From contig JADLHE010000005.1 in assembly GCA_020848965.1 (NCBI GenBank), positions 1 to 63,810 on the forward strand: a stretch of 63,810 nucleotides of DNA, read 5' to 3'. Every line of letters starts with the position of its first letter. Position 1 is the stretch's first letter. Source of the DNA: Saprospiraceae bacterium (GTDB taxonomy: Bacteria; Bacteroidota; Bacteroidia; Chitinophagales; Saprospiraceae). The notes under the pieces were generated by a model. That model was given only the letters and a program-made list of their open reading frames with translations, was not told the origin of the DNA and made no database searches. The position numbers were made by a program, and so were the translations under genes. Positions 1-63,810 of the stretch are shown piece by piece.

Positions 1-894
1 AAGGGTAGGCACGGATGGGCGAGGTAAGTACTCACCAGTATTCAAATAGGCTGGAACAATGTCGTTGGCGTTTGTGGCAGCGATGAATTGATGTACGGGT
101 AAGCCCATTTTCTTTGCAAAAAGGCCAGCCGTGAGGTTGCCAAAATTGCCACTAGGTACGCAGAAAGCTACTTGCCTCCCATCATTTGGAAGCTGCTTAT
201 AAGCTTCGAAGTAATAGAAAGACTGCGGAATAAGGCGGGCTATATTGATGGAATTGGCAGAGCTAAGACGGATGTTTTGGGTGAGTTCTTTATCCAAAAA
301 AGCTTGCTTAACGAGTGCTTGGCAATCGTCAAAACTGCCGTCCACTTCAATAGCTGTTATGTTTTTACCTAAGGTGGTTAGCTGCTTTTCTTGTAAATGA
401 CTGACCTTGCCAGAAGGGTAGAGGATGACAACTTTGATGCCGGGCGTATCATAAAAACCTGCCGCAACTGCCCCGCCCGTATCACCAGAAGTTGCCACTA
501 GTATGACCAACTCTCTGTCATTGCCCCTGTTGAAATAGCTCATTAGCTGCGCCATGAACCTCGCCCCGAAATCCTTAAAAGCCAAAGATGGGCCATGAAA
601 CAGTTCCAGTATATAGGTGTTGTCGTCAAGCTTAACTATAGGGGCAGGGAAGGTGATGGCCTTTTCGATGATAGAACGGAGGTCAGCAATAGGGATGGCC
701 CCTTTGAATAGGTGTTGACAAATTTCAAAACCTATTTCTTGGAAGGAATGACTTCCTAGGTTTTCAATAAAAGATGAAGGCAGTTGGGGGATGGACTCGG
801 GCATGAAGAGGCCGTTGTCATCTGGCAATCCTTTGAAAACGGCTTCTTGAAGGGACACAAAAAGCTGGTTGTTTTTAGTGCTGTATAAACGCAT
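1..894 (-). CDS. thrC: threonine synthase, first ~298 codons (3' end lies beyond the left window edge)
   Basis: Absent from the ORF track because there is no stop in the window. Own translation from ATG 894-892: MRLYSTKNNQLFVSLQEAVFKGLPDDNGLFMPE...ELFHGPSLAFKDFGARFMAQL...VATSGDTGGAVAAGF. Shows the PLP-lysine context SLAFKD and the GDTGG loop. Lies directly downstream of thrB. Confidence 0.85.
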   Translation of the reverse strand, partial: MRLYSTKNNQLFVSLQEAVFKGLPDDNGLFMPESIPQLPSSFIENLGSHSFQEIGFEICQHLFKGAIPIADLRSIIEKAITFPAPIVKLDDNTYILELFHGPSLAFKDFGARFMAQLMSYFNRGNDRELVILVATSGDTGGAVAAGFYDTPGIKVVILYPSGKVSHLQEKQLTTLGKNITAIEVDGSFDDCQALVKQAFLDKELTQNIRLSSANSINIARLIPQSFYYFEAYKQLPNDGRQVAFCVPSGNFGNLTAGLFAKKMGLPVHQFIAATNANDIVPAYLNTGEYLPRPSVPTL

Positions 895-963
895 GGTGAA
901 AAATGTTGAGCAGTTTTAATTGGTAGGAAACTTGGAAGCTTGGGGCTAAGGGCTATGAGAGAA

Positions 964-1896
964 TTAGCATTTGATTGCTCCTTCTTGGTTGATGGGCGAG
1001 ATATATAGGTCGTGTTCAATTTTAGCTTGCGTATAAATCCGTTTCATTGCCTCACCCACCGCTTCAGCGACAAGGCTATTGGCGCTAAGTGCAAAGATGG
1101 ACGGACCTGCACCGGATATGCTACAACCCAATGCCCCTGCATTCATCACAGCTTCTTTTACTTCATAAAAATGGGGTATCAACCTTGCCCGTTGCGGCTC
1201 GATGACCACATCCTGCAAAGCCCTTCCGATTAGCGAAATATCCGAGTTGTAAAGCCCTATTATGAACGCGCCAAGATTGGCGCTTTGTTGGATGAATTTT
1301 TTTAGTGGAACTGCATCACTGAGGATGCTTCGAGCGTCCTTGGTCAACACCTCAACGTGCGGGTAAATGACAGTAGCGTAGATACCCCTTGGCATGGGCA
1401 AGCGATGGAAATCCATCGTTTGGTTGTCACGGATAAGTACCAAGCCACCCATTAATGACGGTGCAACATTATCAGCATGCCAACCACCGGAAGCTAGGTA
1501 TTCGCCTTGCAGCGCAAAGGGAAGCAAGTCCCGTTTTTCAAGTGGCCGTTTTAGCAGTTCATTGATGGCCATGACACCCGCAACTGCACTGGCTGCACTG
1601 CTGCCAAGCCCACTTCCAATGGGCATTTTCTTGTGCAATTCCATCTCTATGCCACGGCCTGTTTCTCCTAAATGTTCGAGCAATTTAAGCGCAGCAAATC
1701 CTGCTGTGTTTTTTTGTGGGTCATAAGGCAGTTTGCCTTGTGCCCCCGAAATGAGTGTAATGCGCAGACCTGGTGTATCGCTAAACCGTACGACTATTTC
1801 ATCGCCGGGTTGTTCCAAGGCGAACCCCATCACATCGAATCCCACTGCGGCATTGCCCACAGATGCTGGAGCAAAAACTTTTATTCCTGGTTGCAT
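964..1896 (-). CDS. thrB: homoserine kinase
   Basis: ORF 964..1968. GHMP-kinase motif PIGSGLGSSAASAVAG. Start moved to the internal ATG (MQPGIKVFAPASVGN) because the track start is a TTG with a non-protein-like extension. Confidence 0.9.
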   Translation of the reverse strand: MQPGIKVFAPASVGNAAVGFDVMGFALEQPGDEIVVRFSDTPGLRITLISGAQGKLPYDPQKNTAGFAALKLLEHLGETGRGIEMELHKKMPIGSGLGSSAASAVAGVMAINELLKRPLEKRDLLPFALQGEYLASGGWHADNVAPSLMGGLVLIRDNQTMDFHRLPMPRGIYATVIYPHVEVLTKDARSILSDAVPLKKFIQQSANLGAFIIGLYNSDISLIGRALQDVVIEPQRARLIPHFYEVKEAVMNAGALGCSISGAGPSIFALSANSLVAEAVGEAMKRIYTQAKIEHDLYISPINQEGAIKC

Positions 1897-2064
1897 ATAT
1901 TTATTGCTTAATTCAAAACAAACGCCAAAAGTAGGAAGACTTGCTGTAAAAAGCCATCTTAGGGCCAAAGCGGCTAGGTATAAATTATATTAAAATAAAA
2001 TACAATATAAAAAACCGCTTCATTGCTCAATGGGAAGTACAATAAACTAGATACTTTTACAAAC

Positions 2065-3189
2065 ATGGAAGATTCACGTTTGCAAAAGTGGCGGCTCATC
2101 TTGGGCAAACAGTCCGACCCGGAAGGTGAAGTAGGGCTGGAGGGCGAGGCAGTTGGGATGGATGATGTGTTGGAAGCACTTTACAATAACGAGCGAAAAG
2201 GGGGGCTTGGCTCATCATCGCCCAATGTCAACCGTTGGCTCGGTGACATAAGAAAATACTTTCCAACAACAGTCGTGCAGATTATGCAAAAAGATGCAGT
2301 GGAGCGCCTCCAGCTCCAAAGACTGCTTTTAGAACCTGAACTATTGCAAATGGTAGAACCCGATGTTTCACTCGTGGCCACAATGCTTTCCCTAAATAAA
2401 GTCATGCCACAGAAGACAAAGGAAACTGCACGGATGGTTATTAGGAAGGTGGTGGAGGAATTGGAGAAGAAGCTGCACAACCCATTGCGCCAGGCAATTG
2501 AGGGGGCGCTGAACCGCGCTGTACGCAACCGGAGACCAAAACTCACCGAAGTGGATTGGAATAGAACCATTCGCTTAAATCTGAAGCACTATCAGGCTGA
2601 TTATCAGACAATTATACCTGAACTGATTATTGGGCATGGCCGAAAAGGGCAATCGCTCCGGCATGTTATACTACTTGTTGACCAGAGCGGTTCCATGGCC
2701 GCCTCGGTGGTTTATGCGGGCGTGATGGGAGCTATCATGGCGTCACTCAAATCTGTTCGCACACATTTTATAGCTTTTGATACGGCGGTGGTGGATTTGA
2801 CCAGCGAGCTGAAAGACCCGGTTGATTTACTGTTCGGCACACAGCTGGGGGGCGGAACAGACATTAACAAGGCGATGGGCTATGCACAAGGCTTGATACA
2901 GGTTCCATCGGACACTATTTTGGTATTAATCAGCGACCTGTACGAAGGCGGCAGCCAAAGCGAGTTGCTTAAAAAATGTGCAGCAATAAAATCTGCCGGC
3001 GTGAACCTTTTCGTGCTACTGGCACTTGACGATAAAGGTGCGCCTTCTTTTGACAAATCATTGGCCGCTACCCTAGCCTCACTTGACATCCCCAGTTTTG
3101 CCTGCACACCCGATAAGTTTCCCGAATTGATGGAGGCTGCCATTGCAAGAAAGGATTTGAACCAATGGGGAAATCAACAACGCTATTGA
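2065..3189 (+). CDS. VWA-domain protein, CoxE-like
   Basis: ORF 2023..3189 has a TTG start; the first ATG gives MEDSRLQKWRLILGK. MIDAS-type motif LLVDQSGSM followed by GGGTD. The N-terminal region resembles CoxE-type VWA proteins. Confidence 0.75.
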   Translation: MEDSRLQKWRLILGKQSDPEGEVGLEGEAVGMDDVLEALYNNERKGGLGSSSPNVNRWLGDIRKYFPTTVVQIMQKDAVERLQLQRLLLEPELLQMVEPDVSLVATMLSLNKVMPQKTKETARMVIRKVVEELEKKLHNPLRQAIEGALNRAVRNRRPKLTEVDWNRTIRLNLKHYQADYQTIIPELIIGHGRKGQSLRHVILLVDQSGSMAASVVYAGVMGAIMASLKSVRTHFIAFDTAVVDLTSELKDPVDLLFGTQLGGGTDINKAMGYAQGLIQVPSDTILVLISDLYEGGSQSELLKKCAAIKSAGVNLFVLLALDDKGAPSFDKSLAATLASLDIPSFACTPDKFPELMEAAIARKDLNQWGNQQRY

Positions 3190-3371
3190 AATTTTTTTTG
3201 ACTCGAATTCGCTACCCTGCCATGAGCAAAGAATTTCTACTTTTGCGGCATCAATTCAAAACAGGGCTATGTAGGTGAGAAGACCGCAGTGGATAATTCA
3301 GTCAAGCATTTAATGCAAAGAATTTCCATTGCTGCTCATTGCTAACAGGCTTATCCCCGCCATTTGAAACT

Positions 3372-4322
3372 ATGACAAATGCTATGGTCGAAGTAAAAAT
3401 ATTCTCAGGAACAAACTCCATTTACCTTGCGGAGAAAATAGCCGATTACTATGGTCAACCACTCGGCGACATTTCCGTGAACCGATTCAGTGATGGCGAA
3501 ATGCAGCCCGTTATCAACGAATCTGTGCGGGGAGCCTACGTATTCTTGGTTCAGTCCACTTTCGCACCATCCGAAAACCTGATGGAACTGCTGCTGACGA
3601 TTGACGCAGTGAAACGTGCTTCGGCGGGCTATATCACAGCTGTTATACCCTACTTTGGCTATGCCCGGCAAGACCGCAAGGACAAGCCCCGGGTTCCGAT
3701 TTCGGCCAAGCTCATTGCCGAGCTGCTACAGGCGGCTGGTGCTAACCGAGTGATGACAATGGACTTCCACGCCGACCAAATCCAGGGTTTCTTTGACATC
3801 CCGGTTGACCACTTGAAGAGCGAGGCCATCTATATCCCGCATTTGGAAAAGATGGACCTGAGCAATACCATTTTTGCTTCGCCCGACGTGGGCGGCGTGA
3901 AGCGGGCTAGAACCTATGCCAAGCATTTTGGTAAAAACCTAGTCATCTGCGACAAATACCGCAAAAAGGCAAACGAAATTGCTGAAATGACCGTGATTGG
4001 CGACGTTAAAGGAGCCGATGTTATCTTGGTGGATGACTTGGTGGACACTGCCGGAACTTTGTGTCGGGCTGCTGACATCATTATTAAAGAAGGAGCGAAA
4101 AGCGTAAGGGCCATCTGTACGCACCCCGTTCTTTCTGGTAAGGCTTTTGAAAATATCGAAAAGTCCTCATTGCTGGAGCTGCTGGTATGTGACACCATTC
4201 CCATTGCGCAAGCAAAAAGGCCCGACAAGATTAAAGTGCTCTCTACAGCCAAGCTTTTCGCAAGGGCAATAAGGAACACCCACGAGCACCGCTCGATATC
4301 AGCTTTGTGTATTGAAGGATAA
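3372..4322 (+). CDS. prs: ribose-phosphate pyrophosphokinase
   Basis: ORF 3339..4322 has a TTG start; ATG at 3372 or 3384. Motifs MDFHADQIQGFF, YFGYARQDRK and the PRPP loop VILVDDLVDTAGT. Confidence 0.93.
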   Translation: MTNAMVEVKIFSGTNSIYLAEKIADYYGQPLGDISVNRFSDGEMQPVINESVRGAYVFLVQSTFAPSENLMELLLTIDAVKRASAGYITAVIPYFGYARQDRKDKPRVPISAKLIAELLQAAGANRVMTMDFHADQIQGFFDIPVDHLKSEAIYIPHLEKMDLSNTIFASPDVGGVKRARTYAKHFGKNLVICDKYRKKANEIAEMTVIGDVKGADVILVDDLVDTAGTLCRAADIIIKEGAKSVRAICTHPVLSGKAFENIEKSSLLELLVCDTIPIAQAKRPDKIKVLSTAKLFARAIRNTHEHRSISALCIEG

Positions 4323-4409
4323 AAGAACTGCAACCGTAAATTATCGGCAATCTATTTTTTGAACGGGATGAATGATTTACGGACGAGTAGTTCTTGCAAG
4401 CGGCATCAA

Positions 4410-4772
4410 CTATAAATCCTCGCCGTCGTCCTCAATCTCACCCGTGAAAGTGCTGAGGAAGTCGCCAATGGCTTTCATCGCACTGCTCACCCTATCGTAG
4501 TCCACCTTGTAGTGGATGAACTTGCCATCCCGCACAGTTTCCACGATACCTGCTGAACGCAGGATACGGAGGTGCTGAGAGGTGATGGATTGCTCCAACT
4601 TGAGGGTATTGTAAATTTTGTTGACGTTGATGCTCTCGTGTTCATCAATAAACTCGAGTATTTGCATGCGCAGCGGATGCGCCAACGCCCTTAGTATCTC
4701 CGACGACAGCTGTAGCTTGTCATCGTTGATGCTTACCTTAGCCTTTCTCATAGAAGTCAAATTTTTTGGCAA
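4410..4772 (-). CDS. ArsR/SmtB-family winged-helix transcriptional regulator (no cysteines)
   Basis: LRALAHPLRMQILEFI...LEQSITSQHLRILRSAGIVETVRDGKFIHYKV is typical of the ArsR HTH. Acidic C-terminal tail. Confidence 0.8.
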   Translation of the reverse strand: MPKNLTSMRKAKVSINDDKLQLSSEILRALAHPLRMQILEFIDEHESINVNKIYNTLKLEQSITSQHLRILRSAGIVETVRDGKFIHYKVDYDRVSSAMKAIGDFLSTFTGEIEDDGEDL

Positions 4773-4825
4773 AAACGAAGTTGTGGGGCAAATATGCGCT
4801 TAATATTTATCTTTTCAAAAAAATT

Positions 4826-4868
4826 ATAAAAAATGCTGTAAGCCTACGTCAGGTTTACAGCATTTTTT
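4826..4868. terminator. bidirectional intrinsic terminator-like hairpin between the two arsR-like genes
   Basis: ATGCTGTAA / TTACAGCAT 9-bp stem (4833-4841 and 4855-4863), flanked by an A-run and a T-run. Confidence 0.55.
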
Positions 4869-5048
4869 GACTTTCCTTAGCAAGTACGAAAACTGGAGGT
4901 TGACGGCTTTTGTGAAGTCGGACTACAACGAAGCCATCTGCTTTCTAGTCAAGCTCTTTTCATTCAGGGATTATAATTACCATTCAATAGCAAGCACCCC
5001 ATGCCGTAGCTACGACACGAGACTCATTACAAAATGTTTATGAAACAA

Positions 5049-5387
5049 TTAGGCTGCCAAATCTTCCACCAATTTGGAGATTTGCCCTAAGCGGTCCTTG
5101 TCCAATCCGTAAAAAATGAATTTGCCTTGACGTTCGGTGGCAACAACGCCTGCCCTGCGGAGGATGGCCAAATGTTGGGAAGCCACAGACTGCTCAAGCC
5201 TCAATTTGATGTAGATGTCAGTGACGGTCATCTTCTCGTTCTCCTCCAAAAGGTCAATGACACGTTGGCGGAGTTTGTGGTTGATGGCCCGAAGCACCAA
5301 CACGGCTTTGCGCAATTCTGCGTAGTCGAGCTGGATTTCTTCCTTTCCCTTCTTGAGCACAATAGTCTCGCTCTTTTGCTTTCTCAT
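5049..5387 (-). CDS. ArsR/SmtB-family transcriptional regulator, paralog of 4410..4772 (no cysteines)
   Basis: LRAINHKLRQRVIDLL...LEQSVASQHLAILRRAGVVATERQGKFIFYGL. Confidence 0.8.
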   Translation of the reverse strand: MRKQKSETIVLKKGKEEIQLDYAELRKAVLVLRAINHKLRQRVIDLLEENEKMTVTDIYIKLRLEQSVASQHLAILRRAGVVATERQGKFIFYGLDKDRLGQISKLVEDLAA

Positions 5388-5626
5388 ATATGTTTAATTT
5401 AAAAATTGGTTAAAAAATTGTTGAAACCAACATTAAGTTTTCTCAAATTAACAAAATCTTCATACCTGCAAACCAAGAACTATACCAATCGAAGTGATGC
5501 AAGTCCTTTGTAATGCTTAAAGTGCCTAAAATCAGGGCGAAAATAAAAGTACATTTTTAGAATTCAAAGAAAATTAAAAGTAAAATTATTTATTATATGT
5601 ATTTTTTCGGTCTGATTATCAATGGA

Positions 5627-6325
5627 TTAGCTAGATTTTTGCTTGGAAATGGTGATATTCGGGGGCTTCAGATAAAGTGGAATCGAGTAGGCGGCATCAA
5701 GAAAATTCTTATTCATGAAACTGTTAATAGAAGCTTCGATTAAGTACAAAGAGCTGCAATTTTTTACTTCGCTGAAATCTGCCAAAGGGTTGGCCAGCAC
5801 CGTCTTACACTTTTCGGCACCATTCCCGCAGAAAATAATTTTTCGACCCTTTGCAAAGAAACTTTGAAAGGATTCACCGTCAACCACCATTGGAGTGGGG
5901 GGCAAGAGCTGCGTTCCGTCCACCTCGTACAACCCGGCATACACCTCCATCCTTCTAGCGTCAATCATAGCACAGTACAGTGCATCGGCCTCTTTTGCTG
6001 CTTGGTAGGCGGCTTGCGCAAGTGCGGCCAAGGTATTTACAGCTATCAGCGGTACGCCCAGCGAATAGCAAAGCCCTTTTGCCGTCGAATAGCCTACCCG
6101 TAGTGAGGTATAAGAGCCCGGCCCTTCGCTTACAGCCACAGCGTCTAACGCTGACAATTCAAGTTGAGCATCCTCCATGCAACGTTGGATGAGCAGGGTG
6201 ATAACCCTCGAATGCTCGTTTTGCTCCACCGACTCGTGCAGCGATAGCACTTCCCTGCCCCTGCTCAGGCACACGGAACAGACGCCCGTGGCCGCCTCAA
6301 TGTTCAAAATCAATGGATTTGTCAA
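5627..6325 (-). CDS. tsaB: tRNA threonylcarbamoyladenosine biosynthesis protein TsaB (YeaZ family)
   Basis: ILNIEAATGVCSVCL at the N-terminus, GPGSYTSLRVGYSTAKG motif, length 232 aa. Confidence 0.8.
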   Translation of the reverse strand: MTNPLILNIEAATGVCSVCLSRGREVLSLHESVEQNEHSRVITLLIQRCMEDAQLELSALDAVAVSEGPGSYTSLRVGYSTAKGLCYSLGVPLIAVNTLAALAQAAYQAAKEADALYCAMIDARRMEVYAGLYEVDGTQLLPPTPMVVDGESFQSFFAKGRKIIFCGNGAEKCKTVLANPLADFSEVKNCSSLYLIEASINSFMNKNFLDAAYSIPLYLKPPNITISKQKSS

Positions 6326-6525
6326 GTATTTTGCTGTTTGTCAGGTGATTATCTAATTTTGTGCTTCGCAAAAATTCAAGCTCATCTTTATGAAGAAAAC
6401 AGCGTTTCATCGCCATTTGTAGCTGCGCCACTTTTCATTGCTTACTCACTCAAGCAGTAATGCTGTTCTTTTTATCACAAACACAAGATAGCCGTTTTGC
6501 TGGCGCAAAAATCCAAAAATAAAGC

Positions 6526-7596
6526 ATGTTAGATAAACTCGAATCCATCCGCAGCAACTTCATCAACTTGGAGGAGCAAATGTCCGACCCCGGCATCATG
6601 AATGACCAGACCCGCTACGCCAAAATCAGCAAAGAATATTTCAAGCTGAAAGAAGTCGTGGATGCCTATCTGGATTACAAGAAAGTGCTGGAAAACTTGG
6701 AGGGTGCCAAGGAGCTTCTAAGGGAGAAAGATGACGAGCTTCGTGATATGGCCAAACTGGAACTCCAAGAACTGGAGCCACGCAAGGAGCAATTGGAGGA
6801 ACTGTTAAAGACCCTGCTCATCCCCCGTGACCCTGAAGACGGCAGGGACGTCATCTTCGAGATACGGGCGGGCACTGGTGGTGACGAGGCCAGTCTTTTT
6901 GCGGGAGACCTCTTCCGAATGTACTCCAAATACTTCGAATCGCAAGGCTGGAAAACCGAGCCGCTTTATGAAAACGAAGGTACTGTTGGTGGCTATAAAG
7001 AGGTGTCCTTGGAGGTTCGTGGAACGGACGTTTACGGCAAAATGAAATTCGAATCGGGCGTACACCGGGTGCAGCGGGTGCCTGATACCGAAACCAAAGG
7101 GCGGGTGCATACAAGCGCTGCCACGGTCGCTGTCATGCCCAAAATGGAGATGGAAGACGTGAACATCAATCGTTCCGACCTGAAAATTGATACATTCCGC
7201 TCAAGCGGTGCGGGCGGTCAGCACGTGAACAAGACCGAATCGGGTGTGCGCCTTACCCATATCCCAACAGGAGTGGTCGTGGAATGTACCGAAGGGCGTT
7301 CGCAGCACTCCAATAAGGAAATTGCGGAGCAACGCCTTTACCAGAAAATATATGAAATGCAGAAGGAGAAACTGGAGTCCACGATTGCTGCGCAACGCAA
7401 ATCGCTCGTTGGTTCTGGCGACCGCTCCGAGAAAATCCGGACCTACAACTTCCCGCAGAACCGCATCACCGACCACCGCATTGACCTGACCCTCTACAAC
7501 CTCGACCAAGTGATGGAGGGCGATATAAGCAAAATTGTAGAAGGTCTACAAATTGCAGAAAATGCGGAGAAAATGAAGGCAATGGAGGAAGCCTAA
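6526..7596 (+). CDS. prfA: peptide chain release factor 1
   Basis: GGQ motif SGAGGQHVNKTESGVRLTHIPTG; RVP-D-T-E tripeptide region of PxT type; 356 aa. Confidence 0.95.
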   Translation: MLDKLESIRSNFINLEEQMSDPGIMNDQTRYAKISKEYFKLKEVVDAYLDYKKVLENLEGAKELLREKDDELRDMAKLELQELEPRKEQLEELLKTLLIPRDPEDGRDVIFEIRAGTGGDEASLFAGDLFRMYSKYFESQGWKTEPLYENEGTVGGYKEVSLEVRGTDVYGKMKFESGVHRVQRVPDTETKGRVHTSAATVAVMPKMEMEDVNINRSDLKIDTFRSSGAGGQHVNKTESGVRLTHIPTGVVVECTEGRSQHSNKEIAEQRLYQKIYEMQKEKLESTIAAQRKSLVGSGDRSEKIRTYNFPQNRITDHRIDLTLYNLDQVMEGDISKIVEGLQIAENAEKMKAMEEA

Positions 7597-7660
7597 AGTT
7601 TTCTTTTCAATTGATTTGAATCCCGAGCCACCGCTCCAATTGGGGCAATACTTCATTCAG

Positions 7661-8746
7661 ATGAACGAAAACAACATACTTCGCCCCCACGCCGAGCAGG
7701 TTTATGCCAACGAAATCAAGGCGCTCATCACTTTTGATGAGAACCAGCGCCCGGAGAATTGGCAATTATCGCCCAAGGCGGTCGTGACCTACCTTTTGGG
7801 TGGCCAATTGCCGGATGGCACCCATATCGAACCGAAATATTTTGGCCAGCGACGGCTCATCGAAATCGCTGTGGCCACCTTGGTGACCGATAGGGCCTTG
7901 TTGCTCATTGGGATACCTGGCACCGCAAAGACCTGGGTGGCCGAGCACCTTGCCGCTGCCATTTCTGGGAACAGCACCCGATTGGTACAGGGGACGGCTG
8001 GCATGAGCGAGGAGGCTCTGCGCTATGGCTGGAACTACGCCCGGCTTTTGGCCGAAGGCCCAAGTGAAAACGCTTTGGTGCCCAGCCCCATCATGAATGC
8101 CATGCGGGAAGGTAAAATAGCCCGCATCGAAGAGCTGACCCGCATCCCATCCGATGTGCAGGATTCGCTCATCACATTGCTCTCTGAAAAAATGCTGCCT
8201 ATACCAGAACTGAACACGGAGGTGCAAGCCCGCCGGGGTTTCAATGTAATTGCTACAGCAAATGACCGTGACCGAGGCATCAATGACCTTTCCAGCGCCC
8301 TTCGCCGCCGCTTCAATACCGTGGTGATGCCCTTGCCCGCCAGCTTGGACGAGGAGGTAAGCATCGTGAAAAATCGGGTGGAAAAAATCGGGCGTTCCCT
8401 GGAGTTGCCGCCCGATACGGCTCCAGTAAAGGAGATTGAGCGGTTGGTCACTATTTTTAGGGAGTTGCGAAGCGGCAAAACCGAAGATGGCCGAACAAAG
8501 CTAAAATCGCCCGGCGCAACACTCAGCACAGCCGAAGCCATCTCGGTAATTCATAGCGGACAAGCTTTGGCTGTTCATTTCGGCGATGGCACTCTACGGG
8601 CCCATGACCTTGCCGCAGGCATCACAGGGGCCATCGTAAAAGACCCTGTTCAAGACAAAAATATCTGGCTCGAATACCTCGAAACGGTGGTTAAGGAGCG
8701 AAAGGATTGGTCAGATATTTACAGGGCGTGCAAGGATTTGATTTGA
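7661..8746 (+). CDS. AAA+ ATPase (MoxR / AAA_5-like)
   Basis: ORF 7616..8746; the ATG at 7661 gives MNENNILRPH. Walker A LLLIGIPGTAKTW, then IARIEELTRIPSDVQDSLITLLSE and NVIATANDRD...LSSALRRRF. Confidence 0.75.
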   Translation: MNENNILRPHAEQVYANEIKALITFDENQRPENWQLSPKAVVTYLLGGQLPDGTHIEPKYFGQRRLIEIAVATLVTDRALLLIGIPGTAKTWVAEHLAAAISGNSTRLVQGTAGMSEEALRYGWNYARLLAEGPSENALVPSPIMNAMREGKIARIEELTRIPSDVQDSLITLLSEKMLPIPELNTEVQARRGFNVIATANDRDRGINDLSSALRRRFNTVVMPLPASLDEEVSIVKNRVEKIGRSLELPPDTAPVKEIERLVTIFRELRSGKTEDGRTKLKSPGATLSTAEAISVIHSGQALAVHFGDGTLRAHDLAAGITGAIVKDPVQDKNIWLEYLETVVKERKDWSDIYRACKDLI

Positions 8747-8752
8747 ATTGGC

Positions 8753-11700
8753 TCAATCATCCAACTCCTCCCCTTCCACATCCGCAAAACTGTCCACTTG
8801 CTGCTGTGCCTTCAGGAAGCGGCACCACGAGCAGTCTTCTTGCCCGCAGCCCACGTAGAACTCCTGCCGCATGATTCGGGCGTAAGTATCGGTAATGAGT
8901 CCCTTCACGAAGACTACGTCCTCCGGCTGGTACTCGATGCGCTTCGTCTCGAAATTGCCCCGTGCATCGGGTTCGAGGTAGCTGATTTCGGCGCTGACGG
9001 CACGGGCCGTATTCCGCCGCCAATTGTCGAAGAGGATTTTGTAGAAAACGAGCTGGCGCCAGTAAGCACCGCCAATTTCGGATTTCGGATTTCGGATTTC
9101 GGATTGGGGGTCGTGCAACTTGCTACTGTCTGAGGACTGCTGGACTAACTGACTGTCGGACTGACTGCCAACTGCCAACTGTCGAACTGCCAACTCAAAA
9201 TTCGGCCTGCGCAGCCGCTCCGGGTCAACACCGCCCGTTTTATAGTCCACGATATGCGCTTCTTGGCCGCTTTTTCCTAGGTAATCTATCCGGTCTAGGA
9301 TGCCCATGATGGGCACGCCGTCCACCACCACGTTGTTGAATTCTTGCTCTACTTTGCAGTTCAATGTCCAATTGGCTTGGTGGTGGCGCACGTAGTCGGC
9401 GAGGTACTGCCTGCCGAGGTCGAGCCGCCGTTCAAAGTCTTTTTTGCTTAAAAACCCTTGCTGCCGTCGCATTTCATGCTCAAAAAACTGCACGAACTCG
9501 CCCGCAAAGGGAAAATGCCGATTGCCGGGGGCCGCCCGTAGCACTTGGTCGAAGCCCCGGCGCAAGGCATTGTGCATGGCCACGCCGTAGAACGCTGCTT
9601 CGGTAGCCACGGCAGGTGCCCGCAGCACATTTTCATAGTAAAAACTCAGCGGGCAGCGCAGGAACTTGTTCATGGCCGTTACGCTGAGGGTAAACTTCTC
9701 CAGTAGCGCCTGCACCGCCGCCCGGTCGTGAGTCCCGATGCCTTCGGTCGGCTTGCTTTCGAGCAGCAGCGCTGCTTGCGCCTCCAAAATGGCCATTGGG
9801 CTGACGCTGCCGGGTCGTTCCTCAATTCCCGTCCCGGCTCCAAGGGGGCTTGCCCCCTTGCCATTCCCCATTATTTCATCCAAAAACTGGGTGCGCATGA
9901 GCGCCTTCCCGTCGTCGCCTTGCGTGGCATAGCTGATGTGCAGCCGCTCCTTCGCCCTCGTCATGGCCACGTAGAACAAGCGCCGCCTTGCCTCTAGTGC
10001 ATCGGCCTCGCCGCTCAGGTGCAGCGTATCCGGGAAGCTAAACTGGAACTGCCCGCCCCGCTTGGCTGGCTCCCAATTGTCCTTCACGCAGTCGAGCAGG
10101 AAGACGTGGCGGAACTCAAGACCCTTGGAACTGTGAGCGGTGAGGAGTTGAACAGCTTGGTTTGAATTGTTTGAGGAGTTTGAATTGTTTGATGGGTTTG
10201 AGTCGCTTGGGAGACTGCCAACTGCCAACTGTCGAACTGTCGAACTTCCTGAAGCCAACTGTCGAACTGCCAACTGAATCCTATTTGCGTCCATGCTGGC
10301 GAAAACCTCCAACAGCCTCGTCAGGTGGAGCCGTGGATTGCGGAGCGCCTCGTTTTCGATGAAATTGGTGAAGGCGAACAGCACTTGCAGCAGCTCAGCC
10401 TTTCGGTCGCTGGCCAGTACGTGGCGCAGCAGACCGCTTCGGTTGATGAGCCTTTCGATAAAATGCGGCACGCTCAGGTTGGCGTATTCACCAAGCATAA
10501 ATTCCACAAAATCAGACAATTGTGAAAATGCATTGGGGTTTTCGACCCCAGCCGTTTCCAAGAAATTTTTATCGGAAATCAACTGCCGCCAAGGCCGGGC
10601 AACACTGACCGAATCGCCGTCTGCCGTCTGCCGTCCACCGTCCACCGTCCACCGTCCAGCGTTCACCGAGAGCCGAGCAATATCCTGTGGTTTTATCCCA
10701 AAAAACTCGAAATGCAACATTCGGAAAAGCGCCTGCTCGCCACTGAACGGGCGGTGGAACTCGTCCACAAAATAGCCGAGCATCAGGCGCAGGTTCTGCA
10801 CCAACGGCAGGTCGAGGGCATTGATGGATTGGCGGGTCTGGTACGGGATGCCTTTTTTTTCCAAAAGCGACATCAGGCGCTTGGCTTGGCGGTGCTTCGC
10901 AAAAATGACGGCTACCTCATCGAGCGGGAAGCCCTCGTTCATTAGGTTTTCGAGTTGCTCCGCAATGGCCACCTCCTCCTGCAAGCGGTTCGGGTAGGCG
11001 TTTACCGAAGGTAAAATGGACAACTGGGCATAGTCGGGATGCCGTGCAGTCAGGATTTTTTCCAGCCCCAAATCCTTGAGGTTGTTCACGATTCGCAGCG
11101 TGTTCGTGGCGATGAGTGTCCCTGCCGAGTCGAGTATGTGCTGCGTGGAGCGATAGTTTTCGGTCAGCACCACCACCTTCAGGTCGTCGTGGTGGGTGTG
11201 GTAAAAATCGGTGATGTTCTTCAGCCTTGCCCCCTGAAACTCGTAGATGCTCTGGTCGTCGTCGCCGACGATGAAGATGTTGGGGGCATCCCAATACTCG
11301 GTAAGGCCTTGCAGTATTTCGTTCTGTGCGCCGTTGGTGTCTTGGTATTCGTCGAGTAGGAAATAGAGGTACTGCTCTTGGTAGCGGGCCAGCAGGTAGG
11401 GGTGTTCCCGGAAGGCTCGTAGTACCCACAAAATCATGTCCTCGTAGTCGTAGCGGCGGCGCTCTCGCAATATTTCTTCATAGCGTGGGAACAACTTCAC
11501 AGCCGAGCGAAGCCGCTCCATTTTCAGTTTTTCATCCTCAATGGCGGCGGTTTTCAGGTCGCCTTTTTTCCAAGTGCCACGGTTTTGTTGGTAAATGAAC
11601 TCTTTGCGGGCGGGCAGGTCAGTGAGGTAGGCGTCTATTTTTTCTTCGACAAAAGTAGGCGTCCAGTTCTCCGATTTCATGCGGCGGAACAGCTCCTGCA

Positions 11701-12166
11701 AATGCTGCTCGTAGCGGTAGCCATCGGAGCGGCCCCGACGCAGCGGGTGCGTCCACGGCAGTTCGTCGAGGAGCTGGCGGAGGGTTTCCACCCGCTCTAG
11801 GTCGCTGAGTGGCTCGGTTTCCCGGCGGCCAAAAAGGTCGAGGTTGTCCTGAATGATGGTGTTGCAAAACGAGTGGAAGGTGAAGATATGCACCTTGTGG
11901 ACATCCGGCCCGATAAGTGAGAGCAGTCTTTGGCGCATGGCCTGCACCCCAGCATCGGTGAAGGTGAGGCAGAGGATATTGTGCGGCTGTGCATCGGTTT
12001 TCAGTAGGATGTTGCCGATGCGGGCAGCGAGGATATGTGTCTTGCCTGTGCCCGGCCCGGCGATGACCAGCACGGGGCCTTCGATGGTTTCCACGGCTTC
12101 CCGTTGCGCCGGGTTGAGGCGCTCCAGTTCCCGAAGGAATTGCTCATTGTTGGTCTGGATGGTCAT
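8753..12166 (-). CDS. UvrD/PcrA-type SF1 helicase fused to a C-terminal PD-(D/E)XK (RecB/AddB/Cas4-like) nuclease domain, carrying three in-frame low-complexity insertions
   Basis: ORF 8753..12226; start set to ATG 12166 (MTIQTNNEQFL). Helicase motifs: Walker A IAGPGTGKTH, LLDEYQDT, TAHSSKGLEF. Nuclease motifs: ILDRIDYL, IVDYKTG, YWRQLVFY. One Cys in CPLSFYY plus a C-terminal CGQEDCSWC cluster. Confidence 0.85.
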   Translation of the reverse strand: MTIQTNNEQFLRELERLNPAQREAVETIEGPVLVIAGPGTGKTHILAARIGNILLKTDAQPHNILCLTFTDAGVQAMRQRLLSLIGPDVHKVHIFTFHSFCNTIIQDNLDLFGRRETEPLSDLERVETLRQLLDELPWTHPLRRGRSDGYRYEQHLQELFRRMKSENWTPTFVEEKIDAYLTDLPARKEFIYQQNRGTWKKGDLKTAAIEDEKLKMERLRSAVKLFPRYEEILRERRRYDYEDMILWVLRAFREHPYLLARYQEQYLYFLLDEYQDTNGAQNEILQGLTEYWDAPNIFIVGDDDQSIYEFQGARLKNITDFYHTHHDDLKVVVLTENYRSTQHILDSAGTLIATNTLRIVNNLKDLGLEKILTARHPDYAQLSILPSVNAYPNRLQEEVAIAEQLENLMNEGFPLDEVAVIFAKHRQAKRLMSLLEKKGIPYQTRQSINALDLPLVQNLRLMLGYFVDEFHRPFSGEQALFRMLHFEFFGIKPQDIARLSVNAGRWTVDGGRQTADGDSVSVARPWRQLISDKNFLETAGVENPNAFSQLSDFVEFMLGEYANLSVPHFIERLINRSGLLRHVLASDRKAELLQVLFAFTNFIENEALRNPRLHLTRLLEVFASMDANRIQLAVRQLASGSSTVRQLAVGSLPSDSNPSNNSNSSNNSNQAVQLLTAHSSKGLEFRHVFLLDCVKDNWEPAKRGGQFQFSFPDTLHLSGEADALEARRRLFYVAMTRAKERLHISYATQGDDGKALMRTQFLDEIMGNGKGASPLGAGTGIEERPGSVSPMAILEAQAALLLESKPTEGIGTHDRAAVQALLEKFTLSVTAMNKFLRCPLSFYYENVLRAPAVATEAAFYGVAMHNALRRGFDQVLRAAPGNRHFPFAGEFVQFFEHEMRRQQGFLSKKDFERRLDLGRQYLADYVRHHQANWTLNCKVEQEFNNVVVDGVPIMGILDRIDYLGKSGQEAHIVDYKTGGVDPERLRRPNFELAVRQLAVGSQSDSQLVQQSSDSSKLHDPQSEIRNPKSEIGGAYWRQLVFYKILFDNWRRNTARAVSAEISYLEPDARGNFETKRIEYQPEDVVFVKGLITDTYARIMRQEFYVGCGQEDCSWCRFLKAQQQVDSFADVEGEELDD
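9075..9105. repeat. heptamer array ATTTCGG x4.4 inside the helicase CDS
   Basis: Read directly. Encodes ..SEIRNPKSEI.. on the minus strand. Confidence 0.9.
9134..9196. repeat. degenerate CCAACTG/GGACTGN word array inside the helicase CDS
   Basis: Read directly. Contains a 27-mer (9163-9189) identical to 10213-10239. Confidence 0.85.
10159..10202. repeat. GTTTGAA/TTGTTTG word array inside the helicase CDS
   Basis: GGTTTGAATTGTTTGAGGAGTTTGAATTGTTTGATGGGTTTGAG. Encodes the SNSSNNSNQ-type low-complexity peptide. Confidence 0.85.
10213..10276. repeat. CCAACTG / TCGAACTG word array inside the helicase CDS
   Basis: Encodes QLAVRQLASGSSTVRQLAVGS. Shares the exact 27-mer GACTGCCAACTGCCAACTGTCGAACTG with 9163-9189. 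Confidence 0.9.
10618..10668. repeat. heptamer arrays CGTCTGC x2 plus CGTCCAC x3 (and 2 degenerate units) inside the helicase CDS
   Basis: Read directly. 51 nt, or 17 codons. Encodes ..GRWTVDGGRQTADG.. Confidence 0.9.
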
Positions 12167-12253
12167 TGCGGAGCAAAGTAAGCATGTACAGAGCACAAAC
12201 ACAAAACTTGGACAGTCAGCGAACACTGATTAGCTTAGCCCAAATTTTGAACA

Positions 12254-12559
12254 ATGAAAATTCTTGCACTAATTCTTTGCATCGCCAACCTAGGCATGAC
12301 CCTCGTTTCCGGCTTCATGGCCATGTTTTCGCCGATGGCGATGGATGCGCCGGGCAGCGAAAAAATTACCAGTCTCAAGGTGTTTGTGTACTTGATGTTT
12401 GCTTCGCCGCTGGTTTTTCTCATAACGGACGCATTGGCATGGATGCGGTACAGCAAGGGTAACTACGCTGCTGCTTCGACGGTGGCCGCCCTTGGTTGGC
12501 TGCCGTTTTTGATTGCCATCCTCGCCTTGTTTTTTACCAGTACGGGGTCACAACACTGA
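12254..12559 (+). CDS. small integral membrane protein (about 3 TM helices), unknown function
   Basis: ATG start and hydrophobic segments; divergent from the helicase gene. Confidence 0.55.
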   Translation: MKILALILCIANLGMTLVSGFMAMFSPMAMDAPGSEKITSLKVFVYLMFASPLVFLITDALAWMRYSKGNYAAASTVAALGWLPFLIAILALFFTSTGSQH

Positions 12560-12614
12560 GCCGACCGCCCAATAAAATAGTCTTGAAACTGGCATTTTAG
12601 CTTTCTTTGTAGCA

Positions 12615-14249
12615 ATGAAACAAAGGACAACACTTGCCATGCTCATCATGCTGCTGCGATTTGCCACTGCGGAGGCGCAGTTCTTCCTCAATGGCTCCGC
12701 CGTGCAGTTCAACGATACCTGCTGGACGCTAACCCCAGCGCAGAACAATAAGGTAGGCTCCATCTGGAACGGCACGAAAGTGGACCTAGGCAATTCCTTT
12801 CAGGTCATCATGGATATGTACTTCGGCTGCAAGGACGGCGATGGGGCAGACGGCATCCTCTTCGGCCTGCAGCCCGTGAGCACTAGCATTGGACAGGCGG
12901 GCGAGGGCATCGGGTTTCAGGGGGTGACGCCGTCGCTAGGCATCGAGTTCGATACTTGGCAAAACTTCAACCTCAGCGACCCCGGCTCCGACCACGTGGC
13001 CATTTGCAAAAACGGCAACCTCAACCACGGCGGCGCTACCAATCTCGCTGGCCCCATTCAGGCCAATGCCTCTAACGCCAATATCGAAGATTGCGACTGG
13101 CACAAGCTGCGGGTGGACTGGGATGCCCCCACGCATACCCTCGATGTTTGGTTCGATTGCGATAAGCGGCTGACCTATACGGCGGACATCGTGAACGAGA
13201 TTTTCGGTGGCGACCCCAATGTTTTCTGGGGCTTCACTTCGGCCACCGGTGGGGCCAACAACGAGCAAAAGGTCTGCTTCAGCTATGTAACTTTTTTGGA
13301 CAAATTCGAGGACGTGGTCATCTGCCCAGGCGGGCAATACCAGATAACGCTCAGCGGCGGCGTAGAGTACCACTGGTCGCCACCGGATGGATTGAGCAAC
13401 CCCGATATCGCCAACCCGATAGCAGCGCCTGACGAGACGACCGAGTACCAAGTGGAGGTCTTGGATGCCTGCGGAAATACGTTTTTCGATACCATCAATG
13501 TCATCGTGGATGGCGATACGGTCTTCTTCGACCTTGGCGTGGACACGAGCTTTTGCGAAGGCCAGTCGCTGCTGCTAGATGCAACTTCGTTCGGCACCAA
13601 CTCGGTGGATTACCAGTGGTCATCGGGGCAGACTTCGGCCACGGTTCTTGCTTCGCAAACGGGCCTTTACGCCGTCACTGTCACCATTGACGATTATTGC
13701 AAAGCCGACGACCGCAAAGCCATCACGGTCATCCCCTTGCCGAAGGCAACGCTCGGCACCGATACCTCGCTTTGCTTGGGCCAAAGCCTGGTGTTGGATG
13801 CAACGACAACGGGCAACCCCAGTTATTTGTGGAGCGATGGCCTTGCGGAGCCAAGCCGCACCGTGATCTCGCCGGGCACTTATTCCGTTGTTGCGAGCAA
13901 TATTTGCGGAGCAAGGGAAGCCAATATCACGGTTGCTTACGAAGATTGCCGACAGGTCTATTTCCCAAGCGCCTTTTCGCCGAATGGCGACGGCATCAAC
14001 GATGTGTTCATGCCCTTCGATGGCGGCGACGTGGGCATCGTTCGCAGCTTGCAAGTCTTCGACCGATGGGGGGAGTTGGTCTTCGAGTTTTACAATTTCC
14101 AACCGAATGATTTGTCCGCCCCTGGCGGATGGGATGGCTTTTTTAAAGGAAAAAACGCCAGCCAAGGCGTGTATGCTTGGCTGGCGCAGGTGGAGTTTCG
14201 GGATGGGTTCCAGCAGTTGTTGGCTGGGGAGGTGACGCTGCTTCGTTGA
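12615..14249 (+). CDS. secreted lectin-like (legume-lectin/LamG-type) protein with repeated Ig-like modules and a T9SS type B (gliding-motility CTD) sorting domain
   Basis: Signal peptide MKQRTTLAMLIMLLRFATAEA. Repeated DTSxCxGQSLxLDAT modules. C-terminus YFPSAFSPNGDGINDVFMPF...VFDRWGELVFE...GWDGFFKGKNASQGVYAW. Confidence 0.8.
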   Translation: MKQRTTLAMLIMLLRFATAEAQFFLNGSAVQFNDTCWTLTPAQNNKVGSIWNGTKVDLGNSFQVIMDMYFGCKDGDGADGILFGLQPVSTSIGQAGEGIGFQGVTPSLGIEFDTWQNFNLSDPGSDHVAICKNGNLNHGGATNLAGPIQANASNANIEDCDWHKLRVDWDAPTHTLDVWFDCDKRLTYTADIVNEIFGGDPNVFWGFTSATGGANNEQKVCFSYVTFLDKFEDVVICPGGQYQITLSGGVEYHWSPPDGLSNPDIANPIAAPDETTEYQVEVLDACGNTFFDTINVIVDGDTVFFDLGVDTSFCEGQSLLLDATSFGTNSVDYQWSSGQTSATVLASQTGLYAVTVTIDDYCKADDRKAITVIPLPKATLGTDTSLCLGQSLVLDATTTGNPSYLWSDGLAEPSRTVISPGTYSVVASNICGAREANITVAYEDCRQVYFPSAFSPNGDGINDVFMPFDGGDVGIVRSLQVFDRWGELVFEFYNFQPNDLSAPGGWDGFFKGKNASQGVYAWLAQVEFRDGFQQLLAGEVTLLR

Positions 14250-15515
14250 CTACCAAGCGGTTTTTTTGTGGCCTTTCAAGGAGTAGTACAAAATGATTAA
14301 ATAGCTGGGAATCAATATGATATAAGCCATTTTGGGGCCTATGCTTTCCATGTCTGCGAGGCTGCCATACACCAAGGGCATGAGCGCCCCGCCAAGTATG
14401 GCCATGATGAGCAGTGCGGAAGCCGTTTTGGTAAACTTGCCCAAGCCATGAATGGCGAGCGGCCATATAGCGGGCCATACCAATGCGTTGGCCAAGCCGA
14501 GCATAGCGATGAACAGCACGGAGACATAGCCACTCGTGAGCATCACCATCAGGCTAAGTGCGATACCGAGAATTGCGGAATAGGTGAGTGCCTTTGCTTG
14601 GGTGATGAACTTCGGTATTACAATGATGCCAATGATATATCCCAGCACCATTGCGCCCATGGTAAACGAAGTAAAAAACCTTGCCTCAGATAACGGGATG
14701 CCCTGCGATTGCCCATAGGTGCCAATGGTATCGCCAGCTACCACTTCCAAGCCCACATAAAAGAAGAGCGTAATTACCCCAAGCACAAGGTTTGGGTATT
14801 GGACAACGCTGGTTTTTTCGCTTCCAGCGATTGGGTGAGCTGGGTCTTCGTCCTGCTCCTGCTCGATTTCGGGAAGTGGTGAAAATCGAACCATGAGTGC
14901 CAAGCCCACCAACACGAGTGCCATCAAAGTATAGGGGGTCACTACCCGCAGCGCCAGTTCGTCCAGCCGGGCAGCTTTTTGAACAGCGTCCATTGTGAGC
15001 AATTCTTTGGTCAGTGAATCAGCGTCGGACAAAATGACTGCGCCGAGGATGAAAGGAGCGACGAACCCCGCCACTTTGTTGCAGATGCCCATGATACTGA
15101 TGCGCTGGGCGGCACTTTCGATGGGCCCAACTATCGTAATATATGGATTTACAGCCGTTTGCAAAAGTGAGAGACCCGTTCCGATGATGAATAGGCCAGT
15201 CAAAAACATGGCATAAGTCCTGGATTGCGCAGCCGGAATGAACATCAAGGCACCCGCTGCCATGACCAATAAGCCGAGCATGATGCCCTTTTTAAAACCC
15301 GTTTTGTTCAATATCCACGATGCGGGAAGCGCCGTTACGAAATAGGAAATATAAAAAGCGAAGGCTACCTGCAAGGCTTGAAAAGTGGTAAGCTCACAGG
15401 CGATTTTAAGGTAAGGGATGAGCGTACCATTGAGCCAGGTGACAAACCCAAATACGAAGAACAGAACGCCCAAGATAATGATGGGCACAAGGTTAGATTT
15501 TGTTGATGATTGCAT
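14250..15515 (-). CDS. sugar MFS transporter (FucP / glucose-galactose transporter family)
   Basis: ORF 14250..15557; the ATG at 15515 gives MQSSTKSNLVPIIILGVLFFVFGFVTWLNGTLIPYLK. About 12 predicted TM helices. Confidence 0.75.
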   Translation of the reverse strand: MQSSTKSNLVPIIILGVLFFVFGFVTWLNGTLIPYLKIACELTTFQALQVAFAFYISYFVTALPASWILNKTGFKKGIMLGLLVMAAGALMFIPAAQSRTYAMFLTGLFIIGTGLSLLQTAVNPYITIVGPIESAAQRISIMGICNKVAGFVAPFILGAVILSDADSLTKELLTMDAVQKAARLDELALRVVTPYTLMALVLVGLALMVRFSPLPEIEQEQDEDPAHPIAGSEKTSVVQYPNLVLGVITLFFYVGLEVVAGDTIGTYGQSQGIPLSEARFFTSFTMGAMVLGYIIGIIVIPKFITQAKALTYSAILGIALSLMVMLTSGYVSVLFIAMLGLANALVWPAIWPLAIHGLGKFTKTASALLIMAILGGALMPLVYGSLADMESIGPKMAYIILIPSYLIILYYSLKGHKKTAW

Positions 15516-15723
15516 CTGATAAATAGTTGGTTGGTGAATTTGCGCAGCACTCGACACAAGCGCTTGCGAGGTCAGCCTGCTGCCAAATCAGTTTCGTTTT
15601 GCGATTCCGAGCGGAAAGCTAGTTGTTGAAATTTGGATGACCAAATAGAACGACGGGAAACTGTCCGACTGGGCCATTTCAACCATTGGGTGATAGTCGA
15701 ATTTGATGATTCGCCCGGAGGGG

Positions 15724-17193
15724 TTATTGCTTCAATGCATACAAGTAGTAGTTCTCGTTTTTTACGTTGTAACCATCGAACGGTTTCCAAACTTGGGCAT
15801 TTGGATAGCGCGCTTTCTCCAATTCTTTGTCCGTGACGATTACGATGCCGCCAACGCCTTTGTACTTGGCAAAAAGCCTAAGCTCTGACTCTGTTGGCAG
15901 GTAAACCTTTTCCAGCCACTTGAAATAGGTGAAGGGCATCCCATTTGGCAATTCATAGAACGGCCTTCGGGCGTAGCCTGACACAGGGGCCGCAGCGAAT
16001 TTGTTGATAGCTACGATAGGCACATTTTCAGGTACATTTTTTCGGATGAACTCTCCCGCTATTTCGGCATTGGTAAAAGGGTACGACACATCTTTTTGCA
16101 ATGCCCGCAGGTTGTAGAGCAATTGCGCACCTAGGAACACCGCCAAGATGGTCGTTCGTTGCCAGTTTAGCGGCTTGGTTTCTTTGCTAGACAAGGCCAG
16201 GGCCATCAGGAAGAAGGCATACTGCATACCCCATTGCCGCAGCCCACCGGGATAAATGGCCACGCCGAAGAGGAAAAACGCAGTGGTGTGCAAAAAGAAA
16301 GTCCAGAATGCTTTGGCCGCAGGCCAGAAGAAATAAGCCAAGGCTATGACGACCAAGGCGCTAAGGAGCAAGTTGATGGCTGATACACCAAACACGTTGG
16401 TGTCTTTAATTAGGCCAATCAGGAAGGTATTGGCAAAGTCGCCTTGAAAGGCAGTGGCGAAGTTGTCCGCTGAGAATGGCTGGCTAGTGTAGGCTCGCCC
16501 CAGTTCTTCGTGTTGAGCGCGTGGGAACACCGTAGCGACAAAAAGCAAGACTCCCGCTGCGAACGCCGCTAGGGTTTTTCGCAGTGCCAAATCATGAAGC
16601 GCCATTTGCCATTTGCCTCCTTGCAGCTTCATTTGCAATAAATGGAACCACAAGCAGGCCGCCATGATGACGCCAAAGACCTCGGTCTGGCAGAGCAGGA
16701 AGAGGTAAATGCCCAGTGTCCAAGGTTTCTCATCCGTTTTTTCGAGCGCCGAGACGCCCAAAAAACCAAACAACAGGACGAAAGCATAGCCTCGGTCTAG
16801 AATGCCGTATTCAAAGAAAATGAAATAGCCAAACAGGGCCAACGCTTTCACCCAGAAAGCCATGCGCAACCGGAACACCAGCACCGCCCATGTAGCAGTT
16901 ACGACCAACCAATGCGACAGGTGCAGCAATGTCTCACCGGGCAACTTGGTCGCTTGGGCCAGATAGGTCCAGATTTTCAAGTAAAAATACCATATGGCGG
17001 GGTGGCCTTCGTAGAACAGCGATGCATACAATTTGCCCCAACCCATGTCACGGGCCATGAGCCAAGCCTGCCATTCGTCCTTCCAACATTCGTGAAAGCC
17101 AAATTTGACAGTCAAAGCAAAAAGACTAGCGGCAGCCAACAATATGTATTTTGCTGGCTTGGAGCTACCGTCCTCTATGGTGGGCAAATTCAT
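15724..17193 (-). CDS. polytopic membrane protein, possibly a GT-C-type glycosyltransferase (function uncertain)
   Basis: 489 aa with many hydrophobic helices and a soluble C-terminal ~130 aa. No catalytic motif that I can name. Confidence 0.5.
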   Translation of the reverse strand: MNLPTIEDGSSKPAKYILLAAASLFALTVKFGFHECWKDEWQAWLMARDMGWGKLYASLFYEGHPAIWYFYLKIWTYLAQATKLPGETLLHLSHWLVVTATWAVLVFRLRMAFWVKALALFGYFIFFEYGILDRGYAFVLLFGFLGVSALEKTDEKPWTLGIYLFLLCQTEVFGVIMAACLWFHLLQMKLQGGKWQMALHDLALRKTLAAFAAGVLLFVATVFPRAQHEELGRAYTSQPFSADNFATAFQGDFANTFLIGLIKDTNVFGVSAINLLLSALVVIALAYFFWPAAKAFWTFFLHTTAFFLFGVAIYPGGLRQWGMQYAFFLMALALSSKETKPLNWQRTTILAVFLGAQLLYNLRALQKDVSYPFTNAEIAGEFIRKNVPENVPIVAINKFAAAPVSGYARRPFYELPNGMPFTYFKWLEKVYLPTESELRLFAKYKGVGGIVIVTDKELEKARYPNAQVWKPFDGYNVKNENYYLYALKQ

Positions 17194-17362
17194 GGCAGGG
17201 TATAGTTTCTGAAGCGTATTTAAGGCATGATGTATCCCCGTTCAACGTGGAGAAACCATCAAACAGTGGCGAAGGTACGCGAGTGGGAGGTGTTGATAGC
17301 ATCGCAATTTTTTCAAAAAATGGGTTTGCAATTCCAGAGACAGAAAACGGTGGGCAGTGTGG

Positions 17363-17812
17363 TTAACTGACTTCATGAATGGCAATATCCGCTCCCCTAA
17401 AACCCACCATTTCCCCAGTTGAGCGGCCTGCCAGCGCGGCCCCTATTGGCGACGCCAAGGATACAAGGTAATAAAGCCTGCCATCAAGTTCCGCTTTCCC
17501 AGCACTGATGGCGATAAAATAATTGCCTTGGCTCGTCAACACAAGGCTACCTTCGGCAATGGTAGGTGAAGCTTTTTCAACGGAAATACTGTTCAAAACC
17601 TGTTGAAGCTGTTGGGCTTCGGCGAGCTGAATGGTGAGCTTTTCCTGTTCTAAGTGCATCATGGCACGCCCCGTTTCATACTTGTCGCCCACACTGCTCT
17701 TGCCCTCCTCGTTGGCAGCTTGGCGGGCGGCTTCCAGTGCGTGGGTCACAGTGTCTAGCCGTTGCTGCACGTATTGCTGGCAATGGTCGAGGAGGCGCTG
17801 CTTGAGGCTCAT
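17363..17812 (-). CDS. GreA/GreB C-terminal-domain-like protein
   Basis: Coiled-coil N-terminal half. C-terminal YYLVSLASPIGAALAGRSTGEMVGFRG resembles the GreA C-terminal domain. ATGA overlap with the upstream gene. Confidence 0.45.
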   Translation of the reverse strand: MSLKQRLLDHCQQYVQQRLDTVTHALEAARQAANEEGKSSVGDKYETGRAMMHLEQEKLTIQLAEAQQLQQVLNSISVEKASPTIAEGSLVLTSQGNYFIAISAGKAELDGRLYYLVSLASPIGAALAGRSTGEMVGFRGADIAIHEVS

Positions 17813-18195
17813 AGCTGCTTGTCCACCTCTTGCAACTCTTCCAAGTTGAACTCCCCGAACCAGTCTTGAAGCTTCTTGCGGGCGGTGATGCGCACCTCGT
17901 CGTTCACATAGGCGGCGATGGTCACGAGGCCGAAACTGAGCACGCCGAGGTCGTCCGTATAGCCAAGTATGGGCGTGAGGTCGGGCAGGGCGTCAATGGG
18001 CGAGATGAAATAGCCGAGCACGCCGATGATGATGCGCTTTGCCCAAATTGGTGTGTCCTTGCGGCGATAGGCGTAGTAGAGCAGCAGCACGCTGTACACG
18101 ACCTTCAGGCCAGCTTGCTTCGCAAACTGTTTGATTTTTTCGAGCAAGCCAAATTCGGAGAATCGGCTTGCGTATTTTTCAAAAGGATTTTTCAT
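17809..18195 (-). CDS. YkvA/DUF1232-family membrane protein
   Basis: Signature ISPIDALPDLTPILGYTDDLGVL. Confidence 0.7.
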   Translation of the reverse strand: MKNPFEKYASRFSEFGLLEKIKQFAKQAGLKVVYSVLLLYYAYRRKDTPIWAKRIIIGVLGYFISPIDALPDLTPILGYTDDLGVLSFGLVTIAAYVNDEVRITARKKLQDWFGEFNLEELQEVDKQL

Positions 18196-18209
18196 CGCAA
18201 AAATTATTC

Positions 18210-18369
18210 AATGGTTCGTGAAGTGTCGGGTTTAAATTTTCAGGGAAGAACCTGCAATACTCATTTTTGGAAGGGTTGATTTGCTATCAAAGCCATTTCA
18301 AAAATGCCGTCATTTCATTTGCCGTAGAAGTTCCGTGAAACCTGAAACTTTAAACCTTTACGAACCATT
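18210..18369. repeat. ~160-bp palindromic MITE/REP-like element, copy 1
   Basis: Termini AATGGTTCGTGAAG... and ...CTTTACGAACCATT are inverted. The arms are built from GGTTT / AAACC 7-nt-periodic words. The element ends 2 nt from the stop codon at 18371. Confidence 0.6.
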
Positions 18370-18370
18370 A

Positions 18371-18712
18371 TTATTGGATGGCCTTCAACAGTTCTTCGTA
18401 CACCTTCACCCGGTTTTTGTTGAGGCCGAATGAGCCTGTTTTGAAAATGGTGTAGATGAAATAGGCCATTCCCATCAAAAATATATAGACGGTGATTTGG
18501 CTGAACTTGGTCAAAAACAAGGCTGCCGTGTAGGCCACGAACCAAACACCCCCAAACCAGATGTCACGCTGTATCAGCTTTTTGAAGTAGGCAATTTTCT
18601 CCTCTAGCCACTCGGCGCTGAGGTCTTCTTGTGCCTTCAGGATGATTTGTTCCTTTTTTGGCAAAATGCTGATGATGCGTTCCAACTCTTTGGGCTGCAA
18701 TTTTTTACCCAT
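18371..18712 (-). CDS. small membrane protein (2 TM), unknown function
   Basis: ATG start; two hydrophobic helices in the C-terminal half. Confidence 0.5.
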   Translation of the reverse strand: MGKKLQPKELERIISILPKKEQIILKAQEDLSAEWLEEKIAYFKKLIQRDIWFGGVWFVAYTAALFLTKFSQITVYIFLMGMAYFIYTIFKTGSFGLNKNRVKVYEELLKAIQ

Positions 18713-18787
18713 TGCTCGTTTCTGTTTTTAAAAATAGATGGAAATTAGAAATAACGGGATGAAAGTACGGATACTGGCCAAGTTGGT

Positions 18788-19462
18788 TCATGCTTGGTCG
18801 TTTTCCAGCTCCACATTTTCGAGGTACCCGGTCGCACGGAAGTAAAAGCCAGCGACCAAGCCCATTGCGAAGCCACCGATATGCGCCCACCACGCCACGC
18901 CGCCGCCCGATTCACTGGCCATTGCCGAGGTGCCATACGACCATTGCTGCAAAATCCAAAGACCAAGAAATATCCATGCGCTGATGCGGAAAGGAAAGAT
19001 GATGAATAGCATCTTGATGCGGGAGGTAGGGTGCATGACCAAATAGGCCCCCATCACCGCCGAAATGGCCCCGCTGGCCCCGACCATCGGCATTTCGCTG
19101 TGCATGTTGAAGTAGATATGCGAAAACACCGCTACCAGCCCACCGAGAAAATAGAAAACGACGAATTTGAAGCTGCCCACTGTCGCCTCGATATTGTCGG
19201 CAAAGACCCAAAGGAAGAGCATGTTGCCGATGAGGTGCCACCAATCGCCGTGCATGAACATGCTGGTGAAGAGCGTGAACAGGTCTTGACCACTGGTTAT
19301 TTCGGCGGGGATGGCCCCGAAGTGAAGGTCGAGGGCGTCCTGCTGTTCGGGATTCAGGGTGACTTTGTAGATGAAACAGGCGACGTTCAGCAAAATGAAA
19401 GCGTAGCTGAAAAAAGGAAAGTGGCCGCCTTTTACTTGGTCATCGCCAATAGGGAAAATCAT
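18788..19462 (-). CDS. rhomboid-family intramembrane serine protease
   Basis: ORF 18788..19519; the ATG at 19462 gives MIFPIGDDQ. Motifs HGDWWHLIGNMLFLW, GASGAISAVMGAY (GxSG) and HIGGFAMG. Confidence 0.85.
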   Translation of the reverse strand: MIFPIGDDQVKGGHFPFFSYAFILLNVACFIYKVTLNPEQQDALDLHFGAIPAEITSGQDLFTLFTSMFMHGDWWHLIGNMLFLWVFADNIEATVGSFKFVVFYFLGGLVAVFSHIYFNMHSEMPMVGASGAISAVMGAYLVMHPTSRIKMLFIIFPFRISAWIFLGLWILQQWSYGTSAMASESGGGVAWWAHIGGFAMGLVAGFYFRATGYLENVELENDQA

Positions 19463-19469
19463 GCTTTGC

Positions 19470-19541
19470 GAGGATTTGAAGATGCGTGGATTCGAGGATT
19501 CGTGCGGGGGGCATCTCAAATCCTCGCATCTTCAAATCCTC
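19470..19541. repeat. 17-bp perfect inverted repeat built from GAGGATT(T/C) octamer words, between two minus-strand genes
   Basis: GAGGATTTGAAGATGCG (19470-19486) and CGCATCTTCAAATCCTC (19525-19541). The spacer contains further GGATTCGAGGATTC / AAATCCT words. Confidence 0.85.
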
Positions 19542-19553
19542 AAATCCTCACTA

Positions 19554-19910
19554 TTAAAGGTCCCAGAAAGACCGTGGACGGTTATAGACTTTGATAGTGT
19601 CGGAGATGGTCTGCCAGAAGTACCAGATGACCACACCGGCCACGGGCAGATAGGCCAGTTCGCCTACGAAGCGCATCCACAGCGGTAGGCTCACGGCCAG
19701 CACGATGGCAGTCTTCACGTAGTTCAGCCGCTTGATATGGCTATATACATATATAAGGTGGATGGCGCTCGCCATTTGCCAGATGCCCAGTGCCACGAGC
19801 ATGGTGTTCGTGCTGCGCATGCCCGTTGCGAAGAAGGCCAGCAGCACAATGGCCACTATCAAAACGGCCTGCCCCAGCAGGTCAATCTTCATCCTGAATT
19901 TTGAAATCAT
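19554..19910 (-). CDS. membrane protein (about 4 TM), unknown function
   Basis: 118-aa hydrophobic ORF with an ATG start. Confidence 0.5.
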   Translation of the reverse strand: MISKFRMKIDLLGQAVLIVAIVLLAFFATGMRSTNTMLVALGIWQMASAIHLIYVYSHIKRLNYVKTAIVLAVSLPLWMRFVGELAYLPVAGVVIWYFWQTISDTIKVYNRPRSFWDL

Positions 19911-19937
19911 AGCAAGCTATCTTTGCGGCTTCCTAAA

Positions 19938-19995
19938 GGTTACTGGTCAATGCTTATTGGTCGTTAAAGACCCCAATGAACAGTGGCTAATGACC
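19938..19995. repeat. GGTCATT-family 7-nt-periodic word array with an inverted half
   Basis: GGTTACT GGTCAAT GCTTATT GGTCGTT AAAGACC CCAATGA ACAGTGG CTAATGA CC. Confidence 0.6.
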
Positions 19996-20019
19996 TTCTA
20001 AGAGTCAAAATTACCAAAA

Positions 20020-20601
20020 ATGCCCATTACTCCCGACCTCGTTTCCGAACTGATTCGCAAAAGGCGGTCAATTTTCCCGAAAACCTACAATGACAAGCCG
20101 ATACCCCGGCCCCTCATCGAAGAGGTGCTCGAAAATGCCAATTGGGCACCCACCCATCGCCTCACCGAGCCTTGGCGTTTCAAGGTCTTCACTGGCGCTT
20201 CGCTTCAACGTTTGGGCGATTACCTCGGCGATTTTTATAGAAACAACACGCCACCGGAGGAGTTTTCAGAAACCAAGTATAAAAAGTCGAAAGAAAGCCC
20301 TTTGCGGTCGGCCTGCGTAATCGCCATCTGTATGAAACGGGATGAAACGGGCAGCGTGCCGGAGTGGGAAGAACTGGCCGCCGTGGCCTGCGCCGTGCAA
20401 AATATGTGGCTAACCTGTACTGCCCACGGCATTGGCAGCTATTGGAGCACCCCGAAGGCGGCCCTTGTAGCCGATGAATTCCTAGGCTTGGGCGAAGGGG
20501 AACGCTGCCTCGGTCTCTTCTACATGGGCTACCATGACCTACCCGACTTGCCCGGAAAGCGGTCGCCCATTTCGGAGAAAACAACTTGGATACTTGAGTG
20601 A
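20020..20601 (+). CDS. nitroreductase-family protein
   Basis: RRSIFPKTY...NWAPTHRLTEPWRF is typical of the NAD(P)H nitroreductase fold; 193 aa. Confidence 0.75.
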   Translation: MPITPDLVSELIRKRRSIFPKTYNDKPIPRPLIEEVLENANWAPTHRLTEPWRFKVFTGASLQRLGDYLGDFYRNNTPPEEFSETKYKKSKESPLRSACVIAICMKRDETGSVPEWEELAAVACAVQNMWLTCTAHGIGSYWSTPKAALVADEFLGLGEGERCLGLFYMGYHDLPDLPGKRSPISEKTTWILE

Positions 20602-20632
20602 GAAATGGGCTGTGAGGTTTGGGTTAAGGGTT

Positions 20633-20677
20633 GCGAGCGGATTACTCGAAACTCGAAACTCAAAACTCAAAACTTCT
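20633..20677. repeat. ACTCGAA/ACTCAAA heptamer array with GCGAGC head, 5 nt upstream of the pabB ATG
   Basis: GCGAGCGGATTACTCGAAACTCGAAACTCAAAACTCAAAACTTCT. Near-identical to 62774..62813. Confidence 0.85.
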
Positions 20678-20681
20678 AAGG

Positions 20682-21980
20682 ATGACGAGGCTTTCCGAAA
20701 TATTTCCCCTTCCAATCGGCCATGATTTCAAGCAACGAGCCTTCCGCTGGGCGAGCCAGTTCGAGGTGTCTTGCTATCTGGACAGCAACGGCTACCAAGG
20801 CGTCGTCGGCAGTGAGCATGATTGTCTGTTGGCGGTTGGTGTTGCTTCGCAATTGCTGCTAAAAACCGAAGCTGGTGCCTTCAATGCGCTGAAAAATTAC
20901 GTGGACGGCCACCAAGACTGGCTTTTCGGCTACCTTACCTACGACCTGAAGAACGACGTGGAACCCCGTCTTTCTTCAAAAAACCACGATGGCATTGGCT
21001 TCCCCGCCCTGCATTTTTTCCAACCAGCGGTGGTCATGGAGATTGCGCAGCAAAGTGTCACCATTCACAGCCTAACAGATTTGCCGCAGCTACTCTACAA
21101 AACCATCAACAGTTTGCCACATACAGTACGGGTTGGCGCAATCCGCAATCCGCAATCCGCAATCCGCAATAGAATACACAAGGCCGATTACCTAGAAACC
21201 ATCCAAGCCATCCGCCAGCACATCCTTCGGGGCGATATTTACGAGATGAATTTTTGCCAAGAATTCTTCGCAGAGGATTGCCTGATTGATGCCCCTGCCG
21301 TTTTTCAAAAATTGAACGGCCTTGGGAAAGCTCCTTTCTCAGGTTATTACCGCCTTGCCGACCGCCACCTACTTTGCGCCAGCCCTGAGCGGTTTTTGAA
21401 AAAAATAGGCAGTAAGCTCATATCGCAGCCCATCAAAGGTACCCGCCGCAGGGGCCGTACCGTCGAAGAAGATGCCGCATTGCGCCAGCAACTCTACCAA
21501 AGCCAGAAAGACCGCTCCGAAAATGTGATGATTGTTGACCTCGTTCGCAACGACCTCGCCCGCTCCTGCCGGGCAGGTAGCGTGCTGGTGGATGAACTGT
21601 ACGGCATTTATCCGTTCGAGCAGGTGCTCCAAATGATTTCGACGGTGAGCGGCGAGCTGTTGCCGGACGTACATCCCGTGGACGCCATACGCCGCTCCTT
21701 CCCGATGGGCTCCATGACCGGGGCGCCCAAGGTGCGCAGCATGGAACTGATAGAGCAGTACGAACAGACTAAACGGGGACTGTATTCCGGGGCGGTAGGC
21801 TACTTCACCCCGCAGGGCGATTTTGACTTCAATGTGGTTATCAGAAGTATCCTCTACAACGCCGCCGACCGTTTCCTGAGCTTCCAGGCTGGCGGGGCCA
21901 TCGTCTTTGATTCGGAGCCGGAAAGTGAGTATGAAGAGAGCCTTCTCAAGGCTCAAGGCATGTTCAAGGTGCTGTCTTGA
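20682..21980 (+). CDS. pabB: aminodeoxychorismate synthase component I (chorismate-binding enzyme family)
   Basis: ORF 20631..21980; the ATG at 20682 gives MTRLSEIF. Motifs PIKGTRRRG, VRNDLAR, SFPMGSMTGAPK and GGAIVFDS. Confidence 0.8.
   Translation: MTRLSEIFPLPIGHDFKQRAFRWASQFEVSCYLDSNGYQGVVGSEHDCLLAVGVASQLLLKTEAGAFNALKNYVDGHQDWLFGYLTYDLKNDVEPRLSSKNHDGIGFPALHFFQPAVVMEIAQQSVTIHSLTDLPQLLYKTINSLPHTVRVGAIRNPQSAIRNRIHKADYLETIQAIRQHILRGDIYEMNFCQEFFAEDCLIDAPAVFQKLNGLGKAPFSGYYRLADRHLLCASPERFLKKIGSKLISQPIKGTRRRGRTVEEDAALRQQLYQSQKDRSENVMIVDLVRNDLARSCRAGSVLVDELYGIYPFEQVLQMISTVSGELLPDVHPVDAIRRSFPMGSMTGAPKVRSMELIEQYEQTKRGLYSGAVGYFTPQGDFDFNVVIRSILYNAADRFLSFQAGGAIVFDSEPESEYEESLLKAQGMFKVLS
21137..21171. 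repeat. heptamer array CGCAATC x~5 inside the pabB CDS
   Basis: Read directly. Encodes GAIRNPQSAIRN. Confidence 0.9.
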
Positions 21981-22295
21981 TATTTTTATTTCCTTATATT
22001 AGTTTTTTGGCAAGGTAATTGATTTTATTCTGAGTGTACGTTAGTTGGTGCAATCACAATAATTTATGCAAGTGATTTTTTTTGCACTTGAAGATTGTGC
22101 CCATCCAAATTCGAAATTTACTGATACTCAAATTGTCCCATGCAACATTTGTACTTTGAATGTAAAAATCCTTTTGTGCAGTTTATCTGTACGGAGTGGG
22201 TTGCATGGGGTTGTCCTTCCCTTTCGTAAGTCCTTCCCTTTTCGGCCTTCTCATTTTTGATATACTATTTCTCATCTCAAAAACGGTTTTAGGCT

Positions 22296-22415
22296 ATGAT
22301 TATCTTTCAATTTGCACTCGGAGCGTTCCTACTTGGTGGTGGTGTAATTACCCTCACAAACTGGCTGGCAGAGAAGCGGCTGGAGAACAAGGGACTGGAG
22401 AATTTGCATGCCTGA
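22296..22415 (+). CDS. possible 39-aa membrane peptide (MIIFQFALGAFLLGGGVITLTNWLAEKRLENKGLENLHA)
   Basis: Own reading. It is the only ATG ORF with a clear hydrophobic helix in an otherwise ORF-poor AT-rich region. No further support. Confidence 0.2.
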   Translation: MIIFQFALGAFLLGGGVITLTNWLAEKRLENKGLENLHA

Positions 22416-22673
22416 TAGCATCCGAACTCGACTATAAACCCTGTTTGTACTGACTGCTTTTACCGCTAACACGACGAACTTTACTACCGTCATTTTCACG
22501 GCATCCCAAAAACCGGTGAAAATGACGCAGGCATCCCACTGTTTACCTACTTCATTCGGGCTTTCATCGTCATTGGTTCACCCAATTTGGGTCTGTTACT
22601 TGGTCTCGGAAACCTCTTTGCCTCGCAACTTCCGCTTGGCAGTTTCCATCTCAATTCTTTCCACGAATGCGGA

Positions 22674-22722
22674 AACACACCCTTGTCGCCAGTAGGTTTA
22701 CTGGCGGCAAGGGTTGTGTGTT
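22674..22722 (-). terminator. long hairpin just downstream of the M20 amidohydrolase stop
   Basis: AACACACCCTTGTCGCCAGT / ACTGGCGGCAAGGGTTGTGTGTT, a ~20-bp near-perfect stem with a 6-nt loop. Weak U-tract. Confidence 0.45.
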
Positions 22723-22727
22723 TATTA

Positions 22728-24005
22728 CTAAATACCTTCCAACTCCCGCACCGCCAACCAGCTCATCAGCCCCATGCCCACCAGCAGGCTGTCTTCGTCC
22801 ACGTCGAAAGTATCGGTGTGGATGGGCGAGGTGATGCCACGGGCCACATTGCCCGTGCCAAGGCGGTAAAAACAGGCGGGAATCACTTGGGAGTAATAGG
22901 CGAAATCCTCCGCCGTCATGCGCATGGGCAGGTCAACCACGTTTTCTTCGCCCAAATACTCCACGGCAAACTGGCGGCTGCGCAAGGTGAGCGCCTCGTC
23001 ATTTTTCAGGAATGGATAGCCTTTCATGATATGGAAATCGCAACTGCCGCCCATGCCCTCGGCAATGGATTCGGCCATTTTTTTCATTAAAATATGCGCC
23101 TTGGCACGCCAAGCTTCGTCCATGGTGCGGAAGGTGCCCTCCATTTTCACCTCATTGGGTATGACGTTGGTGGAGCCGCCCGTCGAATTGATTTTGCCGA
23201 AGGTGACCACCGATGGCACAATGGGGTTGCAGTTCCTGCTCACGATTTGCTGCAGCGCAACAACGATATGGGACGTGATGAGCACTGGGTCAACGGCATC
23301 GTGCGGTACGGCACCGTGGCCGCCTTTGCCTCGCACGGTCACATACAACTCGTCGGCACTGGCCATGAACATGCCAGGGCGGAAGCCCACCTTCCCCGTT
23401 GCGAGTGCGGGCAGTACGTGCTGCCCGATGATATGTGCTGGAGTAGGGTTTTCCAAGACGCCTTCTGCAATGAGTATGGAGGCACCGCCCGGCAACCGCT
23501 CTTCGGCGGGTTGGAAAATCAGCTTGACGGTTCCTTCTATTTCGCTCCGCAATTCGTGAAGGATGCGGGCCACACCGAGCAGCGAGGCAGAATGCACGTC
23601 GTGTCCACAGGCGTGCATAACCCCCTCTTTTTGAGACTTATAGGAGACATTGTTGGCCTCGGCGATGGGCAGTGCATCAATATCGGCCCGCAGGGCAATG
23701 GTCTTGCTCGCCGGGTTTTTACCTTCGATATAGGCCACCACGCCGTGCTCGCCCCAACCATGCTCGTGCCTTATTCCGTAGTCATGTAGTTGCTGCGCAA
23801 TGAACTTCCCGGTCTCCACTTCTTGGAACGAAAGCTCCGGGTGGCTGTGCAAATGGCGGCGTATGGCCACGATGTCGGGGTGGAACTTGGCGGCCAGTTG
23901 TTTGATTCTCTCTTTCAAGTTGAAGTATTTTCTACAAAATACGGCCAAGTCGAGCAGTTTGATTGGTTTTTTTAATAAAAAATGCGCTCGGAGGTCAAAA
24001 ACCAC
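22728..24005 (-). CDS. M20-family amidohydrolase (N-acyl-L-amino-acid amidohydrolase type)
   Basis: IRRHLHSHPELSFQE and MHACGHDVH motifs. The true start may lie downstream of the track start. Confidence 0.8.
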   Translation of the reverse strand: MVFDLRAHFLLKKPIKLLDLAVFCRKYFNLKERIKQLAAKFHPDIVAIRRHLHSHPELSFQEVETGKFIAQQLHDYGIRHEHGWGEHGVVAYIEGKNPASKTIALRADIDALPIAEANNVSYKSQKEGVMHACGHDVHSASLLGVARILHELRSEIEGTVKLIFQPAEERLPGGASILIAEGVLENPTPAHIIGQHVLPALATGKVGFRPGMFMASADELYVTVRGKGGHGAVPHDAVDPVLITSHIVVALQQIVSRNCNPIVPSVVTFGKINSTGGSTNVIPNEVKMEGTFRTMDEAWRAKAHILMKKMAESIAEGMGGSCDFHIMKGYPFLKNDEALTLRSRQFAVEYLGEENVVDLPMRMTAEDFAYYSQVIPACFYRLGTGNVARGITSPIHTDTFDVDEDSLLVGMGLMSWLAVRELEGI

Positions 24006-24131
24006 CCGTGCGCATTCTTATCAAAAAGCTTTAACTCGTCCAGATTCAGCAGGCACTGACTGCCATCCCGAAATATCGGGACAAGACCTGCCACCTGTCC
24101 AACTGTTTACCCCTTTGGGGCCAACTCTAAA

Positions 24132-24830
24132 TCAGTCCACCCGTAGGTCCTCAAACTTACAGCCCGGACACTCGGTCTTGGCGAAGGTAAAGGTGCTGGC
24201 TGCTACGGTCTTGTTCGGCGTGAGTTTGTTCACGGTTAGGTTGTAACGGGAGCCATCCTTTCCGAAGGACTTGATGCTGATGATTTCCAGCGTCTTTTTA
24301 TCGAGGGTCAGGCGCACTTTTGAGTAATCGGAGCCTTTGGTGGTTGGCTTGAACTCAATTTGCTGCAACAGCTTACCGGCCTCGCTGTATTCGTTGGTGA
24401 TGGCATAAACGTAGTCCTTCCAGGCATAAGCCTTCAGCAGGTCTTGTGGGGAGGAGATGCCGCCTTCGCCCTCATCGCCTTCCACGTCGTTGATTTGTAC
24501 CTCTTTGTTTTTGGGGATGTGCAGCCAAACCGACTTCCCGTCAGATACCATTGTGCGGTCGTTGAACTTCAGACGGTATTTTTCGCCCTGTTGGGTCAAG
24601 GTGCCCTTTTGGGTTTGCTTGGGCTGTTGCGGCACTTCGATTTCGAGGGAAAACTCGGCCTCCAATGTGCTGTAAGCCTCATATTTCTTGCGCATCTTCT
24701 CCAGCACGGCCTTGGCTGCTGGGTCGGAGGTCTCTTGCTGGGCTTTGACGGGGGCTGGTTTTGATTTTTGGGCAATTGCTACCGAGGCGCCGAAAAGGAC
24801 AAGGAGCAATAGCATAAGGTAATTTCGCAT
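24132..24830 (-). CDS. LolA-like outer-membrane lipoprotein carrier family protein
   Basis: Signal peptide followed by AKAVLEKMRKKYEAYSTLEAEFSLEI...GEKYRLKF, typical of the LolA-like fold. Confidence 0.55.
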   Translation of the reverse strand: MRNYLMLLLLVLFGASVAIAQKSKPAPVKAQQETSDPAAKAVLEKMRKKYEAYSTLEAEFSLEIEVPQQPKQTQKGTLTQQGEKYRLKFNDRTMVSDGKSVWLHIPKNKEVQINDVEGDEGEGGISSPQDLLKAYAWKDYVYAITNEYSEAGKLLQQIEFKPTTKGSDYSKVRLTLDKKTLEIISIKSFGKDGSRYNLTVNKLTPNKTVAASTFTFAKTECPGCKFEDLRVD

Positions 24831-24939
24831 GGTTCTTCTATTTTTTGATTCAGTTTTCTAAACGTTTCAGACGAGGTTTTAGTCGTTTTGCAACAAGGTC
24901 ACAGGGTTAAAAAAAGTTTAAACCTATTTTCAGTTGGGA

Positions 24940-25263
24940 TTAGAAATGGTCGGCAGGGTTCCAGAAATGCCGTTCAAAGTCCACAATTTGGTCGTTTTCG
25001 ACCTTTACGCCTTCTTTCTCCAACAACTCCTGCATAAGGCCCGGTGGCCTGAAATGTGCCCTACCGGACAGCTCGCCTTTGCGATTGACAACCCGATGCG
25101 CTGGCACGTCGCCTGCCCCAAAGCAGTTGTTCAGCGCCCAGCCCACCATCCTAGCTGCGCCCAGCGATAAAAAACTGGCAATGGCGCCATAAGTAGTCAC
25201 CCGGCCTTCGGGCACGCAGCGCACCACATCATAAACTTGCTCGAAATAGGATTCTTTTGGCAT
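24940..25263 (-). CDS. MGMT-family DNA-binding protein lacking the acceptor cysteine (alkyltransferase-like)
   Basis: VPEGRVTTYGAIA...VPAHRVVN. The PCHRV active site reads PAHRV. Confidence 0.75.
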   Translation of the reverse strand: MPKESYFEQVYDVVRCVPEGRVTTYGAIASFLSLGAARMVGWALNNCFGAGDVPAHRVVNRKGELSGRAHFRPPGLMQELLEKEGVKVENDQIVDFERHFWNPADHF

Positions 25264-25318
25264 GTACTCCTTAGTTCACAGTGTTTTAGCTTTGCCAAAA
25301 ATTGCATCAAGCTCAACA

Positions 25319-25954
25319 ATGGGAAAGACAAAGATAAAGGCAAGTGCCGTCAACAACCTCACAGACGCCCGATATTTTGCCGCAAGAGAGGTCGAGTGGC
25401 TAGGGTTTCGCTTGGATGATACTACTTCGTTCATGGCCGCCAAGGCCATTGCAGAATGGGTGGACGGGGTGAAAATCGTTGGCGAATTTGATTTTTCAAC
25501 GGCTGAAGAGATACTAGCCGCTCATGCGCAATTGCGTTTTGATGCCGTAGAAATTGGCAGGTATATGCCCTTGCATGAATTGGAAAAACTGGAAGGCATT
25601 CCCGTCATTCAATCCATTGTCGTTGAAAAAACGAGTAATGAAGCGGATTTGGTGGCTTTCCTAAACGAGCGGGCGCCTTTCTGCAGCTATTTTTTATTGG
25701 ATTTTGAAAAATCAGGCATCACTTGGGCCATGCTCAAGGCGGGCATGCCCGTGTCGGTTGCTTTTTTGAATTCGATTTTTGCGCAGCAAAAAACTTTGGT
25801 GGCCCTAGTGTTCCAGGGCGAAGAGCTGGGCGAAATGCTTGAAATGCTTCACCCACATGGCTTGAGCCTGATGGGCGGCGACGAGGAGAAAGTAGGGTTT
25901 AAATCTTTTGACGAGTTGGACGAAATACTTGACGGCTTGGAAGCGACAGTTTGA
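25319..25954 (+). CDS. phosphoribosylanthranilate-isomerase-like (TrpF-fold) protein, probably non-canonical
   Basis: ORF 25262..25954; the ATG at 25319 gives MGKTKIKASAVNNLTDARYFAAREVEWLGF, collinear with the TrpF N-terminus. C-terminus GGDEEKVGFKSFDELDEIL. Confidence 0.4.
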   Translation: MGKTKIKASAVNNLTDARYFAAREVEWLGFRLDDTTSFMAAKAIAEWVDGVKIVGEFDFSTAEEILAAHAQLRFDAVEIGRYMPLHELEKLEGIPVIQSIVVEKTSNEADLVAFLNERAPFCSYFLLDFEKSGITWAMLKAGMPVSVAFLNSIFAQQKTLVALVFQGEELGEMLEMLHPHGLSLMGGDEEKVGFKSFDELDEILDGLEATV

Positions 25955-25999
25955 ACGCTGTCCCGCTTGGAAGTTTTCACGTTTTTATTCTTATTTGAA

Positions 26000-26341
26000 A
26001 TGACCATTGCTGAAGCACAAAAAACAGTGGACGAATGGATAAGCACCATTGGGGTCCGCTATTTCAACGAACTGACAAACACAGCCCTTTTAATGGAGGA
26101 GGTCGGTGAAATGGCCCGGTTGATGGCCCGGCTCTATGGCGAGCAGTCGTTCAAGTCAACGGAACAATCTGGCACTGCCAAGGACGATTTGGCAGACGAA
26201 ATGGCAGATGTGCTTTTCGTGCTCATCTGCCTTGCCAACCAAACTGGCGTGGACCTGACCGAGGCGCTCGGGAAGAGCTTGGAAAAGAAAACCCGCCGAG
26301 ACCTCACCCGCCATGTCACCAACGAAAAATTGAAGCCATAA
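26000..26341 (+). CDS. MazG-like nucleotide pyrophosphohydrolase
   Basis: ORF 25967..26341; ATG at 26000. LMEEVGEMARL...LADEMADVLFVLICLAN is a typical EExxE / ExxD MazG helix pair. Confidence 0.7.
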   Translation: MTIAEAQKTVDEWISTIGVRYFNELTNTALLMEEVGEMARLMARLYGEQSFKSTEQSGTAKDDLADEMADVLFVLICLANQTGVDLTEALGKSLEKKTRRDLTRHVTNEKLKP

Positions 26342-26350
26342 AACAGAAAA

Positions 26351-26380
26351 GGGCCTCGGTGCTGATGCGCCGAGGCCCTT
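26351..26380 (+). terminator. hairpin after the mazG-like gene
   Basis: GGGCCTCGG / CCGAGGCCC 9-bp GC-rich stem followed by TTT. Confidence 0.5.
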
Positions 26381-26703
26381 TAAAAAAAAGAAAAAAAGTG
26401 AGTTTAAGACCAGCTCTACCCCCCAAACGAACTGGTCTCACTCACTGTCCCGAGGCACTTCTGCCCCGAAGACGTCTTTGGATTCAAGCTGCTTTTAGGC
26501 TCGCTTGCAAGGAAGCCGGGGTGGGCTTCATCCGTCTCTTTATTGCCATTAAACTGGCTTGGGAATATAGTATGAATTCAATTTGGGTGGTTTAAGGGAA
26601 GCGGGGTTCATTCGGAAGCAAAACTCAGTGTGGGAGGATGAACAGGCTGTGCCCGAATTTAATTTTGAAATCGTCCTAATTATTCCGAAAACCGTGCCAA
26701 TTT

Positions 26704-27021
26704 TTAAATCATATTGGACAAGGCCATATTTTTTTTCGGAATATTGATAATCATATTATTGAACTTCGCCTGTTGCAATTCACTGAAAGCCTTCCTATAC
26801 TCCGCGTACTCCGTAAACTCCCGGAAGAGAACTGTATCTCCTCCATCCACATGCAATAGAATGTGAAAGCATAAGTTGCTGTTGCGATAAAAGAACTTGG
26901 TGACAAGATCCTTTACACGGTGACCAGAAATAGCTTCAACCATATTCGTACCGAATTCGGCTTCTCGCAATTCATTATTATGTCTTACAGCATTTACCAT
27001 AATTTGATATTTAGTCATCAA
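26704..27021 (-). CDS. hypothetical protein, AT-rich orphan
   Basis: 105-aa ORF with an ATG start and no motif I recognise. Its composition is visibly more AT-rich than the neighbours. Confidence 0.4.
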   Translation of the reverse strand: MMTKYQIMVNAVRHNNELREAEFGTNMVEAISGHRVKDLVTKFFYRNSNLCFHILLHVDGGDTVLFREFTEYAEYRKAFSELQQAKFNNMIINIPKKNMALSNMI

Positions 27022-27309
27022 AACAACGGTACAAGTTTACAGGCAAAACCGATGCCTTTTCTTTGCGAAATACGTGAAAGTGTGACGTCAAAAATCGCTG
27101 TTGTACATATATTTGGAATAATATGTAAAATTTAACATGCTTTTCAAGCCCAATAAAAACAGTCATTTTGTCAGTTAAAAGCCGATGGCACGTGCTTTGA
27201 AAAGTCTTTTTTTGCCAACAGATATTTTAATAAAAATGATTTGTGGCGATTTTGATGGGCAAAAGCCCAATTTGCTTCTAAAACAATCATTATCAATAAA
27301 TAACAAAAA

Positions 27310-29181
27310 ATGCAAAAAGGCAATATCTCTGTTCAATCAGAAAACATTTTTCCAATCATCAAAAAGTTCCTGTACTCGGACCACGAGATTTTCTTGCGGG
27401 AACTTGTTGCGAACGCAATTGATGCCACCACAAAACTCAAATCCGTGGCCTCCCGTGGCGAGCTGAAAGGCGAAGTGGGCGACCTAACCGTAGAAGTAAT
27501 TGTGGATAAAACGGCAGGGACGCTGACGATTCGTGACAAGGGTATCGGAATGAGCGAGGAGGAGGTGAACAAGTACTTGGGCCAAATTGCCATTTCCAGT
27601 GCTGCGGAATTTGTGGAAAAATACCAGGGCGAACACAATATCATCGGAAAGTTCGGCCTTGGGTTTTATTCGGCCTTCATGGTCGCTGACCGCGTAGAGG
27701 TGAACACCAAATCTTGGCGGGAAGGCGAGGGCGCAGTTCATTGGACTTGCGATGGCAACCCAGAGTTCCAACTTGCGCCCAGCGAAAAAACGAGTCGAGG
27801 CACCGACATCATCCTTCATATCAGTGATGATAGCAAGGAGTTCCTCGAAGACAACCGCATTGAGGAACTGCTGAAAAAATACTGCAAGTTCCTGCCAATT
27901 TCCATTAAATTCGGTACCCGCAAAGAAAGCATAGATGAGGGCGAGGGCGAAGAAAAGACCACCAAAGAGGTGGAGGTGGACAATATCATCAACAACCCAG
28001 CACCAGCCTGGAAAAAGCAGCCCAATGACCTGACGGACGAGGACTATAAAAACTTCTACGAAGAGCTTTATCCGTACAGCTACCAGACGCCCATGTTCTG
28101 GATTCACCTCAATATTGATTACCCGTTCAACCTAACGGGCATTCTTTACTTCCCCAAACTGGGCAATGCAATGGAGGTTCAGAAGAACAAAATTCAATTG
28201 TACTGCAACCAGGTCTATGTGACCGATGAGGTGAAAGAAATCGTGCCTGACTTCCTCACGCTCCTGCACGGCGTTATTGACTCGCCGGATATTCCGTTGA
28301 ACGTGAGCCGCAGCTATCTCCAGAGCGATAGCAACGTTCGGAAAATCACGGGCTATATCACCAAAAAAGTAGCCGACAAACTCCATGAACTTTTCAAAGC
28401 TGATAGAAAGGCGTTTGAAGATAAATGGAACGACCTCGGCGTGTTCGTTAAGTATGGCATGTTGTCCGATGAGAAGTTCCATGAGCGGGCAATGGACTTC
28501 GTGCTGCTCAAAAATGTGGACGGGGCGTTTTCCACTGTTGAAGATTACCGCAGCAAGGTGAAAGATGCTCAAACTGACAAGCACAACCGCACTGTGCTGC
28601 TCTATACCCATAACAAGGATGAGCACCATAGCCTCATCGAAGCGGCAAAGGAGCGTGGTTACGATGTCTTGGAGTTCGACAATATGATTGACGCCCACTT
28701 CATGCAGCATTTGGAGCATAAACTGAAGGACGTGACCTTCGTGCGGGTGGATTCTGATACGGTGGACAACCTTGTTCAGAAGGATGAAAAGCAGGAAAGT
28801 GTACTAAGTGAAAAGGGACAGGAGAGCGTGAAAGCTGTTTTCGAAGAATTGGTGAAGGACAAAAAAGGGCCTACCGTGAACCTGAAGCCGCTTTCGCCCA
28901 ATGACCAGCCTGTTCAGATTACCCGCCCTGAGTTCATGCGGCGCATGAAGGAAATGCAGGCGCTGCAAGGTGGCGGCTTCGGCGACTTTGGCGATATGTA
29001 CAATGTGGTGGTGAACACCAACCATCCGTTTGTGGCCGAAAAGCTGCTAAAACTGCAAGATGGCGACGAGCGAAATGCCCTCGGAAAGCACCTGCTCGAC
29101 CTTGCCTTGTTGAACCAAGGCATGTTGAAAGGGGCTGAGCTAAGCGCCTTTGTGAAGAAGAGTTTGGAGTTTCTGAAGTAA
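27310..29181 (+). CDS. htpG: molecular chaperone HtpG (Hsp90)
   Basis: FLRELVANAIDA, GKFGLGFYSAFMVA; 623 aa. Confidence 0.95.
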   Translation: MQKGNISVQSENIFPIIKKFLYSDHEIFLRELVANAIDATTKLKSVASRGELKGEVGDLTVEVIVDKTAGTLTIRDKGIGMSEEEVNKYLGQIAISSAAEFVEKYQGEHNIIGKFGLGFYSAFMVADRVEVNTKSWREGEGAVHWTCDGNPEFQLAPSEKTSRGTDIILHISDDSKEFLEDNRIEELLKKYCKFLPISIKFGTRKESIDEGEGEEKTTKEVEVDNIINNPAPAWKKQPNDLTDEDYKNFYEELYPYSYQTPMFWIHLNIDYPFNLTGILYFPKLGNAMEVQKNKIQLYCNQVYVTDEVKEIVPDFLTLLHGVIDSPDIPLNVSRSYLQSDSNVRKITGYITKKVADKLHELFKADRKAFEDKWNDLGVFVKYGMLSDEKFHERAMDFVLLKNVDGAFSTVEDYRSKVKDAQTDKHNRTVLLYTHNKDEHHSLIEAAKERGYDVLEFDNMIDAHFMQHLEHKLKDVTFVRVDSDTVDNLVQKDEKQESVLSEKGQESVKAVFEELVKDKKGPTVNLKPLSPNDQPVQITRPEFMRRMKEMQALQGGGFGDFGDMYNVVVNTNHPFVAEKLLKLQDGDERNALGKHLLDLALLNQGMLKGAELSAFVKKSLEFLK

Positions 29182-29190
29182 TTGAACACT

Positions 29191-29217
29191 CGTTGAGCCG
29201 TCCTTGGCGGCTCAACG
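29191..29217 (+). terminator. hairpin after htpG
   Basis: CGTTGAGCCG / CGGCTCAACG 10-bp stem. Poor U-tract. Confidence 0.4.
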
Positions 29218-29231
29218 CTTTGGATTGATTG

Positions 29232-29280
29232 AAAAGAAAAATGGCCGTCCACTCAGGTAAGTGGCGGCCATTTTTCTTTT
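29232..29280. terminator. bidirectional terminator between convergent htpG and the S41 protease gene
   Basis: AAAAGAAAAATGGCCG / CGGCCATTTTTCTTTT 16-bp arms. A/T-rich flanks are part of the stem. Confidence 0.6.
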
Positions 29281-29310
29281 GTGCGGATTGCGCAAAAGCT
29301 CCCAGTTGGC

Positions 29311-31410
29311 TTATTTTATCATCAGCATATCGTGCATGATGTTCAGCGTTTCGAGGAGGTAAACGTCTTTTCTGACATCCTTCAACCACTCGTCGTTGCG
29401 GGCTTTTTTGCTTTCGTCGGCAGTGATGCTCGCCATGTCAACGGGCAGGTTTTGGATGCTGGTCAGTACGTCTTTATCAAAAAGTTTATCGTAGGTGCCG
29501 TCTTCCTCATCGAGTTTTTTGTTTTCGGCCAAGTAGGCGTCAAGGTTGAGGCTGTGGTCGGTATCGTCCCGTAGCTCCTTCACTCGGCGGGCACGCTGGT
29601 CAATCTTTTGGAAAACCTCGTTCGACTTGATGCGGGCTTCGGCCATTTGCTTGATTTGTGGTAGCGCAGCCAATGAATAAACCTTCTGGCCATAAGGCAC
29701 GGGGTCTATCTGGGTCCATTCCATCGGGAAGTCTTCCTCTTTTTCACCCGTTTCGACATACAACCAGTTGTCTGGCAGTATGATGTCGGGGGTCACGCCC
29801 TTGAGCTGTGTGGAGCCGCCATTTACCCTAAAGAATTTCTGCACGGTGAGTTTCACCTCGCCGAGTGGCTTCACTTCTGGGTTGCCCCGCACTACCGCAT
29901 CGAGGTCGAAGAAGCGCTGCACGGTGCCCTTGCCAAAAGTGCTGGTGCTCGTGCCCACGATGATGGCCCGGCCATAGTCTTGCAGCGCAGCCGCCAAGAT
30001 TTCGGAGGCGGAGGCGCTGAACTGGTCAACCATGACGATGAGCGCACCTTTGTACTGTACGGATGGGTCGTCGTCGGTGAGTACCTCTGGCGTGCGGGAG
30101 CGGGACTTCACCTGCACAATGGGGCCTTCTTCTACGAAGTAGCCGCCCATCTTCACCACGTCACGCAGCGAACCGCCGCCATTGCCACGCAGGTCGAGGA
30201 TGATGCCCTGCACATTGGCCTGTTGCAGTTTTTCCAATTCAACGGCGATGTCTTCGGCGCAGCGACGACCGTCCTTGTTCTGGAAATCGGCATAGAATTT
30301 CGGCAAGCGAATATAGCCGATGCGCTCGCCTTGCGGAGCGTCAATCAGCAGCGATTTGGCAAAGCCTTCTTCAAGTATAACCACATCACGCACCACGGTA
30401 ATTTCTTCGGTGGTATTGCCTTCGGCTTTTTTGATGGCAAGTGTCACCTTGGTATTAGGCTTGCCCCGAATGAGTTGCACCACATCGTTGATGACCATGC
30501 CCGTCAGGTCGGTCCATTCGGCTTGGCCTTCTTGTTTTACTTTCAGAATCTTATCGTTTTCCTTCAAAATGCCCTGCTTCCACACTGGGCCACCTACAAT
30601 GATTTCACTCACTTTGGTGAATTCACCATCCGTTTGAAGGCGGGCGCCGATGCCCTCCAAGCGGCCTGACATTCCGATGTCGAAGTTCTGCTTGTCCACC
30701 GGCTCGTAGTACTCGGTGTGCGGGTCGAAGATATTGGTGAAGGCATTGAGGTACATGCTGAGAAAATCGGTGCGCTTGCGCTTTTCCAAGCGGTCGTACC
30801 AATCGTCATAAACCTTGAGGGCGTCTTTGCGGGCCTCAGCTTCGAGTTCCTCGGCGGTTTTGTCCTTGAAATCGGCTTCACCTTTTTCCTTTTTTTCCAG
30901 TTTTTCGGTGAGGCGGGTCAGGGTCTCCCACTTCATCTGTTTGCGCCAATATTCCTTCAGTTCTTGGTCGTTTTTGGCAAAAGCCTTTTTCTCTCCATCC
31001 AATTCGATGGTCTCGTTTTGTTTGAAATCAAAGGGCTTTGACAACAGCTCACGGTACCAAGCCTGTGTTTTGCGGATGCCCGCCTCCTGCAACTGCGTGG
31101 CGAGGTCGAGGAAAGCGAAGGTGCCTTCGTTGGCCTCGTTGTCGAGCTTCATTTTCCAAGCCTCCAACTGCTTTACATCGGATTGCGTGAGCCAACGGCG
31201 GCTGCCGTCGAGGCGCTCGATGAAAAGGCCGTACACCTTCTCCGAGAGGGCGTCGTTGACCTCCAGCGGCTGGTAGTGGTAGTAGTTGAGTTCAGTGAGG
31301 ATGGACTCCATGAGCGTCGCCTCCTTCTGCGCATTGTTTACTGGAAAGTAGAAAGCCAGAAACAGGCCGGCAGCGGCAACAAGGGCGAGCAAGAGACCTT
31401 TGTTTTTCAT
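29311..31410 (-). CDS. S41-family carboxy-terminal processing (tail-specific) protease
   Basis: ORF 29311..31464; the ATG at 31410 gives MKNKGLLLALVAAAG (signal/anchor). PDZ-like region, RGNGGGSL and VDQFSASASEILAAAL catalytic-Ser context. Confidence 0.85.
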   Translation of the reverse strand: MKNKGLLLALVAAAGLFLAFYFPVNNAQKEATLMESILTELNYYHYQPLEVNDALSEKVYGLFIERLDGSRRWLTQSDVKQLEAWKMKLDNEANEGTFAFLDLATQLQEAGIRKTQAWYRELLSKPFDFKQNETIELDGEKKAFAKNDQELKEYWRKQMKWETLTRLTEKLEKKEKGEADFKDKTAEELEAEARKDALKVYDDWYDRLEKRKRTDFLSMYLNAFTNIFDPHTEYYEPVDKQNFDIGMSGRLEGIGARLQTDGEFTKVSEIIVGGPVWKQGILKENDKILKVKQEGQAEWTDLTGMVINDVVQLIRGKPNTKVTLAIKKAEGNTTEEITVVRDVVILEEGFAKSLLIDAPQGERIGYIRLPKFYADFQNKDGRRCAEDIAVELEKLQQANVQGIILDLRGNGGGSLRDVVKMGGYFVEEGPIVQVKSRSRTPEVLTDDDPSVQYKGALIVMVDQFSASASEILAAALQDYGRAIIVGTSTSTFGKGTVQRFFDLDAVVRGNPEVKPLGEVKLTVQKFFRVNGGSTQLKGVTPDIILPDNWLYVETGEKEEDFPMEWTQIDPVPYGQKVYSLAALPQIKQMAEARIKSNEVFQKIDQRARRVKELRDDTDHSLNLDAYLAENKKLDEEDGTYDKLFDKDVLTSIQNLPVDMASITADESKKARNDEWLKDVRKDVYLLETLNIMHDMLMIK

Positions 31411-31851
31411 AATCACTTCTTTTATGCGGTTAACAAATGTTGTAGGTTGAGGATGGTCAATCATCTTCGTATGGTTGTTGAACGAAATCAGGCTTCAAAG
31501 TTAAGGGCCTCTACGCAGAATCCCAATTCGCCAACAAGTTTACAATTATAGCCGTTGAAATGTTTATGCCCAAAACGGGCGGGGGGCAGACTTTAACGGC
31601 GTTTTAACCACCGCCGCTTAGAGACGTATTTTTTTGTAAATGATTGCATTGCGTGGCAAAATTCCTGATGCTTATGCGTGTTTTCGGCCAAATTGCTTGC
31701 CAAAGGCAAGCAGAATCCTATGTTGTTTCAATAAAAGCCTCTTTTGTAATTGAAAAAATGTTTGTTGCAACCTGTTGGCGTTTCTTTTAAAACTGCAAAG
31801 CTATTTGTACATTTTTCAGCAGAGGGCATGAAGAACTGGCTATGCCTAAGT

Positions 31852-32394
31852 TCAATTATCCGAAAACCGAAACCCGTCCAAGTACATTTGTTGCAGATTA
31901 AAAATAGGGTACTCGGTTGCGCCATATATCATCATGATGGCGAGAGCTTTGGGGTTCACCCAACCTTTCACGGCGTATTGAACACTGTCAGCGCCCTCCC
32001 AATAGTCAATCACCCCACGGGCGTCGGGTGCAGTTTCGAGGGTATGGCCCCTGCCCACCCCTGCCGAGGTGGTGATGCCAAATTGTTCTTGCAAAAAAGC
32101 CATGTAGCTAATGAGCAATTCCTCCATTTCTTCTGGCGAAGAATCTGTGAACGGCTCTGCAAATTTCACGGTGATGCATGCAAAATGAAAGCCATCCACT
32201 TCCGCCTCGCCGGTATAAACATCCGCACCGTCCTCCGATTTACTGGGCGTGAACTCGCTCATGCCCGCAGGGAAATACCCATAGCAGCCCGATTGCCCTA
32301 TCGCCATTTTCGATAGGCGAGGCACGTTGTTTTGGGCAGATAGAAAACAAGGGAAAACGGCAACAAGGACGAGCAGAAAGGACAGGTACTTCAT
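31852..32394 (-). CDS. secreted hypothetical protein
   Basis: Signal peptide MKYLSFLLVLVAVFPCFLSAQ; 180 aa. Confidence 0.55.
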   Translation of the reverse strand: MKYLSFLLVLVAVFPCFLSAQNNVPRLSKMAIGQSGCYGYFPAGMSEFTPSKSEDGADVYTGEAEVDGFHFACITVKFAEPFTDSSPEEMEELLISYMAFLQEQFGITTSAGVGRGHTLETAPDARGVIDYWEGADSVQYAVKGWVNPKALAIMMIYGATEYPIFNLQQMYLDGFRFSDN

Positions 32395-32487
32395 TTTGAT
32401 GGATTTTTATAGGTAAACGGAGAGTCAAATCCATGCCATAAAGCACATGTGGGGCAGCGTATTGATTTTTGCAAAAAGCGAAATTTC

Positions 32488-32647
32488 AATGGTTTGAGGT
32501 TTCTGGTTTCAAGTTCCACGGTAAAGGCCTGCTAAATCATTTTTCAGTAGGTTCTTTGGTCAAACCAATCGTTTTGAAAATGCGATTTATTTGAAATTGA
32601 ACCAGAAACTCCATGAAACCTTAAACTTGAAACCTTCACGAACCATT
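32488..32647. repeat. ~160-bp palindromic MITE/REP-like element, copy 2
   Basis: Termini AATGGTTTGAGGTTTCTGGTTTCAAG... and ...CTTGAAACCTTCACGAACCATT. Same ends and length as 18210..18369. The element ends 5 nt from the stop codon at 32652. Confidence 0.6.
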
Positions 32648-32651
32648 GATA

Positions 32652-33350
32652 TTACAAATCTCCCAACTGTGGCCTAATGACGATTTCTTCCACTACAGCA
32701 GAAGGCCCCATTTGCCAAGCGCTCCAAACGGCAAGTGCTATGTCACTTGCTTGCATCAAGCGGCTTTCGGGAAGGGTGACACCCGCCCAACTGTCCGACC
32801 ACGTGGCGCCGGGCATGATGGAGGTCACTTTGATGCCCTTCGTTTTTAGCTCTTCCCGCAGCACTTTGGAGAACCCCAACAAGGCAAACTTGGATATGGT
32901 ATAGGAGCCGCCGCCGGGGTAGGCAATCAAGCTCGCAATGCTGCACATATTGAAGATGTGGCCGCTGCCCTTGGCGAGCATCACAGGCAGCATTGCTCGT
33001 GTGAAATAGTAGGCGCTGTAAAGGTTCGTCTCTATTTGCATTTCCAATTGCCCATCGGGCTCGGCGGTGATTTCGCCGGAAAGGAAAACCCCGGTATTGT
33101 TGACGAGACAATCCACTTCGCCCCATGTTTGCTTCACAAATTCGGCGAAGGCCAGAACTTCAGGTTTCTGGCGCATATCGGTAGCCCTTGTGAGCACTTC
33201 GATGCCGTATTTGGCTTCAAACTCCTTTTTGAAAGCAGCCAAATCGGCTTCCGAACGGGCACAAACCTCAAGGTCGAAGCCCTCGGAAGCAAATTTTTCG
33301 GCAATGGCCCTGCCAATGCCTTTGGTGGCACCTGTGATGATGATTTTCAT
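32652..33350 (-). CDS. short-chain dehydrogenase/reductase (SDR)
   Basis: TGATKGIGRA Rossmann motif, NNTG, and YTISK (YxxxK). Confidence 0.85.
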   Translation of the reverse strand: MKIIITGATKGIGRAIAEKFASEGFDLEVCARSEADLAAFKKEFEAKYGIEVLTRATDMRQKPEVLAFAEFVKQTWGEVDCLVNNTGVFLSGEITAEPDGQLEMQIETNLYSAYYFTRAMLPVMLAKGSGHIFNMCSIASLIAYPGGGSYTISKFALLGFSKVLREELKTKGIKVTSIMPGATWSDSWAGVTLPESRLMQASDIALAVWSAWQMGPSAVVEEIVIRPQLGDL

Positions 33351-33378
33351 TGAATAGAAGAATAAAATCAGAACACAA

Positions 33379-33864
33379 CTAGACCGTGGTCAACACGTCA
33401 ATCACCGTTTTCAAAGCGACAAACATTGGTTCCTGGCCTTCGGCAGTGAGGGTGAAAGGCTGCCCATCTTCGTTTTCGGCTTCGCCAATGATGGCATCTT
33501 CCACAAAGGCCATGAGGTCTTCTTGTGGCGATTTTTCGTAGAAAATATCCAACCGCTTATGAAAATCGGTGGATTTTGATGTTTCCATCAATGACCAATT
33601 GGCTTCCTCGGCAGCGCTAATTTCTTCTTCGCTCAGCATTGGAAGCTCGCCGGGCTGGCCTTCCTGTATGGATTTGTAAATGACAAGGGCCAAATACAAC
33701 AGGAAATCTTCCTCATCTTGTGAGAAAACGCCTTCGTTGTCACCGATGAGGTAGGAAAAAATGGCAGGCTGCTCGCTGGCGAACTCCTGTACGGCCTGCT
33801 CGTAGTCTATGGCTTGGGTGTCGAATTTGTCGAGCACCTTGTCAATGATGTCTTCTGAAATCAT
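33379..33864 (-). CDS. acidic hypothetical protein
   Basis: ORF 33379..33897; the ATG at 33864 gives MISEDIIDKV. Strongly D/E-rich. Confidence 0.5.
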   Translation of the reverse strand: MISEDIIDKVLDKFDTQAIDYEQAVQEFASEQPAIFSYLIGDNEGVFSQDEEDFLLYLALVIYKSIQEGQPGELPMLSEEEISAAEEANWSLMETSKSTDFHKRLDIFYEKSPQEDLMAFVEDAIIGEAENEDGQPFTLTAEGQEPMFVALKTVIDVLTTV

Positions 33865-33958
33865 GAATTGAAAATAAGTGATGGAAATATGCCACAAAAG
33901 TAGTGCGCTTCAAGTTCATACTTTTGCATTTCTGTCAATACCACCAGATATTCTTTTT

Positions 33959-34984
33959 GTGAAACTCTACCGCCACGACATCCGCAACTTTCTCGGCAAG
34001 CTCACGCTGCGCCGGGCTTGGAACGTGGCAAAAATTTTCAGCTCCTATCACCTCACTCGTTGGCTACGCCGCCCTGTTCAGTGGGGCCTGCCCATGACCA
34101 TCTCGCTGGAACCGACCACAGCTTGCAACCTGCGCTGCCCCGAATGTCCCAGCGGGCTTCGTGCCTTTACCCGCCCTACGGGCAATTTGAAGGAAGATTT
34201 TTTCCGGAAAACCATTGATGAATTGCATCGGGAGCTGCTCTACCTCATCTTTTATTTTCAAGGCGAGCCATACATCAACCCTAAGTTCCTTGACATGGTG
34301 CAGCACGCCCGGAGCCGGGGCCTCTACACCATCACCAGCACCAACGGTCATTTTCTCAACGATGAAAACGCCCGCCGCACTATCGAGTCGGGGCTGGATC
34401 GGCTCATCATTTCCGTGGATGGCACCACTCAGGACACCTACGAGAGCTACCGCAAAGAGGGCAAGCTGGAGGTCGTTTTGCAGGGCGCAAGGAATGTGGT
34501 GAAATGGAAAAAGCAGTTGAAATCAAAGACGCCGCACCTCATTTTCCAGTTCCTCGTCGTGCGGCCCAATGAGCACCAAATCCCCGAAATCTATCGCCTC
34601 GCCGAGGAAATCGGCATTGACGAAGTCAAATTGAAAACGGCCCAAGTCTATGACTTCGAGCATGGCAACGACCTGATTCCCACCTTGAAAAAATATGCCC
34701 GTTACGAAGAGGAAAAAGACGGAACCTGGCGGGTGAAAAACCAGTTGCTCAATCACTGCTGGAAGCTATGGCATGCCTGCGTCATCACTTGGGACGGCCT
34801 CGTGGTGCCCTGCTGCTTCGATAAGGACGCCCTGCACCGGCTCGGCGATTTGAAGCAAAAAACCTTCAAGGAAATATGGAACGGTGCCGATTATGGCCGC
34901 TTCCGAAGCTCGCTGTTGGCCGGACGTGACCAGATTGATATTTGCAAGAACTGCACGGAAGGTTGTACGGTGTGGGCGGAGTGA
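33959..34984 (+). CDS. radical SAM / SPASM-domain protein
   Basis: ORF 33878..34984. CNLRCPEC (CxxxCxxC). C-terminal Cys-rich region CWKLWHACVITWDGLVVPCCFD...CKNCTEGC. The start is uncertain; the in-frame GTG at 33959 was chosen to avoid overlap with the divergent gene. Confidence 0.75.
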   Translation: MKLYRHDIRNFLGKLTLRRAWNVAKIFSSYHLTRWLRRPVQWGLPMTISLEPTTACNLRCPECPSGLRAFTRPTGNLKEDFFRKTIDELHRELLYLIFYFQGEPYINPKFLDMVQHARSRGLYTITSTNGHFLNDENARRTIESGLDRLIISVDGTTQDTYESYRKEGKLEVVLQGARNVVKWKKQLKSKTPHLIFQFLVVRPNEHQIPEIYRLAEEIGIDEVKLKTAQVYDFEHGNDLIPTLKKYARYEEEKDGTWRVKNQLLNHCWKLWHACVITWDGLVVPCCFDKDALHRLGDLKQKTFKEIWNGADYGRFRSSLLAGRDQIDICKNCTEGCTVWAE

Positions 34985-35011
34985 CTTTCGAGGTTGATGT
35001 GGTTTATGAAA

Positions 35012-35058
35012 TTGATAAGGGTTGATGGGGTACCTGCGACTCCATCAACCCTTATCAA
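35012..35058. terminator. 17-bp perfect hairpin between convergent radical-SAM and sodA genes, built from TTGATAAGGG-type words
   Basis: TTGATAAGGGTTGATGG (35012-35028) and CCATCAACCCTTATCAA (35042-35058). Imperfect extension of the arms spans 34991..35079. Confidence 0.55.
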
Positions 35059-35086
35059 CTTTTATCAACCCTTCATAAACCAAGTA

Positions 35087-36103
35087 TTACTCGCTACAAA
35101 GCCCCTGAATCTCGTGGAAAACATCGTGCAGCTTGGTCAGGCTCTCCGTCACGGCCTTGTCGCTGCTTTTTTTCTTTCCCACCAATTTATCGAGCGCCTC
35201 GCTGCCCTTCACGAGCTTGTCTATGGCCGACTTGATGGCGGGCGTGTTGAACGACGCAGGGATTTTGCCGGATTGCAAGGTTTTGGCCTTGGCCAACATC
35301 TCTGTGGAGCGGCTGCGGATGGGCTTTAGGTCGCCCTCTTCTGCTGGGTGGAAGGTCTGCGCCATTACCTTGTGGAAGTCCTTCAACTCCGTCCATGCGT
35401 CTTTTTCTATGACCTTCAGCAATGGGCTGGCGAGGGCGTCCTTGTAGTTTTGGTTCACCTGCTGCCAGTTGATGACGTTCCAAATAGCGGCGAGGTAATC
35501 GCCCCGCTTGTTGGTGTACTTGAGATAGTAAGCGTGCTCCCACACGTCAATGCCGAGCACGGGGATGCCCCGCTGCGGTGACACGTCCATGATGGGGTTG
35601 TCTTGATTGGGCGAAGAGCAGACGGCGAGTTTTTTCTCTGGCGTAAGATAGAGCCAAGCCCAGCCGGAGCCGAAACGGGTAGCGCCTGCCTGGTTCATCA
35701 GCGTTTTTAGGCTATCGAGGCTGACGAAGGCGCCTGTGATGGCCTTGCCTACTTCTGAGTTTGGGTCGAATTTATTGCCCGTGCCCAGTATTTTCCAGAA
35801 ATGGCTGTGGTTGTAGTGCCCGCCGCTGTTGTTGCGGATGGCATCGCCCGTGCTGCTTGCCCGTAGCATGAGGTCTTCGAGGGACATTTTCTCGTACTTC
35901 CCGCCCTTTACCGCCTTGTTCAGGTTATTGACATAGGCTTGGTGGTGCTTGGTAACGTGGGTCTCCATCGTCTGGGCATCAATATATGGCTCCAACGCAT
36001 TGTAGGCGTAGTCCAGTTTTGGGAGGGAGAAGGGATCGGCAGTTTGCGCTTGCGCAAAAAGGCTTGCCAGCAGGGCAAAGCATGGTAGGATGAATTTTTT
36101 CAT
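35087..36103 (-). CDS. sodA: Fe/Mn superoxide dismutase with signal peptide and ~110-aa C-terminal helical extension
   Basis: MKKFILPCFALLASLFAQAQ, then LPKLDYAYNALEPYIDAQTMETHVTKHHQAYV...DVWEHAYYLKY...NWQQV. A further ~110 aa follow the SOD fold. Confidence 0.85.
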   Translation of the reverse strand: MKKFILPCFALLASLFAQAQTADPFSLPKLDYAYNALEPYIDAQTMETHVTKHHQAYVNNLNKAVKGGKYEKMSLEDLMLRASSTGDAIRNNSGGHYNHSHFWKILGTGNKFDPNSEVGKAITGAFVSLDSLKTLMNQAGATRFGSGWAWLYLTPEKKLAVCSSPNQDNPIMDVSPQRGIPVLGIDVWEHAYYLKYTNKRGDYLAAIWNVINWQQVNQNYKDALASPLLKVIEKDAWTELKDFHKVMAQTFHPAEEGDLKPIRSRSTEMLAKAKTLQSGKIPASFNTPAIKSAIDKLVKGSEALDKLVGKKKSSDKAVTESLTKLHDVFHEIQGLCSE

Positions 36104-36273
36104 GTTGTTATTTTGAAAAATTGCTTTGAAAATGCCAGCGTCAGTGCTTGCTGATGGCTCATTGCGGAAGCACGGACTGGCAGTCCGTATACGTGGGCAC
36201 GGCCCGCAAAATTAACAAGCGAAGACAGGGAAAGGTCGAAAAGGTGGGAAGAAAGATGAGGAGCGGGAAAAAT

Positions 36274-36305
36274 AGACCTTCCAAGTTGCGCAACTTGGAA
36301 GGTCT
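36274..36305 (-). terminator. intrinsic terminator of the kinase/lipoprotein/regulator operon
   Basis: AGACCTTCCAAGTTG-CG-CAACTTGGAAGGTCT 15-bp perfect palindrome, followed on the minus strand by ATTTTTCCC. Lies 10 nt after the regulator stop. Confidence 0.7.
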
Positions 36306-36315
36306 TGGGCGGCCA

Positions 36316-37041
36316 TTAAACGGCCTTGTCTTTTTCAAGCAATTGAAAACCGTTGCCGTGGATGTTGACGATTTCGAGGTTGTCGTCCTCGGCCAAGTAC
36401 TTGCGCAGCTTGGTCACGAACACGTCCATCGAGCGGGCGGTGAAGTAGTTGTCCTCGCCCCAAATCTTGGTGAGTGCCTCGCTGCGGGTCAGCACGTCGT
36501 TCATTTTCAGGGCGAACATCTTGAGCAGCGATGCCTCTTTGGGCGACAGTTTGTACTGTGGCTCGTTCACGCCGCCCTTGTCAAAAGTGAGGATTCGTAG
36601 CGGGTAATTGAAGTGGTATTTGCCGATGAAATACTCACGGGCTTCCTCTTTCGGCTCCTCCTTCGGCTTGGTGCGCTTGAGGATAGCCCCGATGCGGAAC
36701 AGCAGTTCCTCGGAGTTGAACGGCTTGGTGATATAATCGTCGGCCCCGATTTTGAAGCCTTGGAGCACGTCTTCTTTCAGCGTTTTGGCGGTGAGGAAGA
36801 TGATGGGCACTTCCTGGTTTTTCTCCCGGATTTCCCTTCCGACCGTGAAGCCGTCCTTGCGGGGCATCATCACATCAAGGATGCAGAGGTCGAAGTCACC
36901 CCGGTTGAAGGCTTCCATGCCCTTGATGCCGTCATTGGCGAGGGTCACTTCGTAGTCGTTCATTTCGAGGTAGGAGCGCAGTACGTCCCCGAAGTTTTGG
37001 TCGTCCTCGACCAAGAGTATATTTCCACGTGTAGCAGACAT
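36316..37041 (-). CDS. OmpR/PhoB-family response regulator
   Basis: Receiver domain ILLVEDD...ILDVMMPRKDG...LTAK, followed by a winged-helix output domain. Confidence 0.9.
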   Translation of the reverse strand: MSATRGNILLVEDDQNFGDVLRSYLEMNDYEVTLANDGIKGMEAFNRGDFDLCILDVMMPRKDGFTVGREIREKNQEVPIIFLTAKTLKEDVLQGFKIGADDYITKPFNSEELLFRIGAILKRTKPKEEPKEEAREYFIGKYHFNYPLRILTFDKGGVNEPQYKLSPKEASLLKMFALKMNDVLTRSEALTKIWGEDNYFTARSMDVFVTKLRKYLAEDDNLEIVNIHGNGFQLLEKDKAV

Positions 37042-37072
37042 CTTTTATAATTGGGTTTTGAATTGTTTTTGA

Positions 37073-37429
37073 CTAAAAAATCTCAATTTCGGTGCTATCG
37101 TTCACTTCAAACTCAATGTGCTGGTCACAATCAAGTTTTATGCTTTCTTTGGTTTTGGCGGCCAATACCTTGCCATTCAAGGTCATCCTGAACTCAATCG
37201 GCCCTTCTTGTGGCCAATCATCGCTTTTGCCGCCTATGCAAACATCCTCTAATTCGGCTGTCTCGCCCGGTAGCAGGCCACCTGCCAAGTAATGCCCTTT
37301 CCAAACGACTTCCCTCAGTTCAATATTTGGGAGACGGTTCGTTACGGATAGGCTCAGTTTTTCGTCTTCACAACTGGGCAATAGCACAGCTGCGATAAAA
37401 ACAAGCATAACGTTGAAAAGCTGCTTCAT
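37073..37429 (-). CDS. small lipoprotein, unknown function
   Basis: Lipobox AAVLLPSC. ATGA overlap with the upstream gene. Confidence 0.6.
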   Translation of the reverse strand: MKQLFNVMLVFIAAVLLPSCEDEKLSLSVTNRLPNIELREVVWKGHYLAGGLLPGETAELEDVCIGGKSDDWPQEGPIEFRMTLNGKVLAAKTKESIKLDCDQHIEFEVNDSTEIEIF

Positions 37430-37986
37430 ATTTGAATATTGAACTTTCCAACAAATACACTTCGCTCTTTCGGTTCAATGCTGAGCAATTGTGTATCCGA
37501 GAGTTTGATGGTGCTTGGCTCATTGGCCATATTGTTGATTTTCAGCTCATTGAGCTTGAAAAAATAGTCGCCCGGCAACAAGAATCCTCGTAAGAAATTG
37601 GCAGCCTCACCCGCCGTTTGTAAATCGCTTGACGCAGCGTTGTAGTTTAAAGTCAGGTGATGAATGTACGGCTCGTTTTGCACGTAGAATCCGTTCATCT
37701 GTGAAACCCCGCTGGCATTTGGGTCAATTGGGTCGGTTTTTTCATCGAAAACGCCCCATGCTTCTCCATTGATGTCCACGGCGATATCGTAAATCGAATC
37801 AAGCAAGATATAGCGGACTTGCTGCGTGGCAGGGTCAATCGTTGTGATTTCCACGTCCACCAGCACTTCCTCAAAATCGGATTCGTTGTCCGTGTCCACG
37901 GTGGCTTGGGATACCGGGGTTGTATAATCATCGGCTGCGCAGCCGACAAGAAATACCGTGAAAAAGAGAATGTAAAGGCGCCGCAT
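37426..37986 (-). CDS. lipoprotein, unknown function
   Basis: ORF 37426..38034; the ATG at 37986 gives MRRLYILFFTVFLVGCAADD (lipobox). Starts 10 nt after the kinase stop. Confidence 0.6.
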   Translation of the reverse strand: MRRLYILFFTVFLVGCAADDYTTPVSQATVDTDNESDFEEVLVDVEITTIDPATQQVRYILLDSIYDIAVDINGEAWGVFDEKTDPIDPNASGVSQMNGFYVQNEPYIHHLTLNYNAASSDLQTAGEAANFLRGFLLPGDYFFKLNELKINNMANEPSTIKLSDTQLLSIEPKERSVFVGKFNIQI

Positions 37987-37996
37987 AAAAACTTGT

Positions 37997-39523
37997 TTAC
38001 CCATTGGCAATAGACGTTGGGAAAAACAGCACAAAACTGCTCCCTTTCCCCAGTTCGCTCTTCACCTCCACCCGGCCCTTGTGGGCATCCATCATGGCCT
38101 TCACGTAGCTAAGGCCGAGGCCAAAGCCCTTCACATCGTGGAGGTTGCCGGTGTGTACCCGGTAGAATTTTTCAAAAATGAGCTTTTTGGCCTCCTTGCT
38201 GAGGCCAATGCCCTTGTCGCTGACTATAACTTCGACCCCGCCGTTCACATTGCGTGTTGCAACGGAAATTTCAGGATTTTCGGGCGAATATTTGTTGGCG
38301 TTGTCCAATAAGTTGTTGACAATGTTGGAGATATGCGTCATGTCGCCTTGCACGATGGGCTGCGTGGCTTGCAGGTCGGTGCTCACCGTACCGTCCCGTT
38401 TTTCCACTTGCAGGCCGATGTAGCCTACTGCCTGAGTGATAACGTCGTGGAGGTTCACATCGCTGAGTTTCAGTTCAAAATCTTGGCGGTCGATCTGCGC
38501 CATTTGGAGCACCTTTTCCACTTGGTTGTTCATCCGCTTATTCTCTTGCCGTATGATGTCCACGAAGCGGCGGATTTTGTCAGGGTTGTTCACCACCATC
38601 GGGCTGGCAATGCTGTCGGAGGCGAGGCTGATGGTGGCGATAGGCGTCTTGAACTCGTGGGTCATGTTGTTGATGAAGTCGTTCTTCATCTCCGACACTT
38701 TTTTCTGCTTGAAAATCACGGAAATCGTGTAGGCAAAACAGAAAAGGATGATAAGGGTAAACAGGATGGACCCAATCAGGTTTTTCAGCACCGAGTTCCA
38801 GAGGTAGCTGTCCTTGTTTGGGAAATAAATCATCAACAAGCCGGGCACTTCGGCGTCTCTTTGGAAAAGGCTGACTTGATACTCGCTATTGTTCAGGTTA
38901 TTGAAGCCCTCCAAGGTTGGCTTTGAGCGACTGTCCACCATCGTATAGTGCCCATCCGCAATGACCAAGCTTTTTTTCCGGTTATCAAATACGCCATACC
39001 GGAAAGGGATTTTAATGCCATTGTCCTGAAACTCCTGCCGTAAGAAACTTGCCAGTTCGTCCAGCTTTATGCGTTCGGTGAGGGATGCCAAGTCCATGCC
39101 TTGCGTGAGGCTGACAAATTGCGTCAACATCTTTGCCCGTTCAGCCCTACAATTGGAGCAATTGCAGTTGTTGTTGGCCAACATGATTTCAATCAACTGC
39201 TGTTTTGTGAGATGGGCATGGGCTTGTTCGGCTTCTCCACCTTCTTCAATGGTGAGCATAAGGCCCTCTGTTTCAATGCGTTGCCTTACTTCGGCTTGGT
39301 AAAAATCCTGAGCGAAGCCGTTATCTACATGCTTGAAGGCTTCCATTTCCTCATTCTCTTCCAATTTTTCGGCTACTCGCTTCAAAGCCGCCTGAACATG
39401 GTTGTCAAACTGCTTCTCGTTGGCACGCAAGGAGTCGGCCACCCATTTTGCCTGCATGGCGGCTATGCCGATGAGCGACGCCGTCATCAGTCCTATGATT
39501 AGCCAGATTACTTTCTTGTTCAT
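37997..39523 (-). CDS. sensor histidine kinase
   Basis: Two TM segments flank a ~230-aa periplasmic region. H-box NMTHEFKTPIATI, N-box NLLDNANKY, G-boxes DKGIGL and GFGLGLSYV. Confidence 0.9.
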   Translation of the reverse strand: MNKKVIWLIIGLMTASLIGIAAMQAKWVADSLRANEKQFDNHVQAALKRVAEKLEENEEMEAFKHVDNGFAQDFYQAEVRQRIETEGLMLTIEEGGEAEQAHAHLTKQQLIEIMLANNNCNCSNCRAERAKMLTQFVSLTQGMDLASLTERIKLDELASFLRQEFQDNGIKIPFRYGVFDNRKKSLVIADGHYTMVDSRSKPTLEGFNNLNNSEYQVSLFQRDAEVPGLLMIYFPNKDSYLWNSVLKNLIGSILFTLIILFCFAYTISVIFKQKKVSEMKNDFINNMTHEFKTPIATISLASDSIASPMVVNNPDKIRRFVDIIRQENKRMNNQVEKVLQMAQIDRQDFELKLSDVNLHDVITQAVGYIGLQVEKRDGTVSTDLQATQPIVQGDMTHISNIVNNLLDNANKYSPENPEISVATRNVNGGVEVIVSDKGIGLSKEAKKLIFEKFYRVHTGNLHDVKGFGLGLSYVKAMMDAHKGRVEVKSELGKGSSFVLFFPTSIANG

Positions 39524-39790
39524 TTAAACTTAATGGTAGTCGTTGCGAATAGCCAGCGGCAAAATGCCAATAGCCAATTTTCCCGCACTGCAAACATGAC
39601 AAAATTAACAATGGTAGTCGCCAATATGCTGCTTTAACTTAGATTTAACGCCAAAGTTGCCAAGGGTTTGGGCGTTCCTTTTGCCGGAGGCAACGTTACT
39701 AGCCTTTGGGTTTTAGAAATTGGATGATGGTACTTTGCTGCACATATCACTATCTTTAAAGCCCAAATTACTGCCCTTTGTCTCAAAAGC

Positions 39791-40699
39791 ATGAACCACT
39801 ACACTTGGACATACGTCGGCGATGCGGGTAGGAACTACCGGGTAGGCCTGATGTACGGCCCCAAGACCGGACACTTGCTCATTTACATCGGCTCCAAAAT
39901 CGTACAAGTGGACTTCAAGGTATTCGAATCGAAGGAGTACACGTTTTTTATTGAGGAAGAACTGGTGCACATCAACCTCGAACGGCGGGGCAACGAGATG
40001 TACTTCACCTTCAATATTGACAAAGAAGCCAACACGCCCCGCAACCAAGTACGCCACTCTTTGGAGCGGAAGTATTTCCGGCACATGCTCATATTTCTGG
40101 GCGTGATGGGTGTTTTGGTGGCTGGGGTGGTCATTTTCGGAAGGAATGCCAAAAAATCGGAAACGCAGCGTATCGAAGAGGCATTGGCGGAGGGCAGCCA
40201 AGAGGCAACTGGGCGAGTGCTTTTGAAGAAACTGGACGCCAACCAAACGGAGATTTCCTACGAATTCGTGGCAGGTACCGAGACCATCACCTCCAAATCC
40301 TTGATACAGTCCGAGCCGCTCATTCTTTTGGTGAACCCCATGCCCTTGGAGCCAGGAGATGAGTGTCGGGTGCGGTACTCCACCCGAAAGCCACGCATTA
40401 ACCAGATGCTCTTCAGCGAGCCGATGCCTCGGCAAGTGGAAATCTATAAACAACGGGCCATTGCAAAGCACAACCTGCTGCACCCCGATGCTCCATCTGG
40501 CATGACTGATTGTTTCGTGCAAACGGCCTTCGAACGGGATAGCCTTCGGGCCTTGGCCGACATCTATTTTCAGGACACCAAGCCCGGTTACAACCTGGAG
40601 CACAACCTCGAAACCTATGCGAAACTCACCACGGACAAAGGTTTCTTGGCGAAAATGGAGGAAAAATGCGGGCATTTAATAAAGCTTGATAAGGGTTGA
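39791..40699 (+). CDS. hypothetical single-pass membrane protein
   Basis: ATG start and one TM helix (MLIFLGVMGVLVAGVVIF). Preferred over the antisense ORF 39713..40675. Confidence 0.55.
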   Translation: MNHYTWTYVGDAGRNYRVGLMYGPKTGHLLIYIGSKIVQVDFKVFESKEYTFFIEEELVHINLERRGNEMYFTFNIDKEANTPRNQVRHSLERKYFRHMLIFLGVMGVLVAGVVIFGRNAKKSETQRIEEALAEGSQEATGRVLLKKLDANQTEISYEFVAGTETITSKSLIQSEPLILLVNPMPLEPGDECRVRYSTRKPRINQMLFSEPMPRQVEIYKQRAIAKHNLLHPDAPSGMTDCFVQTAFERDSLRALADIYFQDTKPGYNLEHNLETYAKLTTDKGFLAKMEEKCGHLIKLDKG

Positions 40700-40796
40700 T
40701 AAGCTTGGCATCGTTCGCCAAGTATCAGCTCATTTTTTTGACTATTTTTGCACGCTTTTTACAAACCCACGCCCCTCTAACAATCCAACAATTTAG

Positions 40797-40837
40797 CAAT
40801 CCCCGTCTGCCGTCGGGCAGGCAACAATTAATCATCC
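40797..40837 (+). promoter_or_regulatory. start-codon-proximal motif with CTGCC-N4-GGCAG hairpin, copy upstream of scpB
   Basis: CAATCCCCGTCTGCCGTCGGGCAGGCAACAATTAATCATCC, directly followed by the scpB TTG start. Confidence 0.45.
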
Positions 40838-41443
40838 TTGGAAAGACTCGCCCAACATATAGAAGCCCTCGTGTTCGCCGCCGACACCCCGCTTTCGCCG
40901 GAGGACATTCAGCTTTGCCTCAATGAAACCTTCGAGACGGAGTTCAGCGACGAAGACGTGGCCACTGCCATTGAACAAGTAAAAGCCCGGTACGCTTCCG
41001 ATGAGTTTGCCATCGAATTGGTGCAGATAGCCGGGGGGCTTCAGTTCATGACCAAAGGTGCCTACCATGCCGCCGTGGGCACTTGGCTGAAGCAGACGAC
41101 CAAGCGCCGCCTCTCGCAGGCCGCTATTGAAACATTGGCCGTCATTGCCTACAAACAGCCCGTTTCCAAGACAGAAATAGAACAAATACGGGGCGTTAGC
41201 AGCGATTACTCCTTGCAAAAACTGTTGGAAAAAGAGCTTATCTCCATCACGGGCCGCAGCGAAGGCCCCGGCAGGCCACTGCTCTATGGTACGAGCGTCA
41301 AGTTCATGGACTATTTTGGCTTGAAAGACTTGAGCGACCTGCCCAAGCCAAAAGACTTCAAAGACCCCGACCAAGAAATAGGCGAGCGGGCACCGATTGA
41401 GGAGCAAGTACCCAGCAGCAGGGAAGAAGGGGAAGCCGAGTAA
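40838..41443 (+). CDS. scpB: segregation and condensation protein B
   Basis: IEALVFAADTPLS...AIETLAVIAYKQPVSKTEIEQIRGV...LLEKELI...GRPLLYGTS. TTG start as given in the track. Confidence 0.8.
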   Translation: MERLAQHIEALVFAADTPLSPEDIQLCLNETFETEFSDEDVATAIEQVKARYASDEFAIELVQIAGGLQFMTKGAYHAAVGTWLKQTTKRRLSQAAIETLAVIAYKQPVSKTEIEQIRGVSSDYSLQKLLEKELISITGRSEGPGRPLLYGTSVKFMDYFGLKDLSDLPKPKDFKDPDQEIGERAPIEEQVPSSREEGEAE

Positions 41444-41573
41444 TGGCAACAGGGAGGTGATTTGCATTTTTTTGTCAAAAAACGATAACTTGTTGCCTGC
41501 AAAACCAAGCTTTTATTGGCCTTTGGCCAACAATAGCGGGACTTGAGCAGTTTCATCAAAAAAATATCTTACC

Positions 41574-42311
41574 ATGAAAAATCACCTGTTCTCCGCATTG
41601 TTGGCCTTGGTGCTGGCCGCAATTTTTAGCTGCCAAAACCAACCCGGCAAACATAGCCAAGCCGGCATGATTCCCAGGGGCGACACCACGCATGTTGACC
41701 GCTTTGAAAACGAGGTGCAAGCCTATGAGGCCGCCGACCAAGCACAAATGCCAGCAAAGGGCGGCATCGTTTTCGTCGGCAGTTCCAGCATCAGGCTTTG
41801 GGAAACGTTGACAAAAGACTTCGCACCACTGCCTGTCATTGGCCGGGGCATCGGTGGTAGCACTACGCCCGAAATCAACCACTACGCCAAGCGCCTCGTG
41901 GACAAATATCAGCCAAGTGTCATCGTTTACTATTGTGGCGAAAATGACATTGCGGAGGAGGTTGCTCCCCAAATCGCTTTCCAGAATTTCAAAAAATACA
42001 TTGGTGAAACCGAAAAGAACCTGCCCGATGCGACAGTTATTTTCATATCCGCCAAGCCCTCGCCCAGCCGTTGGCACCTTTGGAAGAACATCCAACAATA
42101 TAATTCAATGGTAGAGCAGTTCGCTGCCAGCCGCCCGGACAAACTCCGTTTTGTGGACGTCACCAAAGAACTGCTCGGCACCAATGGCGAACCCAATCCT
42201 GCCCTTTATGTGGAGGACAAGCTGCACCTGAATGCCAGTGGCTACGCCAAATGGACGGCAGTGCTAAAGCCATTGCTCACGGAGGTTTACAATGCAAAGA
42301 CCATGAAATAA
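41574..42311 (+). CDS. SGNH/GDSL-type hydrolase
   Basis: Signal peptide, block I IVFVGSSSI, block V-like DKLHLN. Confidence 0.65.
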   Translation: MKNHLFSALLALVLAAIFSCQNQPGKHSQAGMIPRGDTTHVDRFENEVQAYEAADQAQMPAKGGIVFVGSSSIRLWETLTKDFAPLPVIGRGIGGSTTPEINHYAKRLVDKYQPSVIVYYCGENDIAEEVAPQIAFQNFKKYIGETEKNLPDATVIFISAKPSPSRWHLWKNIQQYNSMVEQFAASRPDKLRFVDVTKELLGTNGEPNPALYVEDKLHLNASGYAKWTAVLKPLLTEVYNAKTMK

Positions 42312-42458
42312 GGCCTTCACTTTTTTATGTATAAACTTTGATTTCTGGCGGGTTTATTTATCTTCGCACCGCTTTTTGAAAAACGGGCAGCCGGTCTTCA
42401 ATAAAGGCCCTGAAAAGGACGTGGTTGCGGACTTATCATCCAGTTTCCGGCATCCAAC

Positions 42459-43175
42459 ATGCAAAAGGTCATTTACAAAGATTTGGGGCGCATACCCTAC
42501 CGGGAGGCTTGGGACTTGCAGCAAGGGCTGCACGACGAGGCCATCCGGCGGAAGCGGGAGAACCGGGAGCGGAAGGAACGGGGCGAGGAGCTTTTGCCCA
42601 TCAACCACCACCTGCTGTTCTGCGAGCACTCGCCCGTGATGACTTTGGGCCGTAGCGGCTCTGAGGAGCACCTGTTGCTCGACGCAGCAGGGCTACAAGC
42701 AAAAGGCATCGAGTTCTTTAAAATCAACCGGGGCGGTGACATCACGTACCACGGGCCGGGGCAAATCGTGGGTTACCCGATTTTCGACCTCGACGAGTTT
42801 TTTACTGATGTCCACCGCTACGTGCGCTGCTTGGAAGAGGCCGTCATCCGCACCCTTGCCGAATATGGCATTGAAGATGCCTACCGAATCAAGGAGTACA
42901 CAGGGGTTTGGCTGCCGCAAAAGGGCTGGCTGCCGAAACGGAAGATTTGCGCCATTGGCGTACACCTCAGCCGCTGGGTGACGATGCACGGGTTCGCCTT
43001 CAACGTGAACACCGACCTTGGCTACTTTCGCCACATCGTCCCTTGCGGCATCAACGACAAAGACAAAGACGTTACGTCCCTAGCGAATGAGCTGGGGCAC
43101 ACTATGGATGAGCACGAGGTCAAGGAAAAACTGCGCCGCCACTTTGCCGAACTTTTCGGCTTTGAATTTGCATAA
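42459..43175 (+). CDS. lipB: lipoyl(octanoyl) transferase
   Basis: NRGGDITYHGPGQIVGYPI and RKICAIGVHLSRWVTMHGFAFNV. Confidence 0.92.
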   Translation: MQKVIYKDLGRIPYREAWDLQQGLHDEAIRRKRENRERKERGEELLPINHHLLFCEHSPVMTLGRSGSEEHLLLDAAGLQAKGIEFFKINRGGDITYHGPGQIVGYPIFDLDEFFTDVHRYVRCLEEAVIRTLAEYGIEDAYRIKEYTGVWLPQKGWLPKRKICAIGVHLSRWVTMHGFAFNVNTDLGYFRHIVPCGINDKDKDVTSLANELGHTMDEHEVKEKLRRHFAELFGFEFA

Positions 43176-43217
43176 GCAGTGTTTTCCTATTTCTTCAAAT
43201 GCCGACGGCATCAAATT

Positions 43218-43286
43218 GTCATTTGCCATTGGTCATTGAGGTCATTTCGAGTGAATGCCCATGACTTAAATGCTCAATGAACATTG
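43218..43286. repeat. GTCATTT/GCCATTG/GTCATTG word array upstream of ORF 43320..43730
   Basis: GTCATTTGCCATTGGTCATTGAGGTCATTTCG...CCCATGAC...CTCAATGAACATTG. Confidence 0.7.
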
Positions 43287-43319
43287 AAAACCATACGGCA
43301 CAACCAGGATTTATGGCCC

Positions 43320-43730
43320 ATGAAAAAGGATATTCCAGAATACAAAGTGGAAGAACTGGCCATCGCTATTTTGCCGAGGATTGAAGACGGCATCCAGGAC
43401 AACGAAATGTGGGACGTTTATCTGGTGAACCTAAAAGCGGACACCATCGAGAACGTGCTGATCAACTCCCGTGGCTACGGCGAGATAGATGGTGAGCAGA
43501 TGAAAACGACCATTCTGCGTCATTTTTTCAATGAAGTCGGGCCTCAACAAGCCCATCTGATAGAACCTATCCAGACCAAACTGTTCGATATTGCAAACGA
43601 ATATTGGGTCAGCTTTACCTACGATGGCTACATGTACGACAAACGCTATGTGTTTGTCAGGGGCAGCATCACCGAAGACAATTTCACGACCATCCCCGTG
43701 CTGGAGCGAAGAGGCGTAATGATAAAGTGA
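43320..43730 (+). CDS. hypothetical protein
   Basis: ORF 43284..43730 has a TTG start; the ATG at 43320 gives MKKDIPEYKV. No motif I recognise. Confidence 0.5.
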   Translation: MKKDIPEYKVEELAIAILPRIEDGIQDNEMWDVYLVNLKADTIENVLINSRGYGEIDGEQMKTTILRHFFNEVGPQQAHLIEPIQTKLFDIANEYWVSFTYDGYMYDKRYVFVRGSITEDNFTTIPVLERRGVMIK

Positions 43731-43742
43731 TGATGCACATCC

Positions 43743-43819
43743 GGTCATTATAGTCTTGAGTCATTGGGTCATTTGATGATTCCCATGACCTATGGCCAAT
43801 GGCACGAATGACCAATGAC
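43743..43819. repeat. GGTCATT / AATGACC word hairpin downstream of ORF 43320..43730
   Basis: GGTCATT...AGTCATTGGGTCATT...CCCATGACC...GAATGACCAATGAC. The arms AGTCATTGGGTCATT and GAATGACCAATGACA are near-complementary. Confidence 0.7.
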
Positions 43820-44362
43820 AAAAAAATGAGAGCAAAAAAAGTAAGTGAATCAACGGCCACCATGACCGAAATGGTGATGCCCAACGATACAAACCCCCTG
43901 CAAAACCTGATGGGCGGCAACCTGATGCGTTGGATGGACGTGGCGGCCAGCATTGCCGCAGGCAAACACTGTGAAGCACATGTGGTCACGGCCAGTGTTG
44001 ACCATGTTTCTTTCCACAAGCCTATTGCCTTGGGCGACATCGTGACCTTAAACGCACGCCCAACGAGGGCTTTCAACACCTCCGTAGAGATTTTCGTGGA
44101 GGTGTTTGCTGCTGACATCAAAGGCGGAAACCCTCGGAAGTGCAACCATGCCTACTTCACCTTTGTGGCCATTGAGGATGAGACCCGCAAGCCGAAGCCG
44201 GTGCCGGAAGTAATCGCCTTGACGGGTGAAGAAGAAAAGCTGTACGAAAGCGCTGCACGCAGGCGGGAAGTGCGCCTCGTGCTCAGCGGACGGATGAAGC
44301 CAGAAGAGGCGTCAGAGCTACGGGCGCTTTTCTTGAGTTTCGAACCGAACGACGGGAACTAA
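43799..44362 (+). CDS. acyl-CoA thioesterase (hotdog fold, YciA-like)
   Basis: MPNDTNPLQNLMGGNLMRWMDVAASIAA...VTASVDHVSFHKPI. The start is uncertain, ATG 43799 or 43826. Confidence 0.8.
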   Translation: MARMTNDKKMRAKKVSESTATMTEMVMPNDTNPLQNLMGGNLMRWMDVAASIAAGKHCEAHVVTASVDHVSFHKPIALGDIVTLNARPTRAFNTSVEIFVEVFAADIKGGNPRKCNHAYFTFVAIEDETRKPKPVPEVIALTGEEEKLYESAARRREVRLVLSGRMKPEEASELRALFLSFEPNDGN

Positions 44363-44613
44363 AACCGGACAAAAGGTTCTTACATGTTTTTGTAAACAAT
44401 GAACATCAACAGCATCAGTAACAATACTGCGATACCCAAAGCTGTGAAGAACTTTTTGGAATCCCTTTTATCCAAAGTCTCGTTGCGTTTTTTGCTCTTA
44501 GTTGACATAATACTCTTGTGTGATTTGGTTTGTGATGAAACAATGCGCTAAGCAAAGGCGAAAATTAATAGTTCGATGAAAATCTACAAGTGATTTTAAG
44601 CATTATTTTCACA

Positions 44614-44659
44614 TAAAAAAAGAAGCCCCGACTATTTATGCAGTCGGGGCTTCTTTTTT
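44614..44659. terminator. bidirectional intrinsic terminator between convergent thioesterase and SRPBCC genes
   Basis: AGAAGCCCCGACT / AGTCGGGGCTTCT 13-bp perfect stem, flanked by A7 and T6 runs. Confidence 0.8.
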
Positions 44660-44675
44660 GCTGGGTATTAGAGGG

Positions 44676-45713
44676 CTACTTTGGCGATTCCACGAAGTAG
44701 TAAATCTTGGTCAACCACTTCGATTGGTCTTTTTCTACTTCTGGGTCTGTCAGGTATTCTTCCAGAACTGGGGCTATTTCCTTGAGCCCTTTCTCCTTTA
44801 CATAAGCAGTCAACGCCTCGTGGGCTTTACCGATGCCTTCATACGCTCCGTAGTAGTCAACCACGAGCGCTTTGTTCGCTGGCACGTCAAAGACCTTTAT
44901 GCTTGGGTCGCCCGCAATGGCTGTGCCCTTGGCGATGGGCATGGCCACTGCCATATCCGTTTTTTTGGTGGCCTCGTCCCAAAGAAAATATACGCTTGTG
45001 GGCGAACCAGCACCTTGCAATTTTGCCTTCTCCATCAAGCCCATCACCTTTCCGATGCGCTCCGAAAAGAAGGACTGTTTCATAGCTTCATCGAAGCTGG
45101 CTTCCTGTCGAATGCCCAGGTAAGTAGCACCAGGAAAGTTTGTTTCCTTTACCTCAAAACTACCCGTTGCAGCCGGGGCTGCGGCAGCTTGCGCTTCGGC
45201 CATTTTCTTTAGATCGGTAAGGCCAGTATCGAACATCTTGTTCATCATGCTACCTGCAAATAAGGCGGTAAAAATATTGGTGGGCCAAGGAGCATCGAAT
45301 GCCATGCCCCAGGATGTCTTGGTAGCACCGTTTTCGCCATCTGCTAGCTTGTACCAACCATCGCCGCCCCCTTGTCCTTCAAATTCGACTTTTACCTTTA
45401 CAGAAGTAGGTGGTGTTGACTCAGTAATGGTCTGCTTGCCGTTGCCGGAGCCTTCCGATGTCCATGAACTGACTTGCCCTACCCCAGAAGCCACTTCATT
45501 GTAGATGTTTTTGATGGTGGGGTCTTGTTTTTGCCAAGGCCCCCAGACGTCCTGGGTCTTGAGGTCGTTGACGATGCTGAACACGACCTCTTTGGAGGCG
45601 TTGATGTCAATGCTGCGCTCGTACTCGAAGTTTTTTGGCAGGAATGCTGCTACCAATATCGCAAGTGCTATGATGCCCAAAATGGCGAACAGGATTTTTT
45701 TCAAGATTCCCAT
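44676..45713 (-). CDS. membrane-anchored SRPBCC-domain plus GyrI-like effector-binding-domain protein
   Basis: N-terminal TM helix, SRPBCC-like IDINASKEVVFSIVNDLKTQDVW, and a C-terminal GyrI-like half (..GATYLGIRQEASFDEA...YYGAYEGIGKAHEAL). Confidence 0.55.
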   Translation of the reverse strand: MGILKKILFAILGIIALAILVAAFLPKNFEYERSIDINASKEVVFSIVNDLKTQDVWGPWQKQDPTIKNIYNEVASGVGQVSSWTSEGSGNGKQTITESTPPTSVKVKVEFEGQGGGDGWYKLADGENGATKTSWGMAFDAPWPTNIFTALFAGSMMNKMFDTGLTDLKKMAEAQAAAAPAATGSFEVKETNFPGATYLGIRQEASFDEAMKQSFFSERIGKVMGLMEKAKLQGAGSPTSVYFLWDEATKKTDMAVAMPIAKGTAIAGDPSIKVFDVPANKALVVDYYGAYEGIGKAHEALTAYVKEKGLKEIAPVLEEYLTDPEVEKDQSKWLTKIYYFVESPK

Positions 45714-46004
45714 GACAAAAAGTTTTAGTTGATAAAGATTTTGTTTTAAAATACAAAGCGAAGGTAATTATTTTTAAAAACAAAAAGTGTTTTATTCTAT
45801 TTTTTTCGACCTTGTTTGCAGAAAATTATTCCCTATTGGGCGAAATCACCCCAAAGGGAGTAAAAAAGGCGCTTTTCCACATTTAAGGCCCCTGTTTTTT
45901 CAGAAGGATTTACTTTTGCCCGCTTGCAGCACAGACTGCTAGTTTGTACCTTTTTCGTTTGCCAATCGCACGAGCTTTAAGCCTGTGTTACAAACCTTTG
46001 TGAA

Positions 46005-47408
46005 ATGATTTCAAACCGCTATTTCGACTTGATTGACCAGACCTTCTACTTCCCACAGGAGGGCTTCGACATCGAAGATGGCAACCTTGTTTTCAACGGC
46101 GTTCCGCTGATGTATTTGATCAAAAAATACGGCACGCCGCTCAAGCTGACCTACCTGCCCAAAATTGGCGCTCAAATCAAAAAGGCCCGCAACCTTTTCA
46201 CAAAGGCCATGAAAACCAGTGGATACAGGGGCAAATACAATTATTGCTACTGCACCAAAAGCTCGCACTTTAGCTATGTGGTGAAGGAGGTGCTCAAACA
46301 TGATGTGGAGATTGAGACCTCCAGCTCTTTCGACATTGACCTCGTTCGTCGCCTTTTTGAAGAGGAGTTCATTGACAAGCAGACGATTATTGTCAACAAC
46401 GGATTCAAGACCCGGGAGTACGCCGAGAAGATTAGCAGCCTCATCAATGAGGGCTTCGAGAACGTCATTCCCGTGCTGGACAATAAAGAGGAACTCGCCT
46501 TTTACGAAGAAATGGTGAAGGGACAGTGCAACCTCGGACTCCGGGTAGCCACGGACGAAGAGCCGAACTTTGAATTCTACACCAGCCGCCTCGGCCTGAG
46601 GGCTTCTGAAATTATCAGCTTTTATAAGGACCGCCTCGAAAAGAACCCCAAATTCAAGCTGACCATGCTCCACTTCTTTGTGGATACAGGTATCAAGGAC
46701 ACCATCTATTACTGGGGCGAGTTGAAGAAGGCCGTGAAGATGTACTGTGAACTGAAAAAGGTTTGCCCAAGTTTGACGGCACTGAACATCGGCGGTGGCA
46801 TGCCCATCCGCAATTCCCTGGGCAGCGAGTTCGACTATACTTATATGGTGCGTGAAATCGTAAATCTCATACTCCATGCCTGCCAAGAAGAGGAGATAGA
46901 AGAACCGGACATCTTCACCGAGTTCGGCAAGTACACCGTGGGCGAGAGCGGGGCCATTATCTACTCGGTGTTGGGCCAAAAACGCCAGAACGACGCCGAG
47001 CTTTGGTACATGATTGACAACTCGCTAATTACTACCGTGCCTGATACTTGGGGCATCGGCGAGCGCTTTATCCTCCTGCCAGTGAACAAGTGGCACAATG
47101 AAGTGCATCGAGTCAATTTGGGCGGCATCTCCTGCGACAATTCCGACTACTACAATTCCGAGATGCACGACACCCGTGTATATCTGCCTGTTATTGACGA
47201 CAAAAGCAAGGAGCCGCTCTATGTCGGCTTTTTCCATACGGGGGCCTACCAAGATTCGCTAAGTGGCTACGGCGGCATCAAGCACTGCCTCATCCCAGCA
47301 CCAAAGCATATCCTGATTTACAAGGACTCTAAGGGGAACATCGTGGATAAACTCTACAAGGAAGAGCAAAAGCCGGAAGATATGCTGCGGATTTTGGGCT
47401 ATATTTAG
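46005..47408 (+). CDS. PLP-dependent arginine decarboxylase-like enzyme (Orn/DAP/Arg decarboxylase fold)
   Basis: 467 aa. YGTPLKLTYLPKI...YCTKS (PLP-Lys context)...LNIGGGMP...GGISCDNSDYY. Confidence 0.7.
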   Translation: MISNRYFDLIDQTFYFPQEGFDIEDGNLVFNGVPLMYLIKKYGTPLKLTYLPKIGAQIKKARNLFTKAMKTSGYRGKYNYCYCTKSSHFSYVVKEVLKHDVEIETSSSFDIDLVRRLFEEEFIDKQTIIVNNGFKTREYAEKISSLINEGFENVIPVLDNKEELAFYEEMVKGQCNLGLRVATDEEPNFEFYTSRLGLRASEIISFYKDRLEKNPKFKLTMLHFFVDTGIKDTIYYWGELKKAVKMYCELKKVCPSLTALNIGGGMPIRNSLGSEFDYTYMVREIVNLILHACQEEEIEEPDIFTEFGKYTVGESGAIIYSVLGQKRQNDAELWYMIDNSLITTVPDTWGIGERFILLPVNKWHNEVHRVNLGGISCDNSDYYNSEMHDTRVYLPVIDDKSKEPLYVGFFHTGAYQDSLSGYGGIKHCLIPAPKHILIYKDSKGNIVDKLYKEEQKPEDMLRILGYI

Positions 47409-47413
47409 TAGGG

Positions 47414-47746
47414 CTAGTCCATCTTGATAGACTGGTTGAAGGTTGACAAGTCAATTTGGAGGTCAAACCCGTCCTCTTGAATGCCCCTCAGGAATATTTG
47501 GCAAAAGGAGGGGTAAATATGTCTTACTTGCTCAGCAGGGTAAATTTCAATGCAAATGGCCAAGGCCAATTGAAGGCTTCCTTTTTCGTCGTCCCCCCAG
47601 CCAAAGCCATTCAGGGAATGTGCCTTGATTTTCAGGCTTTTGTCCAACTTTAGGAATGTGTTGTTAAGCCAAACTTTGGATTCGGCGCCTGAATTGTTTG
47701 AGCGTAGCCCTCTCAAGCGAATGGCATCGGAAAGCAGTTTTTTCAT
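47414..47746 (-). CDS. hypothetical protein
   Basis: 110-aa ORF with an ATG start and no catalytic motif. Confidence 0.45.
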   Translation of the reverse strand: MKKLLSDAIRLRGLRSNNSGAESKVWLNNTFLKLDKSLKIKAHSLNGFGWGDDEKGSLQLALAICIEIYPAEQVRHIYPSFCQIFLRGIQEDGFDLQIDLSTFNQSIKMD

Positions 47747-47822
47747 AGTATTTGGTTTCTAGCAAAGGTAGCTAGAATAATGCAAATACTCAATATTGTG
47801 AATAAAAATTTACAAAAAGTAA

Positions 47823-48833
47823 TTATTGTGAAAATTGCTCAACTTCAAGGCCCAACCAATCCAGCGTATTTTTATAAAAAATCTTTTCCACTACAGCCGC
47901 AGGTAAATCGGACTCCTCGATGAACTTTCCAATCTCCAAATCGCCCAACGGGAAAGGGTAGTCAGAGCCTAGCGTTACTTTATCTTCACCGACCATGTCC
48001 AGTACGTATTTAAGCATGGCAATGTCGTGCGTAATGCCGTCCACCCAAAATTTACCGAGGTAATTGCGAGGGTTCACGGGGTTGTCCAGCGCCACAAGGT
48101 CGGGGCGGCAGTTAAAGCCGTGCTCGATGCGCCCGATGGTGGGCAGGAAGGAGCCACCCGCATGGGCAAAGCAGCAGCGCAGCCCCGGCAGTTTTTCAAA
48201 AACACCACCGAAAATCATGGAACAGATGGCCCGGCTCGTCTCGGCGGGCATGCCCACCAGCCAAGGGAGCCAGTAGCGTTGCATGTGTTTTTCGCCCATC
48301 ATGTTCCAAGGGTGCACGAACAGCGCCATGCCAAGGTCTTGGCAAGCCTCAAAAATGGGCAGAAACTGAGGCTCGCCCAGGTTTAGGTCGTTGATATTGG
48401 AGCCGATTTGGACGCCCACCAGCCCGACTTCCTTGCAGCGTTGCAACTCCTTGATACTCAGTTCGGTATCCTGCATGGGCAAGGTGCCGAGGCCGATGTA
48501 GTGGCGTGGTTTTTCGGCCACCAGTTCGGCAATATGGTCGTTGAGGAAACGGGAAATATCCAGTGTGTCGGCGGGCTTGGCCCAGTAGCTGAACAGTACG
48601 GGGATGGTACAAACGACCTGCACCTGCGTGCCGTGCGTGGCGTATTCTTCGATTCGCAGGTCGGCGTCCCAGCAGTTTTGCTCCACCCTTCGGAAAAAGG
48701 TTGTCCCCTTCATCATGTCCGCATAGCCCGGCTGGTTGTGCTCCAAATGGATGAAGCCGTCGTAGCCGAACTTCTCAGCCCAGCGGGGTAGGTGGGCGGG
48801 CATGAGATGGGTGTGCATGTCTATTTTCAGCAT
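47823..48833 (-). CDS. amidohydrolase-2 family decarboxylase, ACMSD-like (2-amino-3-carboxymuconate-6-semialdehyde decarboxylase)
   Basis: MLKIDMHTHLMP...FGY.G.I.L.H...NCWD...VPVLFSYWAKP...GLGTLPMQ...VHPW is collinear with animal/bacterial ACMSD as I remember it. Confidence 0.75.
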   Translation of the reverse strand: MLKIDMHTHLMPAHLPRWAEKFGYDGFIHLEHNQPGYADMMKGTTFFRRVEQNCWDADLRIEEYATHGTQVQVVCTIPVLFSYWAKPADTLDISRFLNDHIAELVAEKPRHYIGLGTLPMQDTELSIKELQRCKEVGLVGVQIGSNINDLNLGEPQFLPIFEACQDLGMALFVHPWNMMGEKHMQRYWLPWLVGMPAETSRAICSMIFGGVFEKLPGLRCCFAHAGGSFLPTIGRIEHGFNCRPDLVALDNPVNPRNYLGKFWVDGITHDIAMLKYVLDMVGEDKVTLGSDYPFPLGDLEIGKFIEESDLPAAVVEKIFYKNTLDWLGLEVEQFSQ

Positions 48834-48939
48834 GGCAATGAATTTTGGGGCAAAACTATCCTTTCCCTTTGGTGAATATATGAGTTTTGATGCTGTTTCT
48901 TGTATATGATTGACTTTAAGTATATTCTAATTGACCTCG

Positions 48940-48971
48940 TTTGGCTCGCCATAAATGCGCAACTACCTTTG
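48940..48971 (+). promoter_or_regulatory. candidate Bacteroidota-type promoter for the TonB receptor gene
   Basis: TTTG (48940-48943), 20-nt spacer, TACCTTTG (48964-48971). Matches the TTTG / TAnnTTTG consensus. Confidence 0.4.
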
Positions 48972-49035
48972 CCAAGCATTTTCAAACACCTGAACAAGCT
49001 AGCCTAGACCAACTTATTCATCAATATTTAGCTAC

Positions 49036-51213
49036 ATGAAAAAATCGCTACTCCCATTGGGCATGGCACTGTTTTGTGCCTGCATTGTTTATGGCCAAGA
49101 AGCTAATGATACGCTCAAACAGATTACTATCCAACAAATTGAGGTTTCCGAAAGCCGCAGCACCATCACCCGTTTGCCGAAGGCTTCGGACGGGTTTCTT
49201 TGGTCTGGCAAAAAAAACGAAGTCATCCAAGTTGAATCTGCAGATGCCAATATCGCCGAGAAATCCCCTCGCCAGATTTTCGCCAAAGTGCCCGGCGTCT
49301 TCGTTTACGACATGGACGGCACGGGCAACCAGGTCAATATCTCCACCCGTGGGCTCGACCCGCACCGGGGCTGGGAGTTCAATATCCGCAAGAACGGCAT
49401 CATCACCAACACCGACCTATACGGCTACCCGGCCAGCCATTTCACGCTGCCGATGGAGGCCGTGGAGCGCATTGAAATGGTTCGGGGAACTGGGGCGCTC
49501 CAGTACGGCCAGCAGTTCGGCGGTATGATTAACTATGTGATGAAACAGCCCGACACCTCTCGCACCATTGGGCTGGAAACGGTCAACACCATTGGCTCGT
49601 TTGGGATGCTGAGCACCTACAATTCCATCGGCGGCAAAGTGGGCAAACTGGAATACTCGGCCTACTACAGCAAGCGTGGCGCCGACGGCTACCGTGACGA
49701 CAGCCGCTCCGACTTCAACGGCCAGTCGGTCATGCTGCGCTATCGGCCCAGCAAAAAACTGAGCCTCACGGCAGAGTTTTCGCATTCCGAATACGTGATT
49801 CAATTGGCAGGGCAACTCACCGACAGCATGTTCCAGCAGAATCCCCGGCAGAGCACCCGCAGCCGCAACTACTACAGCCCCGACATTTATGTGCCCTCCA
49901 TCAGCCTCGACTGGGCCTTGGGTGAAAAATCTCGCCTGAAATGGACGACCTCCGCCGTCTATGGCAGCCGCAACAGTGTCATGTTCGACAAACCAGCCAC
50001 CACGGCGGATGTCATTGACCCAACAACGCTCCACTACGCCAACCGCCAAGTGGACATTGACAACTACCATAGCCATACTTCCGAGCTGCGCTTTTTACAC
50101 AATTATAATATGGGTAAAATCGGCGGGACGCTCGCCGCCGGGCTGCAATACATCAACAACGACCTGCACCGCCGCCAGCAAGGCAAGGGCAGCACTGGCA
50201 CGGACTACGACCTGACCGTTGCCGACGGCAAATGGGGCCGTGACATGCACTTCAAGACGCAGAACATCGCCTTTTTTGTGGAAAACCTCTTCCAAATTAC
50301 CGACCGCTTCAGCATCAGCCCCGGTGTGCGGGTCGAGTCGGGTGCGTCTAAAATGTCGGGCTATATCAGCTACCTGCCCGACGACGAGGTGCCGAACACC
50401 ATCAAGCACCAGTTCCCGCTTTTTGGCATCAACACGGAGTACAAACTGGGCGAACTGCAAACCCTCTATGCAGGCTGGTCGCAAGCGTACCGCCCCGTTA
50501 TTTTCAAGGACATCATCCCCGGCTCGCTCCTCGAAAAATCGGACAAGAACCTCAAGGACGCCCAAGGCTACAATTTCGAGGCAGGCTACCGGGGCACGGT
50601 AGGCGGCTTCCGCTGGGACCTGGGCGTGTTCAGGATGCAGTACAACAACCGCCTCGGCAACCAAGCCGTGCAGGAGGATAGCAGCTTCTATGTTTTCAGG
50701 ACGAACATCGGCAATTCGGTGACGCAGGGCGTTGAGTTGTTTGCTGAATACAATTTCAAACTTGGCGGCGCATGGAAAGCCACTGTGTTCAACTCAACCG
50801 CCTATATGGACGCCCAATACGAGGACGCCGCCATCCGGGTAGGCAGCGACAACGTGGACATCAGCGGTAACAAAGTGGAGAGCGTGCCAGCGTGGATTTC
50901 CCGCAGCGGCCTCACCTTGAAATACAAAACTGCCAGCCTGACCGCCCTCTACAGCTACACTGCCGAGAGCTTCGCCGACCCACTGAACACGGTGAAGCCC
51001 TCCACCACGGGCGCAGTGGGCCTGGTGCCAGCCTATGGCCTGCTCGACCTGAACGCCACTTGGCGCATCTCCAGCAACGTGACACTTCGCATGAGCCTGA
51101 ACAACTTGCTTGATAATCAATATTTTACGAAAAGGCCATCGTTCTACCCCGGCCCCGGCATCTGGCCTTCGGACGGGCGCAGTGCAAATCTGTCGGTGGG
51201 GGTGCGGTTCTAG
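49036..51213 (+). CDS. TonB-dependent outer-membrane receptor (siderophore-receptor size class)
   Basis: Signal peptide, plug-domain motifs (IEMVRGTGALQYG), and a C-terminal beta-barrel ending ..NLSVGVRF. Confidence 0.9.
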   Translation: MKKSLLPLGMALFCACIVYGQEANDTLKQITIQQIEVSESRSTITRLPKASDGFLWSGKKNEVIQVESADANIAEKSPRQIFAKVPGVFVYDMDGTGNQVNISTRGLDPHRGWEFNIRKNGIITNTDLYGYPASHFTLPMEAVERIEMVRGTGALQYGQQFGGMINYVMKQPDTSRTIGLETVNTIGSFGMLSTYNSIGGKVGKLEYSAYYSKRGADGYRDDSRSDFNGQSVMLRYRPSKKLSLTAEFSHSEYVIQLAGQLTDSMFQQNPRQSTRSRNYYSPDIYVPSISLDWALGEKSRLKWTTSAVYGSRNSVMFDKPATTADVIDPTTLHYANRQVDIDNYHSHTSELRFLHNYNMGKIGGTLAAGLQYINNDLHRRQQGKGSTGTDYDLTVADGKWGRDMHFKTQNIAFFVENLFQITDRFSISPGVRVESGASKMSGYISYLPDDEVPNTIKHQFPLFGINTEYKLGELQTLYAGWSQAYRPVIFKDIIPGSLLEKSDKNLKDAQGYNFEAGYRGTVGGFRWDLGVFRMQYNNRLGNQAVQEDSSFYVFRTNIGNSVTQGVELFAEYNFKLGGAWKATVFNSTAYMDAQYEDAAIRVGSDNVDISGNKVESVPAWISRSGLTLKYKTASLTALYSYTAESFADPLNTVKPSTTGAVGLVPAYGLLDLNATWRISSNVTLRMSLNNLLDNQYFTKRPSFYPGPGIWPSDGRSANLSVGVRF

Positions 51214-51260
51214 CTTCGCAATGACTTCCGTGCCCTATTTTTGCCCCACAAAATCACTTC

Positions 51261-52544
51261 ATGCAGTTTCGTTTGGCCTTGCTTTGCTTCGCAATATGCC
51301 TTGCCGTCCTTGCCCAAGGACAGCAAGACATATTGGCCATTCCTTTTGCTTTGCAATCCATTCATATTGACGGTTGGGGGGACGATTGGGACACCGACCC
51401 GTTGAATTTCACCGTAAAAAACACCTATACTTCCGATAGCAACCAAGTACAACTTCGCTTGGCTTGGAACGAACAATTCCTTTTCGGTAGGGCGCAAATC
51501 AGCGACCGACAGCTCGTTAAATTGCGCAGCGGCACCAACAACCCCACCCTCAACCTCGGCGACGCCATCGAAGTCTATCTTGACCCGTTCGCCGACAGCC
51601 ACGACCGCATGGACCTGAACGACTACCAGTTCATCATGGACGTCGGCGGCGACTACGCCATTTTTAAAGGCGATAAAAATTTCATCCGGGAGGAATACCA
51701 AACACCGAAGGACACGGGCTTGGCGACCATTGCCTTTGATTTTCTGGCGCAAAAATTCGGGACCGTAAACGACGAAAGCAACGTGGACGGTGGCTGGGCC
51801 ATCGAGTTTGCGCTGCCTTGGGCGGCCCTTGGCGTTCATGCTCACAGGGGCACGGTCTTCCGCCTCGATTTTTGCCTCGACGACATGGACGATGAGGTGA
51901 ACCTAGAAGATTACACCGAAAACGATGTGATTGAACCATACAGTTTCGCCAGTTGGCAAGGCGACACCACCTTTGGCTTCCCCAACCGCTGGCGGGCTTG
52001 CTGCCTCGTCGGCGAACCGGACACACTGACCAAGGCTTGGCGCTTTTCAGGCAAACGGGGCTTTCTGCTGCTGGCACTGGCCGTGCTGCTGGCCTTGGGC
52101 ATCGCCTTGCGGCAATACCTGCTCATTAGGCGCTTGCGCAAACTGCCCCGCCAATCGGAAGTGGAACTCACGCCAGCCGGGAACTGGGCCATCGAGCAGC
52201 CCATTGCGGAGCGCCCACAACTGCCCAGCGCCGAGCTGTTCGACTGCATGCGGGCGCTCGTGCTGGAGCGGATGCACGACGACCTGCGCCCCGAAGACCT
52301 CGCCTCGGCTGCGAACATGAGCCTCCGGCAATTGCAGCGCACTTTCCGGGAAGAACTCGATACCTCGCCACACCATTTTATCATCATGCTAAAAATGGAG
52401 CGGGCTTCGGCCATGCTGCGGGAAGGCAAATCCAACGTGTCGGAAGTGGCGTGGGCGCTTGGCTTCACCGATCCAGCGTATTTTTCAAAGGTTTTCAAGA
52501 AATATTTCGGCAGTTCCCCAAAAGAGTTCCAGTCACAGGCTTAG
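51261..52544 (+). CDS. membrane-anchored AraC-family regulator with extracytoplasmic CBM9-like domain
   Basis: Signal peptide MQFRLALLCFAICLAVLAQG. Ectodomain with IHIDGWGDDW...GDAIEVYLDP...WAIEFALPW. TM helix GFLLLALAVLLALGIAL. C-terminal AraC HTH (LRQLQRTFREELDTSPHHF...GFTDPAYFSKVFKKYFG). Confidence 0.7.
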   Translation: MQFRLALLCFAICLAVLAQGQQDILAIPFALQSIHIDGWGDDWDTDPLNFTVKNTYTSDSNQVQLRLAWNEQFLFGRAQISDRQLVKLRSGTNNPTLNLGDAIEVYLDPFADSHDRMDLNDYQFIMDVGGDYAIFKGDKNFIREEYQTPKDTGLATIAFDFLAQKFGTVNDESNVDGGWAIEFALPWAALGVHAHRGTVFRLDFCLDDMDDEVNLEDYTENDVIEPYSFASWQGDTTFGFPNRWRACCLVGEPDTLTKAWRFSGKRGFLLLALAVLLALGIALRQYLLIRRLRKLPRQSEVELTPAGNWAIEQPIAERPQLPSAELFDCMRALVLERMHDDLRPEDLASAANMSLRQLQRTFREELDTSPHHFIIMLKMERASAMLREGKSNVSEVAWALGFTDPAYFSKVFKKYFGSSPKEFQSQA

Positions 52545-52554
52545 CCGGAGCATT

Positions 52555-52660
52555 CAGGGTGGCCTTTGTGATTTTACAAGTGCGTGTCTGAACGTTCAGG
52601 GTGGCACTGCCAAAGTTTGCAGTGCATGTCTAAGCACTTAAGGTGGCACTGCCAAAGTTT
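52555..52660. repeat. 42-bp tandem repeat, about 2.5 units, upstream of the pectate lyase gene
   Basis: CAGGGTGGC starts at 52555 and 52597, and AAGGTGGC at 52639. GGTGGCACTGCCAAAGTTT is identical at 52600-52618 and 52642-52660. Confidence 0.85.
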
Positions 52661-52676
52661 TTGGACGCCCCGCACC

Positions 52677-52725
52677 ATTTTCAATTCTCCCTGCCTGCCG
52701 GACAGGCAAGAATTTTCAATTCTCC
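52677..52725. repeat. direct repeat ATTTTCAATTCTCC x2 flanking a CTGCCTGCC-GGA-CAGGCAAG hairpin
   Basis: Copies at 52677-52690 and 52712-52725. Confidence 0.85.
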
Positions 52726-52820
52726 ATTGGTTCTGCGCCTTTTTACCCGTTTTTGGCGCAAAATTCCATGTATGGAACTGCCATTCCCGCCGTGTTTTGT
52801 CCACAAAAAAAATCTGTTTT

Positions 52821-54815
52821 ATGAAGTACACGATTTTGGCTTTCAGTTTATTCATTTTCAGCTTCGCAAACGGCCAACTACCCGCTTTCCCCGGAGCGGA
52901 GGGCTTTGGCACCACGACAACCACGGGCGGGCGTGGCGGCACGGTTTATTATGTGACCAACCTCAATTGCAGCGGCCCCGGCTCCCTCAACTACGGCCTC
53001 AGCCAGTCGGGGGCGAAGTACATCCTGTTCAAGGTCAGTGGCATCATTGACTGTGCGGCGGAGGTGCTTTGGGGCAACTGCTATATCGCTGGGCAGACCT
53101 CGCCGGGCGGCGTCACCGTGCGGGGCATCCTCTTCGACGATTTTTACGACCCCGCCGGCTCTGCCGAAAACGTCATCATCCGCCACCTGAACTCCCGGCC
53201 CAGTACCGAGGACGTGCGGGCCGGCACAGGCTGGGTCATGGACGACGCCCTGCGCCTCGACGGGGCGAGCAATATCGTCGTTGACCATTGTTCTTTTGCC
53301 AACGCAACGGATGAATGCGTGCAGCTCTCCCGCAGCTCGAACATCACCATCTCCAATTGCCAACTGGCGGAGACCCTCGGCGGGCACTACTACCTTGGCG
53401 GCATGCTCATGAACTACTCGACCACCGCCCACCCCCGTGACCATGTGAGCATCCACCACAATATCTGGAACCGCATCGGCGGGCGCATGCCCGAAATCTC
53501 CTGCGAGCCGAGCGGCGAGGTGCCCGGCGACATGGACTGTCTGGCGCACCCGTTCCGCTTCGAGTTCTCCAACAACCTGCTCTGGGACATGCCCATCCAG
53601 ATTTACTACGAGCCGCTCGACGAGTTTTTGATTGAGCCAAACTTCGTCAACAACCGCTGCGTGGCAAGGGCCAGCTACGGCGGTGCCATGTTCCACCACC
53701 CCATGCTCGACCACAGCGGTAACGAGTTGTACTCCGATGGCAACACCATGAACCTCTACCCCAGTTACTCGGACTACGAGCTTTTTTATTGCTGCAACGA
53801 CTTCAATCTTTACAATCCCAATCCCGACAACGGCGTGGCCACCCTGCGCTCCAGCCGTTTCAACTACCCTGATATATCCTATACGCCAACTGGAAATTTG
53901 GACGACTATGTCTTCGACAATGTCGGGGCCTTTAACGCCCACAGCAGCATGGGCCGTGACAGCATGAACCGCCGCCTGATGAAGTTCATCAACAACAACA
54001 GCATAGACCCCCAGCCCGTGGACGGTGAGGACTACTACCACGACGCCTTCCTGCTCGACTTTACTACCCCACCCGCCGCCCCGACCGATACCGACAACGA
54101 CGGCATGCCCGATGCTTGGGAAAACACCTATGCCTCCTATGGCCTCGACCCCAACGTGGCCGACCACAACGGCACCCAGCTTTCCGTGCCGTTGACGGGC
54201 ATGGCGGGCTACACCAACCTGGAGTGCTACCTGAACCTATTGGCCGAAAACCTCGTGTCCGGCAACGTCACCCTTGCCACTGAGTTGGTGGACTTCAACG
54301 CCATTCCCATCGCTGCCGAGCGCAAGGTGCTGCTCCGCTGGACGACCGCCAACGAGGCTGATAATCAAGCCTTTATCGTGGAGCACAGCGCCAACGGTCA
54401 TGATTTTGAGGTGGTGGGACGTGTTGCTGCGCAAAACCAATCGCACACCGTCCGCTATGAGTTGGTTGACGAAAACCTGCGGAGCGGCCTGCATTATTAT
54501 CGCCTCGTTGCCCTCGGCAATGACGGCAGCCGGGAGGTTTTCAAGACTGTTTCGGTCAACCTCGTAGCGGCAGGTGATTGGTTGCGGCTGCGCCGCAATA
54601 TTTCCGAAGGGAAAATAGAAGTACAGGTAATGGACGAGCTGCGGCTGCCCTTGCGGGTGGCGCTCTACGACGTGAACGGCCGCATTTGGCGGGACGCCAG
54701 CCTCCAAAACGGGCAAGGCTCGGTGGACGTGTCGGGGCTGCCGTCGGGCGTGTATTTCCTACAGCTTTGGAATGGTTATTTGCGGCACTCGGAGCGGGTG
54801 GTGGTGGGGCGGTAA
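52821..54815 (+). CDS. secreted pectate-lyase-like (right-handed beta-helix) protein with T9SS type A C-terminal sorting domain
   Basis: ORF 52584..54815; the ATG at 52821 gives MKYTILAFSLFIFSFANGQLPAFPGAEGFG. Ca-binding-type DTDNDGMPDAWE. C-terminus VALYDVNGRIW...LPSGVYFLQL. Confidence 0.75.
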   Translation: MKYTILAFSLFIFSFANGQLPAFPGAEGFGTTTTTGGRGGTVYYVTNLNCSGPGSLNYGLSQSGAKYILFKVSGIIDCAAEVLWGNCYIAGQTSPGGVTVRGILFDDFYDPAGSAENVIIRHLNSRPSTEDVRAGTGWVMDDALRLDGASNIVVDHCSFANATDECVQLSRSSNITISNCQLAETLGGHYYLGGMLMNYSTTAHPRDHVSIHHNIWNRIGGRMPEISCEPSGEVPGDMDCLAHPFRFEFSNNLLWDMPIQIYYEPLDEFLIEPNFVNNRCVARASYGGAMFHHPMLDHSGNELYSDGNTMNLYPSYSDYELFYCCNDFNLYNPNPDNGVATLRSSRFNYPDISYTPTGNLDDYVFDNVGAFNAHSSMGRDSMNRRLMKFINNNSIDPQPVDGEDYYHDAFLLDFTTPPAAPTDTDNDGMPDAWENTYASYGLDPNVADHNGTQLSVPLTGMAGYTNLECYLNLLAENLVSGNVTLATELVDFNAIPIAAERKVLLRWTTANEADNQAFIVEHSANGHDFEVVGRVAAQNQSHTVRYELVDENLRSGLHYYRLVALGNDGSREVFKTVSVNLVAAGDWLRLRRNISEGKIEVQVMDELRLPLRVALYDVNGRIWRDASLQNGQGSVDVSGLPSGVYFLQLWNGYLRHSERVVVGR

Positions 54816-54871
54816 GGTCCAAAGCGAGGCGGGCAACTGCGAATTTTTGCCCGTCTCGCACCAATTTTTAA

Positions 54872-56557
<1,686 letters not shown>

Positions 56558-56637
56558 CAATGATAAATGATGAATGATGAATGATGAATCCTCACGGCAC
56601 ATCATTTATCATTCTATCATTTATCATTCATCATTTG
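56558..56637. repeat. AATGATG heptamer array plus inverted TCATCATT-type array forming a long imperfect hairpin between atpD and atpC
   Basis: CAATGATAAATGATGAATGATGAATGATGAATCC ... ACATCATTTATCATTCTATCATTTATCATTCATCATTTG. Confidence 0.85.
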
Positions 56638-56645
56638 AATAAAAG

Positions 56646-56951
56646 ATGAATATCTCCATCTTAACGCCCGATAAAGAAGTTTTTAGTGGTACGGTGATAT
56701 CTGTGAAGGTATCAGGTGCGCTTGGCGAGTTCCAAGTGTTGAAAGGCCACGCCCCGATTGTATCTTCATTGGGAAAAGGCACTGTGACGCTTGTGACTGC
56801 TGGTGGCGAATACCGCTATTATGACCAAGATTCCAGTTCGATTATTACTGGCACGGAGAAAGATAAAACACTGGCCTTTCAGATTGCAGGCGGTTTTATC
56901 GAAGTACTGAACAATGAAGTTTCCCTACTTGCTAGGGGCTTGAAGAAATAG
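56646..56951 (+). CDS. atpC: F0F1 ATP synthase subunit epsilon (short form)
   Basis: MNISILTPDKEVFSGTVISVKVSGALGEFQVLKGHAPIVSSL. Confidence 0.85.
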   Translation: MNISILTPDKEVFSGTVISVKVSGALGEFQVLKGHAPIVSSLGKGTVTLVTAGGEYRYYDQDSSSIITGTEKDKTLAFQIAGGFIEVLNNEVSLLARGLKK

Positions 56952-56978
56952 TTTTTTATTTTTATTTCGCTGTTGTTT

Positions 56979-57016
56979 AAGGGAGGGGTGAAAACACTTC
57001 TCCCTTTTATTTTTTC
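56979..57016 (+). terminator. intrinsic terminator after atpC
   Basis: AAGGGAG..GGTG-AAAA-CACT..CTCCCTT followed by TTATTTTTT. Confidence 0.7.
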
Positions 57017-57042
57017 CAGCAACGGGTAAGTAGGTTTTGATA

Positions 57043-57084
57043 AATCAAAGGCGATGACAGCACCCCGTCATCGCCTTTGATTTT
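57043..57084. terminator. second hairpin between convergent atpC and the epimerase gene
   Basis: AATCAAAGGCGATGAC / GTCATCGCCTTTGATT 16-bp perfect arms followed by TTTT. Confidence 0.65.
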
Positions 57085-57097
57085 GAAAGCGCAATGT

Positions 57098-58081
57098 TTA
57101 AATTTTGCTATTCGCTTTCAACCAATCCACGGTTTCCTGAATCGCCACTTTTATCGGAGTCTGTGGCAAGCCAAGCTCTTGCCTCGCTTTTTCAGGCGAA
57201 TAAAAATTCTCGTCAATAGAGATGCGGCACATTCGGTAGCTGATTTTGGGTGCTTTGCACGTTAGTCGGGCAAGGGTGGTGGCAATGACACCAAAGGCCA
57301 ATACCACAAAACCAGGAATGGCTCGTTTGGGCGGCGGTACCTTCAGCACCTCGGCAATGAGGCTGAAAATTTCCCGGTAGTTCATGTTTTGGTTGCCAAG
57401 CAGGTAGCACGAGCCGGGCGTGGCCTTTTCCAGTGCATTGGCGATGCCAACGCACACGTCCTTCACGGCCACGTAGTTGCGGCCGCCGGGCGTGTAGCCC
57501 GCCAGTTTTCCATGCAAAATATTGTCAATCATCAAGGTAGCTCCGGTCTTGGCAGCGTAGGGGCCGAACATAAAAGTCGGATTCACCACGGCAGCCGGCA
57601 GGCCCCGTTCTTTGACCATGCGCATGACAAGGTCTTGCGCTTCCCGTTTGGTGTCCATATAGCCGAGGCCGTAGTGCCCAGAATTGTAGGGCAGGGTCTC
57701 ATTGCCGGGATTTTGCCGATTGCCATAGCCGTAGCTATTGGCCGTGCCGACGAAGACGATGCGCCGAACGCCCAACTCCAGCGCAGTGTCCATCACGTGG
57801 CGGGTGCCATCCACGTTCACTTTTCTTTGGATTTCGGAGTAATAAGGCCAAACACCCAAGTGCGCTGCCGAGTGTACCAGCCCTTCGCAGCCTTGCATGG
57901 CCTCCCGAATGCTGGCTTGGTCGAGCAAATCTCCGTAGCTGAAGGCAATGGGCAAGCCTTCGAGCGTGACGGGTTGGAGTCCCCGTTGTATGAAAGCAAC
58001 GACCTCGTGGTTGCGTTTCAAGAGTTCCCGGACGAGGTTGCTACCGACAAAGCCATCGGCGCCAGTGACGAGTATTTTCAT
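57098..58081 (-). CDS. NAD-dependent epimerase/dehydratase (extended SDR, dihydroflavonol-reductase-like)
   Basis: ORF 57098..58150; the ATG at 58081 gives MKILVTGADGFVGSNL. YMDTK (YxxxK). Confidence 0.8.
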   Translation of the reverse strand: MKILVTGADGFVGSNLVRELLKRNHEVVAFIQRGLQPVTLEGLPIAFSYGDLLDQASIREAMQGCEGLVHSAAHLGVWPYYSEIQRKVNVDGTRHVMDTALELGVRRIVFVGTANSYGYGNRQNPGNETLPYNSGHYGLGYMDTKREAQDLVMRMVKERGLPAAVVNPTFMFGPYAAKTGATLMIDNILHGKLAGYTPGGRNYVAVKDVCVGIANALEKATPGSCYLLGNQNMNYREIFSLIAEVLKVPPPKRAIPGFVVLAFGVIATTLARLTCKAPKISYRMCRISIDENFYSPEKARQELGLPQTPIKVAIQETVDWLKANSKI

Positions 58082-58124
58082 GAAGTAAATGATTGAAGCC
58101 TGCCTTGTCGGCAGACAGGGATGG
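58082..58124 (-). promoter_or_regulatory. start-codon-proximal motif with CTGCC-N5-GGCAG hairpin, copy upstream of the epimerase gene
   Basis: The minus strand reads CCATCCCTGTCTGCCGACAAGGCAGGCTTCAATCATTTACTTC, directly followed by the ATG at 58081. Confidence 0.45.
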
Positions 58125-58200
58125 AATGAGTGAAGGATGGAAGGAAACACACGGCAACAATATCAACCCTTGATTCCCTCAGCCCTTCATTCCTTGAACG
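58118..58200. repeat. GGAATGA/GAAGGAT words and an inverted CCCTTCATTCC copy in the 5' region of the epimerase gene
   Basis: GGGATGGAATGAGTGAAGGATGGAAGGAAAC ... TTGATTCCCTCAGCCCTTCATTCCTTGAACGG. Confidence 0.55.
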
Positions 58201-58222
58201 GCGACAAAGGTACATTTTGAAC

Positions 58223-58257
58223 CAAAAAAAAGACCCGCAACGCCGTGTTGCAGGTCT
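58223..58257 (-). terminator. intrinsic terminator of the ECF sigma / anti-sigma / Spy-like unit
   Basis: AGACCTGCAAC / GTTGCGGGTCT on the minus strand (one mismatch), followed by T8. Confidence 0.75.
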
Positions 58258-58285
58258 TTTTATAAAAACTCAGGTGTTAATTGCT

Positions 58286-58783
58286 TCAATTGCGCCTAGG
58301 CGCTCCGCCTTGGCGGGCTTCCCGGCGCTTTTTGATTTCTTCGAGCAGGGCCACCTTGAAGTCCCGGTCAATGCGCTGGAGCAAGGCCACCTTGCGCACA
58401 GGCAGCACTTCCATGAAGCGGCGAACGTAGTCACGGCGGAGCTTCACCAGTTGTTCTTCCATTTCGATGTGCTGCATGATGGCGGCCTCCACCTCTTTGT
58501 CCGACAAAAGTTCGAGCTTTTTGTCTTCGAGGTCATACTTGTCCTTGAGGCCGTCCCGCTCGTTTTCAAATTGGTTGTACAAGGGCCAAAAAGCCTTGGA
58601 TTCGTCAGGCGTGAGTTGCAGCCTTTCGGTGAAAAAGGCAATTTTGAAGGCTTCCATCTTCTCCTGCCGCTTCTCGCCACGGGGGCCGGGCTGCGCCATC
58701 ACTGAAATTGCGAAGGCGAAAAGAAATACAGTTGCGAAACTTAATTTTTTCATTGCTTTAAATTTTACAGCCGCCATATTCAT
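58286..58783 (-). CDS. periplasmic Spy/CpxP-like helical protein, last gene of the ECF sigma unit
   Basis: Signal peptide. Lys/Glu-rich helices with the LTPDESKAFWPLY motif. Confidence 0.4.
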   Translation of the reverse strand: MNMAAVKFKAMKKLSFATVFLFAFAISVMAQPGPRGEKRQEKMEAFKIAFFTERLQLTPDESKAFWPLYNQFENERDGLKDKYDLEDKKLELLSDKEVEAAIMQHIEMEEQLVKLRRDYVRRFMEVLPVRKVALLQRIDRDFKVALLEEIKKRREARQGGAPRRN

Positions 58784-58847
58784 TGGGTCGGCAAAGGTTT
58801 TAGTTGTAAAAACTGGCTAGGTGCATGCGCAGTGAGCGACTGCCAAC

Positions 58848-59420
58848 TCACAAAAGCTCCTCTAAATCTTCGACGTTGATTTCATCAATCACATCGTCAA
58901 TATACTCTTCCATTTCCTCCACTTCGGGCTTTGGGGCCGCTGTTTTCGGTAGGGAAGGCTTTGTTTTCGACTGTGTTTTTATTTCGGGCAATTCAGGGCC
59001 AGCGGTTTCCAGCACGAGGTCGTGGTCAAAATCACTGATATTCTCTGAGACGTAGGCGAAAAGCTCCTCGTCACTGATGTCGTTCAAGCTAACTGCTGCA
59101 ATTGGTGGTGCAGTCTCCCTGTCTGATTTGCCAATGAACCAGATTCCAGCCACCACCAAGGCCAGCACCGAAGCAAATGCCATTGCATACCGGGGCTGTA
59201 GGAGGCCCGCAAAGAACTCCCCTGCCCGCTCCATCCAACTTGGCTGGGGCAATGGCTGCGGCACAGGCTCCTTGGCCTTGCGCAAGACCTCATCAGGCAG
59301 GTGCTTGAAGTAGTTCTTCGGCACTTGCAGCCCAGTCTGGGGCGATTGTTCCTTCATTTTTTTGAGGAACGGCAGTTCGCCCAACTCGTCCCTCAGTTCT
59401 TTATCGTTCATGCTACTCAT
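58848..59420 (-). CDS. putative anti-sigma factor (single-pass membrane protein)
   Basis: Position directly after the ECF sigma gene. One TM helix (FASVLALVVAGIWFI) and an acidic C-terminal tail. Confidence 0.5.
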   Translation of the reverse strand: MSSMNDKELRDELGELPFLKKMKEQSPQTGLQVPKNYFKHLPDEVLRKAKEPVPQPLPQPSWMERAGEFFAGLLQPRYAMAFASVLALVVAGIWFIGKSDRETAPPIAAVSLNDISDEELFAYVSENISDFDHDLVLETAGPELPEIKTQSKTKPSLPKTAAPKPEVEEMEEYIDDVIDEINVEDLEELL

Positions 59421-59447
59421 TTCAAATTTTTCATTCCCGTAGGGAGC

Positions 59448-60011
59448 CTAATCGCAATTCACCAGGTACCCTTCGATTTTTTTGGCTGCATGGTGAAACG
59501 ATGCCTTCAGTGCCCCCTCCGAGGTGCCCAGCAGTTCGGACATTTCGGCGTAGCTCATTTCATCGAAATAGCGCAGGTTGAACACCTGCCGCTGTTTGTC
59601 GGGCAGGGTTTCAATGGCTGCCAGCAGTTTCAGTTGCGCAGCATCGCCGTCGAAATGCTCGTCGGCCCGCAGGCTATTGGCCATCGGGCTTTCGCCAGCA
59701 TCGAGCGGGGTGGACATACGCTGCTTTTTTTTGTTCAAAAAAGTGATGGCCTCGTTCGTTGCAATGCGGTAGAGCCAAGTAAAGAGCTTCGACTTTCCCT
59801 CGAAAGTGTGGTGGCTACGATAGATTTTCACAAAGCAGTTTTGAAGCACATCGTTGGCATCTTCGTGGTCAAAGACCATACGGCGCACTTGCCAGTAGAG
59901 CCGCTCTTGGTACGATTCCATCAGTAGCCGAAAGCCACGGTCGGCTTGGCTGCCACCCTCCCGCAGCAGTGACAAAATCCTTTCGTCCACGATTTCGCTG
60001 TTTTGCACCAT
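59448..60011 (-). CDS. ECF-type RNA polymerase sigma-70 factor
   Basis: Region 2 (DANDVLQNCFVKIY...FTWLYRIATNEA) and region 4 (LPDKQRQVFNLRYFDEMSYAEMSELLG). Confidence 0.9.
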   Translation of the reverse strand: MVQNSEIVDERILSLLREGGSQADRGFRLLMESYQERLYWQVRRMVFDHEDANDVLQNCFVKIYRSHHTFEGKSKLFTWLYRIATNEAITFLNKKKQRMSTPLDAGESPMANSLRADEHFDGDAAQLKLLAAIETLPDKQRQVFNLRYFDEMSYAEMSELLGTSEGALKASFHHAAKKIEGYLVNCD

Positions 60012-60243
60012 CGAATCTTGCGTGAGGGTTTGGTGGATAGACTTCTACAAGTTGGCAAAGTTTAAAAAGCCTGTAAAAATTTTATTGTTATGCTCGAAAA
60101 AGCCTTCTCGCACAATTTTTGCCATAAAACCCAGTTAGGCGCAGGTAAAAGTTGAACATGGCTTGTGCATTATCTCCATTGCAGCCATCCTCACTACTTT
60201 TGTTGCACTTAAACAAGCCCCTGAGTCCTTAAAACTGATAGTC

Positions 60244-62403
60244 ATGAGAATTCTACCACATAAAGATTTGTTCCGCAAGATAGCATTTGCCTGTCTTGCT
60301 GCGGCAGCGCTTGGAACTACTTCGCCACTGCTGGCGCAATCCAAGACCATAGACAAGGCCAACGAACTCTATAAAAACAACCAGTTCTCCGATGCAGCGG
60401 ACCTATACCGCCGTGCCTTGCAGGAAATGGAAAACGAGGGCAAACTGGGTCGGAATGCCACCACGCTCAAGAGCAAACTCGCCTATTGCTACCGCATGAA
60501 CAACAAAATGGACATGGCCGAGGCACTCTACGCCGAAGTGGTGAAGGACGAAACCGCAAAGGCGGATAACCTATACTATTATGGCGAGGCACTGATGAGC
60601 AATGGCAAGTACGACGAAGCCCGTAAATGGTTTTCGGACTACCAAAAACTGGAGCCACAGGACGAGAAAGCGGGCCTTATGCTTCGGGCTTGCGACTACG
60701 CCCCGCTCATTCAGCCTTATTTCCAATATATTGATATACAGCCGTTTCCGTTCAATTCCGATGCCGATGACAATGCCCCGATTGCTAGCCGAAAGGGCCT
60801 GATTTTCTCCTCGGACCGGAAACAGGGCATGAAGATACTGAAGGAAAAATCGGGCTGGACTGGCCGTGATTACCTCAACCTTTATATCAGCGAGAAAAAA
60901 ACGAATGGCAGTTTTGCAGAGCCGATTCAATACTCCTCCAAACTGAGCGAGGTGAACAAAAACACGGGCAATGCCTCCCTCACCGCCGATGGTTCCGAGA
61001 TTTTCTTTACCCGAAACGACAATGAACTGAACAAGCAGAACACCTACAGCTTGCAACTCTACTCCGCAAAATCGGGCGAAACCGAGCGCTGGAAAGACGT
61101 CGAAAAACTGCCATTTTGCTCATCAAACCACAATTTCATGCACCCCGCTGTATCGCCCGATGGCAAATTGCTCTTTTTTGCATCCAATCGGGCAGGCGGC
61201 TTCGGCGGCACGGACCTTTGGGTTTCGGAGCGGAAAAATGGCGAATGGAGCAAGCCGGAAAACCTCGGCCCCGCAGTGAACACCACGGCCAACGAGGGCT
61301 TCCCGTTCGTGGCGATTGATGGCAAATTGTATTTCTGCTCCAAAGGCCACCCCGGCTTCGGCGGCTTCGATATTTTCATGACCTACAAAGACGAGAACGG
61401 GGCCTGGCAGCCAGCCACCAACCTTGGCAAACCCATCAATAGCCCATTGGACGATATTTCCATCTTTGTTGCCAACGACGAGCATAGTGGCTATTTCACC
61501 AGCAGCCGCAGTGGCGGCGATGATGATATTTACATTTTCACCGTGCTGGACAAAGCACCCGAATTACCCACGGCGGAGGAGCCAGTAGCTATTGTAACAA
61601 CACCAACCGTAGCTCCTGCCATAACGGAAACACCCCAACCAGCTAGTGAGGAAATAGCCGTTGAGGAGCCAGCAGCCGTTGTAGAAACGAAAAAAATAGA
61701 ACTCCCCATTGCGACGCCGCCGCCTGCAAAAGTGGAGGAAAGCCCCGTGCAGTCGGTTCAAAAGCCCCAATCTCAGCCCGTTGCCGTTGAAGAGCCTACC
61801 CCCAAAACGCATCAAAAAAGCGAAGAATTAAAGCCAGTAGCACCTGCGGAAACTGATAAAGGCCCAGCTTCGGAAGTAGTCCCACCAACTACCCAAAGCA
61901 AAGACCCTTTTGCGCCGACTGAAGTTGCGGAGCAAAAGCCCAAAACACTGGAGCCTGGGAAAAGCTATATCAACCAATTGGGCAGTTTCGTTGATTTATC
62001 CAGCAAGCTGGATGATGGTAGCTTAGCATTGGGCGAGCGTTTTCGCTTGGATGGCGCAGTGTTCGACCCCAATGTTTGGCAGTTGACCCCAAGGGTCATT
62101 AACCCATTGAACAAACTGGCGAACCTATTGAAAAACTATCCTTCGCTTCAAGTTGAAATCAGTGCGCATACGGAGGCGCTGGGTGTGGATGAAACAAACC
62201 TCCAAATTTCGGAGAGCCGAGCCGGTACCATCTTAGATTATCTGGTACGGGAAGGCATTGACAAGCGACGTATCCTGACAAAGGGCTGCGGGGAAACCAT
62301 GCCCCTCAACCATTGCCGAAATGGGGAGACTTGCAGCATGGATGAACACATGCTCAACCATCGCATAGAGGTAAAAGTGTTGGCCGTAGATGGAAAATGG
62401 TAA
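60244..62403 (+). CDS. OmpA-family protein with TPR region, TolB-like beta-propeller repeats, Pro-rich linker and C-terminal OmpA domain
   Basis: ORF 60163..62403; the ATG at 60244 gives MRILPHKDLFRKIAFACLAAAALG. Repeated SPDG..L.F.S.R.GG.G..D.. propeller blades. C-terminus ISAHTEALGVDETNLQISESRAGTILDYL. Confidence 0.8.
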   Translation: MRILPHKDLFRKIAFACLAAAALGTTSPLLAQSKTIDKANELYKNNQFSDAADLYRRALQEMENEGKLGRNATTLKSKLAYCYRMNNKMDMAEALYAEVVKDETAKADNLYYYGEALMSNGKYDEARKWFSDYQKLEPQDEKAGLMLRACDYAPLIQPYFQYIDIQPFPFNSDADDNAPIASRKGLIFSSDRKQGMKILKEKSGWTGRDYLNLYISEKKTNGSFAEPIQYSSKLSEVNKNTGNASLTADGSEIFFTRNDNELNKQNTYSLQLYSAKSGETERWKDVEKLPFCSSNHNFMHPAVSPDGKLLFFASNRAGGFGGTDLWVSERKNGEWSKPENLGPAVNTTANEGFPFVAIDGKLYFCSKGHPGFGGFDIFMTYKDENGAWQPATNLGKPINSPLDDISIFVANDEHSGYFTSSRSGGDDDIYIFTVLDKAPELPTAEEPVAIVTTPTVAPAITETPQPASEEIAVEEPAAVVETKKIELPIATPPPAKVEESPVQSVQKPQSQPVAVEEPTPKTHQKSEELKPVAPAETDKGPASEVVPPTTQSKDPFAPTEVAEQKPKTLEPGKSYINQLGSFVDLSSKLDDGSLALGERFRLDGAVFDPNVWQLTPRVINPLNKLANLLKNYPSLQVEISAHTEALGVDETNLQISESRAGTILDYLVREGIDKRRILTKGCGETMPLNHCRNGETCSMDEHMLNHRIEVKVLAVDGKW

Positions 62404-62554
62404 AAATCTTTTGGGCAATTTTACACTAAGTTTATTGGGGTTGCTGTTTTTGTAAATTATTGAATATCAAATACTTGCAAGTTGTTTTACCTTGGAATTT
62501 CCAAAATCCATCCGTTATGGAAATAAAAAAAGTGGCTCTTCAAGTGCGTTGGCT

Positions 62555-62586
62555 ATTGCGCCGTATTGCATAAGCGGTTAAGTTTG
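62555..62586 (+). promoter_or_regulatory. candidate promoter for the pheA leader region
   Basis: ATTG (62555-62558), 20-nt spacer, TAAGTTTG (62579-62586). The leader-1 ATG is 19 nt downstream of the -7 box. Confidence 0.35.
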
Positions 62587-62604
62587 CCGCATAATCGAAA
62601 TCAA

Positions 62605-62661
62605 GATGAATCTGTATCCGAACAATTTTTGGTTTAGCTTTTACTTTTACGGTCAATCGTA
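62605..62661 (+). CDS. candidate leader peptide 1: MNLYPNNFWFSFYFYGQS
   Basis: Own reading. 18 codons, 8 of them F/W/Y. About 12 nt downstream of a candidate promoter. Followed by an antiterminator/terminator pair. Confidence 0.55.
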
Positions 62662-62711
62662 ACGGGGCTAAAGCATTTTGTTCTTCAATCAGGTTTGAAA
62701 ATAAAATCAAA

Positions 62712-62737
62712 GAGTCCCGCTTGCGGGACTTTTTTTT
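62712..62737 (+). terminator. intrinsic terminator (attenuator 1) after leader peptide 1
   Basis: AGTCCCG-CTTG-CGGGACT followed by a long T-run. Confidence 0.7.
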
Positions 62738-62773
62738 TGCCCTTATTCAAAAAGACAAGTGATGAGCGATGAT

Positions 62774-62813
62774 GCGAGCATACTCGAAACTCGCAACTCA
62801 AAACTCATAACTT
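62774..62813. repeat. ACTCGAA-family heptamer array with GCGAGC head, 12 nt upstream of the leader-peptide-2 ATG
   Basis: GCGAGCATACTCGAAACTCGCAACTCAAAACTCATAACTT. Near-identical to 20633..20677. Confidence 0.85.
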
Positions 62814-62824
62814 TTTCCGCAGCC

Positions 62825-62884
62825 ATGTCGCCTAACCAAGTTAACTTTTTCTGGGGTTTTTATTTTTTCTGGGGTACTCCTTAG
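62825..62884 (+). CDS. candidate leader peptide 2: MSPNQVNFFWGFYFFWGTP
   Basis: Own reading. 19 codons, 8 of them F/W/Y. Followed by GGGGACTTT and a strong terminator that ends about 15 nt before the pheA ATG. Confidence 0.6.
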   Translation: MSPNQVNFFWGFYFFWGTP

Positions 62885-62922
62885 GGGACTTTTGGTTTGC
62901 TTTTTTGTGAAAAAGAAAAACG

Positions 62923-62954
62923 AAAGCCCCGCAATGCCGGGGCTTTTTTGTTTT
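62923..62954 (+). terminator. intrinsic terminator (attenuator 2) immediately upstream of pheA
   Basis: AAAGCCCCG-CAATGC-CGGGGCTTT followed by TTTGTTTT. Confidence 0.75.
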
Positions 62955-62968
62955 ATAAATAATTGAAA

Positions 62969-63810
62969 ATGAGCATAGTAGAAACAAATATCGGAAGCGA
63001 GGCCACTGCCGAAGTGGAGGCACAGCCAAAGCTCAAGGTTGCCATCCAAGGCGTGCCCGGTGCTTTTCACGACATCGCTGCCCGGCACTTCTTCGGCGCC
63101 GACCGGGTGGAAATCGTGGCAGCCCACACTTTCCGCCAACTCGTTGAACAAGTGGAAAGCGGCGCTGCCGACACCGGCCTCATGGCCATTGAAAACACCA
63201 TTGCTGGTAGCATCATCGGTAATTACCGATTGCTCACGGCCAGCAAACTGCGGGCAGTCGGAGAGGTTTACTTGCGCATCCGGCAGAACCTAATGGCACT
63301 GCCCGGCCAGCGAATCGAGGACCTGTGGGAAGTACACTCGCACCCCATCGCCATCGCCCAGTGCGACGAGTTCTTTGCGCAGCACCCACACATACGCCTC
63401 GTGGAAATGGAGGACACCGCCCTGAGTGCCCAGCGCATTGCGCAGCAGCAAATCAAAGGCGTTGGAGCCATCGCCAGCAGCCTCGCCGCCAGCATGTACG
63501 GCCTCGACCTGCTCGCAGAGAGCATCGAAACCAACAAGCTGAACTTCACCCGCTTCCTCGTGCTGGAGCGCATGGCTGAAGTTCAGACAACCACCAATGC
63601 CGACAAAGTTTCCCTCTTCTTCTCCCTCTCGCACGAGGTCGGCAGTCTGCACAAGGTGCTCGCCGCCCTCGCCGCCTACGGTGCGAACTTGACGAAAATC
63701 CAGTCCGCCCCCATCGAAGGACGGCCTTGGGAATACTTCTTTTTCGTTGACTTCGTCAATGAAGAAGGTGCCGAGTGGCAAGCAGCAGTTGAGGCGATTC
63801 GGCCTTTTAC
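62969..63810 (+). CDS. pheA: prephenate dehydratase, first ~280 codons (runs off the right edge)
   Basis: Absent from the ORF track because there is no stop. Own translation: MSIVETNIGSEATAEVEAQPKLKVAIQGVPGAFHDIAARHFF...GLMAIENTIAGSI...NFTRFLVL...SLFFSLSHEVGSLHKVLAALAAYGANLTKIQSAPIEGRPWEYFFFVDF (PDT plus ACT domain). Confidence 0.88.
   Translation, partial: MSIVETNIGSEATAEVEAQPKLKVAIQGVPGAFHDIAARHFFGADRVEIVAAHTFRQLVEQVESGAADTGLMAIENTIAGSIIGNYRLLTASKLRAVGEVYLRIRQNLMALPGQRIEDLWEVHSHPIAIAQCDEFFAQHPHIRLVEMEDTALSAQRIAQQQIKGVGAIASSLAASMYGLDLLAESIETNKLNFTRFLVLERMAEVQTTTNADKVSLFFSLSHEVGSLHKVLAALAAYGANLTKIQSAPIEGRPWEYFFFVDFVNEEGAEWQAAVEAIRPF

Follow-up and report, generated by a model that had tools for sequence, protein, structure and literature searches.

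Two putative leader-peptide transcription attenuators in series upstream of pheA in a Saprospiraceae bacterium

[quoted passage not shown] A first-pass annotation of the window (the whole stretch of DNA that was analyzed, 63,810 nucleotides) interpreted them as tandem attenuators, which raised the question whether two such units control transcription of pheA in series. Based on anatomy, conservation, covariation, promoter-motif distribution and folding logic, the pheA operon very probably has a leader that carries two homologous ribosome-mediated transcription attenuators, arranged serially on one transcript. The following features were identified.

62555-62586, + strand: candidate Bacteroidota-type promoter, with a -33-like (A)TTG (62555-62558), a 20-nt spacer and a -7 box TAAGTTTG (62579-62586)
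62606-62662, + strand: leader ORF 1, MNLYPNNFWFSFYFYGQS and stop, with F/W/Y at 8 of 18 residues (4 Phe, 3 Tyr, 1 Trp)
62633-62672, + strand: 1:2 (anti-antiterminator or pause) hairpin of unit 1 in the MFE fold
62633-62639 and 62666-62672, + strand: lower helix of this hairpin, UUUAGCU with GGCUAAA
62647-62651 and 62658-62662, + strand: apical stop hairpin of unit 1, UUACG with CGUAA, with the stop codon embedded
62663-62669, + strand: region 2 of unit 1, CGGGGCT, directly 3' of the ORF 1 stop codon
62663-62719, + strand: predicted antiterminator of unit 1, CGGGGCU (62663-62669) with AGUCCCG (62713-62719), enclosing an inner hairpin (62675-62707)
62709-62738, + strand: terminator 1, with an 11-bp stem (62709-62719/62724-62734), loop CUUG and a U-run (62730-62738)
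62713-62730, + strand: core of terminator 1, AGTCCCG (62713-62719), CTTG (62720-62723) and CGGGACT (62724-62730)
62739-62824, + strand: inter-unit spacer, containing TAACTTTT (62808-62815), which agrees with the -7 box at 7 of 8 positions
62825-62884, + strand: leader ORF 2, MSPNQVNFFWGFYFFWGTP and stop, with F/W/Y at 8 of 19 residues (5 Phe, 1 Tyr, 2 Trp)
62865-62888, + strand: predicted stop hairpin or 1:2 pairing of unit 2, UUUUCUGGGG with CCUUAGGGGA, 10 G-U-rich pairs
62884-62892, + strand: region 2 of unit 2, GGGGACTTT
62884-62930, + strand: predicted antiterminator of unit 2, GGGG(A)CUUUUG (62884-62894) with CGAAAGCCCC (62921-62930), enclosing an inner hairpin (62897-62918)
62922-62954, + strand: terminator 2, with a 10-bp stem (62922-62931/62938-62947), loop CAAUGC and a U-rich tail to 62954
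62969-63810, + strand: pheA, prephenate dehydratase with PDT and ACT domains, ATG at 62969, cut by the window end

All features that the first-pass annotation had described for unit 1 were present, at coordinates one nucleotide higher than it had given, and the promoter elements, ORF 2, GGGGACTTT, terminator 2 and the pheA start codon lay where it had placed them. A scan for sigma-70 promoters gave nothing relevant 5' of the units. Since this null result is expected for Bacteroidota, the motif TAnnTTTG, which we take to be the consensus of Bacteroides promoters, was used instead; transcription is predicted to start at approximately 62592-62594. A simple terminator scan missed the + strand site of terminator 1 because its T-run overlaps the stem, and listed the mirror site on the - strand. 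In unit 2, the predicted 1:2 hairpin, which is weaker than that of unit 1, sequesters the G-run of region 2 and contains the TAG stop codon. Terminator 2 ends 14 nt before the ATG of pheA, the first gene of the putatively regulated operon. In the closest relative (L001), this operon comprises pheA, an aminotransferase gene, a prephenate dehydrogenase gene (tyrA) and a DAHP synthase gene; the same gene order was found in L161-L164.

The two leader ORFs were exceptional within the 63.8-kb window. Both strands together have 730 ORFs that start with ATG and span 8-45 codons; of these, only ORF 1 and ORF 2 contained at least 6 F/W/Y residues within some stretch of 10 (scores 7 and 8), and a terminator was located within 110 nt of each. 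Their F+Y+W content was 42-44%, compared with 9.8% in the long ORFs of the window. When unit-1 homologues were used to build a covariance model, it matched at two positions only, 62606-62738 (100.4 bits) and 62825-62952 (53.7 bits, E=8e-8). The locus thus contains two complete sensor-plus-terminator units, the second of which is recovered by a model of the first. In Rfam searches, no family reached its gathering score anywhere in the window. Permissive thresholds yielded only sub-threshold matches to Phe_leader, rimP, Trp_leader and Leu_leader, all of them terminator-driven. The scores for Phe_leader (RF01859), 35.7 bits for unit 2 and 26.7 bits for unit 1, were mostly derived from the terminators and both fell below the gathering score of 55 bits, so that neither unit belongs to this family; the units work like Phe_leader elements without being members.

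A comparative set of 161 Bacteroidota pheA loci was used to analyze conservation. In agreement with the expectation that F/W/Y-rich mini-ORFs followed by terminators would also precede pheA orthologs, F/Y-rich leader ORFs with a terminator were found widely, 5' of pheA in most of these loci. The tandem arrangement itself was conserved in approximately 37-40 of the 161 loci, mostly from Saprospiraceae, Lewinellaceae and Phaeodactylibacter and a few from Bacteroidales (37 by the ORF criterion; L002, L012, which has a GTG start, and L082 were added by eye). One tandem carrier is the cultured Phaeodactylibacter xiamenensis KD52 (L042, NZ_JPOS01000038.1); Haliscomenobacter hydrossis and Neolewinella are relatives with a single unit. 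Two covariance-model matches occurred in 34 sources, and all 105 matches were on the pheA strand. Homologues of ORF 1, of the type 'NNF.FSFYFYGQP', occurred in at least 28 relatives, with an invariant ATG and length differences in multiples of three, and ORF 2 homologues of the type 'PNQ...FYFFYG.P' were also present in relatives. In the six closest relatives, the TTG and TA.GTTTG positions of the candidate promoter were invariant. A TAnnTTTG box preceded ORF 1 in 35 of the 37 tandem loci, at 25-34 nt from its ATG in nearly all 35 carriers, and preceded ORF 2 in one of the 37. Between the end of the terminator 1 stem and the ORF 2 ATG lay a median of 32 nt. The inter-unit spacer was often approximately 20-30 nt, which would leave no room for a separate ORF 2 promoter. 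Presence of the box almost exclusively before ORF 1, together with these short spacers, suggested that the units are in series on one transcript. Unit 2 was lost in L022, L028 and L037, and the unit retained in the one-unit loci L022, L028, L037 and L007 was of the unit-1 type. These losses, together with the many one-unit taxa, indicated that the second unit is dispensable. As judged from the sequences, the duplication is old, with both copies under structural selection and one copy occasionally lost.

Covariation was assessed for each of the proposed helices, with statistics computed without regard to phylogenetic relatedness. In the relatives, the terminators were 98% paired, with compensatory changes. 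In an alignment of 105 units, changes on both sides were found at 10 of 10 terminator pairs and 5 of 6 stop-hairpin pairs, and both-sided changes over the whole stored structure amounted to 316 cells, a value reached by none of 500 shuffles. The stop hairpin was 97.6% paired in unit 1, with compensatory exchanges UA<->CG (18/9) and GC<->CG (14/8), and 97% paired over the 105 units. The stop hairpin of unit 2 was homologous to the UAUGG..CCAUA pairing of the relatives, and in L163 G-U pairs were replaced by A-U and U-A. Pairing in the 1:2 lower helix was 66-70%, with both-sided changes at 4 of 6 pairs (AGC/GCU <-> GGU/ACC).

The antiterminators were analyzed in the same way. For unit 1, 82% of the cells were paired, compared with 39-65% in slid controls. 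In the 105-unit alignment, which was not fitted to the antiterminator, 75.8% were paired, compared with 34-62% in slid controls, with AU 27/GC 26 at one pair; the 45 both-sided changes were reached by none of 500 shuffles. Matching changes in the unit 2 antiterminator of relatives included GGAAC/GUUCC, GGAGC/GCUCC, GAGGAC/GUCCUC and GAAGAC/GUCUUC. In column counts based on MAFFT, register shifts of 1-3 nt (TAA-GGGGC versus TAG-GGGC) make the values for the 1:2 lower helix and for the antiterminator too low, and the counts omit the unit 2 terminator, whose loops were misregistered. Alignment-free duplex tests and a structure-aware alignment were therefore added. In most of 133 distinct units, the best complement of the terminator 5' arm was located 0-8 nt past the stop codon. 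Mean duplex energies were -8.74 kcal/mol for cognate and -6.43 kcal/mol for non-cognate combinations, and none of 2000 permutations gave a value as low. The pairings CGGGGCT/AGTCCCG and GGGGACTTT/AAAGCCCC, both put forward in the first-pass annotation, covaried, and both also appeared in constrained folds.

Constrained folds of both window units reproduced classical attenuator logic, as had been anticipated, with a switch between antiterminator and free terminator arm that followed the position of the ribosome. For unit 1, the antiterminator was the MFE structure in two cases, namely when the transcript lacked the terminator 3' arm and when a ribosome footprint on the complete leader lay over the Phe/Tyr codons; it was abolished by a footprint on the stop codon. 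In the truncated transcript of unit 2, a footprint on any of the codons F8-W16 made the antiterminator the MFE structure. In the full-length MFE with a stalled ribosome, the unit 2 terminator was still present, which implies that antitermination there must be kinetic. The truncated fold of unit 1 contained the antiterminator also without a ribosome; termination as the default would therefore rely on co-transcriptional formation of the 1:2 hairpin. The outer helices of the antiterminators were short (7-10 bp).

The codon content of the leaders points to the amino acids that are probably sensed. The compositions of the two units were F 4.65/Y 3.08/W 0.19 and F 4.95/Y 3.68/W 0.49, respectively, and codon choice was nearly the same in both. 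The proposed mixture of Phe, Trp and Tyr codons held for Phe and Tyr, which formed the conserved signal in both units; Trp codons were limited to the close clade of the window. Mixed Phe and Tyr codons are accounted for by an operon that carries pheA, an aminotransferase gene, tyrA and a DAHP synthase gene. Functional specialization of the units, for Phe versus Tyr versus Trp or through different codons, was considered and is not supported, given their similar composition and codon choice. With Phe and Tyr in both units and no division of labor, the 'steeper' half of the suggested 'steeper or multi-input response' became the likelier one and multi-input control the less likely one. A C-terminal Pro-stop acting mainly as a peptide-level stalling signal was also rejected, since the endings YG.P-stop and YA.A-stop covary as RNA pairs; TAT/TAC likewise covaried with the third base of the last leader codon. 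Leader peptides often end in Pro-stop, with C residues of the Pro codon pairing with downstream G, and the same argument has been made for E. coli (PMC3082878).

From these features we infer that the ORFs are translated, that transcription terminates in vivo and responds to amino acids, and that the serial arrangement has a multiplicative benefit. The RNA would start a few nucleotides past the TAAGTTTG box, and a ribosome would read a mini-ORF of 18-19 codons with approximately 8 Phe/Tyr codons, plus some Trp codons in the lineage of the window. When charged tRNA-Phe and tRNA-Tyr are ample, a ribosome at the stop codon would cover the G-rich region 2, upon which the terminator hairpin would form and RNA polymerase would halt at the U-run. 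When no ribosome is present, region 2 would be kept in the 1:2 hairpin together with the stop codon, again leading to termination. A ribosome stalled on Phe/Tyr codons would melt region 1 and release region 2, which, aided by the inner hairpin, would pair with the terminator 5' arm to form the antiterminator and allow read-through. Since polymerase must pass both units, read-through into pheA, the aminotransferase gene, tyrA and the DAHP synthase gene would approximate the product of two probabilities, so that basal expression would be lower and induction, when Phe and Tyr are scarce, both larger and steeper. The locus has the elements of an attenuator: a short 5' leader ORF rich in codons for the products of the operon (Phe, Tyr), an intrinsic terminator between leader ORF and structural gene, a 1:2 hairpin that overlaps the regulatory codons and sequesters the antiterminator strand and, in silico, an antiterminator formed by the terminator 5' arm and a second strand that would be hidden under a ribosome positioned on the stop codon.

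Hairpin 1 shares its strand with the ompA-family gene and lies 3' of the stop codon of that gene (62403), many Bacteroidota have a single unit and some relatives have lost one. These observations would fit a scenario in which unit 2 alone regulates pheA and unit 1 is either the ompA-family terminator or an unrelated or decaying relic of duplication. Such a scenario is highly improbable. Approximately 310 nt separate hairpin 1 from the ompA stop codon, and the hairpin is preceded by a promoter box of its own. The upstream gene differed in every relative (a TPR gene in L161 and L164; a divergent gene in L001, L162 and L163, the first of these being the closest relative), which argues that hairpin 1 is not the ompA-family terminator, and no OmpA-family homologue was found in any of the 160 related loci. 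Unit 1 was nevertheless retained in L001, L162 and L163, despite an upstream gene on the opposite strand: by its sequence distribution, the unit travels with pheA and not with the upstream gene. Across Saprospiraceae, Lewinellaceae and Phaeodactylibacter, its ORF, start codon, 1:2 hairpin, antiterminator and terminator were under purifying selection and had undergone compensatory changes, and unit-1-type units were the ones kept in the single-unit loci named above. An alternative that is somewhat less improbable, yet still unlikely, assumes two independent transcription units, with pheA transcribed mainly from a promoter between the units and unit 1 yielding a stand-alone short RNA or peptide, either an attenuator-derived sRNA or a trans-acting leader peptide comparable to rnTrpL/peTrpL in Sinorhizobium. 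The near-match TAACTTTT in the window may represent a weak internal promoter, and trans functions of attenuator-derived sRNAs and leader peptides are documented (PMC7298713 and PMC7968998). However, ORF 2 lacked an upstream -7 box in 36 of 37 tandem loci, and the near-match sits in a lineage-specific insert of approximately 60 nt that is absent from L001, L162 and L164, three of the five closest relatives, in which ORF 2 starts approximately 20 nt after the terminator 1 T-run. A trans role of the terminated unit-1 RNA would, moreover, be compatible with serial attenuation.

The conserved peptides themselves could be a by-product of U-rich RNA if the units were untranslated protein- or ligand-binding switches (riboswitch, T-box-like or TRAP/PyrR-like). 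RNA pairing indeed accounts for much of what is conserved in the peptides, with NN, PNQ, S/G and YG.P-stop located in helices, and U-rich sequence gives rise to Phe codons in two frames. Against this explanation, which we consider very unlikely, in-frame ATG-initiated ORFs of 8-45 codons with at least 6 F/W/Y in 10 residues recurred in nearly all loci, across orders with very different nucleotide sequences, and length differences within the ORFs were multiples of three. In most of the 133 units, the stop codon was placed (0-8 nt) such that a terminating ribosome would cover the antiterminator 5' strand; even in the L009 group, in which the frame was shifted and a new stop codon occurs 12 nt downstream, region 2 would still be masked. 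Rfam gave no match to a riboswitch or T-box, and the encoded amino acids match the products of the operon. Serial ribosome-mediated attenuation remained the preferred reading.

The E. coli pheL-pheA attenuator (RF01859; Gurvich et al., 2011, PMC3082878) resembles each unit in its short Phe-rich leader ORF, its alternative 1:2, 2:3 and 3:4 hairpins and an intrinsic terminator just 5' of pheA. It differs in having one unit, whereas the window has two in series, and in containing only Phe codons, whereas those in the window are approximately equally Phe and Tyr, which fits an operon that also encodes tyrA and DAHP synthase. The two systems are not homologous in sequence, and the window promoter is of the Bacteroidota type, without a Shine-Dalgarno sequence. 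From the same phylum comes the pheA-aspC3 leader of Flavobacterium psychrophilum (Guerin et al., 2021, PMC9723704, Table S7), which shares a pheA-aminotransferase head, an F/Y-rich leader (MNTNNTFYSNNSFYFYWNIGRDCYMVI) and a terminator. There, a 170-nt 5' transcribed region was mapped, a leader-peptide attenuation element was annotated and conditional read-through occurred under nutrient limitation (PMC9723704). This read-through gives indirect support to the idea that such leaders are translated and are read through more often when the cognate charged tRNA is scarce. The leader is a single unit, in contrast to the two in the window, and its peptide and RNA could not be aligned to the Saprospiraceae units. 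A single pheA leader of this kind was already documented in Bacteroidota, and the novelty suggested originally concerns the tandem form. Another Bacteroidota leader-peptide element, upstream of an aromatic (trp) operon, is the Bacteroid-trp leader (Rfam; Weinberg et al., 2010, cited in PMC9723704). Its regulatory codons are for Trp and its RNA is different, and the region gave no match to it even at E<=10. Salmonella mgtCBR (Lee and Groisman, 2012, PMC3641672) has a long leader with two short ORFs, and translation of each was proposed to govern both the choice between stem-loops and the entry of transcription into the coding region. In contrast to the units studied here, the mgt ORFs sense different signals, are mutually unrelated, do not serve as leaders for amino-acid biosynthesis and do not form two complete homologous modules of ORF, antiterminator and intrinsic terminator. 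Two serial modules on one 5' leader have also been built synthetically, as tandem pT181 attenuators (bioRxiv 10.1101/003335).

Literature searches gave no account of leader-peptide attenuators arranged in tandem for amino-acid biosynthesis; an earlier one may exist. The conserved tandem form upstream of pheA seems to be undescribed, in addition to the single Bacteroidota pheA leader already known. Tandem riboswitches and tandem T-boxes place two serial sensor-plus-terminator modules in one leader, giving multiplicative repression, a tighter off-state or a steeper response. In those systems and in tandem pT181 attenuators, the sensors bind a ligand, a tRNA or an antisense RNA, whereas in the window they would be translating ribosomes.

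Leader-peptide attenuation is a textbook mechanism that, to our knowledge, is almost entirely known from single units in Proteobacteria, and we know of no TyrR- or TrpR-type repressors for these amino-acid operons in Bacteroidota. Serial examples were the double pheA units in Saprospiraceae, Lewinellaceae, Phaeodactylibacter, some Bacteroidales and one human-gut metagenome locus (L113), and the ilvE 5' region of F. psychrophilum, in which three Ile-rich ORF-plus-terminator units lie in one mapped transcript region of the published 5' transcript map. Rfam misses these units. They also mislead gene prediction, with pheA models extended at the N terminus and spurious small genes called across the leader; a covariance model from unit-1 homologues could be used to annotate them. 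Translation initiation in Bacteroidota proceeds without Shine-Dalgarno pairing, and since the proposed mechanism needs tight transcription-translation coupling, it bears on coupling in these Shine-Dalgarno-independent bacteria. The locus also provides a natural system for asking whether two serial ribosome-based sensors multiply their read-through probabilities in the manner of tandem riboswitches and of synthetic tandem attenuators. Tentatively, and with slightly less than even confidence, serial leader-peptide attenuators of two or three modules may represent a widespread, unrecognized design of Bacteroidota amino-acid operons for tight, ultrasensitive control.

[quoted passage not shown] The coordinates of unit 2 matched, while those of unit 1 had all been placed 1 nt too low. 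Features found by sequence inspection, and terminator 2, found by a terminator scan, were:

62606-62662, + strand: ORF1, encoding MNLYPNNFWFSFYFYGQS up to its stop codon
62663-62669, + strand: G-rich segment of unit 1, CGGGGCT
62713-62730, + strand: terminator 1, AGTCCCG/CTTG/CGGGACT
62709-62719/62724-62734, + strand: full 11-bp stem of terminator 1, T-run to 62738
62825-62884, + strand: ORF2, encoding MSPNQVNFFWGFYFFWGTP up to its stop codon
62884-62892, + strand: G-rich segment of unit 2, GGGGACTTT
62922-62947, + strand: terminator 2, T-rich tail to 62954

A count over both strands of the window gave 730 ATG-initiated ORFs with lengths of 8-45 codons; ORF1 and ORF2 alone had a 10-residue stretch with 6 or more aromatic residues, and a terminator lay 3' of each, so that these pairs are not due to chance. 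In the long ORFs of the window, F, Y, and W together accounted for 9.8% of residues. In the whole 63.8-kb window, no Rfam family scored at or above its gathering threshold, and neither a tRNA nor a tmRNA gene was detected.

Homology comparison with a PheA fragment placed the window among Saprospiraceae-like Bacteroidota. Upstream regions of 160 pheA loci, taken from genomes as well as metagenomes, were scanned by script for aromatic-rich mini-ORFs followed by a terminator, as had been proposed from the sequence; four closer loci (L161-L164) served for further comparison. A leader unit was present 5' of pheA in nearly all loci with enough upstream sequence, including human-gut Bacteroides (e.g., MNRFSFTYYFYYFYFSRVKAGVCM). 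By a strict criterion, tandem units occurred in 37 loci, from Saprospiraceae, Lewinellaceae, Phaeodactylibacter, and three Bacteroidales MAGs, the cultured P. xiamenensis KD52 among them; on inspection, L002, L082, and L012 were tandem too, ORF2 of L012 apparently having a GTG start. First units formed one family ('..NNF.F[SG]FYFYGQP') and second units another ('M.PNQ...FYFFYG.P'), which argues for a duplication older than the divergence of the tandem-carrying families. A covariance model trained on 28 first units also detected second units (unit 2 of the window: 53.7 bits, E=8e-8). Of 92 sources, 34 gave two matches and 37 gave one, and all 105 matches (105/105) lay on the pheA strand.

In three loci (L022, L028, and L037) unit 2 was lost and unit 1 kept; the 160-200 nt spacer before pheA still held a 'AACCAAATTAT' remnant and, in L022 and L028, was filled by repeated, REP-like CCATGG/CCGTGGG palindromes. 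Tandem F/Y leaders beyond Saprospirales (L047, L049, and L053 from Bacteroidales MAGs; L113 from a human-gut metagenome) encoded peptides too different to align with those of Saprospiraceae, a hint that the duplications arose independently. Public gene calls (L001 2929-3894; proteins P0001, P0017, and P0022) placed the pheA start further 5', at a TTG within unit 2, so that the predicted 321-aa proteins extend across terminator 2, and in one record a spurious 83-aa minus-strand gene was called over the leader (L163 1123-1374).

The possibility that hairpin 1 is simply the terminator of the upstream ompA-family gene was rejected, since the neighboring gene changes among relatives and unit 1 stays with pheA. 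A tblastn search with the OmpA-family protein of the window gave no match in any of the 160 loci. In L001, the closest genome relative (89% PheA identity), the upstream gene lies on the opposite strand, and in four further close relatives it encodes a TPR protein (+), an acetyl-CoA carboxylase carboxyltransferase (-), or a GH32 hydrolase (-). Unit 1 thus travels with pheA. In the window itself, the gene preceding the leader encodes a 746-aa TPR/PD40/OmpA-domain protein (60163-62403, + strand), with an ECF-type sigma-factor-like ORF of 187 aa divergently upstream of it (59448-60011, - strand).

The fold of unit 1 comprised a long 1:2 hairpin, with pairing over the regulatory codons and the G-rich region 2, and the terminator 3' to this hairpin (MFE -41.2 kcal/mol, z = -3.4). 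In a MAFFT alignment of 28 first units, the terminator was 98% paired. The apical stop hairpin UAYGS....SCRUAA, in which the stop codon is embedded, was 97.6% paired, with compensatory changes UA<->CG (18/9) and GC<->CG (14/8). The lower 1:2 helix was 70% paired even with register shifts and showed both-sided changes at 4 of 6 pairs, for example Ser codon AGC with GCU versus Gly codon GGU with ACC. Because the NN, PNQ, S/G, and YG.P-stop/YA.A-stop positions of the peptides fall in these covarying helices, RNA pairing explains most of the apparent 'peptide' conservation, and the frequent Pro-stop at the leader end is RNA-driven. In unit 2 of L009, L012, L013, L016, L027, and L083, a 1-nt frame change means that the ancestral TAA within the hairpin is no longer read as a stop, so that the ORF ends 12 nt further (...HKGA[D/I/G/H]-stop) or, in L027, 18 nt further (...HKGTHCC-stop). 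This group keeps the RNA stop hairpin and a GGAGC region 2, which a terminating ribosome would still cover.

The proposed antiterminator pairing of CGGGGCU with AGUCCCG, the left arm of terminator 1, was borne out by covariation, slid controls, and duplex energies alike, the covariation and duplex statistics ignoring shared ancestry of units. It was 82% paired in first units, versus 39-65% in slid controls. On a 105-unit alignment, whose fit used the terminated-state structure and took no account of the antiterminator, these values were 75.8% and 34-62%, with one pair splitting AU 27/GC 26/GU 14; the 45 both-sided changes were reached in 0/500 shuffles, a statistic that ignores kinship. Without alignment, the segment most complementary to the terminator 5' arm lay 0-8 nt past the stop in the majority of the 133 distinct units, and cognate duplexes of stop-proximal segment and arm were more stable than non-cognate ones (-8.74 vs -6.43 kcal/mol; 0/2000 permutations, Wilcoxon p ~1e-18, kinship again being ignored). 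Matched strand changes were seen in single second units (GGAAC/GUUCC, GGAGC/GCUCC, GAGGACUUUU/AAAAGUCCUC, GAAGAC/GUCUUC).

Antiterminator and terminator states were compared by constrained folding, in which 30 nt of each unit were kept unpaired to mimic a ribosome footprint; this predicted the following antiterminators:

62663-62669 with 62713-62719, + strand: unit 1, inner hairpin 62675-62707
62884-62894 with 62921-62930, + strand: unit 2, plus an inner hairpin

In both units the predicted state followed ribosome position, at unit 2 only in a shortened transcript. With the A site at any of F8-Y15, a unit 1 transcript ending before the terminator 3' arm formed the antiterminator (about -20 to -23 kcal/mol), which was kept even in the full-length leader with the ribosome at F12; a footprint on the stop codon masked region 2 and left the terminator arm free. 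Unit 2 transcripts ending before the terminator 3' arm switched in the same way. The full-length MFE of unit 2 still favored the terminator, so that in this model antitermination there would have to be kinetic. The classical trp/phe/his attenuation logic would thereby be used twice: a ribosome on the F/Y codons would leave region 2 free for the antiterminator, and one at the stop codon would mask it and allow the terminator. The unit 2 stop hairpin, followed by CUUUUGGUUU (62865-62897), was scored terminator-like by a simple scan; it might make polymerase pause and so keep translation and transcription in step, as the 1:2 pause hairpin of trp does.

TAnnTTTG is the -7 promoter box of Bacteroidota. 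The promoter proposed before ORF1 was conserved: this box preceded the ORF1 ATG in 35/37 tandem loci, nearly always by 25-34 nt, and one of the two remaining loci was interrupted by a contig end. The -33-like TTG and -7 box were invariant among the six closest sequences. Only 1/37 tandem loci had the box 5' of ORF2. The median distance from the terminator 1 stem end to the ORF2 ATG was 32 nt, and in L001, L162, and L164 the T-run of terminator 1 lay ~20 nt from the ORF2 start. The window (62739-62805) and L163 carried an extra ~60-nt insert there, absent from these three relatives; the sole near-match to the -7 box in the window's inter-unit spacer (TAACTTTT, 62808-62815, 7/8) lay at the 3' edge of this lineage-specific insert. 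Box distribution and short spacers support two units in series, and the simplest reading would be a single promoter and a single transcript that has to pass both terminators.

Of the Phe, Trp, and Tyr codons originally described as mixed, those for Phe and Tyr were conserved in both units and those for Trp were not. In the 37 tandem loci, peptides contained on average F 4.65, Y 3.08, and W 0.19 (unit 1) and F 4.95, Y 3.68, and W 0.49 (unit 2). At the position of W10 in ORF2, close relatives have F, C, or Y, and L163 has Y in place of W16; Trp codons in the window are thus lineage-specific. Joint sensing of Phe and Tyr would make sense for an operon encoding, in L001 and likewise in L161-L164, PheA, a class I/II aminotransferase, prephenate dehydrogenase, and DAHP synthase. 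Codon use was alike in unit 1 and unit 2 leaders, and the units look redundant rather than specialized. TTT made up ~80% of Phe codons in leaders (window and 37 tandem loci) versus 38% in 25 long ORFs of the window, where TAT made up 38% of Tyr codons; the TTT bias could make decoding slower or just stem from U-rich structure. Judging from tandem riboswitches and synthetic tandem attenuators, having two units probably pays through multiplicative read-through, which would lower the basal level and raise the induction ratio.

As first suggested, the mechanism matches that of the E. coli pheL-pheA attenuator (PMC3082878). The units do not belong to Rfam Phe_leader, their scores of 35.7 and 26.7 bits falling short of its gathering score of 55. 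A single pheA leader-peptide attenuation element has already been annotated in a member of the Bacteroidota, Flavobacterium psychrophilum, where the 5' transcribed region was mapped to 170 nt and encodes an F/Y-rich peptide of 27 aa, and where read-through occurs during nutrient limitation (PMC9723704); it consists of one unit, whereas the window has two. Salmonella mgtCBR is likewise two-fold, with tandem attenuators and two short ORFs, but its ORFs are mutually unrelated and respond to different signals, whereas the window units are homologous (PMC3641672). In line with the initial impression of novelty, the literature searched contained no description of two homologous serial leader-peptide attenuators for an amino-acid operon; older comparative work might mention Bacteroidetes attenuators. 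The ilvE 5' transcribed region of F. psychrophilum THCO2-90 (LT670843 551791-552228, 437 nt), one mapped transcript region, held three Ile-rich mini-ORFs (MRKFNIIPSIIIAIVIITTAKGML, MTTNTIIIISIIIRSFE, and MTTNTIIIIISIIIRSFE), each followed by a hairpin and T-run, of which only the first peptide is annotated (Table S7, PMC9723704). Serial leader-peptide attenuators may thus be a general habit of Bacteroidota, in other operons too.

Conservation, promoter-motif distribution, covariation, and folding support a serial-attenuator reading of the pheA leader. Leader-peptide attenuation as such is well known; what seems new here is its conserved tandem duplication. Unsurprising in principle, the tandem pheA leader would offer a clean natural case of serial ribosome-based sensors with evolutionary support, in a phylum in which, to our knowledge, attenuation and transcription-translation coupling have been little studied.
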